Of a DNA stretch of 64,000 nucleotides, positions 1-64,000 are shown in pieces; positions within the stretch are counted from its first letter, which is position 1, and the number at the start of each line of letters is the position of its first letter. The notes under the pieces are model-generated. The model saw only the letters and a list, made by a program, of their open reading frames with translations. It ran no database searches and was not told the origin of the DNA. Location of the stretch: positions 22,646 through 86,645 of the forward strand of contig CAMDWG010000010.1 of NCBI GenBank assembly GCA_945878375.1, in the 5' to 3' direction. A program made the position numbers and the translations under genes. This DNA comes from Roseomonas mucosa (lineage in GTDB: Bacteria > Pseudomonadota > Alphaproteobacteria > Acetobacterales > Acetobacteraceae).

Positions 1-70
1 TCCCCCTCTCCCGGATTTTCTTGCCTTTGGATGTAGCGCGGCGTGGGTCGGGCTGCGAGATCGCGACTGC

Positions 71-105
71 AAAAAGGAAGGGCCGGCGGATCGCTCCGCC
101 GGCCC
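71..105 (-). terminator. Rho-independent terminator of hppA
   Basis: 11-bp stem GGGCCGGCGGA/TCCGCCGGCCC (80-105) followed on the minus strand by TTCCTTTTT, just after the hppA stop. Confidence 0.75.
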
Positions 106-127
106 CACCATGCCGGATCAGGATGGC

Positions 128-2260
<2,133 letters not shown>

Positions 2261-2567
2261 CAAGGTCGCATACCCCCCCAATTTCTTCATTGGCGCGCGG
2301 GGCAGGCTGACGCTCCGGGTGCGGGGGCACGCGTCGTCGGGCCGGCCCGGCCCGCGGGCTCGAACGAAGCTTGCGCGAAGCCCACGCGGCTGGCAACGCC
2401 ACAAATCAGGCGATTGCCAGGGAAAACCCCGCAAAACCAAGGCATCGGGCCGCCAGCCCGCCGGCCCCGCCCCCTTGGCCGCCGGGCGGCTTCATTCCGG
2501 GGCCCCTCGCGGCGGGCGCCGTTTTGTGGTTCATCCCCCGCCGACCGCCACCAGGAGCCCAGGCTGC

Positions 2568-3101
2568 ATGCGCATCGAACACATCGCCATCGGCAAGAAC
2601 CCGCCGGACGACATCAATGTGATCGTCGAGGTCGGGGTGGGTGGCGAGCCCATCAAGTACGAGATGGACAAGGCGTCCGGCACGTTGTTCGTGGACCGCT
2701 TCCTGCACACGCCGATGCGCTATCCGGGCAATTACGGCTTCGTCCCGCACACGCTCTGCGGCGATGGCGATCCGCTCGATGTCCTGGTGGCGAACACCCG
2801 CCCGATCGCGCCGGGCGCGGTCATCAATGTCCGCCCCGTCGGCGTGCTGCTGATGGAAGATGATGGCGGGCAGGACGAGAAGATTATCGCCGTGCCGTCC
2901 CCGAAGCTCACCAAGCGGTATGAGCATGTGACGGACTACACCCACCTGCCGCAGATCACGCTGGACCAGATCCAGCACTTCTTCGCCCATTACAAGGACC
3001 TGGAGCCCGGCAAGTGGGTGAAGATCCTCGGCTGGGGGGATGCGGCGCGGGCGCGGCAATATGTGATCGAGTCGATCGAGCGCGCCAAGGCGGCCGGGTA
3101 A
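2568..3101 (+). CDS. ppa: Soluble family I inorganic pyrophosphatase
   Basis: [27 protein letters not shown] motifs; AGGAG upstream. Confidence 0.95.
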
Positions 3102-3166
3102 GGGGCCGCCCGACCGGCCCCGGGCTTGCGTCCGGCGGCCGGTTTCGCCAACAGGGAAGGGTCTCC

Positions 3167-3239
3167 GGGCCTGTAGCTCAATGGTCAGAGCGGGCCGCTC
3201 ATAACGGCTTGGTTGGGGGTTCGAGTCCCTCCGGGCCCA
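3167..3239 (+). tRNA. tRNA with CAT anticodon, most likely tRNA-Ile2 (lysidine type); CCA not encoded
   Basis: Cloverleaf: acceptor GGGCCTG/CGGGCCC + A73, D arm AGCTCAATGGTCAGAGC, anticodon loop CTCATAA, T loop TTCGAGT; paired G1-C72 excludes fMet. Confidence 0.9.
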
Positions 3240-3480
3240 TTTCCCTGCCCTTCCCCTGCCAGGGTCAGACACTTGGTTGCTGACTGTGCCGCGCAGCAAG
3301 GCTCTGTTGACCTGATCCGGATGACGGTCGCGCCGCCGTAAGGCATCCAGGATCGGCCGATCTCCGCGCCGCGCCCCCGCGCGCGCGCGCCACGCATACC
3401 CTGTTCCGTCAGCGCCGCAGCCCGCCCCGCGAGGCCGGCTGGCCTGACCGGACGATGTGCCTTCACGGAGCTGTCCGCCC

Positions 3481-4962
3481 ATGTCCCTTGTCAGGCTGCG
3501 CGCCGAATGGTTCGGCAATGTCCGCGCCGATATCCTTGCCGGCACCGTCGTCGCCCTCGCCCTGATCCCCGAGGCGATCGCCTTTTCCATCATCGCCGGC
3601 GTCGATCCGAAGGTGGGGCTCTATGCCTCCCTCTGCATCGCGATCGTCATCGCCTTCGCCGGCGGGCGCCCGGCCATGATCTCGGCCGCCACCGGTGCGA
3701 TGGCGCTGGTCATGGTCACGCTGGTGAAGGAACACGGGCTGCAATACCTGCTGGCGGCAACGCTGCTGTGCGGCGTGCTGCAGATCGGCGCGGGGCTTTT
3801 GAAGCTCGGCGTGCTGATGCGCTTCGTCTCGCGGTCGGTGATGACCGGCTTCGTCAACGCGCTCGCGATCCTGATCTTCATGGCGCAGCTGCCGGAACTG
3901 ATCGGCGTCGCATGGCTCACTTATGTGATGGTCGCCGCAGGGCTGGCGATCATCTATCTGTTGCCGCGCTTCACGAAGGCCATACCCTCCCCGCTGGTCG
4001 CGATCGTGGTGCTGACCGCGGTCGCCATCGGCTTCGGAATCGAGGTGCGGACGGTGGGCGATATGGGCGAGCTGCCGGCCGAATTCCCCGTCTTCCTGCT
4101 GCCCGCGGTCCCGCTGACTTGGGAGACGCTCTCGATCATCCTGCCCTACTCGGCGACGCTCGCGGTGGTCGGGCTGCTGGAATCCCTGATGACGGCGCAG
4201 ATCGTGGACGAGCTGACCGACACCGACAGCGACAAGCATCGCGAGAGCATGGGCCAGGGCGTGGCGAATATCGTCGCCGGCTGTTTCGGGGGCATGGCGG
4301 GCTGCGCGATGATCGGGCAGTCCGTCATCAACGTGAAGTCGGGCGGGCGCGGGCGGCTTTCCACGCTCTGGGCGGGGCTGTTCCTGTTGTTCCTGATCCT
4401 GGTGCTCGCGGACCTGGTGCGGCAGATCCCGATGGCGGCGCTGGTCGCGGTGATGATCATGGTCTCGATCGGTACCTTCTCCTGGCGGTCCATCGCCGAT
4501 CTGCGCGTACATCCGCGGGAATCGAGCGTCGTCATGCTGGTGACGGTGGCGATCACGGTGCTCACGCATGACCTGGCGCAGGGGGTGCTGGCGGGTGTGC
4601 TGCTCTCCGGCATCTTCTTCGCGCGCAAGGTGGCGCGCATCTTCGAGGTGACGTCGGACCTCTCGGCCGATGGCAAGACCCGCAGCTACCGCGTCACCGG
4701 CCAGATCTTCTTCGGTTCGGCCGACGCCTTCTGCGACGCCTTCGACCTACGCGAGGGCGTGGAGCGCGTGGTGATCGATGTCTCGCGCGCCCATATCTGG
4801 GACCTGACGGCGGTGGCGGCGCTGGACCGTGTCGTGCTGAAGTTCCGCCGCGAGGGCGCCGAGGTCGAGATTCGCGGCATGAACGAGTCCAGCGCGAAGC
4901 TGGTGCACCGGCTGGCCAGCTATGGCAGGCAGGACGCCACCGCAAAGACCGCGATGCATTGA
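3481..4962 (+). CDS. SulP family anion transporter with STAS domain
   Basis: [46 protein letters not shown] motifs; C-terminal STAS-like GQIFFGSA. Confidence 0.92.
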
Positions 4963-4976
4963 GGGAGAACCGCGCG

Positions 4977-5039
4977 ATGGCCCGGATCCTGGCCTGCACC
5001 GACGGCTCGATCTACGCCGAGAGCATCGTCGACACATGA
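4977..5039 (+). pseudogene. Truncated universal stress protein (UspA-like) remnant, 20 codons
   Basis: GAGGGAG RBS then MARILACTDGSIYAESIVDT*, resembling the Usp N-terminal ILxxxDGS motif, right after SulP. Confidence 0.6.
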
Positions 5040-5136
5040 CCGGGGCGGTGGCGGTGGCCTGCCACTTTGCACCGCCCCCGCCGCCGCGATAGAACCCACC
5101 CGCTCCCTCCCCCATCCGCCTCCGGAACCGCAGCCA

Positions 5137-6816
5137 ATGCCCGCCTGGCAGTATGTCTATGTGATGAAGGATCTCACCAAGTCCTATCCGGGCGGCCGTG
5201 AGGTGTTCAAAGGCATCACCCTCTCCTTCCTCCCCGATGTGAAGATTGGCGTGCTCGGCCCGAACGGCGCCGGCAAGTCCACGCTGATGCGGATCATGGC
5301 CGGGCAGGACAAGGAATTCGGCGGCGAGGCCTGGGCGGCGGAAGGCGCGCGCGTCGGGTACCTGTCGCAGGAGCCGCATCTGAACCCGGACAAGACCGTC
5401 GGCGAGAATGTCATGGAAGCGTTTACCGAGCTGTCGGCCCAGCTCGCGCGCTTCAACGCGATCTCGGAAGAATTCGCCGAGCCGATGGACGACGAGAAGA
5501 TGAACGCGCTGCTCGCCGAACAGGCCGCGCTGCAGGAAAAGATCGACGCCGCCGAGGGCTGGGAGATCGACCGCCGCATCGAGATCGCGCTCGATGCCCT
5601 GCGCTGCCCGCCCTTCGACAGCCCGGTGACGCACCTGTCGGGCGGTGAGCGCCGGCGCGTGGCGCTTTGCAAGCTGCTGCTGGAAAAGCCCGACCTGCTG
5701 CTGCTGGACGAGCCGACGAACCACCTCGACGCCGAAAGCGTCGCCTGGCTGGAGCAGACGCTGAAGGATTATCGCGGCGCCGTGCTGATCGTGACGCATG
5801 ACCGCTACTTCCTTGACAACGTGACCAACTGGATCCTCGAGGTCGATCGCGGCCGCGGCTTCCCCTACCAGGGCAACTACTCGGCGTATCTCGACCAGAA
5901 GCGCAAGCGCCTGCAGCAGGAGGAGCGGGAGGAAAGCACCCGTCAGCGCCAGCTTGCGCGCGAACAGGAATGGATGGGCCGCAGCCCCGCCGCGCGGATG
6001 GCGAAGTCCAAGGCCCGTATCGCAGCCTATGAGGAGATGCTGGCGAAAAGCCAGGAGAAGGGCCCGGGCGAGGCCGAGATCATCATCCCGCCCGCACCCC
6101 GCCTCGGCAACATCGTCATCCAGGCGGACAAGCTGCGGAAGGGCTACGGCAACCGCCTGCTGATCGACGACCTCAGCTTCAAGCTGCCGCCGGGCGGCAT
6201 CGTCGGCATCATCGGGCCGAACGGGGCGGGCAAGTCCACGCTGTTCAAGATGATCACCGATGTCGAACAGCCCGATGGCGGCACGCTCGTCGTCGGCGAT
6301 ACGGTCAAGCTCGGCTATGTGGACCAGAGCCGCGACAGCCTGGACGACAACCGGACCGTCTGGCAGGAAATCTCCGACGGGATGGACCAGATCACCATCG
6401 GCAAGCGCACCATTCCGTCGCGCGCCTACGTCGCCGCCTTCAATTTTCGGGGCGCGGACCAGCAGAAGCGGGTGGGGGTTCTGAGCGGCGGCGAAAGGAA
6501 CCGCGTGCATCTGGCAAAAATGCTGAAGCGCGAGCACAACGTGCTGCTGCTCGACGAGCCGACGAACGACCTCGACATCGACACGCTGCGCGCGCTGGAA
6601 GACGCGCTGGAGGAATTCGCGGGCTGCGCCGTGGTGATCAGCCACGACCGCTGGTTCCTCGATCGCCTGGCGACGCATATCCTGGCCTTCGAGGGCGACA
6701 GCCATGTCGAATGGTTCGAGGGCAATTTCGAGGCCTATGAGGCCGACAAGCGCCGGCGCCTGGGTGCCGCGGCGGACCAGCCGCACCGCATCAAGTACCG
6801 GCCTCTCGCCCGCTAG
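5137..6816 (+). CDS. ettA: ABC-F translational throttle EttA
   Basis: Two ABC cassettes (GPNGAGKST x2, LSGGE, LLLDEPTN), no membrane segments, typical EttA termini. Confidence 0.95.
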   Translation: MPAWQYVYVMKDLTKSYPGGREVFKGITLSFLPDVKIGVLGPNGAGKSTLMRIMAGQDKEFGGEAWAAEGARVGYLSQEPHLNPDKTVGENVMEAFTELSAQLARFNAISEEFAEPMDDEKMNALLAEQAALQEKIDAAEGWEIDRRIEIALDALRCPPFDSPVTHLSGGERRRVALCKLLLEKPDLLLLDEPTNHLDAESVAWLEQTLKDYRGAVLIVTHDRYFLDNVTNWILEVDRGRGFPYQGNYSAYLDQKRKRLQQEEREESTRQRQLAREQEWMGRSPAARMAKSKARIAAYEEMLAKSQEKGPGEAEIIIPPAPRLGNIVIQADKLRKGYGNRLLIDDLSFKLPPGGIVGIIGPNGAGKSTLFKMITDVEQPDGGTLVVGDTVKLGYVDQSRDSLDDNRTVWQEISDGMDQITIGKRTIPSRAYVAAFNFRGADQQKRVGVLSGGERNRVHLAKMLKREHNVLLLDEPTNDLDIDTLRALEDALEEFAGCAVVISHDRWFLDRLATHILAFEGDSHVEWFEGNFEAYEADKRRRLGAAADQPHRIKYRPLAR

Positions 6817-7060
6817 TGGTGCGATCCATGGAGCCGGTTCCCTGCCCGGCGGCTGCGGACCGCACCACCAGCGCTTTGGCTGGTTGGCCGATCCACGCCG
6901 CTGTCGAGAACCGACAGCGGCGATCGGGCCACTAGGCTGCCATGCAGGGGGCTTGGGTCTCGGCGCGTGGTTTGTGCTCGGCGGCCTCCTTCCTGCGCGT
7001 CCGCGCGCGCGGCATCGCGTGCGACGACAAGGCCCGCCCCGCCATCCGGCTTGAGCCCGC

Positions 7061-7579
7061 ATGACCTCCGCCCTGCACAGCGCCCCGCGCACGCTGACGA
7101 CCGCGCGGCTGTCGCTGCTGCCGCCGGGCCGGGAGCACCTGCCCGACCTGATCCGCCTGAAGGCCGATCAGCGCGTCTTCGGCTTCATGCTGCACGGCAC
7201 CCGCAGCCCCGAGCGCACGAAGGAAGAACTCGAGGACGACATGGAGTTCTGGCTGGTGCGCGGCTACGGCACCTGGAGCGTCTTCGAACGCGCGACGGGC
7301 GAATTCCTCGGCATCTGCGGGCTGATGGAACGCCCCGACGGGCGCGGCGTCGCGCTTCGCTATGCGCTATGGCCGGAATGCCGGGGCAAGGGCTACGCGC
7401 GCGAGGCAGCGCGCGCCACGGTGGACTTCGGCCACCAGGCGGGGCTCAAGCGCATCATCGCGGTGGCGCGCGCCGATAACGGGTCCTCGATCAGCGTGAT
7501 GCACGACATCGGCATGCGCATCTGCGGCGACTTTCGCCATCAGAACCACGAGATGCTGATCTTCGAAAGCCTAAGGTAG
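7061..7579 (+). CDS. GNAT (RimJ/RimL-like) N-acetyltransferase
   Basis: LTTARLSLLP, RGKGYAREAA, NGSSISV motifs. Confidence 0.8.
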   Translation: MTSALHSAPRTLTTARLSLLPPGREHLPDLIRLKADQRVFGFMLHGTRSPERTKEELEDDMEFWLVRGYGTWSVFERATGEFLGICGLMERPDGRGVALRYALWPECRGKGYAREAARATVDFGHQAGLKRIIAVARADNGSSISVMHDIGMRICGDFRHQNHEMLIFESLR

Positions 7580-7640
7580 GCGCGCCGTCCCGGCGCCGAC
7601 GAGTGGAGGACGAGGGTGGGAACCCGTCCTCCGCCGGGCA

Positions 7641-8282
7641 TCAGCCCGCCTCGCGCGCCGCAAGCGTCTGGATCTGCTGGCGCATCGCGGCCAGCAGCGC
7701 GGCCACGTTGCCGCCATTGCGCGAGATGACCGAGGAATACTCGCTGCGCGTGGTCAGCCGCAGGCTCGTCCCTTCCGCGATCACATCCACCACCTTCGGC
7801 TGGCCGCCGACCTCGGCCACCCGCCAATCGAGGCCGAAGGCCGGGTTGCCGGGGCGCTCGACGATGGTGCTGACCAGCGCATCCTCCTCCGTCCGCGCCT
7901 GGGTGCGACCGAGGGAGAAGCGCACACCCTGGTATTCGCCGAAGCGGGCCGAGAGGTTGCGGATCAGCACCTGTTCGAACAGTTGCAGGTATTCCTGCTG
8001 CTGCTCGGCGGTGGCGGTGCGCCACCAGCGGCCGAGGATGAAGCGCCCGACGCCGTCCACATCCACCGCGCGGCGCAAGACCTGCGCCACGCGTTCCCGC
8101 CGCTGGGCGACCGGCGCGTTGGTGGCGTTGATGGCTGTGACGAGTTCCTGGCCGGTGGCCTGGATGAAGGCGGTGGCCCGGGCGATGTCGGTCTGCTGCG
8201 CGCGCGCGGGTGCCGCGACCAGGCCGGTGGCGGCAAAGCCGCCCAGGAACAGCCGGCGGGGGAAGATCGAGGCGGAGGTCAT
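7641..8282 (-). CDS. mlaC: MlaC/Ttg2D phospholipid-binding periplasmic protein
   Basis: Tat-like RRLFL signal; RFILGRWWR and KVVDVIAEGTSL motifs; downstream of mlaA. Confidence 0.85.
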   Translation of the reverse strand: MTSASIFPRRLFLGGFAATGLVAAPARAQQTDIARATAFIQATGQELVTAINATNAPVAQRRERVAQVLRRAVDVDGVGRFILGRWWRTATAEQQQEYLQLFEQVLIRNLSARFGEYQGVRFSLGRTQARTEEDALVSTIVERPGNPAFGLDWRVAEVGGQPKVVDVIAEGTSLRLTTRSEYSSVISRNGGNVAALLAAMRQQIQTLAAREAG

Positions 8283-8308
8283 GCGGGTCCCTATCCCCTG
8301 GGCGGCGG

Positions 8309-9136
8309 TCAGAGGCCGGGGCCTTGCGCGCCGGCCCCGACGCCAAAGCCCGTTCCGCGAGCGGCCGGATCACCGGCGCTCGCGGGGTTTCGTATCTCTG
8401 CCGCGCGCCGCTGGCGATAGGCGCTCCGCAAGCTGGCATAGGGGTCGATGGAGCCGGCCCGCAGCGCGTCCAGCGGCTCGATCAGCCGTTCGCGCGTGTC
8501 CAGCACCTGCACGCCGATGCGGGTGACGGTGATCGGATCGAAGATCTCGCCGCCGGTGATGGCGCTGATCGGATTGGTGACCGCGTCCACCCCGGTGCCC
8601 AGCAGGTCGCGCGGATTGGATGGGCCGAGGCCGGGGATGAAGATGTAGGGCCCTTCCGGAACGCCCCACACCGCCAGCGTCTGGCCGAAATCCTCGCCAT
8701 GGGCCGGCAAGCCGAAATCGGTCGCGACATCCAGGATGCCGCCGACGCCGAGGGTGGTATTCAGCACGAACCGCCCGAGCGTGTTGCCCGCCCGTTGCGT
8801 TTCCCCCTGCAGCACGTCGTTCAGCAGGATCACCGGACTGCGGAGATTGCCGAGCATGTTCTGCACCGCCGTCCGGATCGGAGGGGGAATAAAGATGCGA
8901 TAGGCTTCCGCGGCCGGGCGCAACACCAGCGTATCCAGCCCGTCATTGACAACGAACATGGCCCGGTTCCAGGGCTCGATCGGATCGTTGGTGGCCTCGA
9001 ATTCCGCCACCTCCTCCGGGTCCGAGGGGTCGGGGCGGGTGGCGCAGCCGGCGATGAGCAGGCCGAGCGCGACCAGGGCCGCCAAGCCAGCCGGCCGGGC
9101 ACGGCGATGCGCGCGTGCCAGTGCTTGGCCACGCAT
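8309..9136 (-). CDS. mlaA: MlaA/VacJ lipoprotein
   Basis: Lipobox LIAGC; NDPIEPWNR, EDFGQTLAVWGV, GPSNPRD, DPYASLR motifs. Confidence 0.9.
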   Translation of the reverse strand: MRGQALARAHRRARPAGLAALVALGLLIAGCATRPDPSDPEEVAEFEATNDPIEPWNRAMFVVNDGLDTLVLRPAAEAYRIFIPPPIRTAVQNMLGNLRSPVILLNDVLQGETQRAGNTLGRFVLNTTLGVGGILDVATDFGLPAHGEDFGQTLAVWGVPEGPYIFIPGLGPSNPRDLLGTGVDAVTNPISAITGGEIFDPITVTRIGVQVLDTRERLIEPLDALRAGSIDPYASLRSAYRQRRAAEIRNPASAGDPAARGTGFGVGAGAQGPGL

Positions 9137-9409
9137 AAGCTGCCCGCTCGTCACGTCCCCGTTCGTCACCTGTCCAACCTTCGCTTGTCCGGCCACAAGT
9201 GGGGCCTCTTGGCACCGCTTTCCGGCTGTCGTCCAGTCCTGTCCGGGGCAGACGCGCGCGGGCGAAGCGCCTCGTTGCACCGGCCAGGGTCTTCCGAGGC
9301 CGCCATAGCGCCCTTATATCCGCGGCGATCAAAAACCGGAACGCCATTGGTTGTTGCAGGTGGCCGCGTCCTGCAGTTCTTCGGCGGCGCCGACCAGGAG
9401 AAACCCGAC

Positions 9410-10348
9410 ATGAATATGGCCCTGAGCGGGACGCTGCAGCGCTGGCTGACCGGACCGCGCGTTACCGGCCTGCCGCAGCCGATGGAGTTGCCGGCGCCGA
9501 AGCTGTCCTTCGAGTTCTTTCCCCCGAAGAACGAGGCGCTGGAACAGCAGCTTTGGGCCGCGATCCGCCGGCTGGAGCCGCTGGCACCCCGCTTCGTCTC
9601 CGTCACCTACGGGGCCGGCGGCACGACCCGGACCCGCACGCATGAGACGGTCTCCCGCCTGGCCAAGGAAACCTCGCTCACGCCGGCCGCACACCTGACC
9701 TGCGTCGGCGCGACGCGGGACGAGGTGGATGAGGTCGCGCGCGGCTATCTGGACGCCGGCGTGCGCCACATCGTGGCGCTGCGTGGCGACCCGCCGGCGG
9801 GTGCGAGCGAATACACCCCCCATCCCGGCGGCTATGCCCAGGCCGAGGATCTGGTGCGCGGCCTCCGGAAGATCGCCGATTTCGACATCAGCGTCGGCGC
9901 CTATCCGGAGACGCATCCGGCGGCGACCTCGGCGGCGCTCGACCTCGATTTCCTGAAGCGGAAGATCGATGCGGGGGCCACCCGCGCGATCACCCAGTAC
10001 TTCTTCGACACCGACATCTACCTGCGCTTCCTGGATCGCTGCGCGGCGGCGGGGATCACGGTGCCGATCGTGCCGGGCATCCTGCCGGTGTCCAACTTCA
10101 AGCAGGTGCAGAAATTCAGCGCCATGTGCGGCGCCTCGGTCCCGGCCTGGATGGCGCGGCTGTTCGACGGGCTCGAGGAAGATGCGGAGACGCGCCGCCT
10201 TGTGGCGGCCGTGGTCGCGGCCGAGCAGGTGCGGCTGCTGCAGGCCAATGGCGTGGACGAGTTCCACTTCTACACGCTGAACCGCGCCGACCTGACCTAT
10301 GCGATCGCGCATCTGCTCGGTGTCCGGCCGGGGCAGACGGAGGGCTGA
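9410..10348 (+). CDS. metF: 5,10-methylenetetrahydrofolate reductase
   Basis: SFEFFPPK, SVTYGAGG, AHLTCV, ALRGDPP, ITQYFFD, FHFYTLN motifs. Confidence 0.95.
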   Translation: MNMALSGTLQRWLTGPRVTGLPQPMELPAPKLSFEFFPPKNEALEQQLWAAIRRLEPLAPRFVSVTYGAGGTTRTRTHETVSRLAKETSLTPAAHLTCVGATRDEVDEVARGYLDAGVRHIVALRGDPPAGASEYTPHPGGYAQAEDLVRGLRKIADFDISVGAYPETHPAATSAALDLDFLKRKIDAGATRAITQYFFDTDIYLRFLDRCAAAGITVPIVPGILPVSNFKQVQKFSAMCGASVPAWMARLFDGLEEDAETRRLVAAVVAAEQVRLLQANGVDEFHFYTLNRADLTYAIAHLLGVRPGQTEG

Positions 10349-10362
10349 CGGCAGGATTGGTC

Positions 10363-10478
10363 GGGCCCCCTCCCCAACCCTCCCCCGCAAAGCGGGAGAG
10401 GGAGCAGGTTGCGTCAGCTAGCCCTCTCCCGCGTAGCGGGGGAGGGTGGCTGCGCGCAGCGCAGCTGGGAGGGGGCCC
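10363..10478. repeat. REP/RIME-like palindromic element, copy 1
   Basis: Terminal inverted repeat GGGCCCCCTCCC...GGGAGGGGGCCC; internal hairpins CCCTCCCCCGC/GCGGGAGAGGG; near-identical copy at 33379-33488. Confidence 0.85.
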
Positions 10479-10526
10479 GACCGACCTGACCGGGATGAGA
10501 GCGCGTCATCGCCCCCATCCCACCCG

Positions 10527-10955
10527 TCACCGCATCAGGTTGAACTTGTCGATCAGGAACAGCGTGCCGAACAGCGTGCCCGCGAAGATCAGCAGGTGGT
10601 TGCGGATCGCGTCCTTCCGCCGCACCAGCTCCGGCGGCGGATCCGGCACGGAAGATGCGCCGAGCGCCGCGAGCCCACGCAACTCGGCCGCCGGGGCGGG
10701 CGCGACGGCGGCAACGGCCGCGCTGACCTTGGCGTCGGTCTCGGCCGGGGTCATGCAGGCGCCGAGATAGCCGAAGCGCTGCGCGGCTTCCGCCGGGGCA
10801 AGGCTGGTGCCGTCCCACAACACCCAGTTCCGCAGATGCGGGTTCCAGCCAAGCGGCAGCGGATGCTGGCCGCCATCCTCCTTGCGCGCCACCCAATGCC
10901 AAGGGCGGTTGGTATCGGCGGGCTCGCCGGGGCGCTCGGCATGGGGCCAGGACAT
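10527..10955 (-). CDS. Hypothetical protein with C-terminal hydrophobic anchor
   Basis: 142-aa ORF filling the metF-tyrA gap; Trp-rich N-terminus, hydrophobic LLIFAGTLFGTLFLI tail. Confidence 0.55.
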   Translation of the reverse strand: MSWPHAERPGEPADTNRPWHWVARKEDGGQHPLPLGWNPHLRNWVLWDGTSLAPAEAAQRFGYLGACMTPAETDAKVSAAVAAVAPAPAAELRGLAALGASSVPDPPPELVRRKDAIRNHLLIFAGTLFGTLFLIDKFNLMR

Positions 10956-11042
10956 CGGGCGGTTCTCTGTCGGTGGTGTCGGGGCGGAGCCTAGATCAGG
11001 CTCCGGTCGGGTGGAACCGCAAAGCCGGTCGGCCCGGTCGCG

Positions 11043-11960
11043 CTACGCCTGGTGTCGGTCGATCAGGTTCTGGCGGATCTTCCGGCCACGCCTGATCCGG
11101 TCCTCGATATACTCCGCCTGCCCCCAGCGCACCGCGCGGCCCAACGCCTGTGCGTCCTCGGTGAAGCGCGCCAGCATCTCCAGCAGCGCCTCGCGGTTGT
11201 TCAGGAACACGTCGCGCCACATGGTCGGATCGCTGGCGGCGATGCGGGTGAAGTCGCGGAAGCCGCCGGCGGCGAATTTCAGCACGGCTTCCTTCGTCTC
11301 CTCCGCCAGATCATCCGCCGTCGAGCAGATGGTGAAGGCGATCAGATGCGGCAGGTGGGATACGATGGCGACGATCTTGTCATGCGTCGCCGGGTCCAGC
11401 GCTTCCACCATGCTGCCGCAGCGGCGCCAGAACTCCTTCACCGCCTCCACTGCGGCGGGGTCGGAGCCCGGCAGGGGGGTCAGCATGCAGTACCGCCCCT
11501 CGAACAGCGTGGCGAAGCCCGCATCGGGGCCGGAATACTCGGTGCCCGCCATCGGATGCGCCGGCACCAGATGCACGCCAGGGGGCACCAGCGGGCCCAG
11601 GTCGCGCACCACGCTGCTCTTGGTGGAACCGACATCGGTGATGATGGCGCCCGGCTTCAGATGCGGGGCGACCGTTTTCATCAACTCGGCATAGGCGCCG
11701 ACGGGGACACAGAAGACGACGCAATCCGCGCCCTGCACCGCCTTGGCCGGATCCGCTTCCACCACATCGGCGATGCCGAGTTCGCGGACGCGGTCCAGCG
11801 TCCGCGGCGTCTTCGCATGCGCGACGATGGTGCGCGCGATGTCGCCGCGTTCCCGCGCCACCCGCGCGATGGACGACCCGATCAGCCCGACGCCGAGCAG
11901 GCAGAGCCGGTCGAACAGCGGGGCCGCGCCGGGGGCCTGGGGCGTCCCGCTATCCGGCAC
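11043..11960 (-). CDS. tyrA: Prephenate/arogenate (cyclohexadienyl) dehydrogenase
   Basis: [24 protein letters not shown]...[19 protein letters not shown] motifs. Confidence 0.93.
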
Positions 11961-13044
11961 GGGCGAAGGCCACCAGCGCCTCGGTCACCAGGGTGCATTC
12001 CTCCGCCGTGCCGATGGTCACGCGCAACATCTGGCCGAGGCCGTAGCCCCCCATCGCGCGCACGATCAGCCCGCGCGCGCGCAGATGCGCGTCGGCGGCC
12101 TTGGCGCGGTCCGCGCCGCCGAAATCGACCAGCAGGAAATTGCCCTCACTCGGCCAGGTCTTCAGCCCCGCCGCCGCCAGCGCATCCGCCACCTTGCCGC
12201 GCCATTCGGTGTTGTGCGCGACCGAGGCCTCGACCCAGCCCGGCTCGGCCACGGCGGCGATGCCGGCGGCCATCGCGGCGGCGTTGACGTTGAAGGGGCC
12301 GCGCACGCGCCCCAGCACATCGACGATGGAAGGCGGCGCATAGGCCCAGCCCAGCCGCATGCCGCCCAGCCCGAAGATCTTGGAGAAGGTGCGGCACATC
12401 ACCGTGTTCGGCGTCGCATCCACCAGCTTCTGGCCGGCGTCGTAATCGGGCCGCGTGACGTATTCGGCATAGGCCGCATCCAGCACCAGCAGCACGTCGT
12501 CCCGCAGCTCCCGGCGCAGCCGCTCCACCTCCGCTTGCGGCAGGATGCTGCCGGTCGGGTTGTTCGGGTTGGCCAGGAACATCATCCTCGTCCGCGGTCC
12601 GACCGCGGCGAGCAACCCGTCCACATCGGCGGTCAGGTTCTTCTCCGGCACCTTGATGACCCGGCAGCCGGCCCAGCGGCCGGTCAGGTCGTACATCATG
12701 AAGCCATGCGCCGACATGATCAGCTCGGTGCCCTCCCCGCCATAGGCGAGGATCAGCATGGACAGCAATTCGTCCGAGCCATTGCCGCAGACGATGCGCG
12801 CGGGATCCAGCCCGAAGCGCGCCCCGATCGCCTCCCGCAGCGCGGTCGCGCCGCCATCGGGGTAGCGATGGGCGCCGGCGGCGCTGCGGGCAATCGCCTC
12901 GATGGCGGCGGGCGGCGGGCCAAAGGCGCCCTCGTTGGAGGACAGCTTGATGATCCGGTTCACCCCCGGAACCTTCGATTCCCCGCCGACATAGGGCTCG
13001 ACCGAGAGGATGGACGGACGCGGCATCACGGACATGGCGGGCAT
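11950..13044 (-). CDS. hisC: Histidinol-phosphate aminotransferase
   Basis: [45 protein letters not shown] motifs; start 13044 or 13035. Confidence 0.93.
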
Positions 13045-13051
13045 CCCGGGT

Positions 13052-13837
13052 TCAGGCGGTGACGGGGGCGGCGTAGACGCCGAGAAGGGTGCCCCCGAGC
13101 GCGGCCAGCCGCGCATCATGGGCGGCGATCATGCCCGGCAGTTCCACCAGCAGAACTTCGTCCTGCTGCGCAATGAGGGTGGGGACGAGGCCGGCGGCGG
13201 CAAGGGCTTCCGCCGCCGCGGCGGGGATGCGCGCCAGGCTGCGATCATCGCCGGAGGCGTCGGGCGGGGTGGGCGACAGCAGGAAGACCGTGGCGTCGGA
13301 GACGCCGAAGAAGGGCAGCCGCGCCGTGACGAACAGGCGCGCGGGATCGAGGGTAAGCCACCATCGGCCGGCGGGCGGCAGGGCGGCCAGCGCCGTGGCG
13401 CCGGAAGTGGCGGCCTCGATCGCGGCGGCTTCCCCGGCGCAGCGGGTGACCGGCGCCGCGAGGCCCAGATGGGCGCGCAGTACCTCCACCCCTGCATCCG
13501 GCAGCCAGGCGGTGGCGGTCAGCGGCGCCTGCATGCTGGTGGTGGCGCAGAGCAATTCCCGCCACAGCCGCACCAGCCCGGCGCGGGGCAGCGGCCCGCC
13601 ATGGCGGGCCAGCAACCGGCGGAGGATCATCGCCTCCCGCCCCGGCCGGATGGCGGGGCCCTTGCCCTTGGCGCGGCTGGCCGCGAGGCGGGCGACAACG
13701 CCCACCCGCCGCATCAGCAGGTCGTGGATCGCATCGTCGAGCGTGTCGATCTCGGCACGCAGCGCGGCCAGTTCGGCATCGCCCGGCGTGGGGCCCGGGG
13801 TGGGGCCAGCGGCGGCGGGAGGGGTCGTGTCGGGCAT
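13052..13837 (-). CDS. Chorismate mutase with C-terminal extension
   Basis: [19 protein letters not shown] and [12 protein letters not shown] type II CM motifs; typical CM-hisC-tyrA cluster. Confidence 0.8.
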
Positions 13838-13998
13838 CAGGGTCCGGGTCCGTGAGGTTCCATAAAGCCCGCCGCCCGCGCCGCCAAGGCGGCGCGCGGC
13901 CCCCTTGTCGCGGGGTGGCCGGTTGCCCCGGGGCGGCTTGCCGCCTATTGCTTCGCGCCCCTGACCTCCTGTTCTCCTTCGGGGGACCGTAACGGGAC

Positions 13999-15138
13999 AT
14001 GAACGAGGCCCTCGCCCCCTTCCAGCGACTCGAGCATCAGCGCGTCCTGTTCCCGGACGGTCTCGCGCTCGATTGCGGGGCCGTGGTGGCCCCCCTCGCG
14101 GTCGCCTATCGCGCCTATGGCACGCTGAACGCGGCGAAATCCAACGCCGTGCTGATCTGCCACGCCCTGACCGGCGACCAGTATGTGGCAGAACCGCACC
14201 CGCTGACCGGCAAGCCCGGCTGGTGGGACACCGTGGTGGGGCCGGGCCGGCCGATCGACACCGACCGCTACTTCGTCATCTGCGCCAATGTGCTGGGGGG
14301 CTGCATGGGTTCCTCGGGCCCGGCGGAACCGAAGCCGGATGGCAGCGGGCTGTGGGGCACGGATTTTCCCTCCGTCACCATCCGCGACATGGTGCGCGCG
14401 CAGAAGCGGCTGGTGGAGCATCTCGGCATCGACCGGCTGATGGCGGTCGTCGGCGGCAGCATGGGCGGCATGCAGGTGCTGGAATGGGCCGCGACCTATC
14501 CGGAGATGGTGGTCGCCGCCGCCCCCATCGCCACCGCGACCTATCATTCGGCGCAGAACATCGCCTTCCATGAGGTCGGCCGCGCCGCCATCCATGGCGA
14601 TCCGGACTGGATGGGCGGGCGCTACTGGCAAGATGGCCGCATCCCGGCCAAGGGCCTTTCGGTCGCGCGCATGGTCGCGCACATCACCTATCTGTCCGAA
14701 GCCGCGCTGGGCCGGAAATTCGGCCGCCGCCTGCGGGGCGCGAGCGCGCTGACCTTCCTGGAAGACGTGTTCGAGGTGGAAAGCTACCTGCGCTACCAGG
14801 GCTCCACCTTCGTCCGCCGCTTCGACGCCAACAGCTACCTGACCATCACGCGGGCGATGGATTTCTTCGACCTCGCGGCCGAGCATGGCGGCGATGTCGC
14901 GGCCGCCTTCCGCGGCGCGAAGACGCGCTTCCTGGTGGCGTCCTTCAACTCCGACTGGCTGTTCCCGACGCAGGAAAGCCGCGCGCTGGTCCGCGCCCTG
15001 AACGCGGCGGCGGCGAATGTGAGCTTCGTCGAGATCGCGACCGACAAGGGCCACGACGCCTTCCTGCTGGATGAACCTGTCTTCCACCGCGCGCTGGGCG
15101 GCTTCCTGCGCGGCGCGGCGCAGAAAGTGGGCGTGTGA
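13999..15138 (+). CDS. metX: Homoserine O-acyltransferase
   Basis: [16 protein letters not shown] nucleophile motif, RFDANSY, GHDAFL motifs. Confidence 0.93.
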
Positions 15139-15779
15139 TGCCCGACGCCCCGACGGAAATCCGCTTCGTCGCGAAGAATATGCGGCTCGACCTCCGCCTG
15201 ATCGCGGAGATGATCGCGCCCGATGCGCGCGTGCTCGACATCGGCTGCGGCGATGGCGCGCTGATCGACCACCTGATCCGCGCGAAGGGCGCCGATGCGC
15301 GCGGCATCGAGATCGACATGGCAGAGGCGACGGAAGCCGTCGCCGCGGGCCTGCCGGTGATCCATGGCGATGCCGATGCGGACCTGGCTTTCTATCCGGA
15401 CGGCGCCTTCGACTATGTCGTGCTGTCGCGCACGCTGCAGGCGGTGGAACGGCCGCGCGAGGTGCTGCGGCAGATGCTGCGGATCGGGCGCTACGCCATC
15501 GTGTCCTTCCCGAATTTCGGCCATTGGCACCTCCGCTGGCGGCTGCTGACCACCGGGCGGATGCCCGACAACGAGACCTGGGATCGCCCCTGGTACGAGA
15601 CGCCGAACATCCACCCCTGCACGATCCGCGATTTCTTCGCGCTCTGCGCCAAGGATGGCTATGTGGTCGAACGCTGGCTGGCGGTGGACGACAAGGGCCT
15701 CAGCACGCCCTGGAAGCGCTCGCCCTGGCTGGCCAATCTGTTCGGCGAACAGGGGCTGTTCCTGCTGCGGCGGGGCTAG
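15138..15779 (+). CDS. metW: Methionine biosynthesis protein MetW
   Basis: VLDIGCGDG, FDYVVLSRTLQ, SFPNFGHW, ETPNIH motifs; overlaps metX stop. Confidence 0.92.
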   Translation: MPDAPTEIRFVAKNMRLDLRLIAEMIAPDARVLDIGCGDGALIDHLIRAKGADARGIEIDMAEATEAVAAGLPVIHGDADADLAFYPDGAFDYVVLSRTLQAVERPREVLRQMLRIGRYAIVSFPNFGHWHLRWRLLTTGRMPDNETWDRPWYETPNIHPCTIRDFFALCAKDGYVVERWLAVDDKGLSTPWKRSPWLANLFGEQGLFLLRRG

Positions 15780-15807
15780 GCCCTTTCCCGGTCCCACCGG
15801 CGCGCCT

Positions 15808-15990
15808 TCAATGCATGCGACGCTGCGCCGGCGGTGTGCCGGGGACCAGGGCTGCCGCCAGGGCGACATGGGCGGCGGCGGCTTCCGCGCCCAGCCGACG
15901 GCATTCCGCTTCGACATAGGCCAGCATCAGCAGCAGCGCCGCATCGTCGTCCGGCTTGGGGGGGGCGGTCATCTCGGTATCGGCGCGCAT
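15808..15990 (-). CDS. Small hypothetical protein (~60 aa)
   Basis: Helical core LLLMLAYVEAECRRLGAEAAAAHVALAAAL; fills a gap without overlapping other genes. Confidence 0.5.
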   Translation of the reverse strand: MRADTEMTAPPKPDDDAALLLMLAYVEAECRRLGAEAAAAHVALAAALVPGTPPAQRRMH

Positions 15991-16140
15991 GACTATTCCA
16001 TTCCGTAAGGCGGGGCGCCGCAGGCGGCGCGAGGGCAGGACGCTTCGCATGCGGGTCACGTCGGCGTGAAGACGCAATCGCTCGGGTCGAGATTCAACCA
16101 GGAATTGGCTTCGCCCGATCAGGCTGCCGGGCGGCCGCCC

Positions 16141-16231
16141 AAAAGAAACCCCGGCGGGAAGGCCCGCCAGGGGAAAGTCGAGGGAGGAAACGTCCAGGAA
16201 CGTCCTCGGGGCGGCTTCCCACCCCGGGACG
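16141..16231 (-). ncRNA. Candidate trans-acting sRNA, MmgR/alpha-r8(suhB)-like, ~90 nt
   Basis: 5' hairpin GTCC-CGGGGTGG/CCGCCCCG-A-GGAC, core TTTCCTCCCT (16181-16190), terminator CCCC-T-GGCGGG/CCCGCC-GGGG + TTTCTTTT; no minus-strand CDS upstream to explain the terminator. Confidence 0.75.
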
Positions 16232-16237
16232 ATCACA

Positions 16238-16279
16238 AGACTAGGCGCGACCGCGCCGACCCGCCTTGATCCAGATCAA
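16238..16279 (-). promoter_or_regulatory. FNR/FixK-type class II promoter for the sRNA
   Basis: Perfect TTGAT-N4-ATCAA at 16266-16279; -10 TAGTCT at 16243-16238 gives +1 at 16231 with the box centred at -41.5. Confidence 0.75.
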
Positions 16280-16401
16280 ACCGTTTTCGGCTCGGATCGG
16301 CAAAGCGTGTTTGCCCTTCCGCGCCGACCTTGCGAGGATGGGGCCAGGGGCGGCGCGGCATCCACGCGCGACCGTTTCGACCGAAACAGGGAAAGCGACA
16401 C

Positions 16402-17124
16402 ATGGCACGAGTGGCTCTCGTCACGGGCGGGCAGCGCGGCATCGGTGCCGCGATCAGCGAAGGGTTGCAGGCGGCGGGCCGCAAGGTTGTCGCCAGCTAT
16501 GCCGGCAACGACGCCGCCGCGCAGGCCTTCACGGAACGCACCGGCATCCCCTGCTACAAATTCGATGTCGGCGACTTCGACGCCTGCGTGGCGACGGTGG
16601 CGAAGATCGAGGCCGAGGTCGGCCCGATCGAGGTGCTGGTGAACAATGCCGGCATCACCCGCGACGCGATGATGCGGAAGCTGACGCGGCAGATGTGGGA
16701 CGACGTGATCGATACCAACCTCGGCAGCTGCTACAACATGTGCAAGGCGGTGTGGGACGGCATGAACGCCCGCAAGTTCGGCCGCATCGTGAATATCGGC
16801 AGCGTCAACGGCCAGGCCGGGCAGCTGGGCCAGGTGAACTACGCGGCGGCGAAGTCCGGCATCCACGGCTTCACCAAGGCGCTCGCCCAGGAAGGCGCGC
16901 GCAACCAGATCACGGTGAATGCGGTCGCGCCCGGCTATGTGGACACCGAGATGGTGCGCGCCGTGCCCGCCGATGTGCTGGAGAAGATCATCGCCCGCAT
17001 CCCGCGCGGCCGCCTCGGCACCGCGCAGGACATCGCGCGCGGCGTGGTGTTCCTCACGGCCGATGAGGCCGATTTCATCACCGGCTCCACGCTGTCGATC
17101 AATGGCGGCCAGCATATGTACTGA
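16402..17124 (+). CDS. phbB: Acetoacetyl-CoA reductase
   Basis: VALVTGGQRGIG, NNAGITRD, NGQAGQLGQVNYAAAKSG, INGGQHMY motifs. Confidence 0.93.
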   Translation: MARVALVTGGQRGIGAAISEGLQAAGRKVVASYAGNDAAAQAFTERTGIPCYKFDVGDFDACVATVAKIEAEVGPIEVLVNNAGITRDAMMRKLTRQMWDDVIDTNLGSCYNMCKAVWDGMNARKFGRIVNIGSVNGQAGQLGQVNYAAAKSGIHGFTKALAQEGARNQITVNAVAPGYVDTEMVRAVPADVLEKIIARIPRGRLGTAQDIARGVVFLTADEADFITGSTLSINGGQHMY

Positions 17125-17309
17125 ATTCCCCATGACGTCGCTGCGCGACGCCATGGGGACCCCGAATGGTCGTCGCCTTCCGCAAGGGCGGTTCCGCCTG
17201 CCGTGGCAAAGCCACGGCAGGGCACCGGGGGGCCACCGGGCTTGTGTGAGGTCCGCAACGTGCCAAGCGCGCGGCACCCCTCGCGCTCTGCGTCAGCCCC
17301 GCTGATTGG

Positions 17310-17477
17310 TCAACGTGGCATCCGTCGGCGTGGCTTTCGCTTCGGCCTCGCCGCCTTCGTCGCGGTGGCAAGCCACGCCGCCTGGCCACGCCGCATCGCA
17401 TTGGCGGCATGGCCCAGCCACCAGCCGGCGGCGCGGTTGGCGGCGGAAAGGAACAGGCTGCGCGGGGTGCCCTTCAT
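17310..17477 (-). CDS. Small basic hypothetical protein (55 aa)
   Basis: SLFLSAANRAAGWWLGHAANAMRR amphipathic helix plus Lys/Arg tail. Confidence 0.5.
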   Translation of the reverse strand: MKGTPRSLFLSAANRAAGWWLGHAANAMRRGQAAWLATATKAARPKRKPRRRMPR

Positions 17478-17544
17478 GGCCGTCCGAACGTGCGTCGCGC
17501 AGGTGGGTTCGCTTGCCGCACCTGGGCCGCTATGAGCAGGGGCC

Positions 17545-18390
17545 ATGTCCCCCGCCACGCTGGCCGGTTGCGGCGCGCTGATCCTCTGGTCCTTCCTGGC
17601 GCTGCTCTCGCGGCTTGCGGCGGGCATTCCGCCCTTGCAACTGACCGCGATGGGCTTCGCGCTGGGCGGGACCGTCGCGCTGCTGGTCGTGCTGGCGCGC
17701 GGGCAGGCGGCGGCGCTGCGGCAGGGGCCGCTGGCCTGGGTGCATGGCGTCGGCGGGCTGTTCGGCTACCACGCGCTCTATTTCCTCGCCTTTGCCCTCG
17801 CCCCGGCGGTCGAGGTCAACCTCATCAACTATCTCTGGCCGCTGCTGATCGTGCTGCTCGCCGCGCCGATCCGTGGCCTGCGGCTAGGCCCGGCGCGGCT
17901 TGCGGGCGTGGGGCTGGGTTTTGCCGGTTGCGCGCTTCTGGTCGGGCCGGGCGCGGCCTTCCCGCCCGAGGCGGTGGCAGGCTTCGTCGCCGCGCTCGGC
18001 TGCGCGGTGGTCTGGGCGGTCTATTCGGTCACCTCGGGCACGCGCCGCCTGGCTGGCGTGCCCACCGAGGCCGTCGCGGGATTCTGCCTGGCCACGGCGG
18101 CGCTGGCCGCCCTGCTGCATCTGGGCTTCGAGACGACGGTGATGCCCGATGCGCGGCAAGGGCTGGCCGTGCTGGCGCTGGGCCTCGGGCCAGTCGGCGC
18201 GGCCTTCTTCCTTTGGGATGTCGGCATGAAGCGCGGCGATCCGCGCCTGCTCGGCACGTTGGCTTATGCGGTGCCGGTCGCCTCCACCCTGCTGCTGATC
18301 GCGGCCGGGGAAGGGGAGTGGTCCCTGCGCGTCGCCGCCGCGACGCTGATGGTCGCGGGCGGCGGAGTTATCGCGGCGCGGGCGCGCTGA
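17545..18390 (+). CDS. DMT/EamA family transporter
   Basis: About 10 hydrophobic segments; YHALYFLAF, NLINYLWPLLIV, AFFLWD motifs. Confidence 0.88.
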   Translation: MSPATLAGCGALILWSFLALLSRLAAGIPPLQLTAMGFALGGTVALLVVLARGQAAALRQGPLAWVHGVGGLFGYHALYFLAFALAPAVEVNLINYLWPLLIVLLAAPIRGLRLGPARLAGVGLGFAGCALLVGPGAAFPPEAVAGFVAALGCAVVWAVYSVTSGTRRLAGVPTEAVAGFCLATAALAALLHLGFETTVMPDARQGLAVLALGLGPVGAAFFLWDVGMKRGDPRLLGTLAYAVPVASTLLLIAAGEGEWSLRVAAATLMVAGGGVIAARAR

Positions 18391-18999
18391 TCAGAGGGGC
18401 TTTCGCAGCAGCGCCCGCACCACTTCGGCGCGGCCCTGGTGGCGCGGGCCTTCATCCAGATGCACGGTGCCTTCCAGCAATTCCAGCACCTCCAGCCCAC
18501 CGAACAGCTCTTCCACGATGGCGCGCGACCAGAGCAGGTCCGGCATCTTCGGCCCGCCGCTGCGGCGGCCTTCCTGCGCGGGGCTGAAGCATTCCAGCGC
18601 CAGAAGCCCGCCCGGCGCCAGGGCGCGCATCACGCCGCGCGCCGCCGCCGCGCGGTCGGCGGGCGGCAGATGCAGGTAGATCCAGGCGATCAGGTCGAAG
18701 CCGGCCTCCGGATAGCTCCAGGCCGCCGCGTGGCCGACGAGCGCGTTCACCGTCACGCCGCGCCGCCGGGCCAGTTCCGCCGCCTTCGCGACACCAACCG
18801 GCGACCAGTCGAGCGAAGTTACCGTCAGGCCCTGCTGCGCCAGCCAGACGCCGTTGCGTCCTTCCCCGTCGCCCAGCGCCAGCGCCCGCAGGCCCGGCGC
18901 GAACCAGGGGCGCAGCTCCTCCAGGTAGCGGTTCGGCGCTTCCCCGAACTGGAAGTCGCCGCTGCCATAGCGCTCGTCCCATGCCAGAGAGGTGCTCAT
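18391..18999 (-). CDS. Class I SAM-dependent methyltransferase
   Basis: WDERY, ALGDGEGRNGVWLA motifs. Confidence 0.85.
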   Translation of the reverse strand: MSTSLAWDERYGSGDFQFGEAPNRYLEELRPWFAPGLRALALGDGEGRNGVWLAQQGLTVTSLDWSPVGVAKAAELARRRGVTVNALVGHAAAWSYPEAGFDLIAWIYLHLPPADRAAAARGVMRALAPGGLLALECFSPAQEGRRSGGPKMPDLLWSRAIVEELFGGLEVLELLEGTVHLDEGPRHQGRAEVVRALLRKPL

Positions 19000-19445
19000 C
19001 GCCCCGGTTCCCATCCCGGCGGGGCCAGCTCGAAGCCGGAGAATTCGAAGGCGGGGCTCACGGTGCAGCAGACCAGCGCCCAGCGCGCCGCCGCCGGCCG
19101 CGCCGCCTGCCACCAGCCCTGCGGCACCAGGCCGATCAGCGCTTCCCCCGCGCCGAGATCGGGGCCGAGGCGGATCTCCCGCACCGGCCCCGCCGGACCC
19201 TCGGCCAGCGACAGCGCCAGAGGCCCGCCGGCCTGCCAGATCCACAGCTCGGCGGCGTCCACGCGGTGCCAATGGCTGCGCTCATTCGCATCCAGCAGGA
19301 AGTTGATCGCGGTGCCCGCGCCGCGCCCGCCGCCCGCCGGGGTATCCCGCCACAGCTCCCGGTAATGGCCGCCTTCCGGGTGTGGGCGGAGGCCCAGCGC
19401 GGCGATCACCGCCGCCGCGCCGAGCCCCGGATTGCGCAGATCCAC
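18996..19445 (-). CDS. Cupin (DUF985-like) protein
   Basis: LGLRPHPEGGHYRE, SHWHRVDAAELW, CTVSPAFEFSGFEL motifs. Confidence 0.88.
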   Translation of the reverse strand: MDLRNPGLGAAAVIAALGLRPHPEGGHYRELWRDTPAGGGRGAGTAINFLLDANERSHWHRVDAAELWIWQAGGPLALSLAEGPAGPVREIRLGPDLGAGEALIGLVPQGWWQAARPAAARWALVCCTVSPAFEFSGFELAPPGWEPGR

Positions 19446-19448
19446 CGA

Positions 19449-20051
19449 TCAGGCCGGCGGCGCGGTGCGCGCCATCGGCGGCAGCGCCGAGACCTCGGCG
19501 AACCAGGCCGCGAGACGCGGATGCGCGTCGCGCCAGGGCTCGCCGGCGAAGCGGAAATCGAGGTAGCCCAGCGCACAGCCCACCGCGATCGCGCCGATAT
19601 CCGAAAGCCCCTGCGGCGGCGCGGCTTCCAGCGCCGCGAGGCCGCGATCCACGGCGGCCTTCTGGCGGGCCAGGAAGGCTTCGCGCGTTGCATCCATCGG
19701 CTTGCCGAAGCGCATCCGCCGCGCCACCGCGGCATCCATGATGCCATCGGCCAGCGCATGCATGACCGAGATGCGGATCCAGCGCTGTGTGCCCGATGTG
19801 GGGAACAGCGCATTCGCTTCCCCGATCGTGTCGAGATATTCGCAGATCACCGGGCTGTCATAGACCGCATGGCCGTCCTCGGTGATCAGGCAGGGGATCT
19901 TCGACAGCGGATTGGCCTTGAGCAATTCGGCCGGGGAGCCGTGCGGGTCGGTCGCCACCGTCTCGATGCGGTTGTCGATGCCGCGCGCGATGGCGCAGGC
20001 CAGCACCTTGCGGGCGAAGGGGCTCGCGGGGCTGAAATGAAGCTTCATCAT
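19449..20051 (-). CDS. Glutathione S-transferase family protein
   Basis: SPASPFARKV, NPLSKIPCL, YDSPVICEYLD motifs. Confidence 0.9.
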   Translation of the reverse strand: MMKLHFSPASPFARKVLACAIARGIDNRIETVATDPHGSPAELLKANPLSKIPCLITEDGHAVYDSPVICEYLDTIGEANALFPTSGTQRWIRISVMHALADGIMDAAVARRMRFGKPMDATREAFLARQKAAVDRGLAALEAAPPQGLSDIGAIAVGCALGYLDFRFAGEPWRDAHPRLAAWFAEVSALPPMARTAPPA

Positions 20052-20067
20052 CCTGGGACGGGTCCTG

Positions 20068-20802
20068 TCAGCGGAAGGTGTTCTTGGCCTCTCGGCGCGC
20101 GGTGAATTCAGCAAGGTCGCGGGCGCGGAGGAAGGGGTTGGCGGCAAGTTCCTGGGCAATCGTGGTCGGCACCGTCGGCCGGCCCGCCGCGCGCAGCGCC
20201 CCGGCGGCCTCGGCTTCCGCCTTCAGCGCGGCATTGTCGGGGTCCACATGCAGGGCGAAGCGGGCATTGGCTTCCGTGTATTCATGCCCGCAGCAGAGCC
20301 GCGTGGCGGGCGGCAGCGCGGCCAGGCGCTGGAGTGATCGCCACTGCGCCTCCATCCCGCCGGCTTCCAGCGGGCGGCCGCAGCCCAGGCCGAAGATCAC
20401 ATCCCCGCACATCAGGATGTTGTCCGTGATGAAGTGGAAGGCGATGTGGCCGGTGGTGTGGCCCGGCAGGTGCATCACCACCGACCGCGCCGCGCCCAGG
20501 CGCACCACATCCCCGTCCATCACCATCAGGTCGAGCGGCGGCAGGCGGTGCGCGTCGATCGCGGCGCCCACCACCTTCGCGCGGGGGAAGCGCGCCTTCA
20601 GCGCGGCCACACCGCCGATGTGATCCGCGTGGTGATGCGTCAGCAGGATCTGGTCGAGCTGCCCGCCCCAGACCTCCACCGCCGCGATGGCGGGCCCCGC
20701 CTCGCCAGGGTCGCAGATCGCCACCGCGCCGGTCGCATTCTCCCGCAGCAGCCACAGGTAGTTGTCCTGGAGGCAGGGAACCGGCTTGACCTGCAGGGCC
20801 AT
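20068..20802 (-). CDS. gloB: Hydroxyacylglutathione hydrolase (glyoxalase II)
   Basis: DNYLW, THHHADHIGG, PGHTTGH, CGHEYT motifs. Confidence 0.92.
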   Translation of the reverse strand: MALQVKPVPCLQDNYLWLLRENATGAVAICDPGEAGPAIAAVEVWGGQLDQILLTHHHADHIGGVAALKARFPRAKVVGAAIDAHRLPPLDLMVMDGDVVRLGAARSVVMHLPGHTTGHIAFHFITDNILMCGDVIFGLGCGRPLEAGGMEAQWRSLQRLAALPPATRLCCGHEYTEANARFALHVDPDNAALKAEAEAAGALRAAGRPTVPTTIAQELAANPFLRARDLAEFTARREAKNTFR

Positions 20803-20890
20803 GGCGCATCTCCGTCCTGTACCGGGTGGCCCGGCGCTCGTTTCGCCTGGGTCGTCCCATCCGGCCGCATATGCCCCTATATGACCCCGC

Positions 20891-21604
20891 ATGACCAGCG
20901 AGGTCCACGGCCTGGCCAGCTTCTATGCCTCCCCGGGCGGGGAAACGGCTGCGCGGCTTGTCGCTGCGCGGCTGGCAGCGCTGTGGCCGGCGCTGCCGGG
21001 GTGCTCGGTGCTGGGGCTGGGCTGGGCCGCCCCCTATCTCGGCCTGTGGCGGGCCGAGGCGCAGCGCTGCATCGGGCTGGTGCCCGCCCATATCCCCGCC
21101 ACGCAGCCCCTGGCCCCGCCCGAGACCCCCCGCGCCACGCTGGTGGCGGAGGAAGACCGGCTGCCCTTCCCCGATGACAGCTTTGATCGCGTCCTGCTGG
21201 TGCATGGGCTGGAGGCGGCGGAGAATGCCCGACGCCTGCTGCGAGAGGTCTGGCGCGTGCTGCGCGACGATGGGCGGCTACTGCTGGTGGTCCCCAACCG
21301 CACCGGCCTGTGGGCGCATCTGGACCGCACCCCCTTCGGCCATGGACAGCCCTATTCGCGCGGCCAGATCGAGCGGCTGCTGGCGCGCCACCTGTTCCGC
21401 GCCGAGCGGCGAGAGGCGGCGCTGTTCGTGCCGCCCTACGGGCTGGGCCGGATCGGCTCCGCCGCGCTGGTGCTGGAAGGTGCGGGGCGCATGCTGTGCC
21501 CCCGGCTGGCGGGCGTCTTCATCGTGGAGGCGGAAAAGGACCTGTTCGCCGCGGTGCCGGCCGGCACCGTCAGGCTGCGCCGGCGGGTGGTCGCGCCGGC
21601 CTGA
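20891..21604 (+). CDS. SAM-dependent methyltransferase-like protein (YafS-like)
   Basis: LPFPDDSFDRVLLVHGLE, EVWRVL, TPFGHGQPYS motifs; divergent from gloB. Confidence 0.85.
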   Translation: MTSEVHGLASFYASPGGETAARLVAARLAALWPALPGCSVLGLGWAAPYLGLWRAEAQRCIGLVPAHIPATQPLAPPETPRATLVAEEDRLPFPDDSFDRVLLVHGLEAAENARRLLREVWRVLRDDGRLLLVVPNRTGLWAHLDRTPFGHGQPYSRGQIERLLARHLFRAERREAALFVPPYGLGRIGSAALVLEGAGRMLCPRLAGVFIVEAEKDLFAAVPAGTVRLRRRVVAPA

Positions 21605-21657
21605 TCCCTCCTGATCCAGGTGATGCGTCAACCGCGGGGTAATCCCCGCCATGCGAT

Positions 21658-22278
21658 ATGTCCCGCATGGACAGCACCGCCCCCGCCTTCCCGCCGGACG
21701 AGATCCTGCGCGCCGCGCTGCGGGCGGAACTGGAGCCGCGGCTGGCGGAATTGCGCAGCTTCATGGATCGCCGCATCGCTGAGCTGAGCGCGGAGGTCCA
21801 TGCCAGCGTGGAACTCGCCGATTTGGGTGAGGCGCGCATCGCCGGGGACATCGCGCGCATGCAGGACCAGATCGCGCAGCTCGTCGCCGTCCCCGCCGCC
21901 GCCACCCGCAATAGCGGGCTGGAGCTGGAAGCGGTGGTGCAGGTGACCGAGGATGCGGCCAACACGATCATGGAAGCCGCGGAAGCCATCGGGGATTGGA
22001 TCGCGGCGGGCCGCGACGCTGAGGGCGCGCAAGCCATCATCGGGCGCGTGAACACGATCTTCGAAGCCTGTTCCTTCCAGGACCTGACCGGCCAGCGCAT
22101 CCGCCGCGCCATCCAGCACTTGCAGCAGGTGGAAGGCGCGCTGAAGGCGCTGCTGCCGGGCGTCGAAGCGCCGGAGAGGCCCAGGCTGGACGTGCCGACG
22201 CAAATCCGGACGGTGGAGTCGCGCCCAGGCACCCCCGACCTTGCCCAGGCGGAGATCGACGCGCTGCTGAACGGGTAG
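21658..22278 (+). CDS. CheZ-like phosphatase, alphaproteobacterial type
   Basis: TEDAANTIMEAAE, IFEACSFQDLTGQRI signature and C-terminal QAEIDALL. Confidence 0.7.
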   Translation: MSRMDSTAPAFPPDEILRAALRAELEPRLAELRSFMDRRIAELSAEVHASVELADLGEARIAGDIARMQDQIAQLVAVPAAATRNSGLELEAVVQVTEDAANTIMEAAEAIGDWIAAGRDAEGAQAIIGRVNTIFEACSFQDLTGQRIRRAIQHLQQVEGALKALLPGVEAPERPRLDVPTQIRTVESRPGTPDLAQAEIDALLNG

Positions 22279-22313
22279 TCGGTCGAGCGAGGGGCCTTCG
22301 CCCTCGCCCGCAC

Positions 22314-22400
22314 TACCGCTCGCCTATTCCCGCGAGCGTTACCGCTCGACTGTCTCCGCGAGCGTTACCGCTCGCTCGTATCCGCGAGCGTTACCGCTCG
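22314..22400. repeat. Tandem array of 19-nt hairpin repeats, period 26
   Basis: CCGCGAGCGTTACCGCTCG at 22330, 22356 and 22382 plus a partial unit ending 22322; 7-nt variable linkers. Confidence 0.9.
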
Positions 22401-23563
22401 ACGCACATCGCAACCCCCATGCCGCCCCCGATGCACAGCGTGGCGAGGCCCCGCTTCGCGCCGCGGCGCTGCATCTCGTACAGCAGCGTCGTCAGCACCC
22501 GCGCGCCCGATGCGCCGATCGGATGGCCCAGCGCGATCGCGCCGCCATTGACGTTCACCTTCGCCGGATCCCAGCCCAGGTCCTTGTTCACCGCGCAGGC
22601 CTGCGCGGCGAAGGCCTCGTTCGCCTCGATCAGGTCCAGGCTGTCCAGGCTCCAGCCCGCCTTCTGCAGCGCCTTGCGGCTGGCCGGGATCGGGCCCGTG
22701 CCCATGATGGCGGGATCGACGCCCGCCGTGGCCCAGGACACGATCCGCGCCAGCGGGGCGATGCCGCGCTTCGCGGCTTCCGCCGCGCTCATCACCACCG
22801 CGGCGGCCGCGCCGTCATTGATGCCCGACGCATTGCCGGCCGTCACCGTGCCGTCCTTGGCGAAGGCCGGGCGCAGCTTCTGCAGCACGTCGAAGGTGGT
22901 CTCGGGCTTCGGATACTCGTCGTTCTCGACCACCACGTCGCCCTTGCGGCCCTTCACGGTGACAGGCGCGATCTCGTCGCGGAAGCGGCCAGCCTTCATC
23001 GCTTCCCCGGCCTTGCGCTGGCTTTCGGCGGCGAAGCGGTCCTGCTCCTCCCGCGTCAGCTGGAACTTCTGGGCCACGTTCTCGGCCGTGTTGCCCATGT
23101 GATAGCCGTGGAAGGCGTCCCACAGCCCGTCCTTCAGCATCGTATCGATGAATTCGAGGCTGCCCATCTTCTGGCCCGCGCGGAGGTTCGCGCAATGCGG
23201 CGACTGGGTCATGCTCTCCTGCCCGCCGGCGACCACGATCGCCGCATCGCCGGTGGCGATCTGCTGCGCCGCGAGCGCCACGGCGCGCAGGCCGGACCCG
23301 CAGAGCTGGTTGATGCCGAAGGCGGTCCGCTCGGCGGGGATGCCGGCGGCCATCGCGGCCTGGCGGGCCGGGTTCTGGCCGGCGCCGGCCGTCAGGATCT
23401 GGCCGAGGATCACCTCATCCACCTCATCCGGCGTCACGCCTGCGCGGGCGAGGGCGGCCTGGATCGCGACCTGGCCGAGCGCATGCGCGGGCATGGAGGA
23501 AAAGGCGCCGCTGAAGGATCCGACAGGGGTTCGCGCGGCAGAGGCGATGACGATCTCGGTCAT
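22391..23563 (-). CDS. phbA: Acetyl-CoA C-acetyltransferase (beta-ketothiolase)
   Basis: [38 protein letters not shown] motifs. Confidence 0.95.
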
Positions 23564-23639
23564 GTCGTGTCTTCCCTTCCTCGGGCTGTCGCTGGGGATG
23601 TCAGGCTTGGGCCAGCACTTTGGTGCGGTGCGGGGCCAT

Positions 23640-24887
23640 CTACAAGCCGCGCAACCATGACAGCAACGGGCGCCACAGGGCGGCCTCGGCGCCGGTCCCG
23701 GCCACCATGCCGATATGGCCGGCGGCGGCCTCGTGCAGCACCGCGCCGGGCGGCAGCCGGGAGGCCAGGGCGCGGGCCGAGGCAGGGGGGACGATCCGGT
23801 CGCGGTGGGGGATGGCCAGGAAGGCCGGGACCGCCAGCGCCGCCGGGTCCATGACGGCGCCGGCGACGCGCCACGCCAGGCGGGCGGTGGTATTGGCCCC
23901 GTACCAGCCGCCCAGCGTCTCTCGCGCCACGGGCGCGGCCAGCGGGACGCCATCGTTCAGCCAATCCTCCAGCGCCACGAACAGCGCCGCACGCGAAGAC
24001 GCCGGGTCGAGCCGCGCGAAGGCGCGGAATTTCTGCGGGATGCCCCAGGGGTCGAGCCCGGCGAACAGCGCCTGGATAAAATCCACGGGAAGGGTGCCGG
24101 TGGCCCCCATCGCGGGCTCCAGCCCCGGCAGCAGCGCGGCCGCGGCGGCGGCGCGGGTCGCGTCCCCTGGCGTTGCGTGGAAATCCCACGGCGTCGCCAG
24201 CAGCCCAAGCGCGGCCACCCGGTCCGGGCGGCGCAGGGCGGCAGCCAGGGCCAGCAGACCTCCCATACAATAGCCCACCAGCACCACGGGCCCCGGCTGC
24301 GCCGCCAGCATCCTCTCCAGCCGCCCGGCGATGTAGTCGGTCAGGGTGAAGCCGCGTTCGGCCTCCCCGGGCCAGCCCCAGTCGAGCAGCCTGGCGCGCA
24401 CTCCCTGCCCGGCCAGGTGGCGCAGCAGGGAACGCCCCTCCATCAGGTCCAGCACCTGGGCGCGGTTCACCAGGGACGGGACGAAGACCACCGCCGGCCC
24501 CGTGGCGTCGCCCCGTGCGTAATCCAGCAGCCGCGTCTCGCCCTCCGCCCAGATCGCGGGCGGGTCGGGCAGGTCGCGCTCGAAGGGATGGCGGCGATAG
24601 GCGGCGATGCCGGCCAGCAAGGCGCGATCCTCGCGCAGCAGGCGCCGCAGCACGGCGGCGCGGAAGGCCTCAGCCGCGTGGCCGCCTTCGGCGAGGCGCC
24701 CTCGGATCCGGAGCAGCTCCGCGCGGCCGTCCTTCGAGATCGGCCAGGCGTCGCTCCAGCTCGGCCAGCCTTCCGCGAAGGGCGGCATCGGCATCAGCCC
24801 CGCCATCGCGAGCATCCCGCGCCCCGCCCCCAGCATCAGGTGCATCGGCAGCGGGCGCGGGCCGCGGCGACGGAGCGGCGCCGTCAT
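23640..24887 (-). CDS. PhaC-like alpha/beta hydrolase (PHA synthase-type Cys nucleophile)
   Basis: VPSLVNR, GYCMGG lipase-like box with Cys, DRIVPP Asp, GHIGM His; located in the PHB cluster. Confidence 0.75.
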
Positions 24888-25119
24888 CGGCGGGCCGTGC
24901 CGCTGGCCAGGGGGCGGGCGGGCGGCCGAAGGGCGGGGCGGCGGCCGCGCGCAGCCAGGCCGCGCCCAGCGCCGCCCAGGCCGAGGTGGCGGCGGACCAG
25001 GCCTCGGCGGCCTCCCGGTCGGCGGCCAGGGCCGCGATCTCGCTCTGCCAGAGCGTGATCCAGTCCTCGGCGAGGCGCTCGACCTCCTCCTGCTCGGCTT
25101 TCGGCCGATCCGCGTCCAT
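24670..25119 (-). CDS. Hypothetical protein with C-terminal coiled coil, overlapping the PhaC-like gene
   Basis: LAEDWITLWQSEIAALAADRE and [16 protein letters not shown] helices. Confidence 0.6.
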   Translation of the reverse strand: MDADRPKAEQEEVERLAEDWITLWQSEIAALAADREAAEAWSAATSAWAALGAAWLRAAAAPPFGRPPAPWPAARPADDGAAPSPRPAPAADAPDAGGGARDARDGGADADAALRGRLAELERRLADLEGRPRGAAPDPRAPRRRRPRG

Positions 25120-25281
25120 CCAGGCTCCCCTGCCGGTCACGGCCCGGAACCGCTGCCGGCGTCCATCGCCGCCTTGGTTCCAGTCCCGCCAGACCTGCCG
25201 CATCGCGTATTTCGCAGTGCATCGCGACCCATGATAGCATCATCCTGGAAGCGGCGGCACGGCCGCGCGGAAGGCGATCGC

Positions 25282-25893
25282 ATGTCACAGGACACCACGC
25301 TCCCCCCGGATGATGCAGCAGAGGCCCCGGTCGGCCCCCCTGTCGTCGTGAAGAAATACGCGAACCGGCGACTCTACAACACGGAATCCTCGTCCTACGT
25401 CACGCTCGAAGACCTGGCCGGGATGGTGCGGCAGGGCCGCGACTTCGTGGTCTATGACGCCAAGTCGGGGGATGACATCACCCGATCGGTGCTGACCCAG
25501 ATCATCGTCGAGGAAGAAGCGAAGGGGCGGAGCCTGCTGCCGACCTCCTTCCTCCGGCAGATCATCGGCTTCTATGGCGACAGCATGCAGTCGCTGGTGC
25601 CGCGTTATCTTGAGAATGTGATGGGCGCCTTTTCCCGCCAGCAGGTCCAGGTGCGCCGCGCGGTGGAGCAGACGATGGGCGGCTTCAACCCCTTCGGCGG
25701 GCTCGAGGAGATGGGCAAGCAGAACATGGCGATGATGGAACGCGCCATGACGCTGTTCGCCCCCTTCCGCACCGGGGCCGAGCCGCCCGAGGCCGCCGGC
25801 GACGCCGCCCGCATCGCCGCGCTGCAGGCCGAGGTGGACCGGCTGAGGCGGCAGGTTGAGATGCTGCAGGGCGGCCGGCGGGGCGAAGGCTAG
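25282..25893 (+). CDS. phaR: PHA synthesis repressor PhaR/AniA
   Basis: VVKKYANRRLYNTESSSYVTL, DITRSVLTQII, LRQIIGFYG motifs. Confidence 0.95.
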   Translation: MSQDTTLPPDDAAEAPVGPPVVVKKYANRRLYNTESSSYVTLEDLAGMVRQGRDFVVYDAKSGDDITRSVLTQIIVEEEAKGRSLLPTSFLRQIIGFYGDSMQSLVPRYLENVMGAFSRQQVQVRRAVEQTMGGFNPFGGLEEMGKQNMAMMERAMTLFAPFRTGAEPPEAAGDAARIAALQAEVDRLRRQVEMLQGGRRGEG

Positions 25894-25907
25894 AACACCG
25901 CCCGCGC

Positions 25908-26327
25908 TCAACCCGCCTCGGTCGCCCAGGCGATCCCGGCTTCCGCCAGCGTCGCTTCCAGCAGCGCGCGATCCATTCGCGCATGGCGTTCCAGCAGCCG
26001 CAGATAGGCCGCGACGAAGGCCGGCCCGTGGCCCGCATGGCTGCCATCCACCTCCGCCGTCAGGGCATGCGCGATTTCATGCAGCAGGACCCAGGAGGGG
26101 AGTTCGGCCGGCGCCTCGATGGCGGTGCGGCTGGCCCGCGCCACGATGCGCCTTGCCTGTTTCGGCAAGGGCCGGATGCGCGGCGGCCAGCGCCGGCCTT
26201 CCGCCGCCCAGACATGATCGACCAGCGCCTGCAGCCGCGCGAAGGGCACCAGGCTGCGGTCGCGGGGCGCGACCACCGCGTCCTCCCACGCATAGAGCCG
26301 GATCGCCGCGCGGTCGTGGCGGCTCAT
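25908..26327 (-). CDS. HExxH zinc metallohydrolase (Rv0185/TIGR04338-like)
   Basis: VLLHEIAHAL...HGPAFV; start overlaps the upstream stop (ATGA). Confidence 0.75.
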   Translation of the reverse strand: MSRHDRAAIRLYAWEDAVVAPRDRSLVPFARLQALVDHVWAAEGRRWPPRIRPLPKQARRIVARASRTAIEAPAELPSWVLLHEIAHALTAEVDGSHAGHGPAFVAAYLRLLERHARMDRALLEATLAEAGIAWATEAG

Positions 26328-27079
26328 CTGCGCGGCAGGCGGCCCGCGGCCGGGCCGGCGCCGACCGGGCGATCCAGCCCGACGCGCCCGCCGGCCTCCC
26401 GCCCCCGTCCATAGGCGCCCTTGTCGCGCACCACGGTGCTGCGCGTGACGGTCCGCAGCCGCACGCCGAGCGCGCGGAAGCCGTCCTCGATCTTGCGTTC
26501 CTTCAGCAGCACCAGCGCCGTGCCGCCGGCACCGGCACCGGCGCGCGCCGCCTGGTCCCGCGCCGCCTGTTCGCTGGCGCGGCGGTGGCTGCCGAGTTCG
26601 CCCAGCCGCGTCGCCAGGCGGTCGGCGAAGCCGATCCGAAAACTGCGGAGCACCGCCTGCGGCGCGGCCCGCGCGCCCAGGTAATCGGGGCTGCGGCGGA
26701 AGCGCGATTCCTCATGGTGCAGGGCGGTCGCGATCATATGCATCAGGTATTCCGCCATCTGCACATCCGGCTCCAGGCCGAAGATCACATAATCGGCCCG
26801 CCCCACGGTCCAGCCGCGGCAGTCGGTGAAGCGCAGCAGTGCCGGGAACAGCCAGCCCATCGCCTGCCGGCGCGGATCGTCGAACACCATCACGCGCTGC
26901 ACGCAGGCTTCCTCGCGCAGATCGACCTCTGACATCGAGAGGCCGTAGACCTCCAGCAGCTCGCCCACCTTGGCGGCGGCGGCCATGGCCTCCGCCTCGG
27001 AACAGCCGCGCTCCACGGTGCGTGAGGCCAGCGCGCGGATGCGCGCCTTCACCTTCGCCAGCTCGTCCTTCTGATCCAT
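26324..27079 (-). CDS. DUF2786-domain protein
   Basis: KVKARIRALASRT...SEAEAMAAAAKVGELL..YGL N-terminus; SFRIGFADRL. Confidence 0.8.
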   Translation of the reverse strand: MDQKDELAKVKARIRALASRTVERGCSEAEAMAAAAKVGELLEVYGLSMSEVDLREEACVQRVMVFDDPRRQAMGWLFPALLRFTDCRGWTVGRADYVIFGLEPDVQMAEYLMHMIATALHHEESRFRRSPDYLGARAAPQAVLRSFRIGFADRLATRLGELGSHRRASEQAARDQAARAGAGAGGTALVLLKERKIEDGFRALGVRLRTVTRSTVVRDKGAYGRGREAGGRVGLDRPVGAGPAAGRLPRR

Positions 27080-27152
27080 CTGCCGCGCCCGGAGGGGTTT
27101 CGCCGCCCTATACCATCGCCGGCCGAGGCCTGCGCCAGCCCCGGCTTGCCGC

Positions 27153-28862
27153 ATGCGCGCCACGATCGGCGTTCATGCATCTGATGTGACCGACGAGAAC
27201 ATCCCCCTGCGGCGCGGCCTGTTCGGCGGGCTGGTCGCGGCCATCGCGCTGATCCTGCTCTGGCTCGCCTGGCGCGCTTTGGCGCCGGGCGGGGTGAACG
27301 TGGCAGAGGCGCTGATTCTGGCCTGCCTGCTGCTGGTGACGCCCTGGGCGGCGCTGTCGGCGGGCAATTCGCTGGTCGGGCTGGCCATCCTGCTGGCCTC
27401 GCGCGATCCGCCGGGCGCGGTGCTGCCCGCGCTGCGCCAGGCGCGCCCCGGCCCGCCCCGGCAGCTCACCGCACTCGCCGTCTGCATCCGCAACGAGGAG
27501 ATGGGGGCCGTGTTGCCGCCGCTCGGCGCGCTGCTGGATGGGCTGGCGGCGCGGGGAGCTGCGGATCGCTTCGTGCTGTGGCTGCTGTCGGACACCCAGG
27601 AACCCGCCATCGCGGCGGCGGAGGAGGCCGCGATCCGCGCCTTCGCCGCCGGTCGCACCGAGGGCCCCGCCATCCGCTATCGCCGCCGCGCGGCGAATGA
27701 CGGCTTCAAGGCCGGCAACGTGATGGATTTTCTGGACCATCACGCCGGGGACGCCGCATTCTTCATCACCCTCGATGCCGACAGCGTGATGACGCCGGAT
27801 GCCGTGCTGCGCCTGGTCGCGGTCATGGAAGCGGATCCGGGCCTTGCCATCGTGCAGCAGCTGATCGTCGGGCGGCCCGCCACGGCGGCCTTCCCACGGC
27901 TGTTCCAGTTCGGCATGCGCGCAGCCATGCGGAGCTGGGCCACGGGGCAGGCCTGGTGGCAGGGCGATGCCGGCCCCTATTGGGGCCACAACGCGATCCT
28001 CCGCTGCGAGCCCTTCCGCCGCCATGCGCGGCTGGAAGCGCTGCCCGATGGCAGCCGCATCCTGTCCCACGACATGGTCGAAAGCGTCCGCCTGCAAGCC
28101 GCCGGCTGGCGCGTGCGCTGCCTGCCGGCGGAGGATGGCAGCCTGGAAGCCAACCCGCCCGCCATGCCGGAATTCCTCCGCCGCGACGAACGCTGGGGCG
28201 CGGGCAACATGCAGTATTTCCATCTGCTGCGCCTGCCCAACTTCACGCCGATGGGCCGGCTGCAATTGGTGCAGGCGATCCTGCTGTTCCTGGGCGCGCC
28301 GCTCTATGCGCTGATCCTGCTGCTGGCCGCGCTGAACGGGATTGCGGGCGGCGGCGCGGACACGCCGATGGGCGCGCTGGCGCTGGCCATCCTCGCGCAT
28401 TGGCTCTGCTACTTCTCCCCGAAGCTCTCGGGCTATGCGCAGGCGCTGATCCAGGGCCGCGTCGCCGCACAGTACGGCGGCCGCGCGGCCTTCGCGAAGG
28501 GCACGGCGACGGAGATCGCCTTCATGCAGCTGTTCGAGCCGCTGTCGACGCTGAACAAGGCGATGTTCCTCGCCACGCTGCCGTTCGGCCGCCGCACGGG
28601 CTGGGCGCCGCAGAACCGCGCCGATCGCGGCATCGCCTGGGCCGATGCGGCGCGGCTGCTGTGGCCGCACATGCTGGCCGGCGTGGCGTTGACGTTCTGC
28701 TTCGCGCTGGTCTCGCCGACAGCGTTGCTGCTGGCCTTGCCCTTCACGCTCGGCATGGTCTTCGCCATCCCGCTCTGCGTCTGGAGCGCCGATCCTGGCG
28801 TCTCAGCCCGGCTGCGCGCGCACCGCATCGCCGCGACGCCGGAGGAACTTGGTGCGCGCTGA
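27153..28862 (+). CDS. mdoH: Glucan biosynthesis glucosyltransferase OpgH/MdoH
   Basis: LSDT, GFKAGN, LDADSVM, YWGHNAI, LSHDMVE, RDERWGAGN motifs. Confidence 0.88.
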   Translation: MRATIGVHASDVTDENIPLRRGLFGGLVAAIALILLWLAWRALAPGGVNVAEALILACLLLVTPWAALSAGNSLVGLAILLASRDPPGAVLPALRQARPGPPRQLTALAVCIRNEEMGAVLPPLGALLDGLAARGAADRFVLWLLSDTQEPAIAAAEEAAIRAFAAGRTEGPAIRYRRRAANDGFKAGNVMDFLDHHAGDAAFFITLDADSVMTPDAVLRLVAVMEADPGLAIVQQLIVGRPATAAFPRLFQFGMRAAMRSWATGQAWWQGDAGPYWGHNAILRCEPFRRHARLEALPDGSRILSHDMVESVRLQAAGWRVRCLPAEDGSLEANPPAMPEFLRRDERWGAGNMQYFHLLRLPNFTPMGRLQLVQAILLFLGAPLYALILLLAALNGIAGGGADTPMGALALAILAHWLCYFSPKLSGYAQALIQGRVAAQYGGRAAFAKGTATEIAFMQLFEPLSTLNKAMFLATLPFGRRTGWAPQNRADRGIAWADAARLLWPHMLAGVALTFCFALVSPTALLLALPFTLGMVFAIPLCVWSADPGVSARLRAHRIAATPEELGAR

Positions 28863-28953
28863 TCTCTGGGGGTGGAACCGAAGACGTTCGGCCAGAACAG
28901 CAGATCCCATTGCGTCCCGCCAAGGGCAGCATGGCGTCTCGCCACCGCGCAGG

Positions 28954-28984
28954 AAAAAGGGCGGGCCCCGAAGGAGCCCGCCCT
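28954..28984 (-). terminator. Terminator after sucB
   Basis: Stem AGGGCGGGC/GCCCGCCCT with a minus-strand T run. Confidence 0.75.
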
Positions 28985-29016
28985 GATACACGCACCAATA
29001 ACCGGCGCGCCCCGGA

Positions 29017-30219
29017 TCAGACGTCCAGCATCAGCCGGCGCGGATCCTCGATGGCGTCCTTCATCCGCACCAGGAAGCTCACCGCTTCCTTCCCGTCCAC
29101 GATGCGGTGGTCGTAGCTGAGCGCGAGATACATCATCGGGCGGATTTCCACCTTCCCGCCCACCGCCATCGGACGTTCCTGGATCTTGTGCATGCCCAGG
29201 ATGCCGGACTGCGGCGGGTTCAGGATCGGGGTGGACATCAGCGACCCATAGATGCCGCCATTGGTGATGGTGAAGCTGCCGCCGGTCAGTTCCTCGAGCT
29301 TCAGCGCGCCGTCACGGGCGCGGCGGCCGAAATCGCCGATGGCCTTCTCGATCTGCGCGAAACCCAGCTGGTCAGCGTTCCGCAGCACCGGCACCACCAG
29401 CCCGCTCGGCCCGCCGACGGCGATGCCCATATGGACGAAATTCTTGTAGATGATCTCGTCGCCGTCGATCTCCGCGTTCACCGCGGGGAATTCCTTCAGC
29501 GCGGCGACGGCGGCCTTCACGAAGAAGCTCATGAAGCCCAGTTTTTGGCCATGCCGCTTCTCGAACGCATCCTTGTACTCGGCGCGCAGCCCCATCACGG
29601 CGCCCATATCCACCTCGTTGAAGGTGGTGAGCATCGCGGCGGTGTTCTGCGCTTCCTTCAGGCGGCGCGCGATGGTCTGGCGCAGGCGGGTCATCTTCAC
29701 CCGCTCCTCCCCGCCTTCCAGCGGGCGGGCGGAAGCCTTGGCGGCCGGGGCGGCAGCGGCAGCGGCGGGCTTCGCGAGGAAGGCCTGCACATCGCCCTTG
29801 GTCACGCGGCCATCCTTGCCGCTGCCCGCGCCGATCTGCGCAGGCGTCACGCCGGCATCGGCCATCGCCTTGGTCGCGGCGGGGCCATTCGGCAGGGCGG
29901 CGGCGGGCGCCTTGGCCGGCGCCTCGGCGGCCGGCGCGGGCTTCGCGGCGGGGGCAGGCGCGGCGGCGGGCTTCGCCGCGCCCGTACCGGCGGCGATGGT
30001 GCCGAGCACGGCGCCGGCGGTCACTTCCGCACCTTCCTGCGCGGCGATCGATTCGATCACGCCGGCGGCAGGCGCGTTGACCTCCACCGTCACCTTGTCC
30101 GTCTCAAGCTCCACCAGCGGCTCATCCGCCGCCACGGCCTCGCCGGCCTTCTTCAGCCAGCGCGCCACGGTGGCGCTGGAGACGCTTTCCCCCAGCGGGG
30201 GCACGATGATCCCGGTCAT
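29017..30219 (-). CDS. sucB: 2-oxoglutarate dehydrogenase E2
   Basis: Lipoyl [30 protein letters not shown] motifs. Confidence 0.95.
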
Positions 30220-30254
30220 CTTGGTTCCGTCCTGATGCCTCATCCACGACGCGC

Positions 30255-33149
30255 TCAGCCGAGGCCGAGCGCGTCCCGGACGAGGGCCTCCTGCTGCTGC
30301 TGATGGATCTTGGCGAGGCCCGTGGCCGGGCTCGCCGCTTCGATGCGGCCGACATAGCGCGGCCGCTTGGCGTGGATGTCGATCTCGCCCAGCACGCCTT
30401 CGATGCGGCGGTCGAGGAAGGTCCAGGCGCCCATATTCTCGGGCTCCTCCTGGCACCACACCACCTCGGCGTTCTTGTAGGGCGCGAGCGCCTTGCCGAG
30501 GCTGGTCTTCGGGAAGGGATAGAGCTGCTCGACACGCACGATGGCGACATCGGTGATGCCCTTGTCGCGGCGTTCCTGCAGCAGGTCGTAATAGACCTTG
30601 CCGGTGCAGAGCACGACGCGTTTCACCTTCTCGGGCGGGGCGATCGCATCCACTTCGGGGATCACGTACTGGAAGGCGCTGCCAGGCGCGAAATCCGCCA
30701 GCGCAGAGACCGCCAGCTTGTGGCGCAGCAGCGACTTCGGCGTCATCAGCACCAGCGGCTTGCGGTAATTCGCCTTCATCTGGCGGCGCAGCGCGTGGAA
30801 GTAGTTCGCCGGCGTGGTCAGGTTGCCGACGCGCATGTTCCGCTCCGCGCAAAGCTGCAGGTAGCGTTCGAGGCGCGCCGAGGAATGCTCCGGCCCCTGG
30901 CCTTCATAGCCATGCGGCAGCAGCATCACGAGGCCGGACATCCGCAGCCACTTCGTCTCGGCGGAGGCGATGAACTGGTCGATGATGACCTGCGCGCCGT
31001 TCGCGAAATCGCCGAACTGGGCTTCCCACAGCACCAGCGTGCGCGGATCCGCCAGGCTGTAGCCGTATTCGAAGCCGAGGACGCCGAATTCCGACAGCAG
31101 GGAATTGAAGGCCTCGAAGCGCGGCTGGCCGGCACGGATGTTGTTCATCGGCACGTATTCCGCCTGGGTGGCCTGGTCCACCAGATAGGCGTGGCGATGG
31201 CTGAAGGTGCCGCGCTGCACATCCTCGCCCGATAGCCGCACGCGATGGCCTTCCAGCAGCAGGGAGCCGAAGGCCAGCGCCTCACCGGTCGCCCAGTCCA
31301 CGCCCTCCCCGGTCTCGATCGCCTGCTTCTTGGCTTCGAGCTGGCGCGCGATCTTCGGGTTGACGTTGAAATCCGCAGGCACCCGCGTCAGCGCCGCGCC
31401 CACTTCGCGCAGCGTGTCGAGGCCGCTGGCGGTCTCGTGCAGGCGTTCCACTTCCTCGCCGGTCGTGACCGCCTTTAGGCCGGACCAGTGGCCTTCCAGC
31501 CAATCCGCCTTGTTCGGCTTGAAGGACGCCGCGGCCTGGAAGGCGTCTTCCAGCGTGGCGTAGAAGGCGTCGAGCATCGCCTTCGACTCCTCGGCCGAGA
31601 GCGCTCCCTCGGCCGCCAGCTTCTCGGCGTATTTGGTGCGGGTGGTCTTGGTTTCCTTGATCCGGCCGTACATCAGCGGCTGGGTGAAGGCGGGCTCGTC
31701 GGTCTCATTATGGCCGTGGCGGCGGTAGCAGACGATGTCGAGCACGATATCCGCGCCGAATTCCATGCGGAATTCCGCTGCCATCGTCGCGCAGAAGACC
31801 ACCGCTTCCGGGTCGTCGCCATTCACATGCAGGATCGGCACCTGGATGCTTTTCGCCACATCCGTGCAGTACAGGCCCGAATAGGCGTGCAGCGGGACGG
31901 TGGTGAAGCCGATCTGGTTGTTGGTGACGATGTGGATCGTGCCGCCCGTGCGGTAGCCGACCAGCTGGCTCATCGCCAGCGTCTCATACACCACGCCCTG
32001 GCCGGCGAAGGCGGCATCGCCATGCAGCGTGATGGCCATGACGGAGCGGCGGCCCTTGGTGTCGCCCGCCATGTCCTGCCGCGCGCGGACCTTGCCGACC
32101 ACGACCGGGTCCACCGCTTCCAGATGCGAGGGGTTCGGCTGCAACGAGAGGTGCACCATGCGCCCGGCGATCTCGATGTCGGTCGAGGTGCCGAGATGGT
32201 ACTTCACGTCGCCCGAGCCCTGGACGTCCTCAGGATGCGCGGAGGTGCCCTTGAACTCCGAGAAGACGGCCGAGTAGGGCTTCTTCACCACATTCACCAG
32301 CACGTTCAGGCGCCCACGATGCGCCATGCCGATGGTGACTTCGTTCACGCCCTGCGCGGCCGCAGTCGCGATCACGGTCTGGATCGCGGGGATGGTGCTT
32401 TCGCCGCCTTCCAGGCCGAAGCGCTTGGTGGTGGCGTATTTCTTCGCGCAGAAGGCCTCGAAGCCCTCGGCCTCGGTCAGCTCCTGCAGGATGTGCTTCT
32501 TCTGGCCCTTGTCGAAGGAACCCAGCCAGGGCGCGCCTTCGATCCGGCGCTGGATCCAGGACTTCTGGTCCGGGTCCTGGATATGCATGAACTCGACGCC
32601 GATGGACGCGCAGTAGGAGGCGCGGCAGATGGCCAGGATCTCGCGCAGCGTCGCGAATTCCTTGCCGAGCACGAAGTCGAGGAAGATCGGCCGGTCCATG
32701 TCGGCTTCGGTGAAGCCGTAGGTCGCGGGCGTCAGTTCCGCATGCGGCTTCGGCTTCTGCAGGCCCAGCGGGTCGAGCTGCGCTTCCAGGTGGCCGCGGA
32801 CGCGGTAGCTGCGGATCAGCATCAGCGCGCGGATCGAATCGAGCACCGCGCGCTGCGCGGCCGCCTTGTCCATGGTGGGCGCGGCGGGAGCGGCGGCGGC
32901 CTTGTCATCCTTCTTCGGCGCGGGCGCCGGTTCGGGATCGGGGCCGAAGCGGCCGCGGGTGCGCGGCGCCCAGGACGCGCCGGAGGCATCCGTCAGCACC
33001 GACCGCGCTTCGTCGTTCAGCGCCTCGAACAGCTCCGCGAAGGAGGCATCGACGCTGTCGGGCTTCTCCACCCAGCGGGCATAGAGATCCGCGAGGAAGG
33101 CGGCATTCGCCCCCGACATCACGCTGGCGAGGATATCCACTCCGGCCAT
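30255..33149 (-). CDS. sucA: 2-oxoglutarate dehydrogenase E1
   Basis: [35 protein letters not shown] motifs. Confidence 0.97.
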
Positions 33150-33378
33150 CTTGTCCTCCTCGACGGCGCCGGCCTGGGCGCCGCCGGTTTCCCCAACCTG
33201 GTCGTCCCGGACCGTTGTCCCGGTTACGCAACCGTCCCCGGTGGGGGACGGTTCGCCAATCAGCATAAGCCGAACTGGTCCATCCTGGCAGACCCCCCGA
33301 CCCTTGGGCCTAAAGGTCCGGGATACACCCTTCCGGACGCATAACGGGCGAGTGCCCCGCTGGCACGGCCAGTCGTGT

Positions 33379-33488
33379 CCCCTCCCCAACCCTCCCCCGC
33401 TACGCGGGAGAGGGAGCCAGTCGCACCGGACGATCCCTCTCCCGCGTAGCGGGGGAGGGTGGCTGAGCGCAGCGAAGCCGGGAGGGGG
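33379..33488. repeat. REP/RIME-like palindromic element, copy 2
   Basis: Near-identical to 10363-10478 apart from the central ~15 nt. Confidence 0.85.
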
Positions 33489-33513
33489 CGCGACCAGACC
33501 TTCCCCGTCTGGC

Positions 33514-34410
33514 CTACCGCCCCAGCGCCTTCACCATGGTCGAACCGAGAGAGGACGGGCTGTCGGCCACGCGGATCCCCGCCTCGGCCATCGCCGCCAT
33601 CTTCGCCTCCGCCGTGTCCTTGCCGCCCGAGATCACCGCGCCGGCATGGCCCATGCGGCGGCCCGGAGGCGCCGTGGCGCCGGCGATGAAGCCGACCACC
33701 GGCTTGTTCGGCTTGCCAGGGCCGAAATTCTCGCGGCGCAGGAACTCGGCGCCCACCACCTCGGCCTCGCCGCCGATCTCGCCGATCATGATGATCGACT
33801 GCGTCTCGTCGTCCTTCAGGAACATCTCGAGCACATCGATGAAGTCGAGGCCCTTCACCGGGTCGCCGCCGATGCCGACGCAGCTGGACTGGCCGAGGCC
33901 GGCGGCGGTGGTCTGGGCCACCGCCTCATAGGTCAGGGTGCCGGAACGGCTGACGATGCCGACCGAGCCGCGACGGTGGATGTGGCCCGGCATGATACCG
34001 ATCTTGCAGGCATCCGGCGTGATCACGCCCGGGCAGTTCGGCCCAACCAGCAGCGACTTCGAGCCCTGCAGCGCGCGCTTCACCTTCACCATGTCCAGCA
34101 CCGGGATGCCTTCGGTGATGCAGATGATCAGCGGCACCTCGGCGTCGATCGCTTCCAGGATCGCATCCGCCGCGAAGGGCGCGGGGACGTAGATGACGGA
34201 GGCGTTCGCCTGGGTGGCGTGGACGCATTCGGCCACCGTGTTGAACACCGGCAGGTTCAGTTCCGGGTGCATCGTGCCGCCCTTGCCGGGCGTCGTGCCG
34301 CCGACATAGGTGCTGCCGTAGGCGATGCCCTGGGAGGCGTGGAAGGTGCCCTGTGCCCCGGTGAAGCCCTGGGTCATCACGCGGGTGTGCTTGCCGACGA
34401 GAACGGCCAT
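33514..34410 (-). CDS. sucD: Succinyl-CoA synthetase alpha subunit
   Basis: [26 protein letters not shown] motifs. Confidence 0.97.
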
Positions 34411-34413
34411 GGC

Positions 34414-35637
34414 TCAGGCCCCCTTCTGCGTCGCGCCGGAGGCGCGCGTGGCGTTCACCGCGGCGACGACCTTCTGGGCCGCATCCGCGAGGTTGTCGGC
34501 GGCGATGATCGCAAGCCCCGATTCGGCCAGGATCTTCTTGCCGAGATCCACATTCGTCCCTTCGAGCCGCACGACCAGCGGCACCTTGAGGGACAGGTTC
34601 TTCGACGCCTCGACGATGCCGGTCGCGATCATGTCGCACTTGGCGATGCCGCCGAAGATGTTGACCAGGATCGCCTTCACGTTCGAATCGGAGGTGATGA
34701 TGCGGAACGCCTCCGTCACCCGCGCCGCATTGGCCGTGCCGCCGACATCGAGGAAGTTCGCCGGCGAGGAGCCGTAGAGCTTGATGATGTCCATCGTGGC
34801 CATGGCCAGGCCCGCGCCGTTCACCATGCAGCCGATCTCGCCATCCAGCGCGACGTAGTTCAGGTCGTGCTTGCCCGCCTCCAGCTCCTTCGGGTCCATC
34901 TCGCTGTCGTCGCGAAGGGCCTCGAGGTCCTTGTGGCGGAACATCGCGCTGTCGTCGAAGCTGACCTTGGCGTCGAGCGCCACGATCTCGCCCTTGCCGG
35001 TGACGACCAGCGGGTTGATCTCGACGATCGCGCAATCGAGCTCGATGAAGGCGCCGTAGAGCGCGGTCACGAACTTCGTGAAGCTCGACACCTGCTTGCC
35101 CTCGAGGCCGAGGCCGAAGGCGAGCTTGCGGGCGTGGAAGCCGGAGATGCCGGAGGCCGGGTCCACCGCGACCTTCAGGATGCGCTCAGGGTGGTTGGCC
35201 GCTACCTCCTCGATCTCCATCCCGCCTTCGGTCGAAGCCATGATGACGACGCGGGAGGTGTCGCGATCCACCAGCAGGCCGAGATACAGCTCGCGCTTGA
35301 TGTCGCAGCCATCTTCCACATAGACGCGGGAGACGAGCTTGCCCTGCGGGCCGGTCTGCTTCGTGACCAGCACCTTGCCGATCATCGCATCGGCTGCCGC
35401 CTGCACATCCTCGACCGACTTGACGACGCGGACGCCGCCCTTGCCGTTCGGATCATTGGCGAATCGGCCCGCGCCGCGGCCGCCGGCATGGATCTGCGAC
35501 TTCACGACATAGACGGGGCCGGGCAGCTTGCGTGCCGCTTCGGCGGCCTCGGCGGCGGTCCAGGCGACATGACCGTCGAGCACCGCGACGCCATAGCGGC
35601 GCAGCAGCTCCTTGGCCTGGTATTCGTGGATGTTCAT
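34414..35637 (-). CDS. sucC: Succinyl-CoA synthetase beta subunit
   Basis: [32 protein letters not shown] motifs. Confidence 0.97.
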
Positions 35638-35712
35638 CCGGGTCTCCGGTCAGGGAAGGGGGGCGGCGGAGAGGCCGCAGCCCCCCGTTCCGCCCGGAGG
35701 GGGTTCAACGGC

Positions 35713-36675
<963 letters not shown>

Positions 36676-36809
36676 TCAACCTGGCCCGGGCGGCTTCAGG
36701 CCGCTTTATGCCGGGCATGCCGTATTTCAAGGGCGCTCAACGCCCCGGGGCTTCCTACTCCCGCGGCGCAGCATGGGCAAGGCGGGACGACGTCCGCGCG
36801 GGCCGAACG

Positions 36810-36832
36810 AAAAAGGGCGCCCGAAGGCGCCC
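36810..36832 (-). terminator. Terminator after the secreted hypothetical gene
   Basis: Stem GGGCGCC/GGCGCCC with minus-strand TTTTT. Confidence 0.7.
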
Positions 36833-36859
36833 ATTCCCCTGGACTGGCCGCCATCCCCC

Positions 36860-37366
36860 TCAGAACGGCATGCAGCGCACGACGTCGTCATGACCGCGGG
36901 CGAGGGTCGCGAAGGTACCCTCGGGGCATTCGCGCTGCGAAAAACTCGCCACCGGCAGGCCGGACTGCCAGCCCGCGACGCTGCTGCGCGCCGGGGCGCA
37001 GCTCCGACGGCCATTGCGCTGCGTGCACTTGGCGACCCCATTGCGCGCCACCGCCGCCGGCCGGGTGCGGGTGGCCGGGGCCTCACGCGACACGGTGGCG
37101 GCGGAGGCGCCGCGCACCAGGACGCCGCCGGTCGAGGTCCGGACATCACCAGGGCGCAGATTCGATGTGGCCTGCCGCTGCGCGGGGCGGGACCGCGCCG
37201 GCTCGGCGCGCGCCTGCAGCGGCCGGGGAGCAGGGGTCCGCGCATGGGGCGGTGCGGATTGCGCCGACCTGCTGGCCGTCGTCCCGCCGCGCTGCTCCTT
37301 GGGCGCGGCCTCGGCCGCTGGCGCCACGCAGGCGAAGACGATGAGGGCGAGCAGGACTCTGCGCAT
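36860..37366 (-). CDS. Secreted hypothetical protein with a Cys-containing C-terminus
   Basis: Signal peptide MRRVLLALIVFACVAPAAEA; four Cys; own terminator. Confidence 0.65.
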   Translation of the reverse strand: MRRVLLALIVFACVAPAAEAAPKEQRGGTTASRSAQSAPPHARTPAPRPLQARAEPARSRPAQRQATSNLRPGDVRTSTGGVLVRGASAATVSREAPATRTRPAAVARNGVAKCTQRNGRRSCAPARSSVAGWQSGLPVASFSQRECPEGTFATLARGHDDVVRCMPF

Positions 37367-37549
37367 GCTTTCGGTCATCCCCCTCTGGTGCCGGCCCCGG
37401 CAGGACGCCGAAGCAAGGTCCCCCCGGACCTGTGACACGCTTCCAGGCGCTCAAATGACCGAGAGCACCGTGGCCTGTCAACGCATGTTTCACGTTGTTT
37501 CAGGGCCCGAGGCCCGGCGAGGGGCGCGCCAAGCTCCCGGCTCGCCGCT

Positions 37550-38722
37550 TCAGGGCAGGTGGTCCCGCGCGCGCCAATCCCGGCTTTGCATCTCATGCAG
37601 GCGGGATGCAGTGCGGGCGAACATCGCCGCGTTCTCCCCGCGTTCGTAGATGTTGTCCGGGCTGGCGGCGGCGCTGGCGACCAGCTTCACCCGATGCTCG
37701 TACAGCGCATCCACCAGCGTGATGAAGCGCTTCGCGCGGTCGAAATTCTCCGTGCCGAGCCGGGGGATGCCATCCAGCAGCAACGTGTGGAAATGCGTCG
37801 CCACCGCCAGGTAGTCCGCCGGGCCCAGCGGCTTGCCGCACAGATCCTCGAAGTCGCAACGGGCGACGCCGTCGGCGGCCTGCGGCACCTCGATCGCGCG
37901 GCCGAGCAGGGTGAGGCGCGTGGGGTGGCCATGGTCCTGGCCCGTCAACTCGCGGAAGGCCTGGTCCATAGCCGCGTCGGCACGGCCGCCGAGCGGCATG
38001 TGCCAGGTCGGCATCTCCACGATGCGGGCGCGGCGGTAGTCGCGCGCGCTGTCCAGCACCAGCACGTTCAGCCGGCGCTTGATCAGCCCGATGAAGGGCA
38101 GGAAGGCGTCGCGGCCGGGGCGACCCTTGAACAGGTCGTCGGGCGTGGTGTTGCTGGTGGCCACCACCACCGTCCCGCGCGCGAACAGCGCCTGGAACAG
38201 CCGGCCGAGGATCATCGCGTCCGCGATGTCATGCACCTGGAATTCGTCGAAGCAGAGCAGCGCGGCCTCCGCGGCGATGGAATCGGCCAGCGGGGGGATG
38301 GGATCGGCGGTGTCGCCATGCTGGCGCTTCCAGGCATGGATGCGCGCATGGACGCGGTGCTGCATGAATTCGTGGAAGTGGATGCGTTGCTTGCGCGGGA
38401 CCTCGGCGGTGGCGAAGAACAGGTCCATCAGCATCGATTTGCCCCGGCCGACCTCGCCGACCAGGTAGAGGCCCATCGGCGCGCCAGCCGGCGCTTCCTC
38501 GGGCGCCACCGGCTTGCGGCGGAGGAAGCGGGCGAAGAAGCCGCCCTGCTCGGGCTGTTCCGGATGCGGGTCGTAGCCGCGGGTGCGGCGCCACAGATCC
38601 TGCAGCACCTCCGCCGCCCGACCCTGCGCGGGGTCGGCGTGCAGCGTGCCGGCGACGAGCATGGCGCGGTAGGCGGGCAGCGGGCCTTCATTGGGCGCCG
38701 CCTCTTTGGGCGGGGAATCCAT
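37550..38722 (-). CDS. zapE: Cell division ATPase ZapE (AFG1 family)
   Basis: GEVGRGKSMLMD, LCFDEF, TSN, RFITLVD, RTASRL motifs; upstream of mdh as usual. Confidence 0.92.
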   Translation of the reverse strand: MDSPPKEAAPNEGPLPAYRAMLVAGTLHADPAQGRAAEVLQDLWRRTRGYDPHPEQPEQGGFFARFLRRKPVAPEEAPAGAPMGLYLVGEVGRGKSMLMDLFFATAEVPRKQRIHFHEFMQHRVHARIHAWKRQHGDTADPIPPLADSIAAEAALLCFDEFQVHDIADAMILGRLFQALFARGTVVVATSNTTPDDLFKGRPGRDAFLPFIGLIKRRLNVLVLDSARDYRRARIVEMPTWHMPLGGRADAAMDQAFRELTGQDHGHPTRLTLLGRAIEVPQAADGVARCDFEDLCGKPLGPADYLAVATHFHTLLLDGIPRLGTENFDRAKRFITLVDALYEHRVKLVASAAASPDNIYERGENAAMFARTASRLHEMQSRDWRARDHLP

Positions 38723-38825
38723 GGCCGTAGCGATAGGCCGGGGCGCCGTTCCGGGCAACCGCAGGCGGCGCGACGCACACCCGCCGGTTGACGAGGTGGG
38801 GGCCCCACCCCAGCCTCGGCGCAGC

Positions 38826-40520
38826 ATGACCATCACCCCGCCGACACCCGCTCGTGCCGCGCTGCTCTATGCGCCCGACGGCTACGACACCTCACGCCCC
38901 CGGCTGATGGGCCGGCATGCGGCGGGGGAGGGATTCCTCGGCGGCATGGTCCGCCATGCGGGCTTCGACCGGCTGGTGGCGCTGACCCGCACGGAGGCGG
39001 ATGCGGAGGCCTTCCGCCGCCATGTCGCCGCCCTGGCCACCCCCCTCGGCATCCAGCTCCCGACCGAAGCGATTCCGGACGCGCAGTTCCACCGCCTGGC
39101 CGAGATCGGCTGCCTGCTCCTGCCCGGGCCGGGGCTTGGCGACCATGCCTGGCGGCGGCGGCGCGTGGGGGATGCGCGGGGCTTCTCCCTGATCGGGCTG
39201 ACCCACACCATCGCCTCCGCCGGCGCGATGGACAGTATCCTCGACAGCCTGATCGCGCCGGTGCAGCCCTGGGATGCGATCATCTGCACCTCCGCCGCCG
39301 CGCGCGGCGCGGTGCGGCGCCAGATGGAGATGCAGGCCAGCTACCTGGCCCGCCGGCTCGGTGCCACCCGCATCGAGGGGCCGGCGTTACCGGTGATCCC
39401 GCTCGGCGTGGATTGTACCGCACTGGCCCCGGCCCCCCGCGCCCGGGCGGAGTGGCGCGCGAAGCTCGGTATCGGCGAGGCGGATATCGCGGTGCTGCAC
39501 CATGGCCGGCTCTCATTCCACGCCAAGGCCCATCCGCTGCCGATGTTCCTCGGCCTGGCCCGGGCGGCGGAGTACGCGCCGGCAGGGGCGAAGGTCGTGC
39601 TGATCCTCTCTGGCTGGTTCGCGGACGAGACCCAGCGCCGCGCCTTCACTGAGCAGGCCCGCGCCTTGGCGCCGAGGCTCGCGATACGGCTGGTGGAGCG
39701 GCCCGAGACCGGGACCACGCTGCGCAACGCCGCCGACATCTTCACCCTGCTGTCCGACAACATCCAGGAGACCTTCGGCATCGCCCCGGTCGAGGCGATG
39801 GCCGCCGGCCTGCCCGTGGTCGGCACCGATTGGGACGGGCTGCGCGATACCATCGTCCATGGCGAGACCGGCTTCCGCGTGCCGACCACCCTCGCCGGCC
39901 CGATGGCCGACCTGGCGGAGCGGCACGCCAGCGGCGCCGACACCTATGACAGCTACATCGCCGGCGTCGCGCAATGCACGGCGGTGGACATCCCCGCCGC
40001 CGCCGAGGCCTTCGGCGCGCTGGTCGCCGATCCTGGGCTCCGGGCCCGCATGGGGGAAGCCGGAAGACGCCGGGCGGTCGCGCTGTTCGACTGGTCCGTG
40101 GTGATCGGCCAATGGCGCGAATTGTGGAAGGAGATGGCCCGTATCCGCCGCGCCGCGCGGGCCGAACGCGCCCAGCCGCTGCGCGGCGAGGACCGCGTGC
40201 CCCACCGGCCCGACCCCAGCCTGGTCTTCGCCGACTACCCGACCCGCCGCTTGGCGCCGGAGACGCGCCTCGCCCTGGTGCCCGGCGAGGACGCGGCCGC
40301 CGCGCTCGGCCGGCTGCGCGCGCTGGTCGCGATGCCCGGCATCGCGCCGCGCCGCGAGCTGCTGCCCGGCCTCGACGCCTTCGAGCTGGTGCTGGCGCGG
40401 CTGCAGGATGGGCCGGCCCGGGCCGGCGACCTCGTGGCGGAGATGCAGCCGTCCCGGGCATGGCGGATGCAGCGGGCGCTGGGGTGGATGCTGAAGACGG
40501 ACCTGATCCGGCTGGCGTAG
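38826..40520 (+). CDS. Glycosyltransferase family 4
   Basis: ETFGIAPVEAMAAGLPVVGTDWDG signature. Confidence 0.88.
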   Translation: MTITPPTPARAALLYAPDGYDTSRPRLMGRHAAGEGFLGGMVRHAGFDRLVALTRTEADAEAFRRHVAALATPLGIQLPTEAIPDAQFHRLAEIGCLLLPGPGLGDHAWRRRRVGDARGFSLIGLTHTIASAGAMDSILDSLIAPVQPWDAIICTSAAARGAVRRQMEMQASYLARRLGATRIEGPALPVIPLGVDCTALAPAPRARAEWRAKLGIGEADIAVLHHGRLSFHAKAHPLPMFLGLARAAEYAPAGAKVVLILSGWFADETQRRAFTEQARALAPRLAIRLVERPETGTTLRNAADIFTLLSDNIQETFGIAPVEAMAAGLPVVGTDWDGLRDTIVHGETGFRVPTTLAGPMADLAERHASGADTYDSYIAGVAQCTAVDIPAAAEAFGALVADPGLRARMGEAGRRRAVALFDWSVVIGQWRELWKEMARIRRAARAERAQPLRGEDRVPHRPDPSLVFADYPTRRLAPETRLALVPGEDAAAALGRLRALVAMPGIAPRRELLPGLDAFELVLARLQDGPARAGDLVAEMQPSRAWRMQRALGWMLKTDLIRLA

Positions 40521-40526
40521 CTGACT

Positions 40527-41477
40527 TCAGCTCCGCCGCCGAAAACGCTCCACCGCCGCGACCAGCGCCAGCCGCACGCCGGGCTCCAGCGCCGAATGGC
40601 CGGCACCGGGGATCATCGTCAGCCGTGCGCGCGGCCAGGCAGCGGCGAGGTCGAAGGCCGTGTCGCAAGGGCAGACCATGTCGTAGCGACCCTGCACGAT
40701 CTCCGCTTGCACATGGGCGATCCGGTCCATGCCGCCCAGCAGCCCCTCGGGCGGCAGGAACAGGTCATGCGCGAAGTAATGCGCCTCGATCCGCGCGAGG
40801 CCGAGCGCGCTGCGGTCCTGGGCGAAGCTCGCCACCGTCTCCGGGCTCGGCATCAGGGTGGAGCAGGACCCTTCATAGAGGCTCCAGGCCCGCGCGGCGG
40901 GGCCATGCACCAGCGGGTCGGGGTCGCAGAGCCGCTTCAGATAGGCGGTGAGCAGGTCGTGGCGCTCGGCGGCGGGGATGTGCTCGGCGAAGGCGGACCA
41001 GGCATCGGGGAAGACGCGCCGGAGGCCGTAGAGGAACCACTCCACCTCGCTCGGCCGGCCAAGGAAGACGCCGCGCAGCACGCAGCCCGCGACGCGGGCG
41101 GGATGCGCCTGGGCATAGGCGAGCGCGAGGGTGGAGCCCCAGGAGCCACCGAACAGCAACCAGCTATCGATGCCGAGGAAGCGGCGCAGCGCCTCGATGT
41201 CGGACACCAGATGGGGGGTGCTGTTGTCGCGCAATTCGCCCAGCGGCCGGGACCGGCCGGCGCCGCGCTGGTCGAAGATGATGACCCGCCAATGACCGGG
41301 GTCGAAGAAGCGGCGATGGATCGCCCCCGCCCCGGCCCCCGGCCCGCCATGGAGGAACAGCACCGGCTGCCCGCGCGGGTTGCCCACCTGCTCCCAATAC
41401 ATGACATGCCCCCCCGACAGCGGCAGGAGGCCGGTTTCGTAGGGAGCGATATCGGGAAACAGGTCACCGCGCGGCAT
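40527..41477 (-). CDS. pip: Proline iminopeptidase
   Basis: HGGPG, FDQRG, FGGSWGSTL, QGRYD, GAGHS motifs. Confidence 0.93.
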   Translation of the reverse strand: MPRGDLFPDIAPYETGLLPLSGGHVMYWEQVGNPRGQPVLFLHGGPGAGAGAIHRRFFDPGHWRVIIFDQRGAGRSRPLGELRDNSTPHLVSDIEALRRFLGIDSWLLFGGSWGSTLALAYAQAHPARVAGCVLRGVFLGRPSEVEWFLYGLRRVFPDAWSAFAEHIPAAERHDLLTAYLKRLCDPDPLVHGPAARAWSLYEGSCSTLMPSPETVASFAQDRSALGLARIEAHYFAHDLFLPPEGLLGGMDRIAHVQAEIVQGRYDMVCPCDTAFDLAAAWPRARLTMIPGAGHSALEPGVRLALVAAVERFRRRS

Positions 41478-41567
41478 GGGGGGGGGTTTAACGACGCCTT
41501 GGCCCTTCCGGCAACATTCCCGCGCTTGCCCCTTCGCTGTTGGCGCCGGGGTGACTAGGTTGGCGGC

Positions 41568-42323
41568 ATGGCCGAGACCCCTTCGGCCGGGTCCCGGTCC
41601 GCACCCGCAGGCACGATCCGCTGCGGCGTCTGCGGCACCGAGAGCCGGCAGCCCCCCTTCCGCCCGGGCCTGCCCGAGCAGGCGCCCGACCTCGACCTCC
41701 GGCCGGGGGAGCCGGTGCGCTCGACCATGCCGCGCTGGCTGCAGCAATGCCCAGGCTGCGGCTATTGCGCCCCAGACATCACCCGCGCCCATCCAGCAGC
41801 GGCCGAGGCGGTGCGCGCCGCCCCGTTCCGCGCCCTGCTGGCCGACAACGGCATCCCGCCCTTGGCGCGGCGCTTCCTGGCCTATGCGCTGGTGCTGGAG
41901 GAAAGCGGGGCCATGCATGCCTCGGCCGAGGCGACGCTCCAGGCGGCCTGGGTGGCCGACGACCTCGACCGGCCGGACCTGGCGCGGACCTGGCGGCTGG
42001 ATGCGGTCGCGCTGTGGCGCGGCGGCCCGCCTCTGGACGCGGAGCAGACAGTGCGGGTGGTGGATGCGCTGCGCCGCGCCGAGGCCTGGGACGACGCCGC
42101 CGCCACCGCCGAATGGCTGCTGGGCCAATCGGTGCCGGAGGTGGTGGCGCAGGTGGTGCGGCTGGAACAGCGGCTGATCGAGGCCGGCGACACCGGCCGC
42201 CACACCATGGCCAGCGCCCTGCCCCCGCCGGCGCATCGCCCGCATGTATCGCACCAGCGCATCGCGGCGCGCGGCGAGGGGCTTTGGGCGAAGCTGAGGC
42301 GGCTGTTCGGCGGGAAGGGGTGA
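41568..42323 (+). CDS. Zinc-ribbon hypothetical protein (DUF2225-like)
   Basis: CGVCG and CPGCGYC followed by a TPR-like helical region. Confidence 0.6.
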   Translation: MAETPSAGSRSAPAGTIRCGVCGTESRQPPFRPGLPEQAPDLDLRPGEPVRSTMPRWLQQCPGCGYCAPDITRAHPAAAEAVRAAPFRALLADNGIPPLARRFLAYALVLEESGAMHASAEATLQAAWVADDLDRPDLARTWRLDAVALWRGGPPLDAEQTVRVVDALRRAEAWDDAAATAEWLLGQSVPEVVAQVVRLEQRLIEAGDTGRHTMASALPPPAHRPHVSHQRIAARGEGLWAKLRRLFGGKG

Positions 42324-42452
42324 CGTTGGCGCCGTGACGGATGAATCGCCGCGTCGCGACATGGAATCGTCCCACTGGACAGGCCTACAGCCTGAGGTTC
42401 CCGGCCGGTCGGCATGGGCGCCAGGTCTTCGATGGCCGGTAGCGCTGCGGGC

Positions 42453-42716
42453 TCAGCCCTCCGCGGGCTGGTCCTTCACATAGGGCTCGACCTTGCCCTG
42501 CAGCTTGATCGTCAGGGGATTGCCCTTCCGGTCCAGCGTCTTGCCGACCGCAACGCGGACCCAGCCTTCGCTGATGCAGTATTCCTCGACATTGGTCTTC
42601 TCCGCCCCGTTGAAGCGGATGCCGACGCCGCGGTTGAGCAATTCCGCATCGTGGTGCGGGCTCCGCGGATCGACGGAGAGGCGGTCGGGGAGGGTGATCG
42701 GGGCGTCGTCGGTCAT
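42453..42716 (-). CDS. DUF3297 family protein
   Basis: PDRLSVDPRSP, GIRFNG, VEEYCISEGWV motifs. Confidence 0.85.
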   Translation of the reverse strand: MTDDAPITLPDRLSVDPRSPHHDAELLNRGVGIRFNGAEKTNVEEYCISEGWVRVAVGKTLDRKGNPLTIKLQGKVEPYVKDQPAEG

Positions 42717-42774
42717 GGCGGGGGGTCCATACAGGCTGCGGGGCCGGCTGCAAACACCGCCCCCGCCGGTACCC

Positions 42775-45285
<2,511 letters not shown>

Positions 45286-45298
<13 letters not shown>

Positions 45299-46464
45299 GG
45301 CACGGGGAATTTCGGTAGCGGAACCAACCCGGATGGCGTCGCGCGAAAGCCCTCGGCGGACCCTTGCAGGGGCGCGAAGATATCGGGCTCGGTGCCGGTC
45401 AGGAAGACCTGGGCCGGAAGCGAGGCCAGGGCGGCATAGAGCGCCTCCCGGCGCCGTTGGTCCAGGTGGGCCGCGACCTCATCCAGCAGCAGCAGGGGCG
45501 CGAAGCCGCGCGCCGCGCCGATCAGCGCAGCATGGGCCAGGACCACGGAGACCAGCAGCGCCTTCTGCTCCCCGGTCGAACACAACTCGGCGGGCAGGTC
45601 CTTGGGCAGGTGGGTCATGCCAAGATCGGCCCGGTGCGCGCCGATCGCCGCCCCCCCGGCGGCGGCATCGCGCGCGCGGTTGGCGGCGAGCGCGTCGCGC
45701 AGCCGGTCCTCCACCGCCAGCGCCGGCGCCTCGTCCAGCCAGGCGGCGACGGGGTCGAGGAGCGCGAGGCTCGCGGCCGGGAAGGCCCCGGTGGCGGTGC
45801 CGGAGGCCAGGAGCGCGTTCAGCCGCTGGACCAGGGCGCGGCGCGCGGCAGCGGCGGCCACCGCGTGGCGCGCCATCGCGTCTTCCAGCGCCGCCAGCCA
45901 GCGGGCATCGCGCCGGCCTTCCGCCAGCAGGCGGTTGCGGCCGGACATGGCGGTCTCATGCGCCGCCACATCCCGGGCATGGGCGGGCTCCAGCGCCCAG
46001 ACCAGCCGGTCCAGGAAGCGCCGGCGGCCGGATGCGCCTTCCTGGAACAGCCGGTCCATCTGCGGCGTGAGCCAGACCGCCGCCGCGCGGTCCGCCAGCT
46101 CGGCGCCGGATTTCAGCGGCTCATCGTCCAGGCGCCATTTGCGGCGGGCATCGGCGCCGTCCTCCCCCACCGTCCCGGTGGCGATGGCGGAAGCGCCATG
46201 CGGCCCTTCGAAGCGGCCCCAGGCGGCCCAGGGGCGGCCTTCGCCGGCCACGCGCCGGCCCATCTCGGCTGCCTTCGCGCCCCGCAAGCCGCGGCCGGGA
46301 CCCAGCAGGCTTATGGATTCCAACAGGTTGGTCTTGCCCACCCCGTTCTCACCCGCGATCGCGACGATGCGGCCTTCGAAGCGCGCCTCGAAAGCCGGGT
46401 AGGACCGGAAATCGGTGAGCCGCAGGCGCGTGAGGCGCAGCGGCGGAAGAGGCGCTTGGGTCAG
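45286..46464 (-). CDS. recF: DNA replication and repair protein RecF, non-canonical start
   Basis: LTRLRLTDFRSY...GENGVGKTNLLE, STGEQK, LLLDEVAAHLD motifs; 5' end inferred at CTG 46464. Confidence 0.88.
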
Positions 46465-46619
46465 GACAGCCGCGATGCCAGGGTAACGCGAGATCTGAGC
46501 GAACGAAGCCGGAACGTCAATCCATCGCCGGGCGCGTCAGCCGCACGGCAGGAATCGGAAGGGGGGCGCCCGCCCCCCTTCATGCCGCCCGCTCGTCGCA
46601 CGGCAAGCGGCCGCTGGTC

Positions 46620-47747
46620 TCAGACCCGCATCGGCATCAGGACGTACAGCGCTTCCGGCTTGGCGCTGTCGGTCACGATGGTGGGGGCGGATCCGTCCGA
46701 GAAGCGGAACTCCACATGGTCCACGATCTGGTCGGTGATGTCGTTCAGGTAGCGGGCTTGGAAGCCGATCTCGATGGGGCTCGAATCATAGCTGACCACA
46801 TCGCCCTCCAGTTCCTCCTGCGCCTGGCCCAGCTCGGGGCTGGCGGCGCTGATCAGCAGGTGGTTGCGGTCCACGCTGAGCTTCACCGGGCGCGACCTTT
46901 CGCTGCTGATGCCGGCCACGCGGCCGACCGCCTCGGCGAAGTCCTTCTTCGACACGCGCAGCACCTTGTCGTTCCCGCGCGGGATCACCCGCTCATATTC
47001 CGGGAAGGTGCCGTCGATCAGCTTGGAGGTCAGCTGCACCGCCCCCAGCGTGAAGCGGATCTTGGTGTCGGATAGCGCGACGGCGATCTCGTCCTGCATC
47101 TCCTCCGCCAGCTTCCGCAGTTCACCCACCGTCTTGCGGGGGATGATCACGCCCGGCATGCCGGCGGCGCCATCGGGCAGCGGTTCTTCCACCCGCGCCA
47201 GCCGGTGGCCGTCTGTCGCGACCGCGCGCAGCACCTTCGCACCGCCGCTCTCCGTGGCGTGGAAGTAGATGCCGTTCAGGTAGTAGCGCGTCTCCTCCGT
47301 GCTGATCGCGAAGCGGGTGCGGTCGATCAGCTCCCGCAGTTGGCCGGCGGGCAGGGCGAAGCGATGGGGCAGCTTCCCCTCGGTCATCGAGGGGAAATCA
47401 TCCACCGGCAGCACGGCGAGCTTCGCGTCGAAGCGCCCGGCGCGCAGCGTCATCAGCGCATCGCCGCCCGGGTGGTCCAGCTCGAGCTTCGCCGTCTCCG
47501 GCAGCTTGCGGACGATCTCATACAGCGTCGCGGCTGGGGCGGTGGTGCGGCCCTGGCGCGTCACGGTGACGCCGGGCACTTCCTCGACCACCGCGATCTC
47601 CATGTCGGTCGCGGTCAGCTTCAGCCCGCTTTCGCGCGCCTCCAGCAGGACATTGGCGAGGATGGGGATGGTGTTGCGCCGTTCCACCACGCTCTGCAAA
47701 TGCGCGAGCGCCTTGAGCAGCACGGCCCTGTCCACGGAAAACTTCAT
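46620..47747 (-). CDS. dnaN: DNA polymerase III beta clamp
   Basis: VERRNTIPIL, ETRYYLNG, ATDGHRLA, LIDGTFPEY, VLMPMRV motifs. Confidence 0.97.
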   Translation of the reverse strand: MKFSVDRAVLLKALAHLQSVVERRNTIPILANVLLEARESGLKLTATDMEIAVVEEVPGVTVTRQGRTTAPAATLYEIVRKLPETAKLELDHPGGDALMTLRAGRFDAKLAVLPVDDFPSMTEGKLPHRFALPAGQLRELIDRTRFAISTEETRYYLNGIYFHATESGGAKVLRAVATDGHRLARVEEPLPDGAAGMPGVIIPRKTVGELRKLAEEMQDEIAVALSDTKIRFTLGAVQLTSKLIDGTFPEYERVIPRGNDKVLRVSKKDFAEAVGRVAGISSERSRPVKLSVDRNHLLISAASPELGQAQEELEGDVVSYDSSPIEIGFQARYLNDITDQIVDHVEFRFSDGSAPTIVTDSAKPEALYVLMPMRV

Positions 47748-47913
47748 GGCACCCGACGTCCCGACGACTGGCGGCGCCCGGGGCCACGGGGCTCAAAGCC
47801 CTGCCGCCTGCCGGGGCGCCCCCGATTGGCTCCCGACCCGCCCTTCGGCGGGTGGAGCACCTTACCAGCGCGGAGTCTTGAGTAGAAGGCGGCGTTTCGG
47901 GCCTTTTCGGTGC

Positions 47914-49029
47914 TTAAAGCGCCGGAAAGGGTGCGCCGGTTTCGAACCGCATGCCGAACTTGCCGATTCCGTTCCAGCCGCGATCGTATTGCGGTGGCGC
48001 CTTGACCGCCCCCGTCCGGCCGAGCGCCACCGCGGCGCGCATCGGCCAATAGGGGTCACGCAGCAGGGCGCGGGCCAGCAGCACCATATCCGCCTTGCCT
48101 TCCGCCACCAGGGCCTGGGCCTGCTCGGGCTCGGTGATCAGGCCGACGGCGGCCACCGCCACCCCGGCGCCTTCCCGCACCGCGACCGCGCCCGGCACCT
48201 GGTAGAGCGGGCCGACCGGTATCTTCTGGCGCGCAGGGTCGATCCCGCCCGATGATACATCGACGATATCCACCCCCGCCGCCTTGGCGCGCCGGGCCAG
48301 CTCCACCGTATCCGCCGTCGTCCAGCCGCCCTCGATCCAGTCGGTGTAGCTGACGCGGAGAGACAGCGGGATCTCCGCCGGGATCGCGGCGCGGACGTCC
48401 TGCACCACCTCCAGCGTCAGGCGGACCCGGCCGTCGAAATCACCGCCCCAGCGGTCGTTCCGGCGATTCGCGATGGGCGAGAAGAATTGGTGCAGCAGGT
48501 AGCCATGGGCGGCATGGATCTCGATCAGCCGGTAGCCGGCCGCGACCGCGCGGCGGGCGCTGGCGGCGAAAAGGGCGGGGATCGCGGCGACCTCCGTCTC
48601 CGCCAGGGCGCGCGGCGTGGCGAAATGGCCCACTGGCTGGTCGGAGGCTGAGACGACCTCCCACCCCGGATCGGCCGGGCCCTCATGCCAGGCCGGCAGG
48701 CGGGACGCCTTGCGCCCGGCATGGCCGAGCTGGATCGCCGGCACCGCTCCGGCATGGGCGATGGCGGCAGCGAGCCGCGCATGGCCCGCGACCTGCCCAT
48801 CCTCCCACAAGCCGAGATCGCCCGGCGTGATGCGGCCATCCGCGGTGATGGCGGTGGCTTCCGCCATCACCATCCCCGCCCCCCCGATCGCGCGCTGCAG
48901 CAGATGCGCCAGGTGCCAGTCGGTGGGCTTCCCGTCATCGGCGGCGCAATACATGCACATCGGGGACACCCCGATGCGGTTGGCGAAGGTCACGCCGCGC
49001 AGCGTCAGCGGGTCGAACAGATCGGGCAT
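47914..49029 (-). CDS. NADH:flavin oxidoreductase (Old Yellow Enzyme family)
   Basis: SPMCMY, QLGHAGRKAS, HAAHGYLLHQF, NDRWGG motifs. Confidence 0.9.
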   Translation of the reverse strand: MPDLFDPLTLRGVTFANRIGVSPMCMYCAADDGKPTDWHLAHLLQRAIGGAGMVMAEATAITADGRITPGDLGLWEDGQVAGHARLAAAIAHAGAVPAIQLGHAGRKASRLPAWHEGPADPGWEVVSASDQPVGHFATPRALAETEVAAIPALFAASARRAVAAGYRLIEIHAAHGYLLHQFFSPIANRRNDRWGGDFDGRVRLTLEVVQDVRAAIPAEIPLSLRVSYTDWIEGGWTTADTVELARRAKAAGVDIVDVSSGGIDPARQKIPVGPLYQVPGAVAVREGAGVAVAAVGLITEPEQAQALVAEGKADMVLLARALLRDPYWPMRAAVALGRTGAVKAPPQYDRGWNGIGKFGMRFETGAPFPAL

Positions 49030-49047
49030 CGGGGGACTCCGGCGGCG

Positions 49048-50829
49048 TCAGGCGCGGGTGAAGACCAAGCGCTCCGGCGCCATGAAGCCGAGGGTGAGCA
49101 AAGCCTGCAACCCGGGGGCAAGGCCCAGCGGCCCATGGACCTCCAGCCGGCCGTCGCGCGGCCGGACGAGGGGACGGAGCAGCGCGACGGCGATCCGGTG
49201 CACCTCCCGCGCCTTGGCGACGGCCAAAGGGGCCATCGGCACCCCCGCATCGGCCGCCAGCACCACGGCCCCGGCGGCGCGGGCAATCCTCGCGACGCCC
49301 TCTGCCTCCGCCAGCGGATCCACCCGCGCGCCTTCCAACATGAGCGCCGGTGCGGTGCCGGGGGCGGAGGCGCCGATGCCGTCCAGCAGGCCCGGCAGGG
49401 CCCTGGCGGCAGCGGCTGCATCGGTCCAGGTCGCGGCCCTTGCGAGCGCCAGGATGCCCAGCGCGCGGGCGCCGAGATCGGCCGGTTCGGCCTCCAGCGC
49501 GCGGGCCAGCCGCAGGGCGAGGGCCGGCAGCGCATCCTCCCCGGGCCGCCGCGCCCGGCGCAGCGAATCGGCGCCGAGCAGGGCGGAGGCAAGCTCCGCC
49601 ACACCCCCCAGCGCCGAGAGAAGCGCGAGCTGATCCTCGGCGAAGGCCAGCAGCGTGGCGCGGCGGGGGGCGGGCAGGGGCTCGGCCCAGGCGCCCCCGG
49701 CATCGAACAGCAGCGCCGCCGCCACGGCGCGCAGACCCGCCCCCGGATCGGGGCGCGGATCGGGAACAAGGCCGGGCGGCAGGCCGGCTTCCATCATGGC
49801 GGCGACGGTCTCCACCTGGCCCGGCGTCAGCAACCGGTCCTCCCGCACCACCAGCGTCTGGCCGGCGGCAAGGTCCACCGGGCCATTGCGGAGGATCAGC
49901 CAATGCAACTCCCCGCCCCGCATGGCCTGGGCGGTGACGGACAGGACGCGCGCGGGGTCATGCGGGCGGATATGCACGGCCGGCGCGCCATCCGGCCAAC
50001 CGGCCGCGCCAATCGCCAGATGCGCCACCGGCATGCCGCGAGCCCATCTCTCGGCGCCTGGGGCCGCGGGCGGGGCCGCATCGCGCCAGGCGCCGGCCTC
50101 CATCATCCGCGCCGCGGTGCCGCCGGGGCCGTCCTCCGCCACGGCATCGAGCGCCGTGGTGACCCGCAGCCGCGACAGCGCGCGGGCGGCGGTGAAGCGG
50201 ATCTCGACGCGCAGCAACGGGCTCAAGGGGTCGATCTCATAGCGATAGGCGATCCGCCCGGCCTCCACCTCCCGCGCGGTGAAGAGGCCGGCGAGGCCGC
50301 GGATCGTGCCGGCATGGGTCAGGACGATGCGCCCATCCTCCCGCGTCACGGAGGCCTCGGTGATGTTGTCCTCGACATCGACGCAGGCGGGGCGGCGGCC
50401 GATGCGGAACTCCACCAGATTGCCGGTGTGGCGCAGTGCCGGCCGGCCGCCCCCTGGAGGTTCCTGCCGCAGCACGCCGGCGCGGAGGTCGCCGGTGAAG
50501 CGGTGATGCGGCGTGCGGATCAGCAGGTCGGCAGGATCGTCGCGGAGCAGTTCGGCCGCGCCGCCGACGGCGCGCATCCCACCAGGCGCCCGCGCAAGAG
50601 CCATCACCGCGTCAAGCAGGGAATCAGACAGCGGTGCATGCGCGTCCCGCAGGCCGGGCAGCATCAGCAATTCAGCGGCGGTCGCGGTGGCGACGACGGG
50701 GAAGAAGGCGCTGCCCTCGGCCTCGGGCAGGGCGCGGAAGCTCTGGCCCGCCAGGGCGATCTCCGTCGCCATCAGCGCCAGGGGCGCAACGAGCCGGTCG
50801 CGATCGGCGTCCTGCAGAAGATTTCGCAT
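49048..50829 (-). CDS. Large hypothetical protein (593 aa)
   Basis: Long ORF filling the gap with ATG start; no family recognised. Confidence 0.7.
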   Translation of the reverse strand: MRNLLQDADRDRLVAPLALMATEIALAGQSFRALPEAEGSAFFPVVATATAAELLMLPGLRDAHAPLSDSLLDAVMALARAPGGMRAVGGAAELLRDDPADLLIRTPHHRFTGDLRAGVLRQEPPGGGRPALRHTGNLVEFRIGRRPACVDVEDNITEASVTREDGRIVLTHAGTIRGLAGLFTAREVEAGRIAYRYEIDPLSPLLRVEIRFTAARALSRLRVTTALDAVAEDGPGGTAARMMEAGAWRDAAPPAAPGAERWARGMPVAHLAIGAAGWPDGAPAVHIRPHDPARVLSVTAQAMRGGELHWLILRNGPVDLAAGQTLVVREDRLLTPGQVETVAAMMEAGLPPGLVPDPRPDPGAGLRAVAAALLFDAGGAWAEPLPAPRRATLLAFAEDQLALLSALGGVAELASALLGADSLRRARRPGEDALPALALRLARALEAEPADLGARALGILALARAATWTDAAAAARALPGLLDGIGASAPGTAPALMLEGARVDPLAEAEGVARIARAAGAVVLAADAGVPMAPLAVAKAREVHRIAVALLRPLVRPRDGRLEVHGPLGLAPGLQALLTLGFMAPERLVFTRA

Positions 50830-50961
50830 GGGAACGGAACATAGGATCGCGACCGCGTGACGGGAAGCGGCGGGGAGGTTGCCTGCCTGCCGACAGCGGC
50901 ACGAAAGCCCTCCGCAATGGCTGTCGGAGGCTTCACTGGCAGGTCACGGCGGCGTGAGAGG

Positions 50962-51077
50962 CGTCCGGGCAAGATGCTTCTCGTCCAGGCGATGCCTCGA
51001 CGTTTTCTCCCGGCGGTTCCGTGCGATGATGTGCGGAGCCTACTTTCCCCGGTGCCTCGCGGCACCGGGGATTTTTT
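50962..51077 (+). ncRNA. Candidate sRNA paralogous to 16141-16231
   Basis: Shared core AGGN-N3-NCCT-SGACGTTTYCTCCC and ACTTTCCCC; terminator CCCCGGTGCC/GGCACCGGGG + ATTTTTT on the plus strand where flanking genes are minus. Confidence 0.7.
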
Positions 51078-51105
51078 CATGGTCGCCGGAGGCAACCGCC
51101 GGGCA

Positions 51106-51813
51106 TCACACCCGGCCGGCGGCCTTGTCGGCCTCGTAGCGGGCCTTGGTCTCGGCATTGGCGGGGTAGAGGCCCGGCAGGGCGAGGCCCTTGCCCACCT
51201 CGTTCATGATCCAGCCTTCCAGACGCTCCTGCTCCACCGCGGCTTCCGTCACGGCGTCGAGCATCGCGGCGGGGATCACCACCGCGCCGTCGCCATCGGC
51301 CACCACGATGTCGCCCGGCACGACGGTGACGCCGCCGCAGCCGATCGTCTCCTGCCAGCCGACGAAGTTCAGCGCGGCGACCGAGGCCGGCGCCACATAG
51401 CCCTGGCAGAACACCGGCAGGCCGGTGCCGATCACGCCCTGCCCGTCGCGCACCATGCCGTCGGTGACGAGGCCGGCGACGCCCTTCACCCGCATCCGCG
51501 CGCAGAGGATGTCGCCGAAGATGCCGGCGGTGGTCAGGCCCATCGCATCGGCGATGGCGACGCAGCCTTCCGGCATGTCCTCGATCGCGGCGCGGGTGGA
51601 GCGGGGGGAGGACCAGCTATCGACCGTCGCCAGGTCCTCCCGCGTCGGGGTGAAGCGCAGCGTGAAGGCCGGGCCGACGATGCGGGTGAAGTTGCCCGGC
51701 ACGATGGGCCGCGCGCCGTTCACATAGGCGAAGCGCACGCCCTTCTTCAGCAGCACCGTGGTCAGGGTCGCGGTGGTCACGTCCATCAGGGCTGCCTTGG
51801 TGGCGGGGTTCAT
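51106..51813 (-). CDS. RraA-like / HMG aldolase family protein
   Basis: GPAFTLRF, GIFGDIL, DGMVRD, GDIVVADGDG motifs. Confidence 0.85.
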   Translation of the reverse strand: MNPATKAALMDVTTATLTTVLLKKGVRFAYVNGARPIVPGNFTRIVGPAFTLRFTPTREDLATVDSWSSPRSTRAAIEDMPEGCVAIADAMGLTTAGIFGDILCARMRVKGVAGLVTDGMVRDGQGVIGTGLPVFCQGYVAPASVAALNFVGWQETIGCGGVTVVPGDIVVADGDGAVVIPAAMLDAVTEAAVEQERLEGWIMNEVGKGLALPGLYPANAETKARYEADKAAGRV

Positions 51814-51870
51814 GCGTGTCGCTCCGAGCGGGAAATGCGACACGCTTGAAACGCCGCCCGCCCCAGGCCG

Positions 51871-53451
51871 TCAACCCGCCCCGCCGATCCCCACCCCCCA
51901 GGGCCCAAGCGTTTCGGGGACGCCGGCCACCGGCGCATGAGGCAGCGGCCTTGTGCCCTCGGCCAGGGCCAGCGGCACGGGCGCGGCATCCGCCGACAGG
52001 TTGAAAACGCAGCGAACCCGCAGCCCTGCCGCAACCCGGTCGAAGCCCAGCAGCGGCGACGGCAGGTCGAGTGGCTCGATCCCGCCCGCGACCAGCGCGG
52101 GCGAAGCGCGACGCGCCCGCAGCATCGCGCGGGCGAAGCTCAGCATGGAAAGCGGGTCTGCTTCCTGTGCGTCCACCGCCAGCGCCCGATGCGCCTCCGG
52201 CACCGGCAGCCAGGGCGTGCCGGCCCCGAAGCCGGCATGCCGCGCGGCGCGTTGCCAGGGCATCGGCGTGCGCGCGCCGTCCCGGCCGCGGAAGTCGGGC
52301 CAATGGGCGATGCCGAAGGAATCGCGCAGCGCGGCGAAGGGCAACTCCGCCTCCGGCAGGCCGAGTTCCTCCCCCTGATAGAGACAGGCGCTGCCGCGCA
52401 GCGTCAGCAGCAGCGCCAGCAGCAGCTTCGTTACCCGCGGGTCGGCCGCCCCGCCGGGCGCCCAGCGCGTGGCCACCCGCGCGACATCGTGGTTGCTGAA
52501 GGACCAGCAGGGCCAGCCTTCCGGGTTCGCCGCCGCCTGGACCAGCGCGCGCGCCTCCGCATGGCCGAAGGCGCCGCGCAGCGGGGCGAGGGTATAGGCC
52601 ATGTGCAGCCGTCCCGGCCCGGTGGCATGTGCGATGCGCGCGAAGGCGCCGGGTTGGGAGGAGAACTCGCCGAGCAGCGCGCGATCTTCGAAAGCCTCCG
52701 CTTCCGCGCGCAGGCGATGCAGCACGGCGTCGGTGCCTACGCCCATCATGTCGTGCAGATGCGCCTGCATGCCGAACAGCTTCGCCGGCACCGCGCGCAG
52801 CGGCGCGGCGGGGTTGGAGCGCAGCAGCGGATCATGCGCGACGAAATCCAGCGCATCGACGCGGAACCCATCCACCCCGCGCGCCAGCCAGAAGCGCATG
52901 ATCTCCGCGACCGCATCGAGGGTTTCGGGATCGGCGAGGTTCAGCGCGGGCTGCGCCGGCAGGAAATGATGCAGCGCGTATTGCCGCCGCCTTGGTTCCC
53001 ATCGCCAGGCCGGGCCGCCGAACACCGACAGCCAGTTGTTCGGCGGCGTGCCATCCGGCCCGGGATCGGCCCAGACATAGCGCGCCGCGAGCGGCCCGCT
53101 GCGCGCAGCGCGGGAAGCCTGGAACCAGGGATGGGCCTCGCTCGTATGGCTCACCACCAGGTCGAGCAGGACGCGCAGCCCCCGCGCATGGCAGGCGGCG
53201 ACCAGCGCGTCGAGATCGGCCAGCGTGCCGTACTCCGGCGCGACCGCCCGATGGTCGCTGACATCGTACCCAAGATCGGCGCCGGGCGAGGCGTAGATCG
53301 GGCAGAGCCAAAGCGCGTCCACGCCGAGCCCCGCGATGTGATCCAGCTTCTCGATGATGCCGCGCAGATCGCCGATGCCGTCCCCGTTCGTATCGCGGAA
53401 GGAACGCGGATAGATCTGGTAGATCACCGCGCCGCGCCACCAGGGTTCCAC
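51871..53451 (-). CDS. GH13 alpha-glucosidase
   Basis: YQIYPRSF, GYDVSD, DLVVSHTS, GFRVDA, NHD, YQGEELG motifs. Confidence 0.9.
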   Translation of the reverse strand: MEPWWRGAVIYQIYPRSFRDTNGDGIGDLRGIIEKLDHIAGLGVDALWLCPIYASPGADLGYDVSDHRAVAPEYGTLADLDALVAACHARGLRVLLDLVVSHTSEAHPWFQASRAARSGPLAARYVWADPGPDGTPPNNWLSVFGGPAWRWEPRRRQYALHHFLPAQPALNLADPETLDAVAEIMRFWLARGVDGFRVDALDFVAHDPLLRSNPAAPLRAVPAKLFGMQAHLHDMMGVGTDAVLHRLRAEAEAFEDRALLGEFSSQPGAFARIAHATGPGRLHMAYTLAPLRGAFGHAEARALVQAAANPEGWPCWSFSNHDVARVATRWAPGGAADPRVTKLLLALLLTLRGSACLYQGEELGLPEAELPFAALRDSFGIAHWPDFRGRDGARTPMPWQRAARHAGFGAGTPWLPVPEAHRALAVDAQEADPLSMLSFARAMLRARRASPALVAGGIEPLDLPSPLLGFDRVAAGLRVRCVFNLSADAAPVPLALAEGTRPLPHAPVAGVPETLGPWGVGIGGAG

Positions 53452-53530
53452 CGCCTGCGTCCTTTGTCCCCGCCGATCCGTGGCACGGCAGGGCGCGGCG
53501 GATGGGTCACGAAGCGGTGGGCGCGGCCGG

Positions 53531-53716
53531 TCAGGGCGCGGGGCGGTAGCCTTCCTCGGCCAGCGCGGCGGCGATGACGGTGGGAGACAGGGTGGTCTCG
53601 GCGCGGACCAGGCCTTCGGCTAGCACGACCTCGACCTTCGCGGCGGGATCCAGCGCCTGGATCGCCTGCGTCACCGCCTTCACGCAATGGCCGCAGGTCA
53701 TGCCCGCCACCTTCAT
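53531..53716 (-). CDS. copZ: CopZ-like heavy-metal-associated protein (upstream ATG at 53728 is interrupted by TAG)
   Basis: GMTCGHC metal-binding motif; follows cueR. Confidence 0.75.
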   Translation of the reverse strand: MKVAGMTCGHCVKAVTQAIQALDPAAKVEVVLAEGLVRAETTLSPTVIAAALAEEGYRPAP

Positions 53717-53724
53717 CTAGATCG

Positions 53725-54113
53725 TCATGCCGGCTTTCCTTCCAGTTCGGCGAGAATCGGGCAGTCCGGCCGCTCGTCGCCCGAGCAATGGTTGGCGAGA
53801 TGCCGCAGGCTGCCGGCCATCGCATTCAGCGCCGCCGCCTTGGTCTCCAGCGCCTCGACATGCGCGATGGCCATGCGCTTCACCTCCGCGCTCGCGCGCG
53901 ATCGGTCGCGCCACAGCGCGAGCAGCTTGCGGACATCCTCGAGCGGAAAGGCCAGGTCGCGGGCATGGCGGATGAAGCGCAGCACGGCCACGTCCTGCGC
54001 GCCATAGCTGCGATAGCCATTGGCGCGACGTTCCGCCTCGATCAGTCCGATGGCCTCGTAGTGGCGGATCATCTTGGCCGAGACGCCGGAACGCTGCGCG
54101 GCTTCCCCGATCG

Positions 54114-54117
<4 letters not shown>
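53725..54117 (-). CDS. cueR: Cu(I)-responsive MerR-family regulator
   Basis: MTIGEAA, IRHYEAIGLI, NGYRSY, CSGDERPDCPIL; ATGA overlap with copA. Confidence 0.93.
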
Positions 54118-56555
<2,438 letters not shown>

Positions 56556-56564
56556 GCGGGGGAC

Positions 56565-56592
56565 ATGGGGCCTCCCATCATGGGAGGGTCAA
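56565..56592 (-). promoter_or_regulatory. CueR-type promoter and operator
   Basis: -35 TTGACC (56592-56587) followed by dyad CCTCCCA-TGA-TGGGAGG (56571-56587), the MerR-family layout. Confidence 0.85.
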
Positions 56593-56716
56593 GGGCCCAT
56601 CCACCGCCGGCCGCCAGCCTTGCCGGGTTCGGCGGGCCTGCGCCTTGATCTCGATCAGCTTACTGGCCCGGGGACGGGGCGTTGACGTTCCCGCGACGCC
56701 TCGCGACATCACGCCC

Positions 56717-57718
56717 ATGCGAGCCCACCTCCCCGCCCTTGTCCTTTTTCTCCTCGCCGCCCCCGCCGCCGCCCAGGCGCCGGGGCCGGATCCGGTGCGG
56801 ATCGCCAACCGCACAGGCGTGGAGGCCACCGCCCTGCACGCGGTGCGCAGCGGCCGGCCGGATTGGGGCGGCAACCTGCTCAACCGCGGGCCGCTCGGCC
56901 CGAACCAGGCGTTCAGCCTGCGCGTGAACCCCGAGGCCGGCTGCCGCTTCGACATCCGCCTGGTGCTGGCCGATGGGCGGGAGAGCGTGGCGCGCGACCG
57001 CGACATCTGCGCCGAGACGCGGGTGGAGATGGCGACCGCCGCCGCGCCCCAGCCCGCCGCGCCGCCAGTGGCGCAGGCCAGGCCGAACCAGCAGGCGCGG
57101 CGCGTCTCCTCCGGCACCGGCTTCGTGATCGCGCCCAACCGGGTTCTGACCAACCAGCATGTCGTCGATGGCTGCGACCGCGTGCTGGCCCGCACGCCGG
57201 ATGGGCGCTGGCTGGCCGCGACGCCGCCGGCGCAGGTGGATCGCGCGCTGGATCTCGCGGTGCTGACGATCCCCGGCAATCCGGGGCCCATCCTGTCCTT
57301 CCGCACCGCGCCCAATATCCGCCGTGGCGAGGATGTGATCGCCTATGGCTTCCCGCTGGCGGGGCTGCTGTCGGCCGATCCGAAGCTGACGCGCGGCGTG
57401 ATCAACGCGCTGGGCGGGGTGCAGAACGACCAGAACAACTTCCAGATCAGCGCCGAGGTGCAGCCGGGCAATTCCGGCGGGCCGCTGCTGGATATGCAGG
57501 GGCATGTGGTGGGCGTCGTCGTCTCGAAGCTCGACAGTCGCCGGGTGCAGAATGTGGACAATGTGAATTTCGCGGTGAAGGGCGACGCCGCGCAGGCCTT
57601 CCTGCGCCGCGCGAACATCCCCTTCCGCACGGTCGAAAGCCGCGGCACGGACCGCAGCGCGGCCGATGTGGGGGACATCGCGCATCGCAGCACGGTGCTG
57701 CTGCGCTGCGAGAAATAG
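56717..57718 (+). CDS. Secreted trypsin-like serine protease
   Basis: Signal peptide; triad TNQHVV, DLAVL, GNSGGP. Confidence 0.88.
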   Translation: MRAHLPALVLFLLAAPAAAQAPGPDPVRIANRTGVEATALHAVRSGRPDWGGNLLNRGPLGPNQAFSLRVNPEAGCRFDIRLVLADGRESVARDRDICAETRVEMATAAAPQPAAPPVAQARPNQQARRVSSGTGFVIAPNRVLTNQHVVDGCDRVLARTPDGRWLAATPPAQVDRALDLAVLTIPGNPGPILSFRTAPNIRRGEDVIAYGFPLAGLLSADPKLTRGVINALGGVQNDQNNFQISAEVQPGNSGGPLLDMQGHVVGVVVSKLDSRRVQNVDNVNFAVKGDAAQAFLRRANIPFRTVESRGTDRSAADVGDIAHRSTVLLRCEK

Positions 57719-57721
57719 GGC

Positions 57722-59014
57722 CTACCGCTTCACGAAGCGCGCGGCGAAGAAGCCGTCGATCCCGCCGCGCTCCGCCCACATGTCGGGGCGGGTGCGGAGC
57801 GTGCCGGCGGTGGTCAGCGCGGCTTCCAGCCCGGGGAGTTCCTCGGGCCGGATCGGGTCGAGGGTGAGGCCAAGCGAGGCCGCGCGGGACAGATGCGCCT
57901 CCCCTTCCTCCGGCTGCAGGGAGCAGGTGGCGAAGACGATGCGGCCGCCGGGACGCAGCAGGGTGGCGGCATGGGCCAGCAGCCGTGCCTGCGCCTCCGC
58001 CATAGGGGCGATGTCGGCGGCGCGTTTCAGATGCGGGATGTCGGGGTGGCGGCGGATGATGCCGGTCGCGGTACAGGGCGCATCCAGCAGGATCGCGTCA
58101 TAGCCCGCCTCGGCCGGCGACCAGCTGGCTGCGTCGGCCTGGACCAGCGTGGCCTCCAGCTTCAGCCGCGCCAGGTTCTCCCGCAGGCGGCCTAGGCGGC
58201 GGGCGTCGCGCTCCACCGCCGTCACCCGCGCCCCGGCGGCAAGAAGTTGCGCGGTCTTGCCACCGGGGGCGGCGCAGAGATCGGCCACGCGCTCGCCAGC
58301 CTGCACGCGCAGCAGCTTCGCCGGCAGCGCCGCGGCGGCGTCCTGTACCCAGAAGGCGCCGTCCGCGAAGCCGGGCAGGTCGGCCAGCAACGTGCCGGCG
58401 GGCAGCCTTGCGCTGCCGGTCGGCAGCATCTCCGCCCCCTCCGGCGCCGTGGCGCCGGGGGCGAGCGTCAGGTCGAGCGGCGCGGGCGCGGCCTGCGCGC
58501 GCACCATGGCGCGCACCGCCAGGCCATAGGCCGCGTGCCAGGCCGTCCAGAGCCAGGGGGGCGTGTCAAGCCGTTCGGCATCCAGCCCCTCCAGCGCCGC
58601 CGGGCCTTCGGTCGCGAGTTTGCGGAGCACGGCGTTCACAAGCCCGGCGAAGGGGTTCGGCACCACCGCAACCGTCGCCGCCACGGCGGCATGGGCGGGC
58701 GTGCCGAGCAGCAGCAGCTCCGCCGCCCCGGCCCTGAGCGCCGCGCGGACAACGGGCGGCGGTTCGCGCCGCAGGAAGGGCTCCAGCACGGCATCGAGGC
58801 TGCCGGCCCGGCGCAGGACGGTCGCGGCGATGCGGTGCGCCGCCGAACGGTCGCGCGGTGCCAGCGTGCCCGGCAGCGCATCCAGCGCTTCCTCCAGCGG
58901 CCGGCGGCGCTCCATCACGGCGGCGAGCAGTGCCAGCGCCGCCTGGCGCGCGGGCATGCCGGCCGCGCTGGCGGGGCGGGTGGAGGGGGTGGAGGCGGGA
59001 CGAGGATCGGGCAT
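57722..59014 (-). CDS. RsmB/Sun family RNA m5C methyltransferase
   Basis: NusB-like N-terminus; VQDAAA, DLCAAPGGKT, DAPCTATG, FATCSL motifs. Confidence 0.9.
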   Translation of the reverse strand: MPDPRPASTPSTRPASAAGMPARQAALALLAAVMERRRPLEEALDALPGTLAPRDRSAAHRIAATVLRRAGSLDAVLEPFLRREPPPVVRAALRAGAAELLLLGTPAHAAVAATVAVVPNPFAGLVNAVLRKLATEGPAALEGLDAERLDTPPWLWTAWHAAYGLAVRAMVRAQAAPAPLDLTLAPGATAPEGAEMLPTGSARLPAGTLLADLPGFADGAFWVQDAAAALPAKLLRVQAGERVADLCAAPGGKTAQLLAAGARVTAVERDARRLGRLRENLARLKLEATLVQADAASWSPAEAGYDAILLDAPCTATGIIRRHPDIPHLKRAADIAPMAEAQARLLAHAATLLRPGGRIVFATCSLQPEEGEAHLSRAASLGLTLDPIRPEELPGLEAALTTAGTLRTRPDMWAERGGIDGFFAARFVKR

Positions 59015-59105
59015 CGCGGCCGGTTTATGGCCCCCGGGCCGGTGCCATGCTAGGTGCGGCCGCGCGTAACGGGCGGGCCGCGATCGGCGTCTGGGGAGTG
59101 GATGG

Positions 59106-59711
59106 ATGATCGAGTGGGTGACCGACCTGGTCGCGGCGGGTGGCTGGCTGGGCGTGCTGGGGCTGATGTTCCTGGAGAACCTGTTCCCGCCGATCCCGTC
59201 GGAAGTGATCATGCCGCTGGCGGGCTTCGCGGCGGCGCGCGGGCAGATGTCCTTCACGCTGGCGGTGATCGCGGGGATCGTCGGCACGCTGCTCGGCAAC
59301 GCCTTCTGGTACGAGCTGTCGCGCGCCATCGGGTCTGCCCGCATCCGGCCGCTGTTCGCGCGCTATGGCCGCTGGTTCGCGGTGGATGACAAGGATTTCG
59401 ACAAGGCCGAGACGACGCTGCGGAAATACGGGCCCGTCGCCCTGTTCTTCGGCCGGCTGCTGCCGGGCATCCGCACGCTGATCTCGATCCCCGCGGGCCT
59501 CGCGCATATCCCGCGCCTTATCTTCTATGTCTGGACCGCACTCGGCAGCACGGTGTGGATCCTGTTCCTGACCAGCGCGGGCTACTGGATGGAAGACCAT
59601 TACGACAAGGTCGAGGGCTGGCTCGGGCCGCTGTCCTATGTGGTCGTCGCCGGCATCCTCGGCACCTATGCGTGGCACATCTGGTCCACGCGAGTCCGCA
59701 AGCGCCCGTAG
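59106..59711 (+). CDS. DedA family membrane protein
   Basis: LENLFPPIPSEVIM, FFGRLLPGIRTLISIPAG motifs. Confidence 0.92.
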   Translation: MIEWVTDLVAAGGWLGVLGLMFLENLFPPIPSEVIMPLAGFAAARGQMSFTLAVIAGIVGTLLGNAFWYELSRAIGSARIRPLFARYGRWFAVDDKDFDKAETTLRKYGPVALFFGRLLPGIRTLISIPAGLAHIPRLIFYVWTALGSTVWILFLTSAGYWMEDHYDKVEGWLGPLSYVVVAGILGTYAWHIWSTRVRKRP

Positions 59712-59720
59712 CAGAGATAT

Positions 59721-60059
59721 CTACCGCCGGTGGCGCCCAGGCACCCGCCGCAGGACGGGGGCCAGCGTTGCCGGCGCGCGGGGGCCTCGTGGCGGGCGCG
59801 GGGCATCCTGCCGCGCCAGCAGCATGGTGGCGACACCGATCTGCACCGCCCCGAAGGTCAGGCTGGTGAAGAACCACAGCACCAGCACCGGCCACCAATG
59901 CCCCGCCGCCGTCAGCAGCAGCGTGGCGGCATCCTGCGGATCGAAGGCCAGCAGCGCAGCCACGAAGACGGCCCCGAGCGCGAAGCCCAGCGCGCCATGG
60001 GCGACCAGGAAGCGCACGAGCTTCGGCAGGTGGCGCCAGGCCGCAATCAGGTTTCGCAT
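59721..60059 (-). CDS. Small membrane hypothetical protein
   Basis: Two to three hydrophobic segments. Confidence 0.6.
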   Translation of the reverse strand: MRNLIAAWRHLPKLVRFLVAHGALGFALGAVFVAALLAFDPQDAATLLLTAAGHWWPVLVLWFFTSLTFGAVQIGVATMLLARQDAPRPPRGPRAPATLAPVLRRVPGRHRR

Positions 60060-60105
60060 CGGACGATCCTGTTCCCCATCGCCGCGGGCGGCTGATGGCG
60101 GTCTC

Positions 60106-61074
60106 TCACCCCCACGGGTTCCTGCGCCCGCCCTGCCCCCAGGGCCCCGGACGCGAAGGCTGAACGCGCGGCGGGGCCGGCGGGATGCCCGCGGATCCGC
60201 CGCCCGACGAGATTCCTTCAGGCGGGCCCATCCCCCCCGCCATCCGCTCAAGCGCCGCCACGCGGTTCGCCGTGGCAGGGTGGGTGGAGAACAGCCCGTC
60301 CATCCGCAACCCCGAAAGCGGGTTGATGATGAACACATGCGCGCTGGCCGGATTGGCCTCCGCCGCCTCATTCAGCCGGCCCTGCTTGTACTGTTCCAGG
60401 CGCAGCAACGCGGATGCCAGGCCGCGCGGATCGCCGGCGATCTCAGCGCCGATGCGGTCGGCCTCGTATTCGCGAGACCGGCTGACGGCCATCTGCACGA
60501 TCATCGCCGCGATGGGCGCAAGGACGACCAGCAGGATCGTGCCGATCGGGCCGAAGGCGTTGTTGCGCTGATTGCTACGCCCGAACACCATCCCGAACTG
60601 CGCCAGCATGCCGATCGCACCCGCCAGCGTCGCGGTGATGGTCATGATCAGCGTGTCGCGGTTCTTGATATGCGCCAGCTCATGCGCGATCACGCCGGCG
60701 ACCTCGCGCTCGCTCATCATGTCGAGCAGGCCGGTATTCACCGCGACGGCCCCCTTCTCCGGGCTGCGGCCGGTGGCGAAGGCGTTGGGCTGGTCCTCAT
60801 GGATCACATAGAGCTTGGGCATCGGCAGACCGGCGCGGGATGCGAGGGCGGCCGTCATCGCGTAAAGTCGCGGGGCGTCCTGCGGCCCGATGGGCTGGGC
60901 GTTGTGCATCCCCAGCACCACGCGGTCGCTGTTCCACCAGGCGAAGACATTCATCCCGCAGGCAAGGACGAAGGCGAGGATCATCCCCTGTTCGCCCGCG
61001 ATGGCGAAGCCGACGGCGGCGAAGAGCGCCGTGAGCCCGGCGAGGAGAAGGGCTGTACGGACATAGCCGGCCAT
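60106..61074 (-). CDS. htpX: Zinc metalloprotease HtpX
   Basis: [29 protein letters not shown] motifs. Confidence 0.95.
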
Positions 61075-61139
61075 GGTCTGACGCTCCCGAATGCGTGCCC
61101 TGCGCGTTGGACGCGCGACAAGATGCCAGGAGACGCTAC

Positions 61140-61400
61140 ATGAGCGCCATGAGCGAAACGGACAACAGGGGCCCGCAGGCCTCGCCCGGCGGCCAGGTGC
61201 CGCTTCCCCCCGATGAACCCGCCGTCCCCCCGCCCGGCCGGCCCGCCCCCGAACCCACGCCCGGGCCGAGCCAGCCGCCCCCCGCCGGCGATCCGCCGAA
61301 GGAAGCGCCGGTGCGGATGAAGGAGGTCGGCGGGCCGGCCGGGCCGGAACCGACCCGCTACGGCGATTGGGAACGGAAGGGCCGGGTCAGCGATTTCTGA
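61140..61400 (+). CDS. DUF1674 family protein
   Basis: C-terminal [25 protein letters not shown]. Confidence 0.9.
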
Positions 61401-61732
61401 TCGGAAGGCGCCGGCATTGTCATAATGTTTCGCGCGACTCGGGCGCGACAGCGCGAACATGATTGTGGGTCGAAGGCGCCAGAGCCCCCAGGGATTGTGG
61501 TTGCCCGAGTCGCGACTCGGACGCGACTCGGGAGCCTGAAGCGGAACCCGCTTGTGGCCCGGTTCGGCGCCCGGCCCAATCTGTTGTGTGCGGAGAACAT
61601 CCGGCAGGCGCGGATCGGATGTTCGCGCGAATCGGATCAGGCATCTGAAAAGACATGTTTTTTTAGGGATGCCTCGGCCCGCGATTCACCCGGCGTTCCA
61701 GAACCGGGGCGAATCGGGAACGTGCCTCTGAT

Positions 61733-62905
61733 CTAACGAGGGGCCTTCCCGCCCCCCGTCACGGCAAGCCAGGCGGACAAGGCCAGCATGCCCGCCGCCC
61801 CCAGCAGCAGGCTCGGCCCCGGCCCGACCAGCCCCCAGCCCAGCCCCAGCACGACAGGGCCGAGCGATTGGCCGAGGAAGAAGCAGAAGGCATGCAGCGC
61901 CACCGCGCTGCCACGCGCCTGCGGCACCAGTTCCGTCACCCGGGTCTGGATGGCGGAATGGATCATGTAGAAGCCGAGCCCCAGCAGCAGGCATGTGGCC
62001 GCCAGCGCCGTGACCGCCGGCAGCAGCGCCAGCCCCGCCATCCCGAGCGAGGCCATCCCACCCCCGATGGCCACCACCCCGCCCTGGCCGAAGCGGCGGA
62101 GCAGCCAAGGCGCCAGCGCGCCGAACAGGAAGCCGCCGGCGGCGAAGCCCGCGAGCGCGAAGCCCGCTTCCGCCGTCCCGCCCAGGCCGCGCTCGATCAG
62201 CAGCGGCGCGATGAAGGGAAAGACGCCAAAGACCAGCGCGCCTTCCACGAAGACGGCGGCGTAGAGGATCCGCGCCGCACGAAGGCCGAGGATGCCACGG
62301 TAGCGCGCCAGCGCCTCTGGCAGGTTGGGCCGACTGCCGGCCGGCACCTGGTCGCGCCCGCGCATGGACACAACCGCTGCCAGCGTGGCCGCGGCGCAGA
62401 CCAGAAGCACGCTGCGCCAGCCGAAGACGGGTGCCACGAAGATCGCCAGCAGCCCGCCCGCGGCAGACCCCGTGAGACCCGCCACCAGCAGGCGCGAGAG
62501 CGCCACTTGGCGCTTCTCGATGGGCACCAGGTCGCCGATCAGCGCGATGGCCAGCGGGAACACCCCACCCGCCGCCGCCCCCGACAGCACGCGCAGGATG
62601 GACAGCGACAGCAGGTCCGGCGCGGCGGCCGAAACCAGCAGCGTCAAGGCCAGCAGCACGAGGCAGGCGCGGATGACACGGCGCTTGCCGATGGCATCGC
62701 CGACCGGCCCCAGCACGGGCTGCACCAACGCATAGGGCAGGGCATAGGCGCTGCCGAGCAGCGCGACCGTGGCCGCCGCCGCCCCGAATTCCGCGCCGAT
62801 CTCCGCCACCAGCGGATCGAGCGCCCGCCCCGCGAGGACCGAGGCGCAGGCCGCGAGGCCAAGGGTGAGGATCACGCGCTGCGTGGGATCGGGCGGGGAA
62901 GCCAT
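61733..62905 (-). CDS. MFS transporter
   Basis: GPVGDAIGKR motif A; about 12 hydrophobic segments. Confidence 0.88.
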   Translation of the reverse strand: MASPPDPTQRVILTLGLAACASVLAGRALDPLVAEIGAEFGAAAATVALLGSAYALPYALVQPVLGPVGDAIGKRRVIRACLVLLALTLLVSAAAPDLLSLSILRVLSGAAAGGVFPLAIALIGDLVPIEKRQVALSRLLVAGLTGSAAGGLLAIFVAPVFGWRSVLLVCAAATLAAVVSMRGRDQVPAGSRPNLPEALARYRGILGLRAARILYAAVFVEGALVFGVFPFIAPLLIERGLGGTAEAGFALAGFAAGGFLFGALAPWLLRRFGQGGVVAIGGGMASLGMAGLALLPAVTALAATCLLLGLGFYMIHSAIQTRVTELVPQARGSAVALHAFCFFLGQSLGPVVLGLGWGLVGPGPSLLLGAAGMLALSAWLAVTGGGKAPR

Positions 62906-63062
62906 GGGGCGCCGATGTGCGCCCGGTCGGCGTCAGGCGCAATGCGTGCCCCGATCCACACACAGTCTGCTCCGAATGACCACGCAACTGCTCAGCAGGC
63001 CATCCGGCGCAGAGGGGCGGAGGATGGTTTCCCCGCCGCCCCCCCTTCAGTAGAAGCCGCCG

Positions 63063-63498
63063 ATGGACAACAGCACGGCGACCAAGCCCTACAGCAAGCT
63101 GAAGGGCGATCCCTACCGCCTATGACGCATTGCCCGTCGAGGTGCGCCGCGCCCTGCAGGAATCCCTGGTGGATTGGTGCTCCCTGCGGGCCCTGGAATG
63201 GCACCTTCGCCTGCTGCGCCAGGAGAGGTTGCGGCCAGCCCAGGCAACGTCCTTCCTCGTCGCGACCATCCGCAAACAGGATCACGCCGAGGTCGCCGCC
63301 TTCGCGCGGTTATGGCCGAAAGGCGCCGCGGCCTATCCGCACATCGCGGCCGGCGCGACGCTCCAGCGTTATGTCGGGACGGAGGGCATCCCCGCGGCCG
63401 AGCCTGTTCTCGTCACCCGGGCGGCAAAAAAATCCAAGGCACAGGCCAAGCGGAAGACGGCCCCCAAGGTGAAGGCGGGCCGGCGCGGCCGTCGCTGA
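63063..63498 (+). pseudogene. Frameshifted hypothetical gene (DUF6525-like)
   Basis: MDNSTATKPYSKLKGDPY stops at 63123-63125; another frame continues AYDALPVEVRRAL; shift near 63114-63120. Confidence 0.55.
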
Positions 63499-63596
63499 AA
63501 GGCGACGCGTCGCGGCCACACCCCGCCGCCGTGTCCTGACGGGCTCTGCGTTCGTGCGCCGCGGGCCCGCCCGGACCCGCGGCGCGGCGCGCGCGC

Positions 63597-64000
<404 letters not shown>

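Follow-up and report, generated by a model that had tools for sequence, protein, structure and literature searches.

A probable alpha-r8 (suhB/MmgR) small RNA gene divergent from phbB in a freshwater Acetobacteraceae genome

Small RNAs of the alpha-r8 family are widespread, and to our knowledge only the MmgR, SuhB and SisA systems have been characterised. MmgR of Sinorhizobium meliloti is encoded by a single copy linked to the gene for N-formylglutamate amidohydrolase (FGase), is 77 nt long and stands under NtrC and AniA/PhaR control. Outside the family, the Hfq-dependent sRNA FnrS of Escherichia coli is transcribed from an FNR-activated class II promoter and represses mRNAs at their ribosome-binding sites (RBS) under low oxygen. 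In Sphingopyxis granuli TFA, targets repressed by SuhB together with Hfq via the Shine-Dalgarno (SD) region include thnR, phbB and a TonB-dependent receptor; SuhB limits PHB granules, and its loss raises PHB (bioRxiv 10.64898/2025.12.09.693200). In Caulobacter, SisA uses the family's 10-mer and represses CCNA_03574, and its siblings have distinct promoters (PMC12559287). Most Alphaproteobacteria carry a single alpha-r8 gene, which lies beside the FGase gene, and some, e.g. Caulobacter with SisA-D, carry several siblings with unrelated promoters (PMC12559287).

Here we describe a further member of the family, in the following called copy B, from a freshwater-lake Acetobacteraceae MAG with 70% G+C. 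It was analysed within a 64-kb window (the term denotes the whole stretch of DNA under analysis), in which its predicted transcript occupies 16141..16231 on the minus strand, as judged from the Rfam model RF00519, the covariance model R1 introduced below, the fold z-score and 16 orthologues. Its divergent neighbour is phbB, encoding acetoacetyl-CoA reductase (16402..17124, plus strand; TIGR01829 335.4 bits at a cut-off of 302.1, Pfam adh_short). With MmgR, copy B shares RF00519, the identical unpaired 10-mer ahead of a Rho-independent terminator, an alphaproteobacterial host and the PHB theme. It differs from MmgR in being an additional copy, ~90 nt long, whose 5' hairpin is longer, whose neighbour is phbB and which carries an FNR/FixK-type box upstream. 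FnrS would share its regulatory logic with copy B, yet it belongs to an unrelated, gammaproteobacterial sequence family and serves as an analogy only. SuhB is of the same family as copy B, and its repression of phbB is the relation proposed for copy B; there, however, phbB is treated as a trans target, adjacency goes unmentioned in the accessible part of the preprint and the regulator is of the LysR type, whereas copy B is phbB-adjacent and carries a CRP/FNR-type box (bioRxiv 10.64898/2025.12.09.693200). The layout of SisA-SisD in Caulobacter crescentus, with several 10-mer copies, unrelated promoters and an FGase-linked SisA, is as found here, whereas the text of that paper contains no oxygen or FixK terms and describes no phbB linkage (PMC12559287). 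In our judgement copy B is probably a genuine trans-acting alpha-r8 (suhB/MmgR/SisA) sRNA gene, a lineage-restricted sibling and not the canonical copy, with a class II promoter bearing a CRP/FNR-family site. What it adds is modest, namely a genus-restricted sibling fixed beside phbB, a sibling-specific FNR/FixK-type box and a hint of a broad match between phbB leaders and the seed; the picture of how such RNAs work is unchanged by copy B. The family is already known, and Rfam detects copy B at its own threshold.

Read on the minus strand from 16231 to 16141, the unit consists of a 5' hairpin, the decamer UUUCCUCCCU and a terminator with a U tail. The G+C-rich 5' stem-loop (16201..16231, minus strand), backed by folding and by covariation in the alignment of the 16 orthologues, exceeds the Rfam consensus hairpin by 13 nt. 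Between the hairpins runs a C/U-rich linker that holds the decamer, the anti-SD seed of the alpha-r8 family, as an exact sequence at 16181..16190 on the minus strand (plus-strand reading AGGGAGGAAA, the reverse complement of UUUCCUCCCU); in the MFE fold nt 47-59 are unpaired and a weak 3-bp helix takes in the first bases of the 10-mer. The Rho-independent terminator (16141..16172, minus strand) comprises a 10-bp stem at 16172-16149 with nine G-C pairs, a 4-nt loop and the tail UUUCUUUU running to 16141, and it is the sole terminator-like site within 15700-16700. Predicted ends at 16230-16233 (5') and in the U tract 16148-16141 (3') would give a transcript of ~88-93 nt. A 112-nt stretch folds with -62 kcal/mol (z = -3.8), which was matched by none of 200 dinucleotide shuffles, and no minus-strand CDS lies upstream of copy B. 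A first-pass annotation of the sequence had listed the terminator, the decamer, the 5' hairpin and the lack of an upstream minus-strand CDS, and all its coordinates proved correct. Genome-wide, the decamer occurs four times in 3.86 Mb with ~3 copies expected from composition, so that the count alone is near expectation and not significant; three of the four copies are surrounded by the CGUUUCCUCCCU-plus-terminator context. A 142-aa ORF spanning the unit (15808-16236) was rejected as coding: it has no family match, the GC3 of its 16236-15991 part is 0.73 vs 0.91 in phbB, and the orthologues show 1-2-nt indels relative to each other in this region.

RF00519 (suhB, 'Makes More Granules Regulator RNA') matches 16219-16134 on the minus strand with 43.1 bits (E = 1.6e-5 for the 64-kb window), the gathering cut-off being 41 bits and the match covering model positions 1-77 of 77. 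The 13-nt insertion within the 5' hairpin keeps the margin at only ~2 bits; in the core, every letter agrees with the model. A scan of the whole window at Rfam gathering thresholds returned two matches, one tRNA and RF00519. Copy B thus combines the full-model score, the exact 10-mer and a 5' stem-loop with a U-tailed terminator, the features by which alpha-r8 RNAs were judged here. The host is alphaproteobacterial, its closest PhbB loci being those of Roseomonas, Sediminicoccus and Falsiroseomonas, all Acetobacteraceae.

In the genome, RF00519 exceeds its cut-off at three sites and scores lower at a fourth. Besides copy B, these are copy A (L001; G000:C5:206060-206134, plus strand) and copy C (L003; G000:C12:49437-49515, minus strand), both over the cut-off and with the exact 10-mer, and copy D (L004; G000:C2:275919-275995, plus strand), which has the different core CUUCCUCAACC and reaches 35.7 bits. 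The only FGase gene of the genome (PF05013) lies on C5, 130 bp from copy A, which is therefore the canonical gene and makes copy B a paralogue. Canonical FGase microsynteny, a mark of orthology and not of family, is absent from copy B, which is flanked by a small ORF/metW and by phbB. The label 'MmgR-like' given in the first-pass annotation consequently holds for family membership and fails for orthology to MmgR, the canonical copy adjoining the FGase gene on contig C5.

The siblings also differ in their upstream regions. Across the genus, A-type copies share the element CTTGCG-N17-CTA(G/A)AT, behind which comes a TGC-N3-GCA dyad (TGTGCATCGCAGCA) resembling an operator of the PhaR/AniA type; no such PhaR/AniA-like dyad was seen in the copy B promoter. 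Copy D is preceded, ~47 nt upstream, by a textbook sigma-54 -24/-12 element (TGGCAC-N5-TTGC) and may be a nitrogen- or enhancer-dependent sibling. With one seed and different promoters, the siblings would probably feed oxygen and possibly nitrogen and carbon/PHB signals into overlapping targets. The locus offers a clean natural case for why bacteria keep several one-seed siblings, with an oxygen-type promoter (B), a sigma-54-type promoter (D) and a canonical FGase-linked one.

When 29 congeneric genomes were searched at the DNA level, the segment from sRNA to phbB was recovered over its whole extent in 16 of them with 67-91% identity (split into two matches on a single contig in G024). In these carriers, 209-252 bp separate the complement of the seed from the phbB start codon that follows it. 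The covariance model R1, built from the 16 copy B orthologues, scores copy B itself with 91.9 bits and found a B-type copy at 76-107 bits in the same 16 of 29 genomes, each time divergent from phbB; in the other 13 congeners it gave no match above 51 bits. Since these 13 genomes, which keep metW-phbB, manage without it, copy B is dispensable, and metW-phbB synteny is kept in nearly all congeners with or without the sRNA. A 25-nt block GGACGUUCCUGGACGUUUCCUCCCU, which contains the 10-mer, is nearly invariant in the 16 orthologues (one substitution each in G003 and G014), and the 10-mer itself is exact in 15 of them, with one substitution in G014 (UUUCCUCCUU). Both hairpins are kept throughout with compensatory changes at three pairs; in the 5' stem-loop these concern pairs 15/26 and 17/24, and the terminator pairs are kept with one compensatory and several G-U changes. 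The spacer ahead of the terminator and everything beyond the terminator diverge among the carriers, the spacer reading AACUCC, GACUCG or GAACUCA in the 14 orthologues other than the present genome (G000) and G043. The earlier description of a ~90-nt alpha-r8/suhB (MmgR-like) anti-SD sRNA divergent from phbB is thus borne out by the search with the Rfam suhB model, in which copy B passes the gathering score (43.1 > 41), and by the linkage in 16 of 16 carriers; core and terminator, whose conservation in related genomes had been put forward as its touchstone, are kept in all 16 carriers among the 29 congeners.

On the phbB tree, the presence of copy B requires at least three gains or losses, and G011, a genome without copy B, retains half of the upstream palindrome described below; the simplest way to read this is that copy B was present ancestrally and has been lost several times. 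Beyond the genus, copy B was found at two of the 80 nearest PhbB loci, in a Roseomonas sp. MAG and in Falsiroseomonas sp. HW251 (L083), and among these 80 it was not found at the PhbB loci of Sediminicoccus, Elioraea, Acidiphilium and Rhodopila.

The physical link to PHB genes that had been noted for the sRNA was recovered as well: phbB is adjacent, and a PHB neighbourhood lies within the window at 22391-25893, 6-9 kb from copy B. It comprises a thiolase (22391-23953 frame, minus strand; TIGR01930 472 bits), a PhaC-like alpha/beta hydrolase (23640-24887, minus strand) with weak likeness to class III synthases (112 bits vs a cut-off of 365) and PhaR (about 25345-25893, plus strand; TIGR01848 149 bits). 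The gene directly 3' of phbB is a yddG-like exporter and not phbA, and the class I PhaC genes and the phasins sit on other contigs.

As the constant neighbour, phbB is a plausible member of the target set of copy B, and as a direct target it stays plausible, unsupported by the predictions made here. Targets were ranked by cofold binding energies over 3287 home-made gene starts, crude calls from which negatives are weak, and full-RNA duplexfold was set aside owing to unrealistic whole-length duplexes. In this ranking phbB attains -9.4 kcal/mol with copy B and rank 565 of 3287 (989 with copy A, 145 with copy C), phaC on C5 ranks 159 and the phasins are unremarkable. Short-seed duplexes place phbB at 1247 of 3291 for the whole linker and at 1167 for the 10-mer, and as a partner of the seed, the phbB leader AGGGAAAG does not stand out. 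The copy-B-specific nt 50-62 (13 nt) give phbB rank 72 of 3291. These include the pairing proposed in the first-pass annotation, in which CUUUCCC (sRNA nt 55-61) is complementary to GGGAAAG in the phbB ribosome-binding region (16389..16395, plus strand) ahead of the ATG at 16402. This pairing is present, extends to 10 bp with one bulge (GGGAAAG-CGA with UCG(A)CUUUCCC) and, as had been remarked, overlaps the terminator stem, namely by two bases; the adjective 'conserved' has to be dropped, since besides G000 only the closest relative (G043) has the CUUUCCC segment. Furthermore, a 16-genome matrix of sRNAs and phbB leaders unveiled no diagonal advantage as a sign of co-evolution (cognate pairs -24.6, non-cognate pairs -25.0 kcal/mol), and when the whole phbB mRNAs of the orthologues were scanned for conserved complementarity to the invariant 25-mer, no such site emerged near the RBS.

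A broader sample was provided by the PhbB loci of 78 other species (L081-L160), 33% of which have at least 7 contiguous nt complementary to the 10-mer within the 25 nt before the start codon, as compared to 1.8% of the start regions of the present genome, a figure to be read with the relatedness of the species, the single-genome background and the crude gene calls in mind. GGGAGGA(AA), which complements the alpha-r8 seed, is strongly over-represented in the leaders, and where GGAGG is present the flanks favour G-GGAGG-A, i.e. a match to the sRNA rather than a generic SD. A full 10-mer complement occurs in the phbB leader L160, and likewise at the phbB SD of G044 and G018 (L059, L061), two genomes without copy B.

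It is possible, although somewhat unlikely, that copy B is a real alpha-r8 sibling whose position has no regulatory meaning, that it represses other mRNAs (e.g. those of aerobic functions) at low O2 and that it stands beside phbB by descent in a stable metXW-phbB region. The ranks of phbB (565 of 3287 and 1247 of 3291), the cognate pairs that are no better than others, the G000-specific pairing that is not conserved, the independence of metW-phbB synteny from the sRNA and the apparent repeated loss of the copy (at least three changes on the phbB tree, half a box in G011) all agree with such an account, which is opposed by the linkage in 16 of 16 carriers, by the direct repression of phbB by a family member in Sphingopyxis, by phbB leaders in many Alphaproteobacteria that are unusually complementary to the seed and by the crudeness of energy rankings built on home-made gene calls. 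The opposite extension, in which the sRNA is a dedicated regulator of its divergent neighbour phbB, low-O2 activation of CRP/FNR type would throttle PhbB translation and couple oxygen to PHB synthesis, and each sibling would bring a different signal to the same seed, appears doubtful to us. Taken together, the fixed position beside phbB, the precedent of SuhB and the leader enrichment turn control of PHB synthesis by alpha-r8 RNAs via phbB into a testable and possibly general rule.

Upstream of copy B lies the palindrome TTGATCCAGATCAA (TTGAT-N4-ATCAA; 16266..16279, without strand), which by its rarity, conservation and other sites in the genome is assigned as a CRP/FNR-family (FNR/FixK-type) box. 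It is 35 bp away from the 5' hairpin base, on the upstream side, and its centre (16272.5) falls at -41.5 from 16231. A -10-like hexamer TAGTCT (16238..16243, minus strand), put forward from sequence, would span -12 to -7 from the same position, and most orthologues have a TA(G/T)NNT-like element aligned with it. Of the palindrome, all 16 orthologues retain the half-sites TTGA(T/C) and (A/G)TCAA, and the four central bases vary.

That this palindrome acts mainly on phbB, as an activator or repressor site, and not on the sRNA promoter is unlikely. It does lie between the divergent genes, and with a predicted phbB start near 16345 it would be placed ~72 bp upstream, a possible class I position. 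However, the distance from box to hairpin is fixed within 1 nt (two orthologues differ by 1 nt), whereas the box lies anywhere between about -130 and -170 relative to the phbB ATG. Moreover, in the 11 sRNA-less genomes inspected the 420 bp upstream of phbB contain no TTGA-N6-TCAA, although the promoter-like elements of phbB (GTTTGCC, ~17 nt, GCGAGGATG; 16308..16339, plus strand), which are conserved genus-wide including the sRNA-less genomes and to which a promoter function is ascribed tentatively, persist there; the box therefore belongs to the sRNA.

Perfect TTGAT-N4-ATCAA boxes occur five times in the genome with 0.1 expected. One lies 85-98 bp before ccoN (TIGR00780, 763 bits) of a ccoNOQP cluster and one ahead of a 407-aa aminotransferase-class, hemA-like gene adjoining puhE, which is where hemA lies in phototrophs. 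A further one (G000:C11:62287-62300) falls between two convergent genes 700 bp apart; an unannotated 52-aa ORF on the minus strand (MTDRETETKLAELDRLL...) follows ~100 bp downstream, and a CRP/FNR-family gene is 2 kb away. Such a distribution of boxes is the pattern of FnrL/FixK-type low-oxygen regulons, which is established for Alphaproteobacteria, and on this basis we infer that copy B is under FNR/FixK-type control. Candidate regulators are the two CRP/FNR-family proteins encoded in the genome (C28, C11), the better of which reaches 61 bits with the FnrL and FixK models, both remaining far below the equivalog cut-offs and showing an ambiguous Cys pattern; the regulator of copy B, and hence the signal, would presumably be of this kind. 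With the puhE/hemA-like genes and the ccoNOQP cluster at the boxed loci G000:C1:235165 and G000:C15:48105, the freshwater MAG has the appearance of an aerobic anoxygenic phototroph that possesses an oxygen-responsive regulon.

For copy B as a trans-acting sibling we propose the following mechanism. A class II promoter with a CRP/FNR-family activator site at -41.5 would drive its transcription, which would probably be on at low oxygen. The resulting RNA of ~90 nt, with its 5' hairpin, single-stranded C/U-rich linker and U-tailed Rho-independent terminator, would represent an Hfq-type module, and hfq is encoded in the genome. In analogy to SuhB and SisA, the seed UUUCCUCCCU would pair with the SD regions of target mRNAs and block their translation with Hfq. 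The public runs in which the stretch occurs are metagenomes from lakes and fresh water. Over 15900-16900, four metatranscriptomes gave contigs only at 16527-16900, in the phbB coding region and many of them from other organisms, in libraries of a type that usually loses small RNAs.

Downstream of copy B on the same strand lies a 60-aa ORF (15808-15990, minus strand) with the core L-x-YVEAECRRLGA and no family match, which congeners possess whether or not they have the sRNA. Everywhere a conserved motif precedes it (16054-16100; TCACG-N4/5-CGTGAAG ... GCAATC/AAAAA ... TTCAACC in plus-strand reading). With this genus-conserved small ORF 150 nt downstream on the same strand, the unit could be read as its 5' leader or attenuator (ORF at 15990-15808) and not as a free-standing sRNA; this is very improbable in view of the strong terminator, the membership in a trans-acting sRNA family, the unconserved sequence between terminator and ORF among the carriers and the small ORF keeping its own motif (16054-16100) in sRNA-less genomes. 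Least credible of all is that there is no gene and a G+C-rich intergenic hairpin matches a short Rfam model by chance, as the ~2 bits over the cut-off and the near-expected decamer count might suggest, against E = 1.6e-5 for the whole window, a 25-nt block that stays nearly invariant between diverging flanks in 16 genomes at 67-91% identity, the conserved structure and two further copies with the same core and architecture.

Elsewhere in the window, at 50962-51082 on the plus strand, a sibling-like unit was observed that consists of CGACGUUUUCUCCC, an extra internal hairpin, ACUUUCCCC and a CCCCGGUGCC/GGCACCGGGG terminator with a U tail; it has no Rfam match at the gathering threshold and scores 15.4 bits with model R1 (E = 0.03).

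Follow-up and report, generated by a model that had tools for sequence, protein, structure and literature searches.

Introduction

MmgR of Sinorhizobium meliloti, a small RNA (sRNA) of the alphaR8 family (RF00519, 'suhB'), limits PHB accumulation (PMC9049629, PMC7143759). Its gene has NtrC as activator and AniA/PhaR as repressor, the latter acting through a TGC-N3-GCA site (PMC12542648, PMC7143759). In Caulobacter crescentus, the family is represented by the multi-copy siblings SisA-D, which share a 10-mer seed, have their own expression patterns, and are governed by growth and carbon conditions together with the CrfA sponge RNA; the canonical alphaR8 synteny is an adjoining N-formylglutamate amidohydrolase gene (PMC12559287). 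SuhB of Sphingopyxis granuli has a dedicated LysR-type activator (bioRxiv 10.64898/2025.12.09.693200). An FNR/FixK input is mentioned neither in the SisA-D paper (PMC12559287) nor in the SuhB paper (bioRxiv 10.64898/2025.12.09.693200), and our literature search found no paper linking the mmgR/alphaR8 family to FNR/FixK.

Regulators of the FNR type have been connected with PHB in other bacteria. A site for the Fnr-like regulator CydR lies upstream of phbB in Azotobacter vinelandii (PMC9049629), and further links in the literature concern Fnr and phaC in Herbaspirillum and FixK2-PhaR in Bradyrhizobium. Since such links exist in these three genera, an oxygen-PHB connection is biologically reasonable. 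When oxygen is limiting, PHB classically serves as an electron sink, and FnrS of E. coli and PcrZ of Rhodobacter sphaeroides (FnrL/PrrA) are FNR-dependent base-pairing sRNAs that extend the anaerobic regulon.

Here we describe an sRNA gene beside phbB, preceded by an FNR/FixK-type palindrome (the box), in a window of 64 kb, which is the whole stretch of DNA analyzed. Like MmgR, the sRNA belongs to the same covariance-model family, carries an unpaired UUUCCUCCCU decamer and ends in an intrinsic terminator, and here it adjoins phbB. MmgR is 77 nt long, single copy in its genome and subject to NtrC and AniA/PhaR, whereas the sRNA described here is approximately 90 nt long, has an extended 5' hairpin, is one of about four paralogues, and carries an FNR-type box. 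It resembles SisA-D as one of several siblings with a 10-mer seed, but the inputs of SisA-D are carbon status and the CrfA sponge. With SuhB it would share a dedicated activator, which is of the LysR type there, while the site here is an FNR/FixK-type box. The resemblance to FnrS and PcrZ lies in the logic of an sRNA transcribed from an FNR-box promoter and is functional only, as the RNA families are unrelated and neither is matched by Rfam here. The Azotobacter CydR site likewise combines an FNR-type site in the phbB upstream region with an oxygen-PHB link, but in that gammaproteobacterium the site is credited with control of the phb genes themselves and no sRNA is involved, whereas the geometry here points to the divergent sRNA. 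A known sRNA family is thus seen here with a regulatory arrangement that is new for it, and the logic of FNR-dependent sRNAs, itself known, gains a further example; the kind of system is not new.

Results

The sRNA beside phbB is an alphaR8 paralogue

The features of the intergenic region are collected in Table 1. Rfam RF00519 matches positions 16134-16219 with 43.1 bits, above its gathering score of 41 (E = 1.2e-6), and a whole-genome search returned the same match; the Rfam search of the locus gave no match besides RF00519 and a sub-threshold P15. The consensus fold of 16 sequences consists of a 5' hairpin, an unpaired seed formed by the UUUCCUCCCU decamer, and the terminator. The 5' stem starts one base before the G of a conserved GTCC, with a U-G or C-G pair. 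Compensatory changes are seen in the inner 5' hairpin and in the terminator, while the outer four pairs are invariant and thus give no covariation support.

Table 1. Features of the phbB-sRNA intergenic region and its flanks (window positions)
Feature	Position	Strand	Basis
phbB, acetoacetyl-CoA reductase	16402..17124	+	TIGR01829, 335 bits (cut-off 302); Pfam adh_short
phbB own promoter: TTGCCC (16311-16316), 17 nt, GAGGAT (16334-16339)	16311..16339	+	alignment of 29 upstream regions
FNR/FixK-type palindrome TTGAT-CCAG-ATCAA = TTGATCCAGATCAA	16266..16279	.	centre 16272.5; exact match
GG flank (ATCAAGG), promoter-proximal, sRNA side of the box	16264..16265	-	15/16 orthologous loci
-10-like hexamer TAGTCT	16238..16243	-	exactly 22 nt downstream of the box
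Inferred transcription start of the sRNA	16230..16231	-	sequence conservation and 5' stem begin there
sRNA of approximately 90 nt, alphaR8/SuhB/MmgR family	16141..16231	-	RF00519 match and consensus fold
Anti-Shine-Dalgarno decamer UUUCCUCCCU (family seed)	16181..16190	-	invariant in 15/16 orthologues
Intrinsic terminator, 10-bp stem (9 G-C pairs), then T-rich tail	16141..16172	-	terminator search; compensatory and wobble stem changes

The genome contains four RF00519 matches. The sRNA beside phbB is therefore a paralogue, because another RF00519 copy in the genome scores best. Its neighbours are phbB, a 60-aa open reading frame (ORF) and metW, and the canonical N-formylglutamate amidohydrolase synteny is not found. 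The best-scoring paralogue (contig C5:206060-206134, plus strand, locus L030) lacks an FNR box and has a PhaR/AniA-like TGCACTGCA about 85 nt upstream, a motif that fits the TGC-N3-GCA sites of S. meliloti mmgR (PMC12542648). The FNR box is also absent at the paralogues on contigs C12 and C2 and at a related element at window positions 50962-51077. Together, these promoter sequences are such that the alphaR8 siblings appear to carry different inputs. Two further candidates were rejected: a PhaR/AniA site at the sRNA beside phbB, as the intergenic region holds no TGC-N3-GCA and the motif stands upstream of the C5 paralogue instead, and the phasin genes as predicted targets, as the seed meets their ribosome-binding sites (AAGGAG) with generic Shine-Dalgarno pairing only and no specific signal.

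Box, GG flank and -10-like hexamer keep a fixed geometry towards the sRNA

To compare the promoter among relatives, we took the phbB locus from each of the 29 genus genomes (Falsiroseomonas/Roseomonas, family Acetobacteraceae). A first set of RF00519 loci (L001-L030) was dropped, as it represented a different, higher-scoring paralogue with neither phbB nor the box.

A sequence-only reading of this DNA had described a perfect TTGAT-N4-ATCAA palindrome at 16266-16279, a TAGTCT at 16243-16238 on the minus strand, and a box centre at exactly -41.5 from a start at 16231. The palindrome is indeed an exact match; TTGATCCAGATCAA is the sole occurrence of TTGAT-N4-ATCAA in the window, and its half-sites are conserved in 16 genomes. 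The hexamer likewise reads as described, at an offset of 22 nt after the box, and the arithmetic (16272.5 - 16231 = 41.5) is correct given the assumed +1 at 16231. At that exact offset, TAnnnT is present in 11 of the 16 loci and nAnnnT in four more (15/16 in total).

Conservation was expressed as the mean frequency of the commonest base in the 16 loci anchored on the box. It rises from 0.52 in the 20 nt upstream of the box to 0.96 in the distal half-site, drops to 0.55 in the N4 core, and returns to 0.99 in the proximal half-site and 0.97 in the GG flank. The remaining 20 nt of the spacer score 0.55, the hexamer 0.69, the 7-nt discriminator 0.46, and the RNA itself, over its first 13 nt, 0.83. 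Box and sRNA keep a distance that is constant within +/-1 nt in all 16 genomes despite the diverged intervening sequence: taken between the box centre and the G of GTCC (G16230 here), where conservation of the RNA begins, it measures 42.5 nt in 14 genomes and 41.5 nt in two. At 16231, all 16 loci have a pyrimidine (C or T), which slightly favours a start at G16230 with the box at -42.5. By these alignments, the sRNA start is best placed at 16230-16231, and the box would therefore be centred at -42.5 or -41.5. A start at the first position of the Rfam model (16219) was rejected, since the box would then lie at -53.5 and the conserved 5' half of the hairpin would fall outside the RNA. A scan with the sigma-70 consensus found no full promoter, and the sRNA side has no independent -35 element.

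The GG flank faces the sRNA, and the phbB side of the box reads ATCAAAC; the same flank accompanies the boxes of ccoN (27/27 genus genomes), hemA and acs. Comparison with ccoN provides a calibration within the genus: in all 27 genomes with a ccoN match (L129-L155), the ccoN promoter consists of a perfect box, the GG flank and a T(C/T)(A/T)TCT hexamer exactly 22 nt on. As judged by alignment, the sRNA promoter has the same architecture as this archetypal class II target in the same organisms. The box, the GG flank and the 22-nt distance to a T-rich -10 are those of the genus's own ccoNOQP (fixNOQP) class II promoters, but the ccoN promoter drives a protein operon and has TCATCT or TTTTCT as its hexamer, whereas that of the sRNA is TAGTCT. 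The class II activator placement proposed by the earlier reading is thus supported by the invariant distance, the hexamer at 22 nt, the ccoN-like geometry and the co-occurrence of box and sRNA described below, and the box is probably the class II operator of the promoter of this alphaR8/MmgR-family sRNA.

Box and sRNA occur, and are lost, together

The sRNA and the box (allowing at most one mismatch) stand together upstream of phbB in 16 of the 29 genus genomes, and neither is found in 12, including one genome, G011, with a decayed remnant; the remaining locus (L070) has too little upstream sequence to be scored. Among these phbB loci, a box without the sRNA or an sRNA without the box was found in no genome. 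In G011 (locus L057), the sRNA is a pseudogene: a deletion of 8 nt has taken out its seed, and mutations have hit its terminator, its -10 and the distal half-site of the box, whereas phbB beside it is intact, as is the phbB promoter (TTGCCC-N17-AAGGAT). In gain, loss and decay, the box and the sRNA go together, and phbB keeps its own promoter without them. Joint deletion of the two is expected anyway, as they are only about 40 nt apart; decay by point mutation is a single case, and the losses are few and phylogenetically clustered. The poorly resolved phbB tree suggests a few, not many, independent losses, so the co-occurrence count does not amount to 29 independent trials.

Two observations were made alongside this comparison. 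Genome G019 (L071), a 99% complete assembly, has no ccoN match, no FNR-like regulator and neither sRNA nor box at phbB; this one species may have lost its low-oxygen module as a whole. A conserved block (GGTTGAA...GAGCGATTGCGTCTTCACGCCGACGTGA) occupies window positions 16040-16100 on the minus strand, between the sRNA terminator and the 60-aa ORF (15990..15808, minus strand), which has no Pfam match. The block containing GAGCGATTGCGTCTTCACGCCGACGTGA is kept in G011 despite the decayed sRNA there and may be the promoter or leader of this ORF.

The phbB side of the box

Analysis of the opposite direction agreed with the earlier reading, which had seen no TAnnnT at the equivalent -10 position towards phbB. 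The hexamer at this position is AAAGCG, no TAnnnT lies within +/-3 nt of it in 16/16 loci, and even nAnnnT at the 22-nt offset is found in 0/16. A class II promoter towards phbB was accordingly rejected, with no -10 at that spacing in any of the 16 genomes and with phbB having a promoter of its own. This promoter element, TTGC(C/G)C-N17-GAGGAT, which the earlier reading had not seen, is conserved across nearly all of the 29 genus genomes, both those that carry the box and the sRNA and those that lack them. That the box does not serve phbB can be said only of class II geometry.

The distance between the box centre and the phbB -35 is 37.5-39.5 nt in 15 of 16 genomes (38.5 nt here) and 46.5 nt in one, and the box centre lies at about -73.5 from the inferred phbB start. 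One box might thus work in both directions, as a class II site for the sRNA and as a class I-like site for phbB, so that low oxygen would raise both the PHB enzyme and the sRNA. The fairly constrained spacing would suit such an arrangement, as would the CydR site upstream of phbB with CydR control of PHB enzymes in Azotobacter vinelandii and the effect of Fnr on PHB in Herbaspirillum (PMC9049629). That spacing, however, takes three values plus the outlier of 46.5 nt, shows no strict helical phasing, and is looser than on the sRNA side; the phbB promoter is unchanged in genomes without the box; phbB is intact in G011, where the box has decayed; and the GG flank common to ccoN, hemA and acs faces the sRNA. 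We therefore regard a bidirectional box as a tentative and rather unlikely reading, and return to the box as an operator of the sRNA promoter.

A candidate regulator and its probable signal

Only two Crp/Fnr-family proteins are encoded in the genome, and a single gene is FNR/FixK-like (contig C28:22009-22746, minus strand; L073:1441-2181). Its product, here the C28 protein, is nearest to the FnrL/FixK models, with 61 bits far below the equivalog cut-off of 300, and its nearest solved structures are FixK2 and FNR. Orthologues are present in 28 of the 29 genus genomes. Each of its four cysteines (C15, C18, C106 and C114) is kept in at least 27 of these 28 orthologues, and the alignment pairs C106 with Cys122 of FNR. 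The recognition helix reads E-HA-NR instead of E-xx-SR, and the protein has C-X2-C only, without the canonical C-X2-C-X5-C. These features place it as an atypical FNR-like subtype for which oxygen sensing is plausible, and the C28 protein is likely the activator that binds the box.

Exact boxes also lie upstream of ccoN (TIGR00780, 763 bits) and, downstream of puhE, upstream of hemA (TIGR01821, 650 bits). The genes ccoN and hemA are hallmark targets of the oxygen-responsive FnrL regulon of Rhodobacter and the FixK regulons of rhizobia, and the boxes here point to a real regulon of the FNR type. Because the same type of box precedes ccoN (cbb3 oxidase) and hemA, oxygen limitation is the most likely signal on the available genome sequences. 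The box could instead be functional and bound by a Crp/Fnr protein that senses redox state, NO, carbon or a nucleotide rather than oxygen. The atypical cysteine spacing of the sole FNR-like protein and the N in place of S in its recognition helix leave room for this, as does the second Crp-like protein, which has a cNMP-binding domain and is encoded about 2 kb from another exact box. Against it stand the boxes at ccoN (27/27) and hemA, a hallmark of oxygen-responsive FnrL/FixK regulons, and the four cysteines, all conserved and one of them aligned with FNR Cys122, and we judge a signal other than oxygen to be quite improbable. Oxygen limitation is the signal assumed below.

Box-alphaR8 units beyond the genus

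To examine how far the arrangement extends, an exact-pattern scan of 185,579 species genomes was performed for the box with GTTTCCTCCCT 48-78 nt after it. The scan returned 40 loci. Ten come from the genus or close relatives, nine of them adjoining phbB. At eight further alphaproteobacterial loci (Rhodoblastus, a Ferrovibrionaceae MAG, and six MAGs assigned to Acetobacteraceae, Rhodospirillales or 'Proteobacteria'), RF00519 matches above its gathering threshold directly after the box, and a T-rich or TAnnnT hexamer again stands 22 nt after the box. Neither phbB nor any common neighbour was found at these eight units, whose neighbours include MFS, MeaB, FAA hydrolase, SBP_bac_5, SelR and PMT genes. 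Approximately 17 matches in unrelated phyla are without a following terminator and near the chance expectation; the two of these given an Rfam search, the Haloferula and Entotheonella loci, had no RF00519 match. By this comparison, a predicted FNR-type input to alphaR8 siblings recurs in several alphaproteobacterial lineages, and because box-RF00519 units recur without phbB in other lineages, the box travels with the sRNA.

These units also bear on whether the box serves mainly phbB, by activation or repression, with the sRNA transcribed independently. Its place within the phbB upstream region and the Azotobacter precedent speak for such a role, but box-alphaR8 units exist elsewhere without phbB, within the genus the sRNA accompanies the box in every case, a -10 at class II spacing is found on the phbB side in 0/16, and the absence of overlap with the phbB promoter makes repression by occlusion unlikely; we consider this reading very improbable. 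That the palindrome is a functionless chance occurrence has nothing in its favour beyond the shortness of the motif and is effectively refuted by half-sites that are kept in 16 genomes while the core varies, by the absence of TTGAT-N4-ATCAA from 100 dinucleotide-preserving shuffles of the window, and by a 40-fold excess of exact boxes across the genome (3.86 Mb, 70% GC, 51 contigs), with 5 observed against 0.115 expected from base composition.

Proposed mechanism and its meaning

In the mechanism that we propose, an FNR-like dimer, probably of the C28 protein, would bind positions 16266-16279 under oxygen limitation. The box stands where a -35 element would be expected, and the dimer, once bound, would bring RNA polymerase to the weak -10 TAGTCT. 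The sRNA of approximately 90 nt would then be transcribed leftwards from about 16231, and its unpaired UUUCCUCCCU seed would pair with target mRNAs at their ribosome-binding sites. The box and its statistical excess, the family of the RNA, the conserved geometry and the joint occurrence of box and sRNA are observed, whereas where transcription starts, which regulator acts, oxygen as the signal and any effect on PHB are inferred. Control of PHB and carbon storage by the sRNA beside phbB is suggested only by the precedent of the family and by the conserved position next to phbB.

The alphaR8 sRNAs are present in nearly all Alphaproteobacteria, and their known inputs are few (NtrC/AniA, a LysR-type activator, and carbon status with a sponge RNA). 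If the proposed mechanism is true, oxygen limitation is added as an alphaR8 input, and the locus shows how duplicated sRNAs with one seed obtain different promoters. A low-oxygen sRNA beside phbB would offer a sharp and cheaply testable case for post-transcriptional coupling of redox state and carbon storage, and the conserved geometry provides a clean natural set of class II promoters for the atypical FNR-like regulator of Acetobacteraceae. More speculatively, FNR/FixK-activated alphaR8 siblings might form a widespread, undescribed low-oxygen branch in Alphaproteobacteria, and in this genus one FNR dimer might feed both the sRNA (class II) and phbB (class I-like) as a feed-forward node, in which the PHB electron sink is opened under oxygen limitation and the sRNA caps it post-transcriptionally. 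We offer this combined picture as a conjecture that is doubtful as a whole.

Other FNR-type boxes in the genome

A box with one mismatch, TTGACGCGTATCAAGG, lies about 85 nt upstream of acs (acetate-CoA ligase) at contig C10:88253 (L038), approximately 1.6 kb past the end of the window, suggesting that acetate activation belongs to the same predicted regulon. Two exact boxes, at C11:62287 and C30:5401 (L032, L034), have no clear target: one separates a DUF465 gene from a 457-aa ORF that has no annotation, with the second Crp-like gene about 2 kb away, and the other is near a serine recombinase. The region C1:224-236 kb (L031, L035) contains a photosynthesis cluster, in which PpsR-like sites (TGT-N12-ACA) lie between the divergent genes crtF and bchC, and in which puhE (DUF3623) is followed by hemA behind its perfect FNR box. 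Judging from this gene content, the source organism is probably an aerobic anoxygenic phototroph.

Follow-up and report, generated by a model that had tools for sequence, protein, structure and literature searches.

What does a small putative zinc hydrolase do when it is encoded with a basic partner protein, in overlapping genes, between phaR and a glycosyltransferase gene? We addressed this question for a locus in a 64,000-nucleotide stretch of Roseomonas mucosa DNA, referred to below as the window. An earlier note, made from the sequence alone, had described two genes with an ATGA overlap at 26324-26327, flanked by phaR and mdoH, and both the overlap and the flanking genes are present in the sequence as it described them. 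The features of the locus are as follows.

26324..27079, reverse strand: gene A, encoding a 251-residue basic partner protein with DUF2786, DUF7168 and a conserved basic C-terminal region.
25908..26327, reverse strand: gene B, encoding a 139-residue predicted SprT-like zincin, placed by its sequence in a sister family of TIGR04338.
26324..26327, reverse strand: A/B junction, an ATGA in which the stop codon of A overlaps the start codon of B, as read from the sequence.
26933..27055, reverse strand: DUF2786 helical hairpin of A, residues 9-49, from a Pfam match.
26546..26878, reverse strand: DUF7168 core of A, residues 68-178, from a Pfam match.
26366..26533, reverse strand: conserved basic C-terminal region of A, residues 183-238 (GTALVLLK ... 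AG.RV.L.RP), from alignments.
26280..26321, reverse strand: N-terminal signature of B, RHDRAAIRLYAWED; the consensus of the family is RDxQxxxVYxWE, in which Y12 and E15 never vary.
26028..26081, reverse strand: predicted metal site of B, H83-E84-x-x-H87 plus H100, HEIAHALTAEVDGSHAGH, in invariant columns.
27080..27152, no strand: divergent intergenic region of 73 bp between A and the glycosyltransferase gene, the presumed promoter region.
25282..25893, forward strand: phaR, outside the module, with Pfam PHB_acc_N and PHB_acc; the usual conserved neighbour.
27153..28862, forward strand: family-2 glycosyltransferase gene (the mdoH of the earlier note), outside the module, with Pfam Glyco_trans_2_3.

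phaR converges on gene B and ends 14 nt from its stop codon, and the glycosyltransferase gene diverges from gene A. These neighbours are uninformative about a role in DNA metabolism. We set the start of gene A at the ATG that gives a protein beginning MDQKDELAKVK, and not at the upstream GTG at 27163, because homologues confirm the ATG. Scans of the locus for consensus promoters and terminators gave no match, and no sigma-70 consensus was seen in the 73-bp region. In relatives the start appears to be leaderless.

The gene A protein passes the Pfam gathering threshold for DUF2786 (PF10979; 35.4 bits against 23.9, E 1e-8, residues 9-49 over profile positions 1-40 of 40), in agreement with the earlier note, and additionally that for DUF7168 (PF23771; 63.8 bits against 25.5, E 1.7e-17, residues 68-178). 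Along its full length it matches phrog_421 (E 2.2e-25, residues 6-241 over profile positions 5-232 of 241), labelled in PHROG as phage proteins of unknown function. The protein is strongly basic (pI 10.1, net charge about +11), with a charge of about +14 in its last third (residues 131-251). This is a property of A-type proteins irrespective of genome GC: their median pI is 9.7 and their charge about +10, mostly in the C-terminal third. In alignments, the basic C-terminal region is kept from Acetobacteraceae to phage homologues and is recognisable in actinobacterial partners. The AlphaFold model folds the DUF2786 hairpin as two helices (H3-18 and H28-44) and the DUF7168 core as beta-alpha-beta-beta-alpha followed by a long helix; a PDB fold search with this core repeatedly returned weak matches to KH domains (Foldseek E 0.07-1.4). 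We found no catalytic motif in A, and a PDB sequence search with A returned nothing significant. Both genes are under purifying selection, with dN/dS of 0.17-0.5 for A and 0.14-0.43 for B.

Gene B contains the motifs listed in the earlier note (RLYAWE, LVDHV and VLLHEIAHAL...HGPAFVA), here as RLYAWED at residues 10-16, LVDHV and HEIAHAL...GHGPAF. The third histidine sits 13 residues after HExxH, and H83, E84, H87 and H100 are invariant in an alignment of 45 diverse homologues. As in SprT-like proteins, this third ligand is followed by GP.F. The match of B to the Pfam SprT-like family (PF10263) covers residues 73-111 only and, at 24.5 bits (E 2.6e-5), falls about 1 bit short of the gathering threshold of 25.6. 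The family is matched by 25 of the 45 relatives (E up to 0.01), several close homologues carry a precomputed PF10263 match, and RefSeq names some orthologues 'SprT-like domain-containing protein'. The AlphaFold model of B (pLDDT 88) resembles uncharacterised phage zincins named SprT-like or IrrE-N-like, with TM-scores up to 0.75. A PDB fold search gave weak matches only, to minigluzincins (best E 0.4), PprI and CapP, and a PDB sequence search with the B profile returned nothing significant, including to solved Spartan structures. Neither B nor its 45 relatives fell into any PHROG family, although the B family occurs in viral contigs.

The earlier note had compared the second gene with the actinobacterial TIGR04338 family (HEXXH_Rv0185) and had proposed profile searches with this model and DUF2786. 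The outcome was divided: A is a DUF2786 protein by score, whereas B reaches 22.9 bits against TIGR04338, over residues 78-114 and profile positions 109-142 only, and is below the curated whole-protein cut-off of 90 bits. Its relatives behave alike. The model is matched by 39 of the 45 (best E 2e-9) and the ten scanned singly scored 18-25 bits, none near the cut-off. Homology is nevertheless well supported by profile comparison. Aligned with hhalign to four RefSeq-annotated TIGR04338 proteins, the B family gave 98.7% probability and an E of 4e-16; both the N-terminal motif and the metal site lie within the 127 aligned columns. The N-terminal motif of B also stands at the N-terminus of TIGR04338 proteins, and hhalign pairs these columns.

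The actinobacterial gene pair named in the earlier note is real. DUF2786 and TIGR04338 genes are paired in all four annotated records, from M. avium, M. fortuitum, Nocardia and Tsukamurella, and in these loci the partner carries DUF2786 and DUF7168, as does A. hhalign aligned A with this partner at 97.4% probability (E 9.5e-12, 190 columns). Judged from these alignments, A and B are both homologous to the actinobacterial DUF2786 and TIGR04338 (Rv0184/Rv0185-type) pair, and B belongs to a sister family of TIGR04338, below the cut-off for membership. M. tuberculosis Rv0185 belongs to the actinobacterial pair. The two pairs share gene order and strand, stop and start codons that often overlap, homology over most of the length of both proteins, and the N-terminal RDxQxxxVYxxE, HExxH and HGPxF segments of the enzyme; both are functionally uncharacterised. 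They differ in that B is about 30 residues shorter, lacks the insert after the first helix and aligns to the TIGR04338 model in its catalytic core only, and in their hosts, which are Actinomycetota in one case and Acetobacteraceae and phages in the other. According to PMC12803027, TIGR04338 is among the core genes of the giant linear plasmids in M. avium.

Literature searches for DUF2786, DUF7168, TIGR04338 and Rv0184/Rv0185 returned incidental mentions only, and no experiment on any member. Two apparent leads were mistaken identities: the gene in a mitomycin C paper is Rv0185A, a metallothionein and irrelevant here, and a match for phrog_421 was to phrog_4219.

The gene-neighbourhood survey, also proposed in the earlier note, revealed a strict pairing. 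Using a close Acetobacteraceae alignment as query against genome contigs, we found A upstream of B in 76 of the 78 named Acetobacteraceae loci with room for it, and in most of these 76 the two genes are tightly joined, with 0-30 nt from the stop of A to the start of B as aligned. The same arrangement was found in 17/17 family-level loci, in all six distant metagenome contexts and on 11 viral contigs, some of them from T4-like and jumbo phages; the viral B proteins were matched by an alignment query, and single-protein scans gave none. The same ordered pair thus recurs in more than 90 independent loci, so its adjacency is far beyond chance. In the tree, the A-linked B proteins all group in a single clade, and the A and B distance matrices are correlated (Mantel r 0.92), indicating correlated divergence. 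Its hosts are a single group of bacteria from soil and water, the mycobacteria with their relatives, and large phages. Outside Acetobacteraceae the nearest relatives are in large phages, a location that the earlier note had missed.

The dependence runs one way. Phages and prophages commonly encode A-type proteins (phrog_421) but no B, and of 401 Pseudomonadota genomes 16 have DUF7168 genes, with B adjoining only in the present one. Fusions of SprT and DUF2786 were looked for and not found: HExxH is absent from the long DUF2786-bearing ORFs of a 400-genome Pseudomonadota sample and from the long Methylocystis plasmid protein, and Pfam scans gave no SprT-like domain in three long DUF2786/DUF7168 proteins. 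Conversely, B of the paired clade is almost never found without A. B therefore appears to depend on A. More distant B-like phage proteins exist without A, which suggests that the fold is able to function alone. Some of the neighbourhoods surveyed are DNA-related: genes for HU, an RNase_T exonuclease and a DEAD-box helicase stand nearby on Lichenicola plasmids, and one phage contig carries ribonucleotide reductase, thymidylate synthase and DHFR genes. Toxin-antitoxin and transposase genes are found close to the A-type genes of Lichenicola and Methylocystis plasmids.

The earlier note had regarded the pair as inserted between phaR and mdoH. We reject an insertion or horizontal transfer at this locus because A-B has the same GC content as its flanks, selection on both genes is purifying and the pair is present in 23 of the 24 genus genomes. 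PhaR adjoins it in most genus relatives, while none of the 11 genus loci examined has the glycosyltransferase gene beside it. The pair is vertically inherited, compositionally native and normally phaR-linked; only the glycosyltransferase side is peculiar to the present genome.

Regulation by LexA was likewise discarded for this locus. The alphaproteobacterial box (GTTC-N7-GTTC) is absent from the region upstream of A (27080..27152) and from upstream of the pair in 29 relatives; of the three LexA-type boxes within the 64-kb window, none is close to 25.9-27.2 kb. A RecA-independent damage-promoter pattern had 7 matches in 213 loci, about the chance expectation, and only one, directly upstream of the pair in Tsukamurella, is well placed. 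We consider it a lead and not evidence, and nothing comparable was seen at the present locus.

Our best explanation is that A and B form one operon encoding a candidate SprT-like protease, B, and an obligate basic partner, A, that act on nucleic-acid-bound proteins; we give this reading as a whole a probability of roughly 0.45. The catalytic subunit would be B: a minimal zinc metalloprotease of the SprT-like kind, in which H83, H87 and H100 bind the metal and E84 serves as general base. A would be a non-catalytic, strongly basic helical protein made up of the DUF2786 hairpin, the DUF7168 core and the basic tail. B would need A in order to work, with A either activating it or acting as the scaffold that delivers it to targets bound to nucleic acid, and the most likely task would be proteolysis of proteins sitting on or stuck to DNA or RNA. 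The module may be old, moving on large phages and actinobacterial megaplasmids, and may have settled twice, independently, as a stable chromosomal pair: in Acetobacteraceae of the Roseomonas/Falsiroseomonas group and, as the Rv0184/Rv0185 type, in Mycobacteriales. Most likely the module is a protease that derives from mobile elements and has an obligate partner, itself non-catalytic and probably able to bind nucleic acid. This reading is favoured by the operon anatomy, the invariant metal-site residues, the dependence of B on A, their co-inheritance, the homology to the actinobacterial pair, the purifying selection, the basic character of A with its KH-type fold matches and the DNA-related neighbourhoods. 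Against it count the weakness of the KH and PDB fold matches, the sub-threshold SprT-like score, the lack of a damage-response signal upstream, the neighbours of the pair in the window, the distant B-like phage proteins without A and the failure to find fusions. The analysis establishes the gene anatomy, the domains, the homology to the actinobacterial pair, the one-sided pairing, the vertical inheritance and the purifying selection; we infer the protease activity of B, its contact with A, the affinity of A for nucleic acid and the role in the cell.

HExxH with a nearby third histidine on a zincin fold is the peptidase site of SprT/Spartan, Wss1 and ArdC. Like the SprT-like zincins (PF10263: E. 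coli SprT and eukaryotic Spartan/SPRTN; related Wss1), B combines HExxH and a third histidine shortly downstream with a G-x-x-F type segment on what is predicted to be a small alpha/beta zincin fold. Unlike them, it stays below the family threshold and matches no solved Spartan structure significantly, and its N-terminal YxWE helix is specific to the B family and TIGR04338. Spartan acts only with the help of DNA-binding modules; any DNA-binding function of A-B would sit in a separate polypeptide. ArdC, a plasmid protein, fuses a single-stranded-DNA-binding domain to a zincin protease. The resemblance is one of working principle only, a mobile-element zincin coupled to a (here putative) nucleic-acid-binding part: ArdC is one polypeptide, whereas here there are two genes, and neither A nor B has a sequence or Pfam match to ArdC domains. 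Jumbo phages encode either SprT-like or ArdC-like peptidases (PMC7824862).

The one-sided dependence of B on A would also fit an accessory enzyme that acts on A itself, with A as effector or regulator and B as an enzyme that conditionally processes or inactivates it on a signal. Such switches are known: ImmA cleaves ImmR, IrrE/PprI cleaves DdrO and CapP cleaves CapH. These systems, frequent on phages and mobile elements, likewise have a gene for a small HExxH protease that adjoins, and often overlaps, the partner gene. The structural resemblance is weak but consistent with this idea, since PprI and CapP are among the PDB fold matches of B, the viral protein that matches it best in structure bears the name IrrE N-terminal-like, and one of the 45 B relatives matches Peptidase_M78 (PF06114, E 6.6e-4). 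A also ends in a conserved tail (NL.RP motif), modelled with low confidence (from residue 239 the pLDDT is below 50); this tail could serve as a cleavage or recognition site. However, B itself has no match to M78 (ImmA/IrrE), and its third ligand is the nearby, SprT-like histidine and not the distant glutamate of M78/IrrE. The Pfam scan of A revealed no helix-turn-helix, of the XRE type or other, and no other recognised repressor domain, and neither operator-like repeats nor damage boxes were seen upstream. We regard a protease-substrate switch as possible but rather unlikely.

The presence of the module on T4-like and jumbo phage contigs and on actinobacterial megaplasmids raises a further alternative, namely a conflict module: a phage or plasmid anti-defence protease that destroys proteins of the host, or else a defence or toxin-antitoxin-like pair of the chromosome, with A holding B in check. 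Iyer et al. 2021 proposed host proteins as the targets of the patchily distributed SprT-like peptidases in jumbo phages (PMC7824862), a proposal that fits this alternative, as do the toxin-antitoxin and transposase genes near A-type genes on the Lichenicola and Methylocystis plasmids. The Acetobacteraceae pair has a different character. It is single-copy and vertically inherited in housekeeping surroundings, with flank-like GC, conservation across the genus and dN/dS of 0.15-0.5, and shows none of the turnover typical of defence islands. Stable pairing is also seen on chromosome-like actinobacterial DNA, where the pair at one locus stands beside rplJ and rplL, and no PADLOC-DB 2.0 defence model matched A or B (E up to 0.1). 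A conflict role is improbable for this pair. It is more improbable still that B is a zinc hydrolase but no protease (amidase- or nuclease-like, on a small molecule or nucleic-acid adduct) beside a structural, phage-derived A linked by co-expression only: the related NCBI family is labelled metallohydrolase and not peptidase, and the matches of B to protease families are sub-threshold or weak, but its metal site is that of characterised peptidases, and strict linkage in three very different kinds of replicon with co-varying divergence argues for more than shared expression.

Returning to the reading of B as a protease with an obligate basic partner, a more specific version is that the module is a split, two-polypeptide counterpart of the DNA-dependent proteases Spartan and ArdC. 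On binding nucleic acid that is single-stranded or damaged, the KH-like, basic A would activate B, and the module, of large-phage and megaplasmid origin, would have been domesticated independently for genome maintenance in Roseomonas-group Acetobacteraceae and in mycobacteria. We consider this specific version unlikely as it stands. If true, it would provide a dedicated bacterial enzyme that removes DNA-protein crosslinks or DNA-bound proteins, for which, to our knowledge, few bacterial candidates exist.

A proteobacterial lineage and large phages share, in the form of a sister family, the two-gene unit of Actinobacteria. The one-sided dependence of B on A makes the module precisely definable and narrows the question to whether A is an adaptor or a substrate; it also allows genetically easy hosts to be selected, such as Roseomonas/Falsiroseomonas isolates and M. 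smegmatis, where the locus is MSMEG_0222. If B is not a nucleic-acid-guided protease, A and B would be an ordinary conserved pair, already named by domain in public annotation. If it is, the module would bear on how bacteria and phages clear DNA-bound or crosslinked proteins.

Gene A, which encodes a basic DUF2786 and DUF7168 protein, and gene B, which encodes an HExxH zincin, are arranged with their neighbors as follows:

27079..26324, minus strand: gene A, 251 aa, starting MDQKDELAKVK
26327..25908, minus strand: gene B, 139 aa, its ATG start lying within the ATGA shared with the stop codon of A
25282-25893, plus strand: PhaR, convergent, ending 14 nt from the stop of B
27153-28862, plus strand: family-2 glycosyltransferase, divergent, starting 73 nt from A
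22391-23566, minus strand: acetyl-CoA acetyltransferase (thiolase)
23640-24887, minus strand: alpha/beta-hydrolase that may be PhaC-like

A longer reading frame for A, from a GTG at 27163, was rejected because all homologs begin at the methionine equivalent to that of MDQKDELAKVK. The polyhydroxyalkanoate gene neighborhood beside the pair spans 22391-25893, and two long minus-strand ORFs at 29017-33389 were judged, from their translations only, to be the E2 (lipoyl-bearing dihydrolipoamide succinyltransferase) and E1 components of 2-oxoglutarate dehydrogenase.

The pair is not an insertion. The earlier note had described it as inserted between phaR and mdoH, a claim contradicted by its GC content (0.71-0.75, equal to that of the flanks), by dN/dS values of 0.14-0.5 for both A and B, and by its linkage to phaR, which is kept in most genus relatives; the glycosyltransferase neighbor is found only in the window genome. 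Within this lineage the pair is an old one; rearrangement took place on its upstream side.

B is present in 23 of 24 genus genomes, with A upstream on the same strand at every genus locus examined, and in 28 of 150 sampled family genomes, with A upstream in 17/17 loci having enough flank. A scan of named genomes yielded 80 B loci, and judged by name or affiliation only one of them lies outside Acetobacteraceae (Falsiroseomonas, Roseomonas, Belnapia, Siccirubricoccus, Caldovatus, Crenalkalicoccus, Craurococcus, Roseicella, Neoroseomonas, Pseudoroseomonas, Muricoccus and others). As expected for the two-gene system that had been proposed, the ordered pair recurs in other genomes: among the 78 named loci with room, 76 have A preceding B in the same orientation, mostly 0-30 nt apart. 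Some Acetobacteraceae carry two or three B copies, namely MAG CBDAQJ01 (L166, L172, L174), Roseomonas aerilata (L180/L182) and R. nepalensis (L183/L185); the CBDAQJ MAG accounts for the sole unpaired cases among the 78, as A is not recognizable upstream of two of its three copies. Outside Acetobacteraceae, B was found in 1 of 400 alphaproteobacterial genomes sampled. A MAG labeled Frigidibacter sp., a Rhodobacterales name, holds an Acetobacteraceae-type pair at 64% identity (L159, NZ_JAUYTT010000019.1); either the contig was mis-binned or the pair was transferred.

For all six distant B homologs from long metagenome contigs (31-56% identity), the gene directly upstream encodes a DUF2786/DUF7168 protein of 240-285 aa, with a 4-nt overlap in several. 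Divergence of A and of B is tightly correlated (Mantel r 0.92; 0.69 among phage and metagenome pairs), and a tree of B unites all A-linked sequences in a single clade (support 85), within which an Acetobacteraceae subclade (support 88) stands beside phage and metagenome sequences. This dependence is one-sided: B goes with A, but A is not bound to B. Of 401 Pseudomonadota genomes, 16 have DUF7168 genes, with B adjoining only in the R. mucosa genome of the window, and A without B is also seen in isolated phages, Roseobacter phage CRP-738 among them.

B scores below the curated thresholds of Pfam SprT-like (24.5 bits, threshold 25.6) and of NCBIfam TIGR04338, the actinobacterial metallohydrolase family (22.9 bits, cut-off 90), both alignments being confined to the surroundings of HExxH. 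From 1.8 billion representative proteins, a profile search retrieved 993 relatives at E<=1e-3 and 230 at E<=1e-10, mostly of about 140 aa. Seven residues (Y12, E15, W40, H83, E84, H87 and H100) are invariant in 45 diverse family members and therefore define the B signature: an N-terminal RDxQxxxVYxWE helix, HExxH, and a third His in GHGPxF, 13 residues past HExxH. SprT-like zincins have the same ligand pattern. The AlphaFold model of B is confident (pLDDT 88); a fold search gave no significant PDB neighbor, the best being a minigluzincin (E 0.4) with PprI and CapP lower, while uncharacterized phage proteins labeled IrrE-N-like or SprT-like matched at a TM-score of about 0.75. No PADLOC defence model matched A or B.

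Plasmids were searched with B by relaxed tblastn. Next after B's own family came the RefSeq 'TIGR04338 family metallohydrolase' of M. avium pS2b, Nocardia, Tsukamurella and M. fortuitum. All four actinobacterial records have a 'DUF2786 domain-containing protein' gene upstream in the same orientation, next to or overlapping the metallohydrolase gene in three, and Pfam detects both DUF2786 and DUF7168 in these partners. In the remaining record (Tsukamurella tyrosinosolvens NZ_LR134465.1) two extra genes lie between; this 'plasmid' looks like a piece of chromosome, since rplJ, rplL and rpoB adjoin the locus. Profile-profile comparison aligned the B family with TIGR04338 proteins (98.7% probability, E 4e-16, 127 columns including the N-terminal motif) and the A family with the actinobacterial partners (97.4%, E 9.5e-12, 190 columns), which at the level of sequence profiles confirms that both genes are homologous across the two phyla. 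The resemblance to Rv0184-Rv0185 described in the earlier note is therefore real; on sequence grounds, B is a sister family of TIGR04338 and not a member by curated score. That Rv0184 itself is the A-type partner is indicated indirectly, by the name of the TIGR04338 model (HEXXH_Rv0185), by M. smegmatis MSMEG_0222 being annotated as DUF2786 (PMC10433963) and by an M. avium linear-plasmid paper that counts TIGR04338 among the core genes (PMC12803027).

A scores above the Pfam thresholds both for DUF2786 (residues 9-49), as had been proposed, and for DUF7168 (residues 68-178), and matches phage family phrog_421 across its full length. A lacks a catalytic motif. In its model (pLDDT 83), a helical hairpin is predicted at the N-terminus, together with a beta-alpha-beta-beta-alpha core, a helix of 40 residues and helices at the C-terminus. 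KH domains recur among its PDB fold matches (Krr1, KHNYN, BICC1, Nova, PNPase) at probabilities up to 0.97 and non-significant E-values of 0.07-1.4, a likeness that we take as no more than a hint. Whether from GC-rich bacteria or AT-rich phages, A is basic (median pI 9.7), with the charge mostly in the conserved C-terminal third. Proteins of 535-590 aa also carry DUF2786 and DUF7168 at their C-terminus (L044:4086-5693 from Methylocystis rosea pGW6_1, L096:1318-3081, and L209-L211); their N-terminal region of about 300 aa has neither a Pfam match nor HExxH, and one is plasmid-borne, between integrase and toxin-antitoxin genes near repC. No SprT-DUF2786 fusion turned up in a sample of 400 Pseudomonadota genomes.

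Some of the metagenome contigs with distant homologs are plainly phage. One pair-bearing contig of 207 kb encodes T4 gp15 and the large terminase, a second pair-bearing phage contig has ribonucleotide reductase, thymidylate synthase and DHFR genes, and others of 88 and 208 kb contain long runs of small ORFs. IMG/VR holds 42 B-like loci, with A upstream in all 11 closest; the roughly 30 more distant genes are solitary or encode longer proteins. SprT-like peptidases in T4-like jumbo phages have been guessed to cleave host proteins (Iyer et al., PMC7824862), and a tandem pair of B-like genes without A on a 194-kb viral contig (L074:2986-4108) fits the published remark of one to three such copies in jumbo phages. 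On Lichenicola plasmids, B is overlapped by a downstream RNase_T-type exonuclease gene, with MucR, HU and DEAD-box helicase nearby. The same-strand block of L. cladoniae NZ_CP053710.1 (L042:5819-11305) comprises MucR, A, B, RNase_T-type exonuclease, HU and DEAD/DEAH helicase, lies near CcdA and an ISNCY transposase, and is duplicated on NZ_CP053709.1, the second megaplasmid of the same strain.

Neither a LexA box nor a consensus promoter was found at the pair. Exact copies of the alphaproteobacterial LexA-box pattern GTTC-N7-GTTC occur in the window at 37631-37645, 46501-46515 and 63609-63623 (three against 0.69 expected by chance; 0/100 shuffles reached three) and may mark SOS genes elsewhere in it. 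Five genus relatives (L005, L006, L008, L009, L010) with differing upstream genes share a CTGTCAATCGC-like element upstream of A, separated by a variable stretch from a -10-like GCTAGAG/GCTATGC that itself lies about 8-12 nt before the ATG and may indicate a leaderless transcript. Family-level relatives have CTTGACC in its place, and the element is absent from the window. In Tsukamurella (L190:712-733), TGTCGGT-N9-TATTCT, 8 nt before the DUF2786 gene start, is similar to the RecA-independent (PafBC-type) damage promoter of mycobacteria, a pattern near chance frequency overall among the loci compared.

Our preferred reading, to which we give a probability of roughly 45%, is that A serves as a nucleic-acid-binding adaptor or activator of B. 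By analogy with the ImmA/IrrE/CapP type of switch, A might instead be a cleavable target of B, which we consider unlikely. A pure conflict role, which the phage and plasmid copies would fit, is less probable still, as the stable, single-copy, housekeeping-like chromosomal pair in the window fits it poorly. Taken together, the observations agree best with an enzyme of two parts, A being either adaptor or activator or else target, in which B would be a minimal SprT-like metalloprotease that is functional only with A.

Follow-up and report, generated by a model that had tools for sequence, protein, structure and literature searches.

The window, the 64,000-nucleotide stretch of DNA analysed here, probably contains at ~50982-51077 (+) a putative gene for an independent, trans-acting small RNA (sRNA) of ~95 nt, which we interpret as a diverged, three-hairpin sibling of the alphaR8 sRNAs (MmgR/SuhB/SisA-D). 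The analysis supports a predicted sRNA gene that is conserved, carries its own terminator, and is related to the first sRNA of the window, an alphaR8/MmgR-family RNA. What is new is the three-hairpin variant missed by the Rfam model, its altered seed, and a conserved TCACG-N4-CGTGA dyad; several alphaR8 siblings with unrelated promoters in one genome are known already from Caulobacter (PMC12559287). The three-hairpin RNA is a previously unlisted, well-conserved addition to the alphaR8/MmgR family with a changed architecture, one that the current Rfam model misses. It does not overturn the current understanding of the family and is a solid, unsurprising addition to it.

On the plus strand, positions 50932-51077 comprise, from 5' to 3', the TTCAC element, the dyad, a -10-like box, hairpin 1, the seed, hairpin 2, the linker UACUU, and the terminator. 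These features, the neighboring genes, and the first sRNA are as follows.

16134-16219 (-): first sRNA, alphaR8/MmgR-family, beside phbB; RF00519 43.1 bits against a cut-off of 41
49048-50829 (-): gene for a 593-aa protein, divergent neighbor
50932-50936 (+): TTCAC element (TTCAY in orthologues), of presumed function
50944-50957 (no strand): dyad TCACG-N4-CGTGA, exact sequence TCACGGCGGCGTGA, putative transcription-factor operator
50970-50975 (+): -10-like box CAAGAT, aligned with (T/C)AGATT of the orthologues
50982-51002 (+): hairpin 1 (CGUC.AGGC GAU GCCU.GACG), in the minimum-energy and consensus folds
51003-51014 (+): seed UUUUCUCCCGGC, C/U-rich, single-stranded, anti-Shine-Dalgarno; unpaired in the minimum-energy and consensus folds
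51015-51040 (+): hairpin 2, 26 nt with 9 pairs, a module absent from canonical alphaR8 RNAs
51041-51045 (+): linker UACUU; ACUU or CACUU kept across orthologues
51046-51077 (+): Rho-independent terminator, 11-bp G+C-rich stem (51046-51071) and T6 tail, found by a terminator scan
51106-51843 (-): RraA-like/aldolase-family gene (Pfam RraA-like, NCBIfam PRK08245), convergent neighbor, not part of the RNA

Conservation and secondary structure of the three-hairpin RNA

BLAST and a covariance model (R1), built from an alignment of 21 species (A1), were applied to 29 Falsiroseomonas genomes. The three-hairpin RNA was present in exactly one copy in 21 of them, with carriers from lake and soil, and was not found by BLAST and R1 in the remaining eight, which are 88-100% complete. 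The genome that holds the window is itself an assembly from a freshwater lake, and among cultured carriers F. stagni DSM 19981, F. bella CQN31, and F. algicola PeD5 have an exact match to a 22-mer of the RNA. Orthologues were also identified in three further Acetobacteraceae genera within a 150-genome sample of the family. The original prediction had raised the concern that the shared sequence might be a dispersed repeat. We checked this by searching the RNA's own genome with R1 and rejected it, because there was a single strong match of 99 bits and all others scored at most 32 bits.

The consensus structure was computed with RNAalifold from the 21-species alignment and contains three hairpins with the seed unpaired. 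The claim of an extra hairpin at 51015-51040 was borne out, as hairpin 2 appears in both the minimum-energy and the consensus fold. Overall, 94.1% of the alignment cells were paired, compared with 87.4% in shuffles (0 of 500 reached the observed value) and 35-43% with slid partners. Cells in which both sides had changed numbered 37, compared with 10.6 +/- 2.8 in shuffles (0 of 500) and at most 15 with slid partners, and such changes fell on 10 pairs, compared with 6.7 in shuffles (12 of 500) and at most 6 with slid partners. Compensatory changes support hairpin 2 (three pairs) and the terminator (seven pairs). Hairpin 2 is 96.8% paired, its three pairs with both sides changed including replacements of CAC/GUG by CCC/GGG or CGC/GCG, and it is longer in the outgroup genera; in the terminator, both sides have changed across species at 7 of 10 pairs. 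Hairpin 1 is 98% paired in the 21 species and nearly invariant, so that covariation neither supports nor contradicts it. Around the seed, 19 of the 21 species share one and the same 23-mer, GCCUCGACGUUUUCUCCCGGCGG, and the remaining two have one extra U. The ACUU of the linker has a counterpart in the RF00519 consensus, where gACUU stands before the terminator. For the 97-nt stretch at this locus, the folding energy is -51.6 kcal/mol, with a z-score of -5.25 relative to shuffles.

Relationship to the first sRNA and to the alphaR8 family

The likeness on which the original prediction was built, between two RNAs 35 kb apart on the same contig, was confirmed. Positions 50987-51011 match the first sRNA (16206-16182, -) at 19 of 25 nt of the core, ACUUUCCCC leads into a CCCCGG-type terminator in both RNAs, and when the 5' 40 nt of the two sRNAs were aligned locally, 1 of 2000 shuffles equalled the score. 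In a global alignment with the first sRNA, hairpin 2 shows up as an insertion of 27 nt that separates CUCCC from ACUUUCCCC. Other parts of the proposed likeness stood only in part. The switch of stem pair 4 from A-T to C-G, which had been read as covariation, is literally present but is a single event between two paralogues, and in the minimum-energy fold of the first sRNA AGGACG sits in a longer 5' hairpin instead. The shared ACTTTCCCC does occur exactly twice in the window, once per sRNA (0.24 expected; two or more in 5 of 100 shuffles), but only its ACUU is conserved, the rest being covarying terminator stem. CGTCC(C)GGG does start 25 nt before the core in both sRNAs, but CGTCCGGG is kept in none of the 20 orthologues and belongs to the promoter, before the point where transcription probably begins. 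The first sRNA also differs from the three-hairpin RNA in lacking hairpin 2, in having the canonical 10-mer, a long 5' hairpin and a class II FNR/FixK box (a perfect FNR box, TTGATCCAGATCAA, at 16266-16279), and in passing RF00519.

We searched the genome with RF00519 and found three matches above the cut-off, one of them the first sRNA, and several weaker ones. The others are listed below.

C5:206060-206134 (+): canonical alphaR8 copy, RF00519 45 bits, 134 nt from the sole FGase gene
C12:49437-49515 (-): third match above the cut-off, 43 bits
C10:4725-4807 (-): weaker candidate
C25:38295-38376 (+): weaker candidate
C2:275919-275995 (+): weaker candidate

Since each of the 29 genus genomes has two to six RF00519 matches, the family is multi-copy here, and the proposed two-member family gives way to three matches above the cut-off, weaker ones, and the three-hairpin variant. 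The genome may contain six or more such RNAs. The weaker candidates have the C/U-rich stretches GCCUCCCU, UCCUCCCC, and CCUUCCUC, which are followed by terminators. FGase linkage is the signature of the primary alphaR8 copy (PMC12559287), and the only FGase gene of the genome lies at C5:206268-206957, next to the canonical copy and not at the locus of the three-hairpin RNA.

Several lines of comparison connect the three-hairpin RNA to this family. The 13-mer GACGTTTYCTCCC (GACGUUUYCUCCC) occurs exactly three times in the 3.86-Mb genome, in the three-hairpin RNA, the first sRNA, and the canonical copy, and its reversed control gave zero matches without mismatch. The second-best match of R1 in its own genome was the canonical alphaR8 copy (31.8 bits), and in an 82-kb search R1 detected the first sRNA (22.7 bits, E 0.0018) with hairpin 2 exactly deleted, an alignment that agrees with the one in the original prediction. 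For the 10-mer the comparison is mixed. In published alphaR8 RNAs, UUUCCUCCCU is internal, single-stranded, and located after a weak hairpin (PMC12559287); in the three-hairpin RNA an unpaired stretch does come after hairpin 1, but it reads UUUUCUCCCG, with agreement at 8 of 10 positions. In the outgroup orthologues the 10-mer is UCUCCUCCCG, with the CCUCCC core intact, and their CCUUGGACGUCUCCUCCC is identical to the canonical UCUUGGACGUUUCCUCCC at 16 of 18 positions; judged by sequence, they bridge the Falsiroseomonas form of the seed to the alphaR8 family. The most likely placement of the three-hairpin RNA is as a diverged alphaR8 sibling (family RF00519).

Like MmgR of S. meliloti, SuhB of Sphingopyxis granuli, and SisA-D of Caulobacter crescentus, it is found in an alphaproteobacterial host with multiple siblings at separate loci under unrelated promoters, and it has a 5' hairpin, an unpaired CGUUUYCUCCC stretch, ACUU, and a Rho-independent terminator of the alphaR8 kind, with its 11-bp stem and T6 tail on the plus strand. 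Unlike the two-hairpin, ~75- to 80-nt alphaR8 RNAs, it has three hairpins in ~95 nt, with the additional 26-nt hairpin between seed and terminator; it carries UUUUCUCCCG and not UUUCCUCCCU, falls below the Rfam cut-off, and is not beside an FGase gene.

These differences leave room for an sRNA of a separate Acetobacteraceae family whose C/U-rich anti-Shine-Dalgarno seed and standard terminator came about by convergence, an explanation that we consider unlikely. RF00519 gave no score for the three-hairpin RNA, with zero matches in window positions 50800-51200 even at E up to 10 (gathering cut-off 41 bits), and the three-hairpin architecture would also fit a separate origin. The top Rfam similarity of the region was the betaproteobacterial anti-hemB RNA (RF02837), which scored 28.7 bits (cut-off 49.5). 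Anti-hemB (Burkholderia RNA 7) shares with the three-hairpin RNA a C/U-rich motif of the UCUCCUCCCU type, a hairpin in the middle, and a terminator. It differs in being betaproteobacterial, in holding the motif in a hairpin loop, and in being defined as antisense to hemB. C/U-rich anti-Shine-Dalgarno seeds arose more than once, and the resemblance to anti-hemB is most likely convergent. The RF00519 matches on two orthologues were sub-threshold (37.3 and 31.7 bits) and left out the seed, aligning hairpin 2 and the terminator, which suits a separate family; they were rejected as proof of membership. Against a separate family, the likeness to alphaR8 RNAs extends beyond the CCUCCC core to YUGGACGU upstream and ACUU before the terminator, the models match in both directions, and a -10 box of the TAGATTGT type also precedes the canonical alphaR8 copies.

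The same sub-threshold alignments bear on how an alphaR8 sibling could have gained its third hairpin. It might be a fusion of tandem alphaR8 genes in which the upstream hairpin and seed and the downstream hairpin and terminator were kept and the downstream seed was lost. Adjacent alphaR8 copies are known in some genera (PMC12559287), and RF00519 aligned hairpin 2, GACUU, and the terminator of the two orthologues to a whole alphaR8 RNA, which weakly suggests a tandem-fusion origin. However, these matches arose only in two species whose hairpin 2 has GCCC/GGGC, not the commoner CGCAC/GUGCG, the terminator contributed much of the score, and a tandem pair was absent at the syntenic site in five genomes without the RNA. 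We regard the fusion as improbable. Insertion of hairpin 2 into an alphaR8-type RNA would be the likelier origin.

Genomic setting and extent of the gene

The genes flanking the three-hairpin RNA, that for the 593-aa protein and the RraA-like/aldolase-family gene, are both on the minus strand. The observation that a plus-strand terminator (stem 51046-51071, T6 tail) lies between two minus-strand genes was reproduced, and a T tail was absent from the minus strand of the terminator. A leader or riboswitch was ruled out because both flanking genes are on the minus strand and none lies downstream on the plus strand. A small protein gene was also rejected: the ATG of the RNA's own genome is not conserved, and 1- to 3-nt indels in loops and linker break every frame.

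The RraA-like gene lies downstream of and convergent to the sRNA in 16 of the 21 species, across a gap of 29 nt to >500 nt, and is not adjacent in the other 5 or at the outgroup loci. In five genomes without the RNA, no degenerate copy was found beside the RraA-like gene. The RraA-like protein is 82-99% identical in amino acids across the genus, compared with ~75-89% for the adjoining intergenic DNA. Searches of Pfam and NCBIfam found no family for the 593-aa neighbor protein.

RNA-library contigs from relatives (n = 3) each extend over promoter, sRNA, and RraA-like gene without strand or end information, and because they span all three, strand, ends, and level cannot be read from them. That there is no separate RNA gene, and that the sequence is instead the 3' sequence of the RraA-like gene (an antisense or 3'-UTR element with a shared hairpin terminator) or a DNA-level regulatory sequence, is highly improbable: the prevalent convergent arrangement, the continuation of the RNA-library contigs through the sRNA into the RraA-like gene, and the palindromic terminator stem (R1 scores the minus strand at 27.7 bits) would allow it, but only the plus strand has a T tail, the distance to the RraA-like gene differs widely and adjacency is lost in five species and at the outgroup loci, promoter-like elements are conserved on the plus strand ahead of the RNA, and the covariation fits a three-hairpin RNA with an unpaired, invariant seed.

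The start at 50962 given in the original prediction was revised, the 5' end being probably at ~50982. Since the -10 box is weak and a consensus sigma-70 scan found no promoter at the locus, we can only infer this end, at ~50982-50983.

Promoter region and the conserved dyad

We examined the region upstream of hairpin 1 in the orthologues. The TTCAC element is kept in the 21 Falsiroseomonas orthologues, and TTCAT or TTCAC is found in two of the three outgroup genera. The weak CAAGAT box of the window's own genome aligns with TAGATTGTA in most orthologues. The spacing between TTCAY and the AGATTGTA box is fixed at 34 nt, also in promoters whose dyad is displaced by 6-7 nt. TTCAC-N6-KTCAC presumably resembles the direct repeats of OmpR-type response regulators, such as CreB.

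The dyad is present with at most one mismatch in 24 of 24 orthologous promoters, and its N4 spacer is free to vary. Because its mismatches break pairing and are uncompensated, it reads as a DNA site and not as an RNA stem, and this pattern points to a site that would be bound by a protein. The distance from the center of the dyad to hairpin 1 is 31-32 nt within the genus and 25 nt in the other genera. Its overlap with the -35/spacer region and its displacement by 6-7 nt from genus to genus would suit a repressor operator more than a class II activator, for which phasing is strict. As a conserved site, the dyad offers a direct way to search for a new regulator.

In agreement with the original prediction, no FNR box (at most two mismatches) was found near the three-hairpin RNA. 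The proposal that sibling sRNAs use one seed under different input signals was upheld for the promoter motif, by the missing FNR box and the conserved TCACG-N4-CGTGA dyad, but not for the seed, which differs at 2 of 10 positions (UUUUCUCCCG versus UUUCCUCCCU). Three promoter motifs are distinguished: the TCACG-N4-CGTGA dyad of the three-hairpin RNA, the FNR box of the first sRNA, and a TGC...GCA dyad of the canonical copy. In the promoter of the canonical copy there is a TGCTGCAnTGCAAAA motif, which three other genera also retain. We take this motif to be reminiscent of the S. meliloti mmgR promoter dyad (AniA/NtrC control).

The suggestion of an undescribed type of circuit had to be withdrawn, as one core under different promoters has been published for alphaR8 in the Caulobacter SisA-D system (PMC12559287). 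There, the siblings occupy separate loci with unrelated promoters and show distinct expression, and the same has been noted for many genera (PMC12559287).

Proposed mode of action and predicted targets

We propose that a putative dimeric regulator would bind the dyad overlapping the -35/spacer region and so set the timing of RNA synthesis, with transcription expected to start ~7 nt after the (T/C)AGATT-type -10 box. With Hfq, UUUUCUCCCGGC would pair with GGGAGA/GGGAGG ribosome-binding sites, and translation would be blocked. SisA and SuhB use the 10-mer to base-pair with ribosome-binding sites (PMC12559287; 10.64898/2025.12.09.693200), Hfq-assisted pairing to such sites is expected for the three-hairpin RNA as for alphaR8 RNAs (PMC12559287, PMC8401924), and by this analogy Hfq-assisted pairing of UUUUCUCCCGGC would most likely be its action. 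An hfq gene is present at C2:288215-288403. The C-to-U change in the seed should still permit G-U pairing with GGGAGG, and the GGCGG extension may add specificity, so that the set of targets would overlap that of the canonical siblings and would not be identical to it.

Duplex energies were calculated against ~36,000 candidate starts and were dominated by G+C-rich noise. Seed-complementary matches of at least 9 nt just upstream of start codons were found for an SBP_bac_5 protein, a TctC receptor, NuoB (11 nt), and a molybdopterin oxidoreductase. These four predicted target sites are within chance expectation and serve as leads only.

Three siblings in one small genome, under three promoter motifs and with slightly different seeds, offer a clean natural experiment. 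The siblings can test redundancy versus division of targets, the question left by the Caulobacter SisA-D paper.

Occurrence of the dyad across the genome

The dyad occurs in 11 copies genome-wide, 8 of them outside a crude coding mask, compared with means of 6.1 copies and 2.1 outside the mask for 60 composition-matched palindromes. This enrichment is suggestive, not decisive. The sites include the tctC-tctBA gap, positions upstream of another tctC and of the gene for an RTX-repeat protein, and a position upstream of a divergent Crp/Fnr-family gene.

In alphaproteobacteria, the alphaR8/MmgR family regulates carbon storage and the use of carbon sources. Tentatively, the three-hairpin RNA and the dyad might together make a regulator-sRNA module of Acetobacteraceae that has not been described before, governed by an uncharacterised dimeric factor (one candidate being the Crp/Fnr protein with the EHANR helix). 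The same dyad marks tripartite tricarboxylate transporter loci. Together with the FNR-box sibling and the FGase-linked copy, it would make up a three-input hub with overlapping ribosome-binding-site targets in carbon uptake and storage. We hold this scheme to be doubtful.

The Crp/Fnr-family regulator (278 aa, C28:22006-22842, -) has the recognition helix VEHANR, compared with ETVSR in FixK2, and 36 nt separate the start of its gene from an upstream dyad, TTCACGCAATCGTGAG. The regulator is found in 27 of 28 genus genomes, 75-90% identical, with or without the sRNA. It was rejected as the dyad binder: the dyad is present at its gene only here and in the nearest relative, not at the 25 other loci, and a link is unsupported because the dyad there is not kept and the gene is near-universal in the genus.

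Further dyads were observed within the window. A second exact dyad, TCACGTCGGCGTGA, is located at 16056-16069, ~70 nt downstream of the terminator of the first sRNA and ~140 nt upstream of a 360-aa ORF (14835-15917, -) for which a Pfam search found no family. One and the same factor might act near both siblings, through the dyads at 16056-16069 and 50944-50957. A near-dyad with one mismatch, TCGCGACCGCGTGA, lies at 50847-50860, 18-31 nt upstream of the start of the 593-aa gene. Another palindrome, CATCG-N4-CGATG, occurs 68 times in the genome, 26 of these outside the crude coding mask, compared with a composition-matched mean of 6; its excess could come from codon usage or from another binding site.
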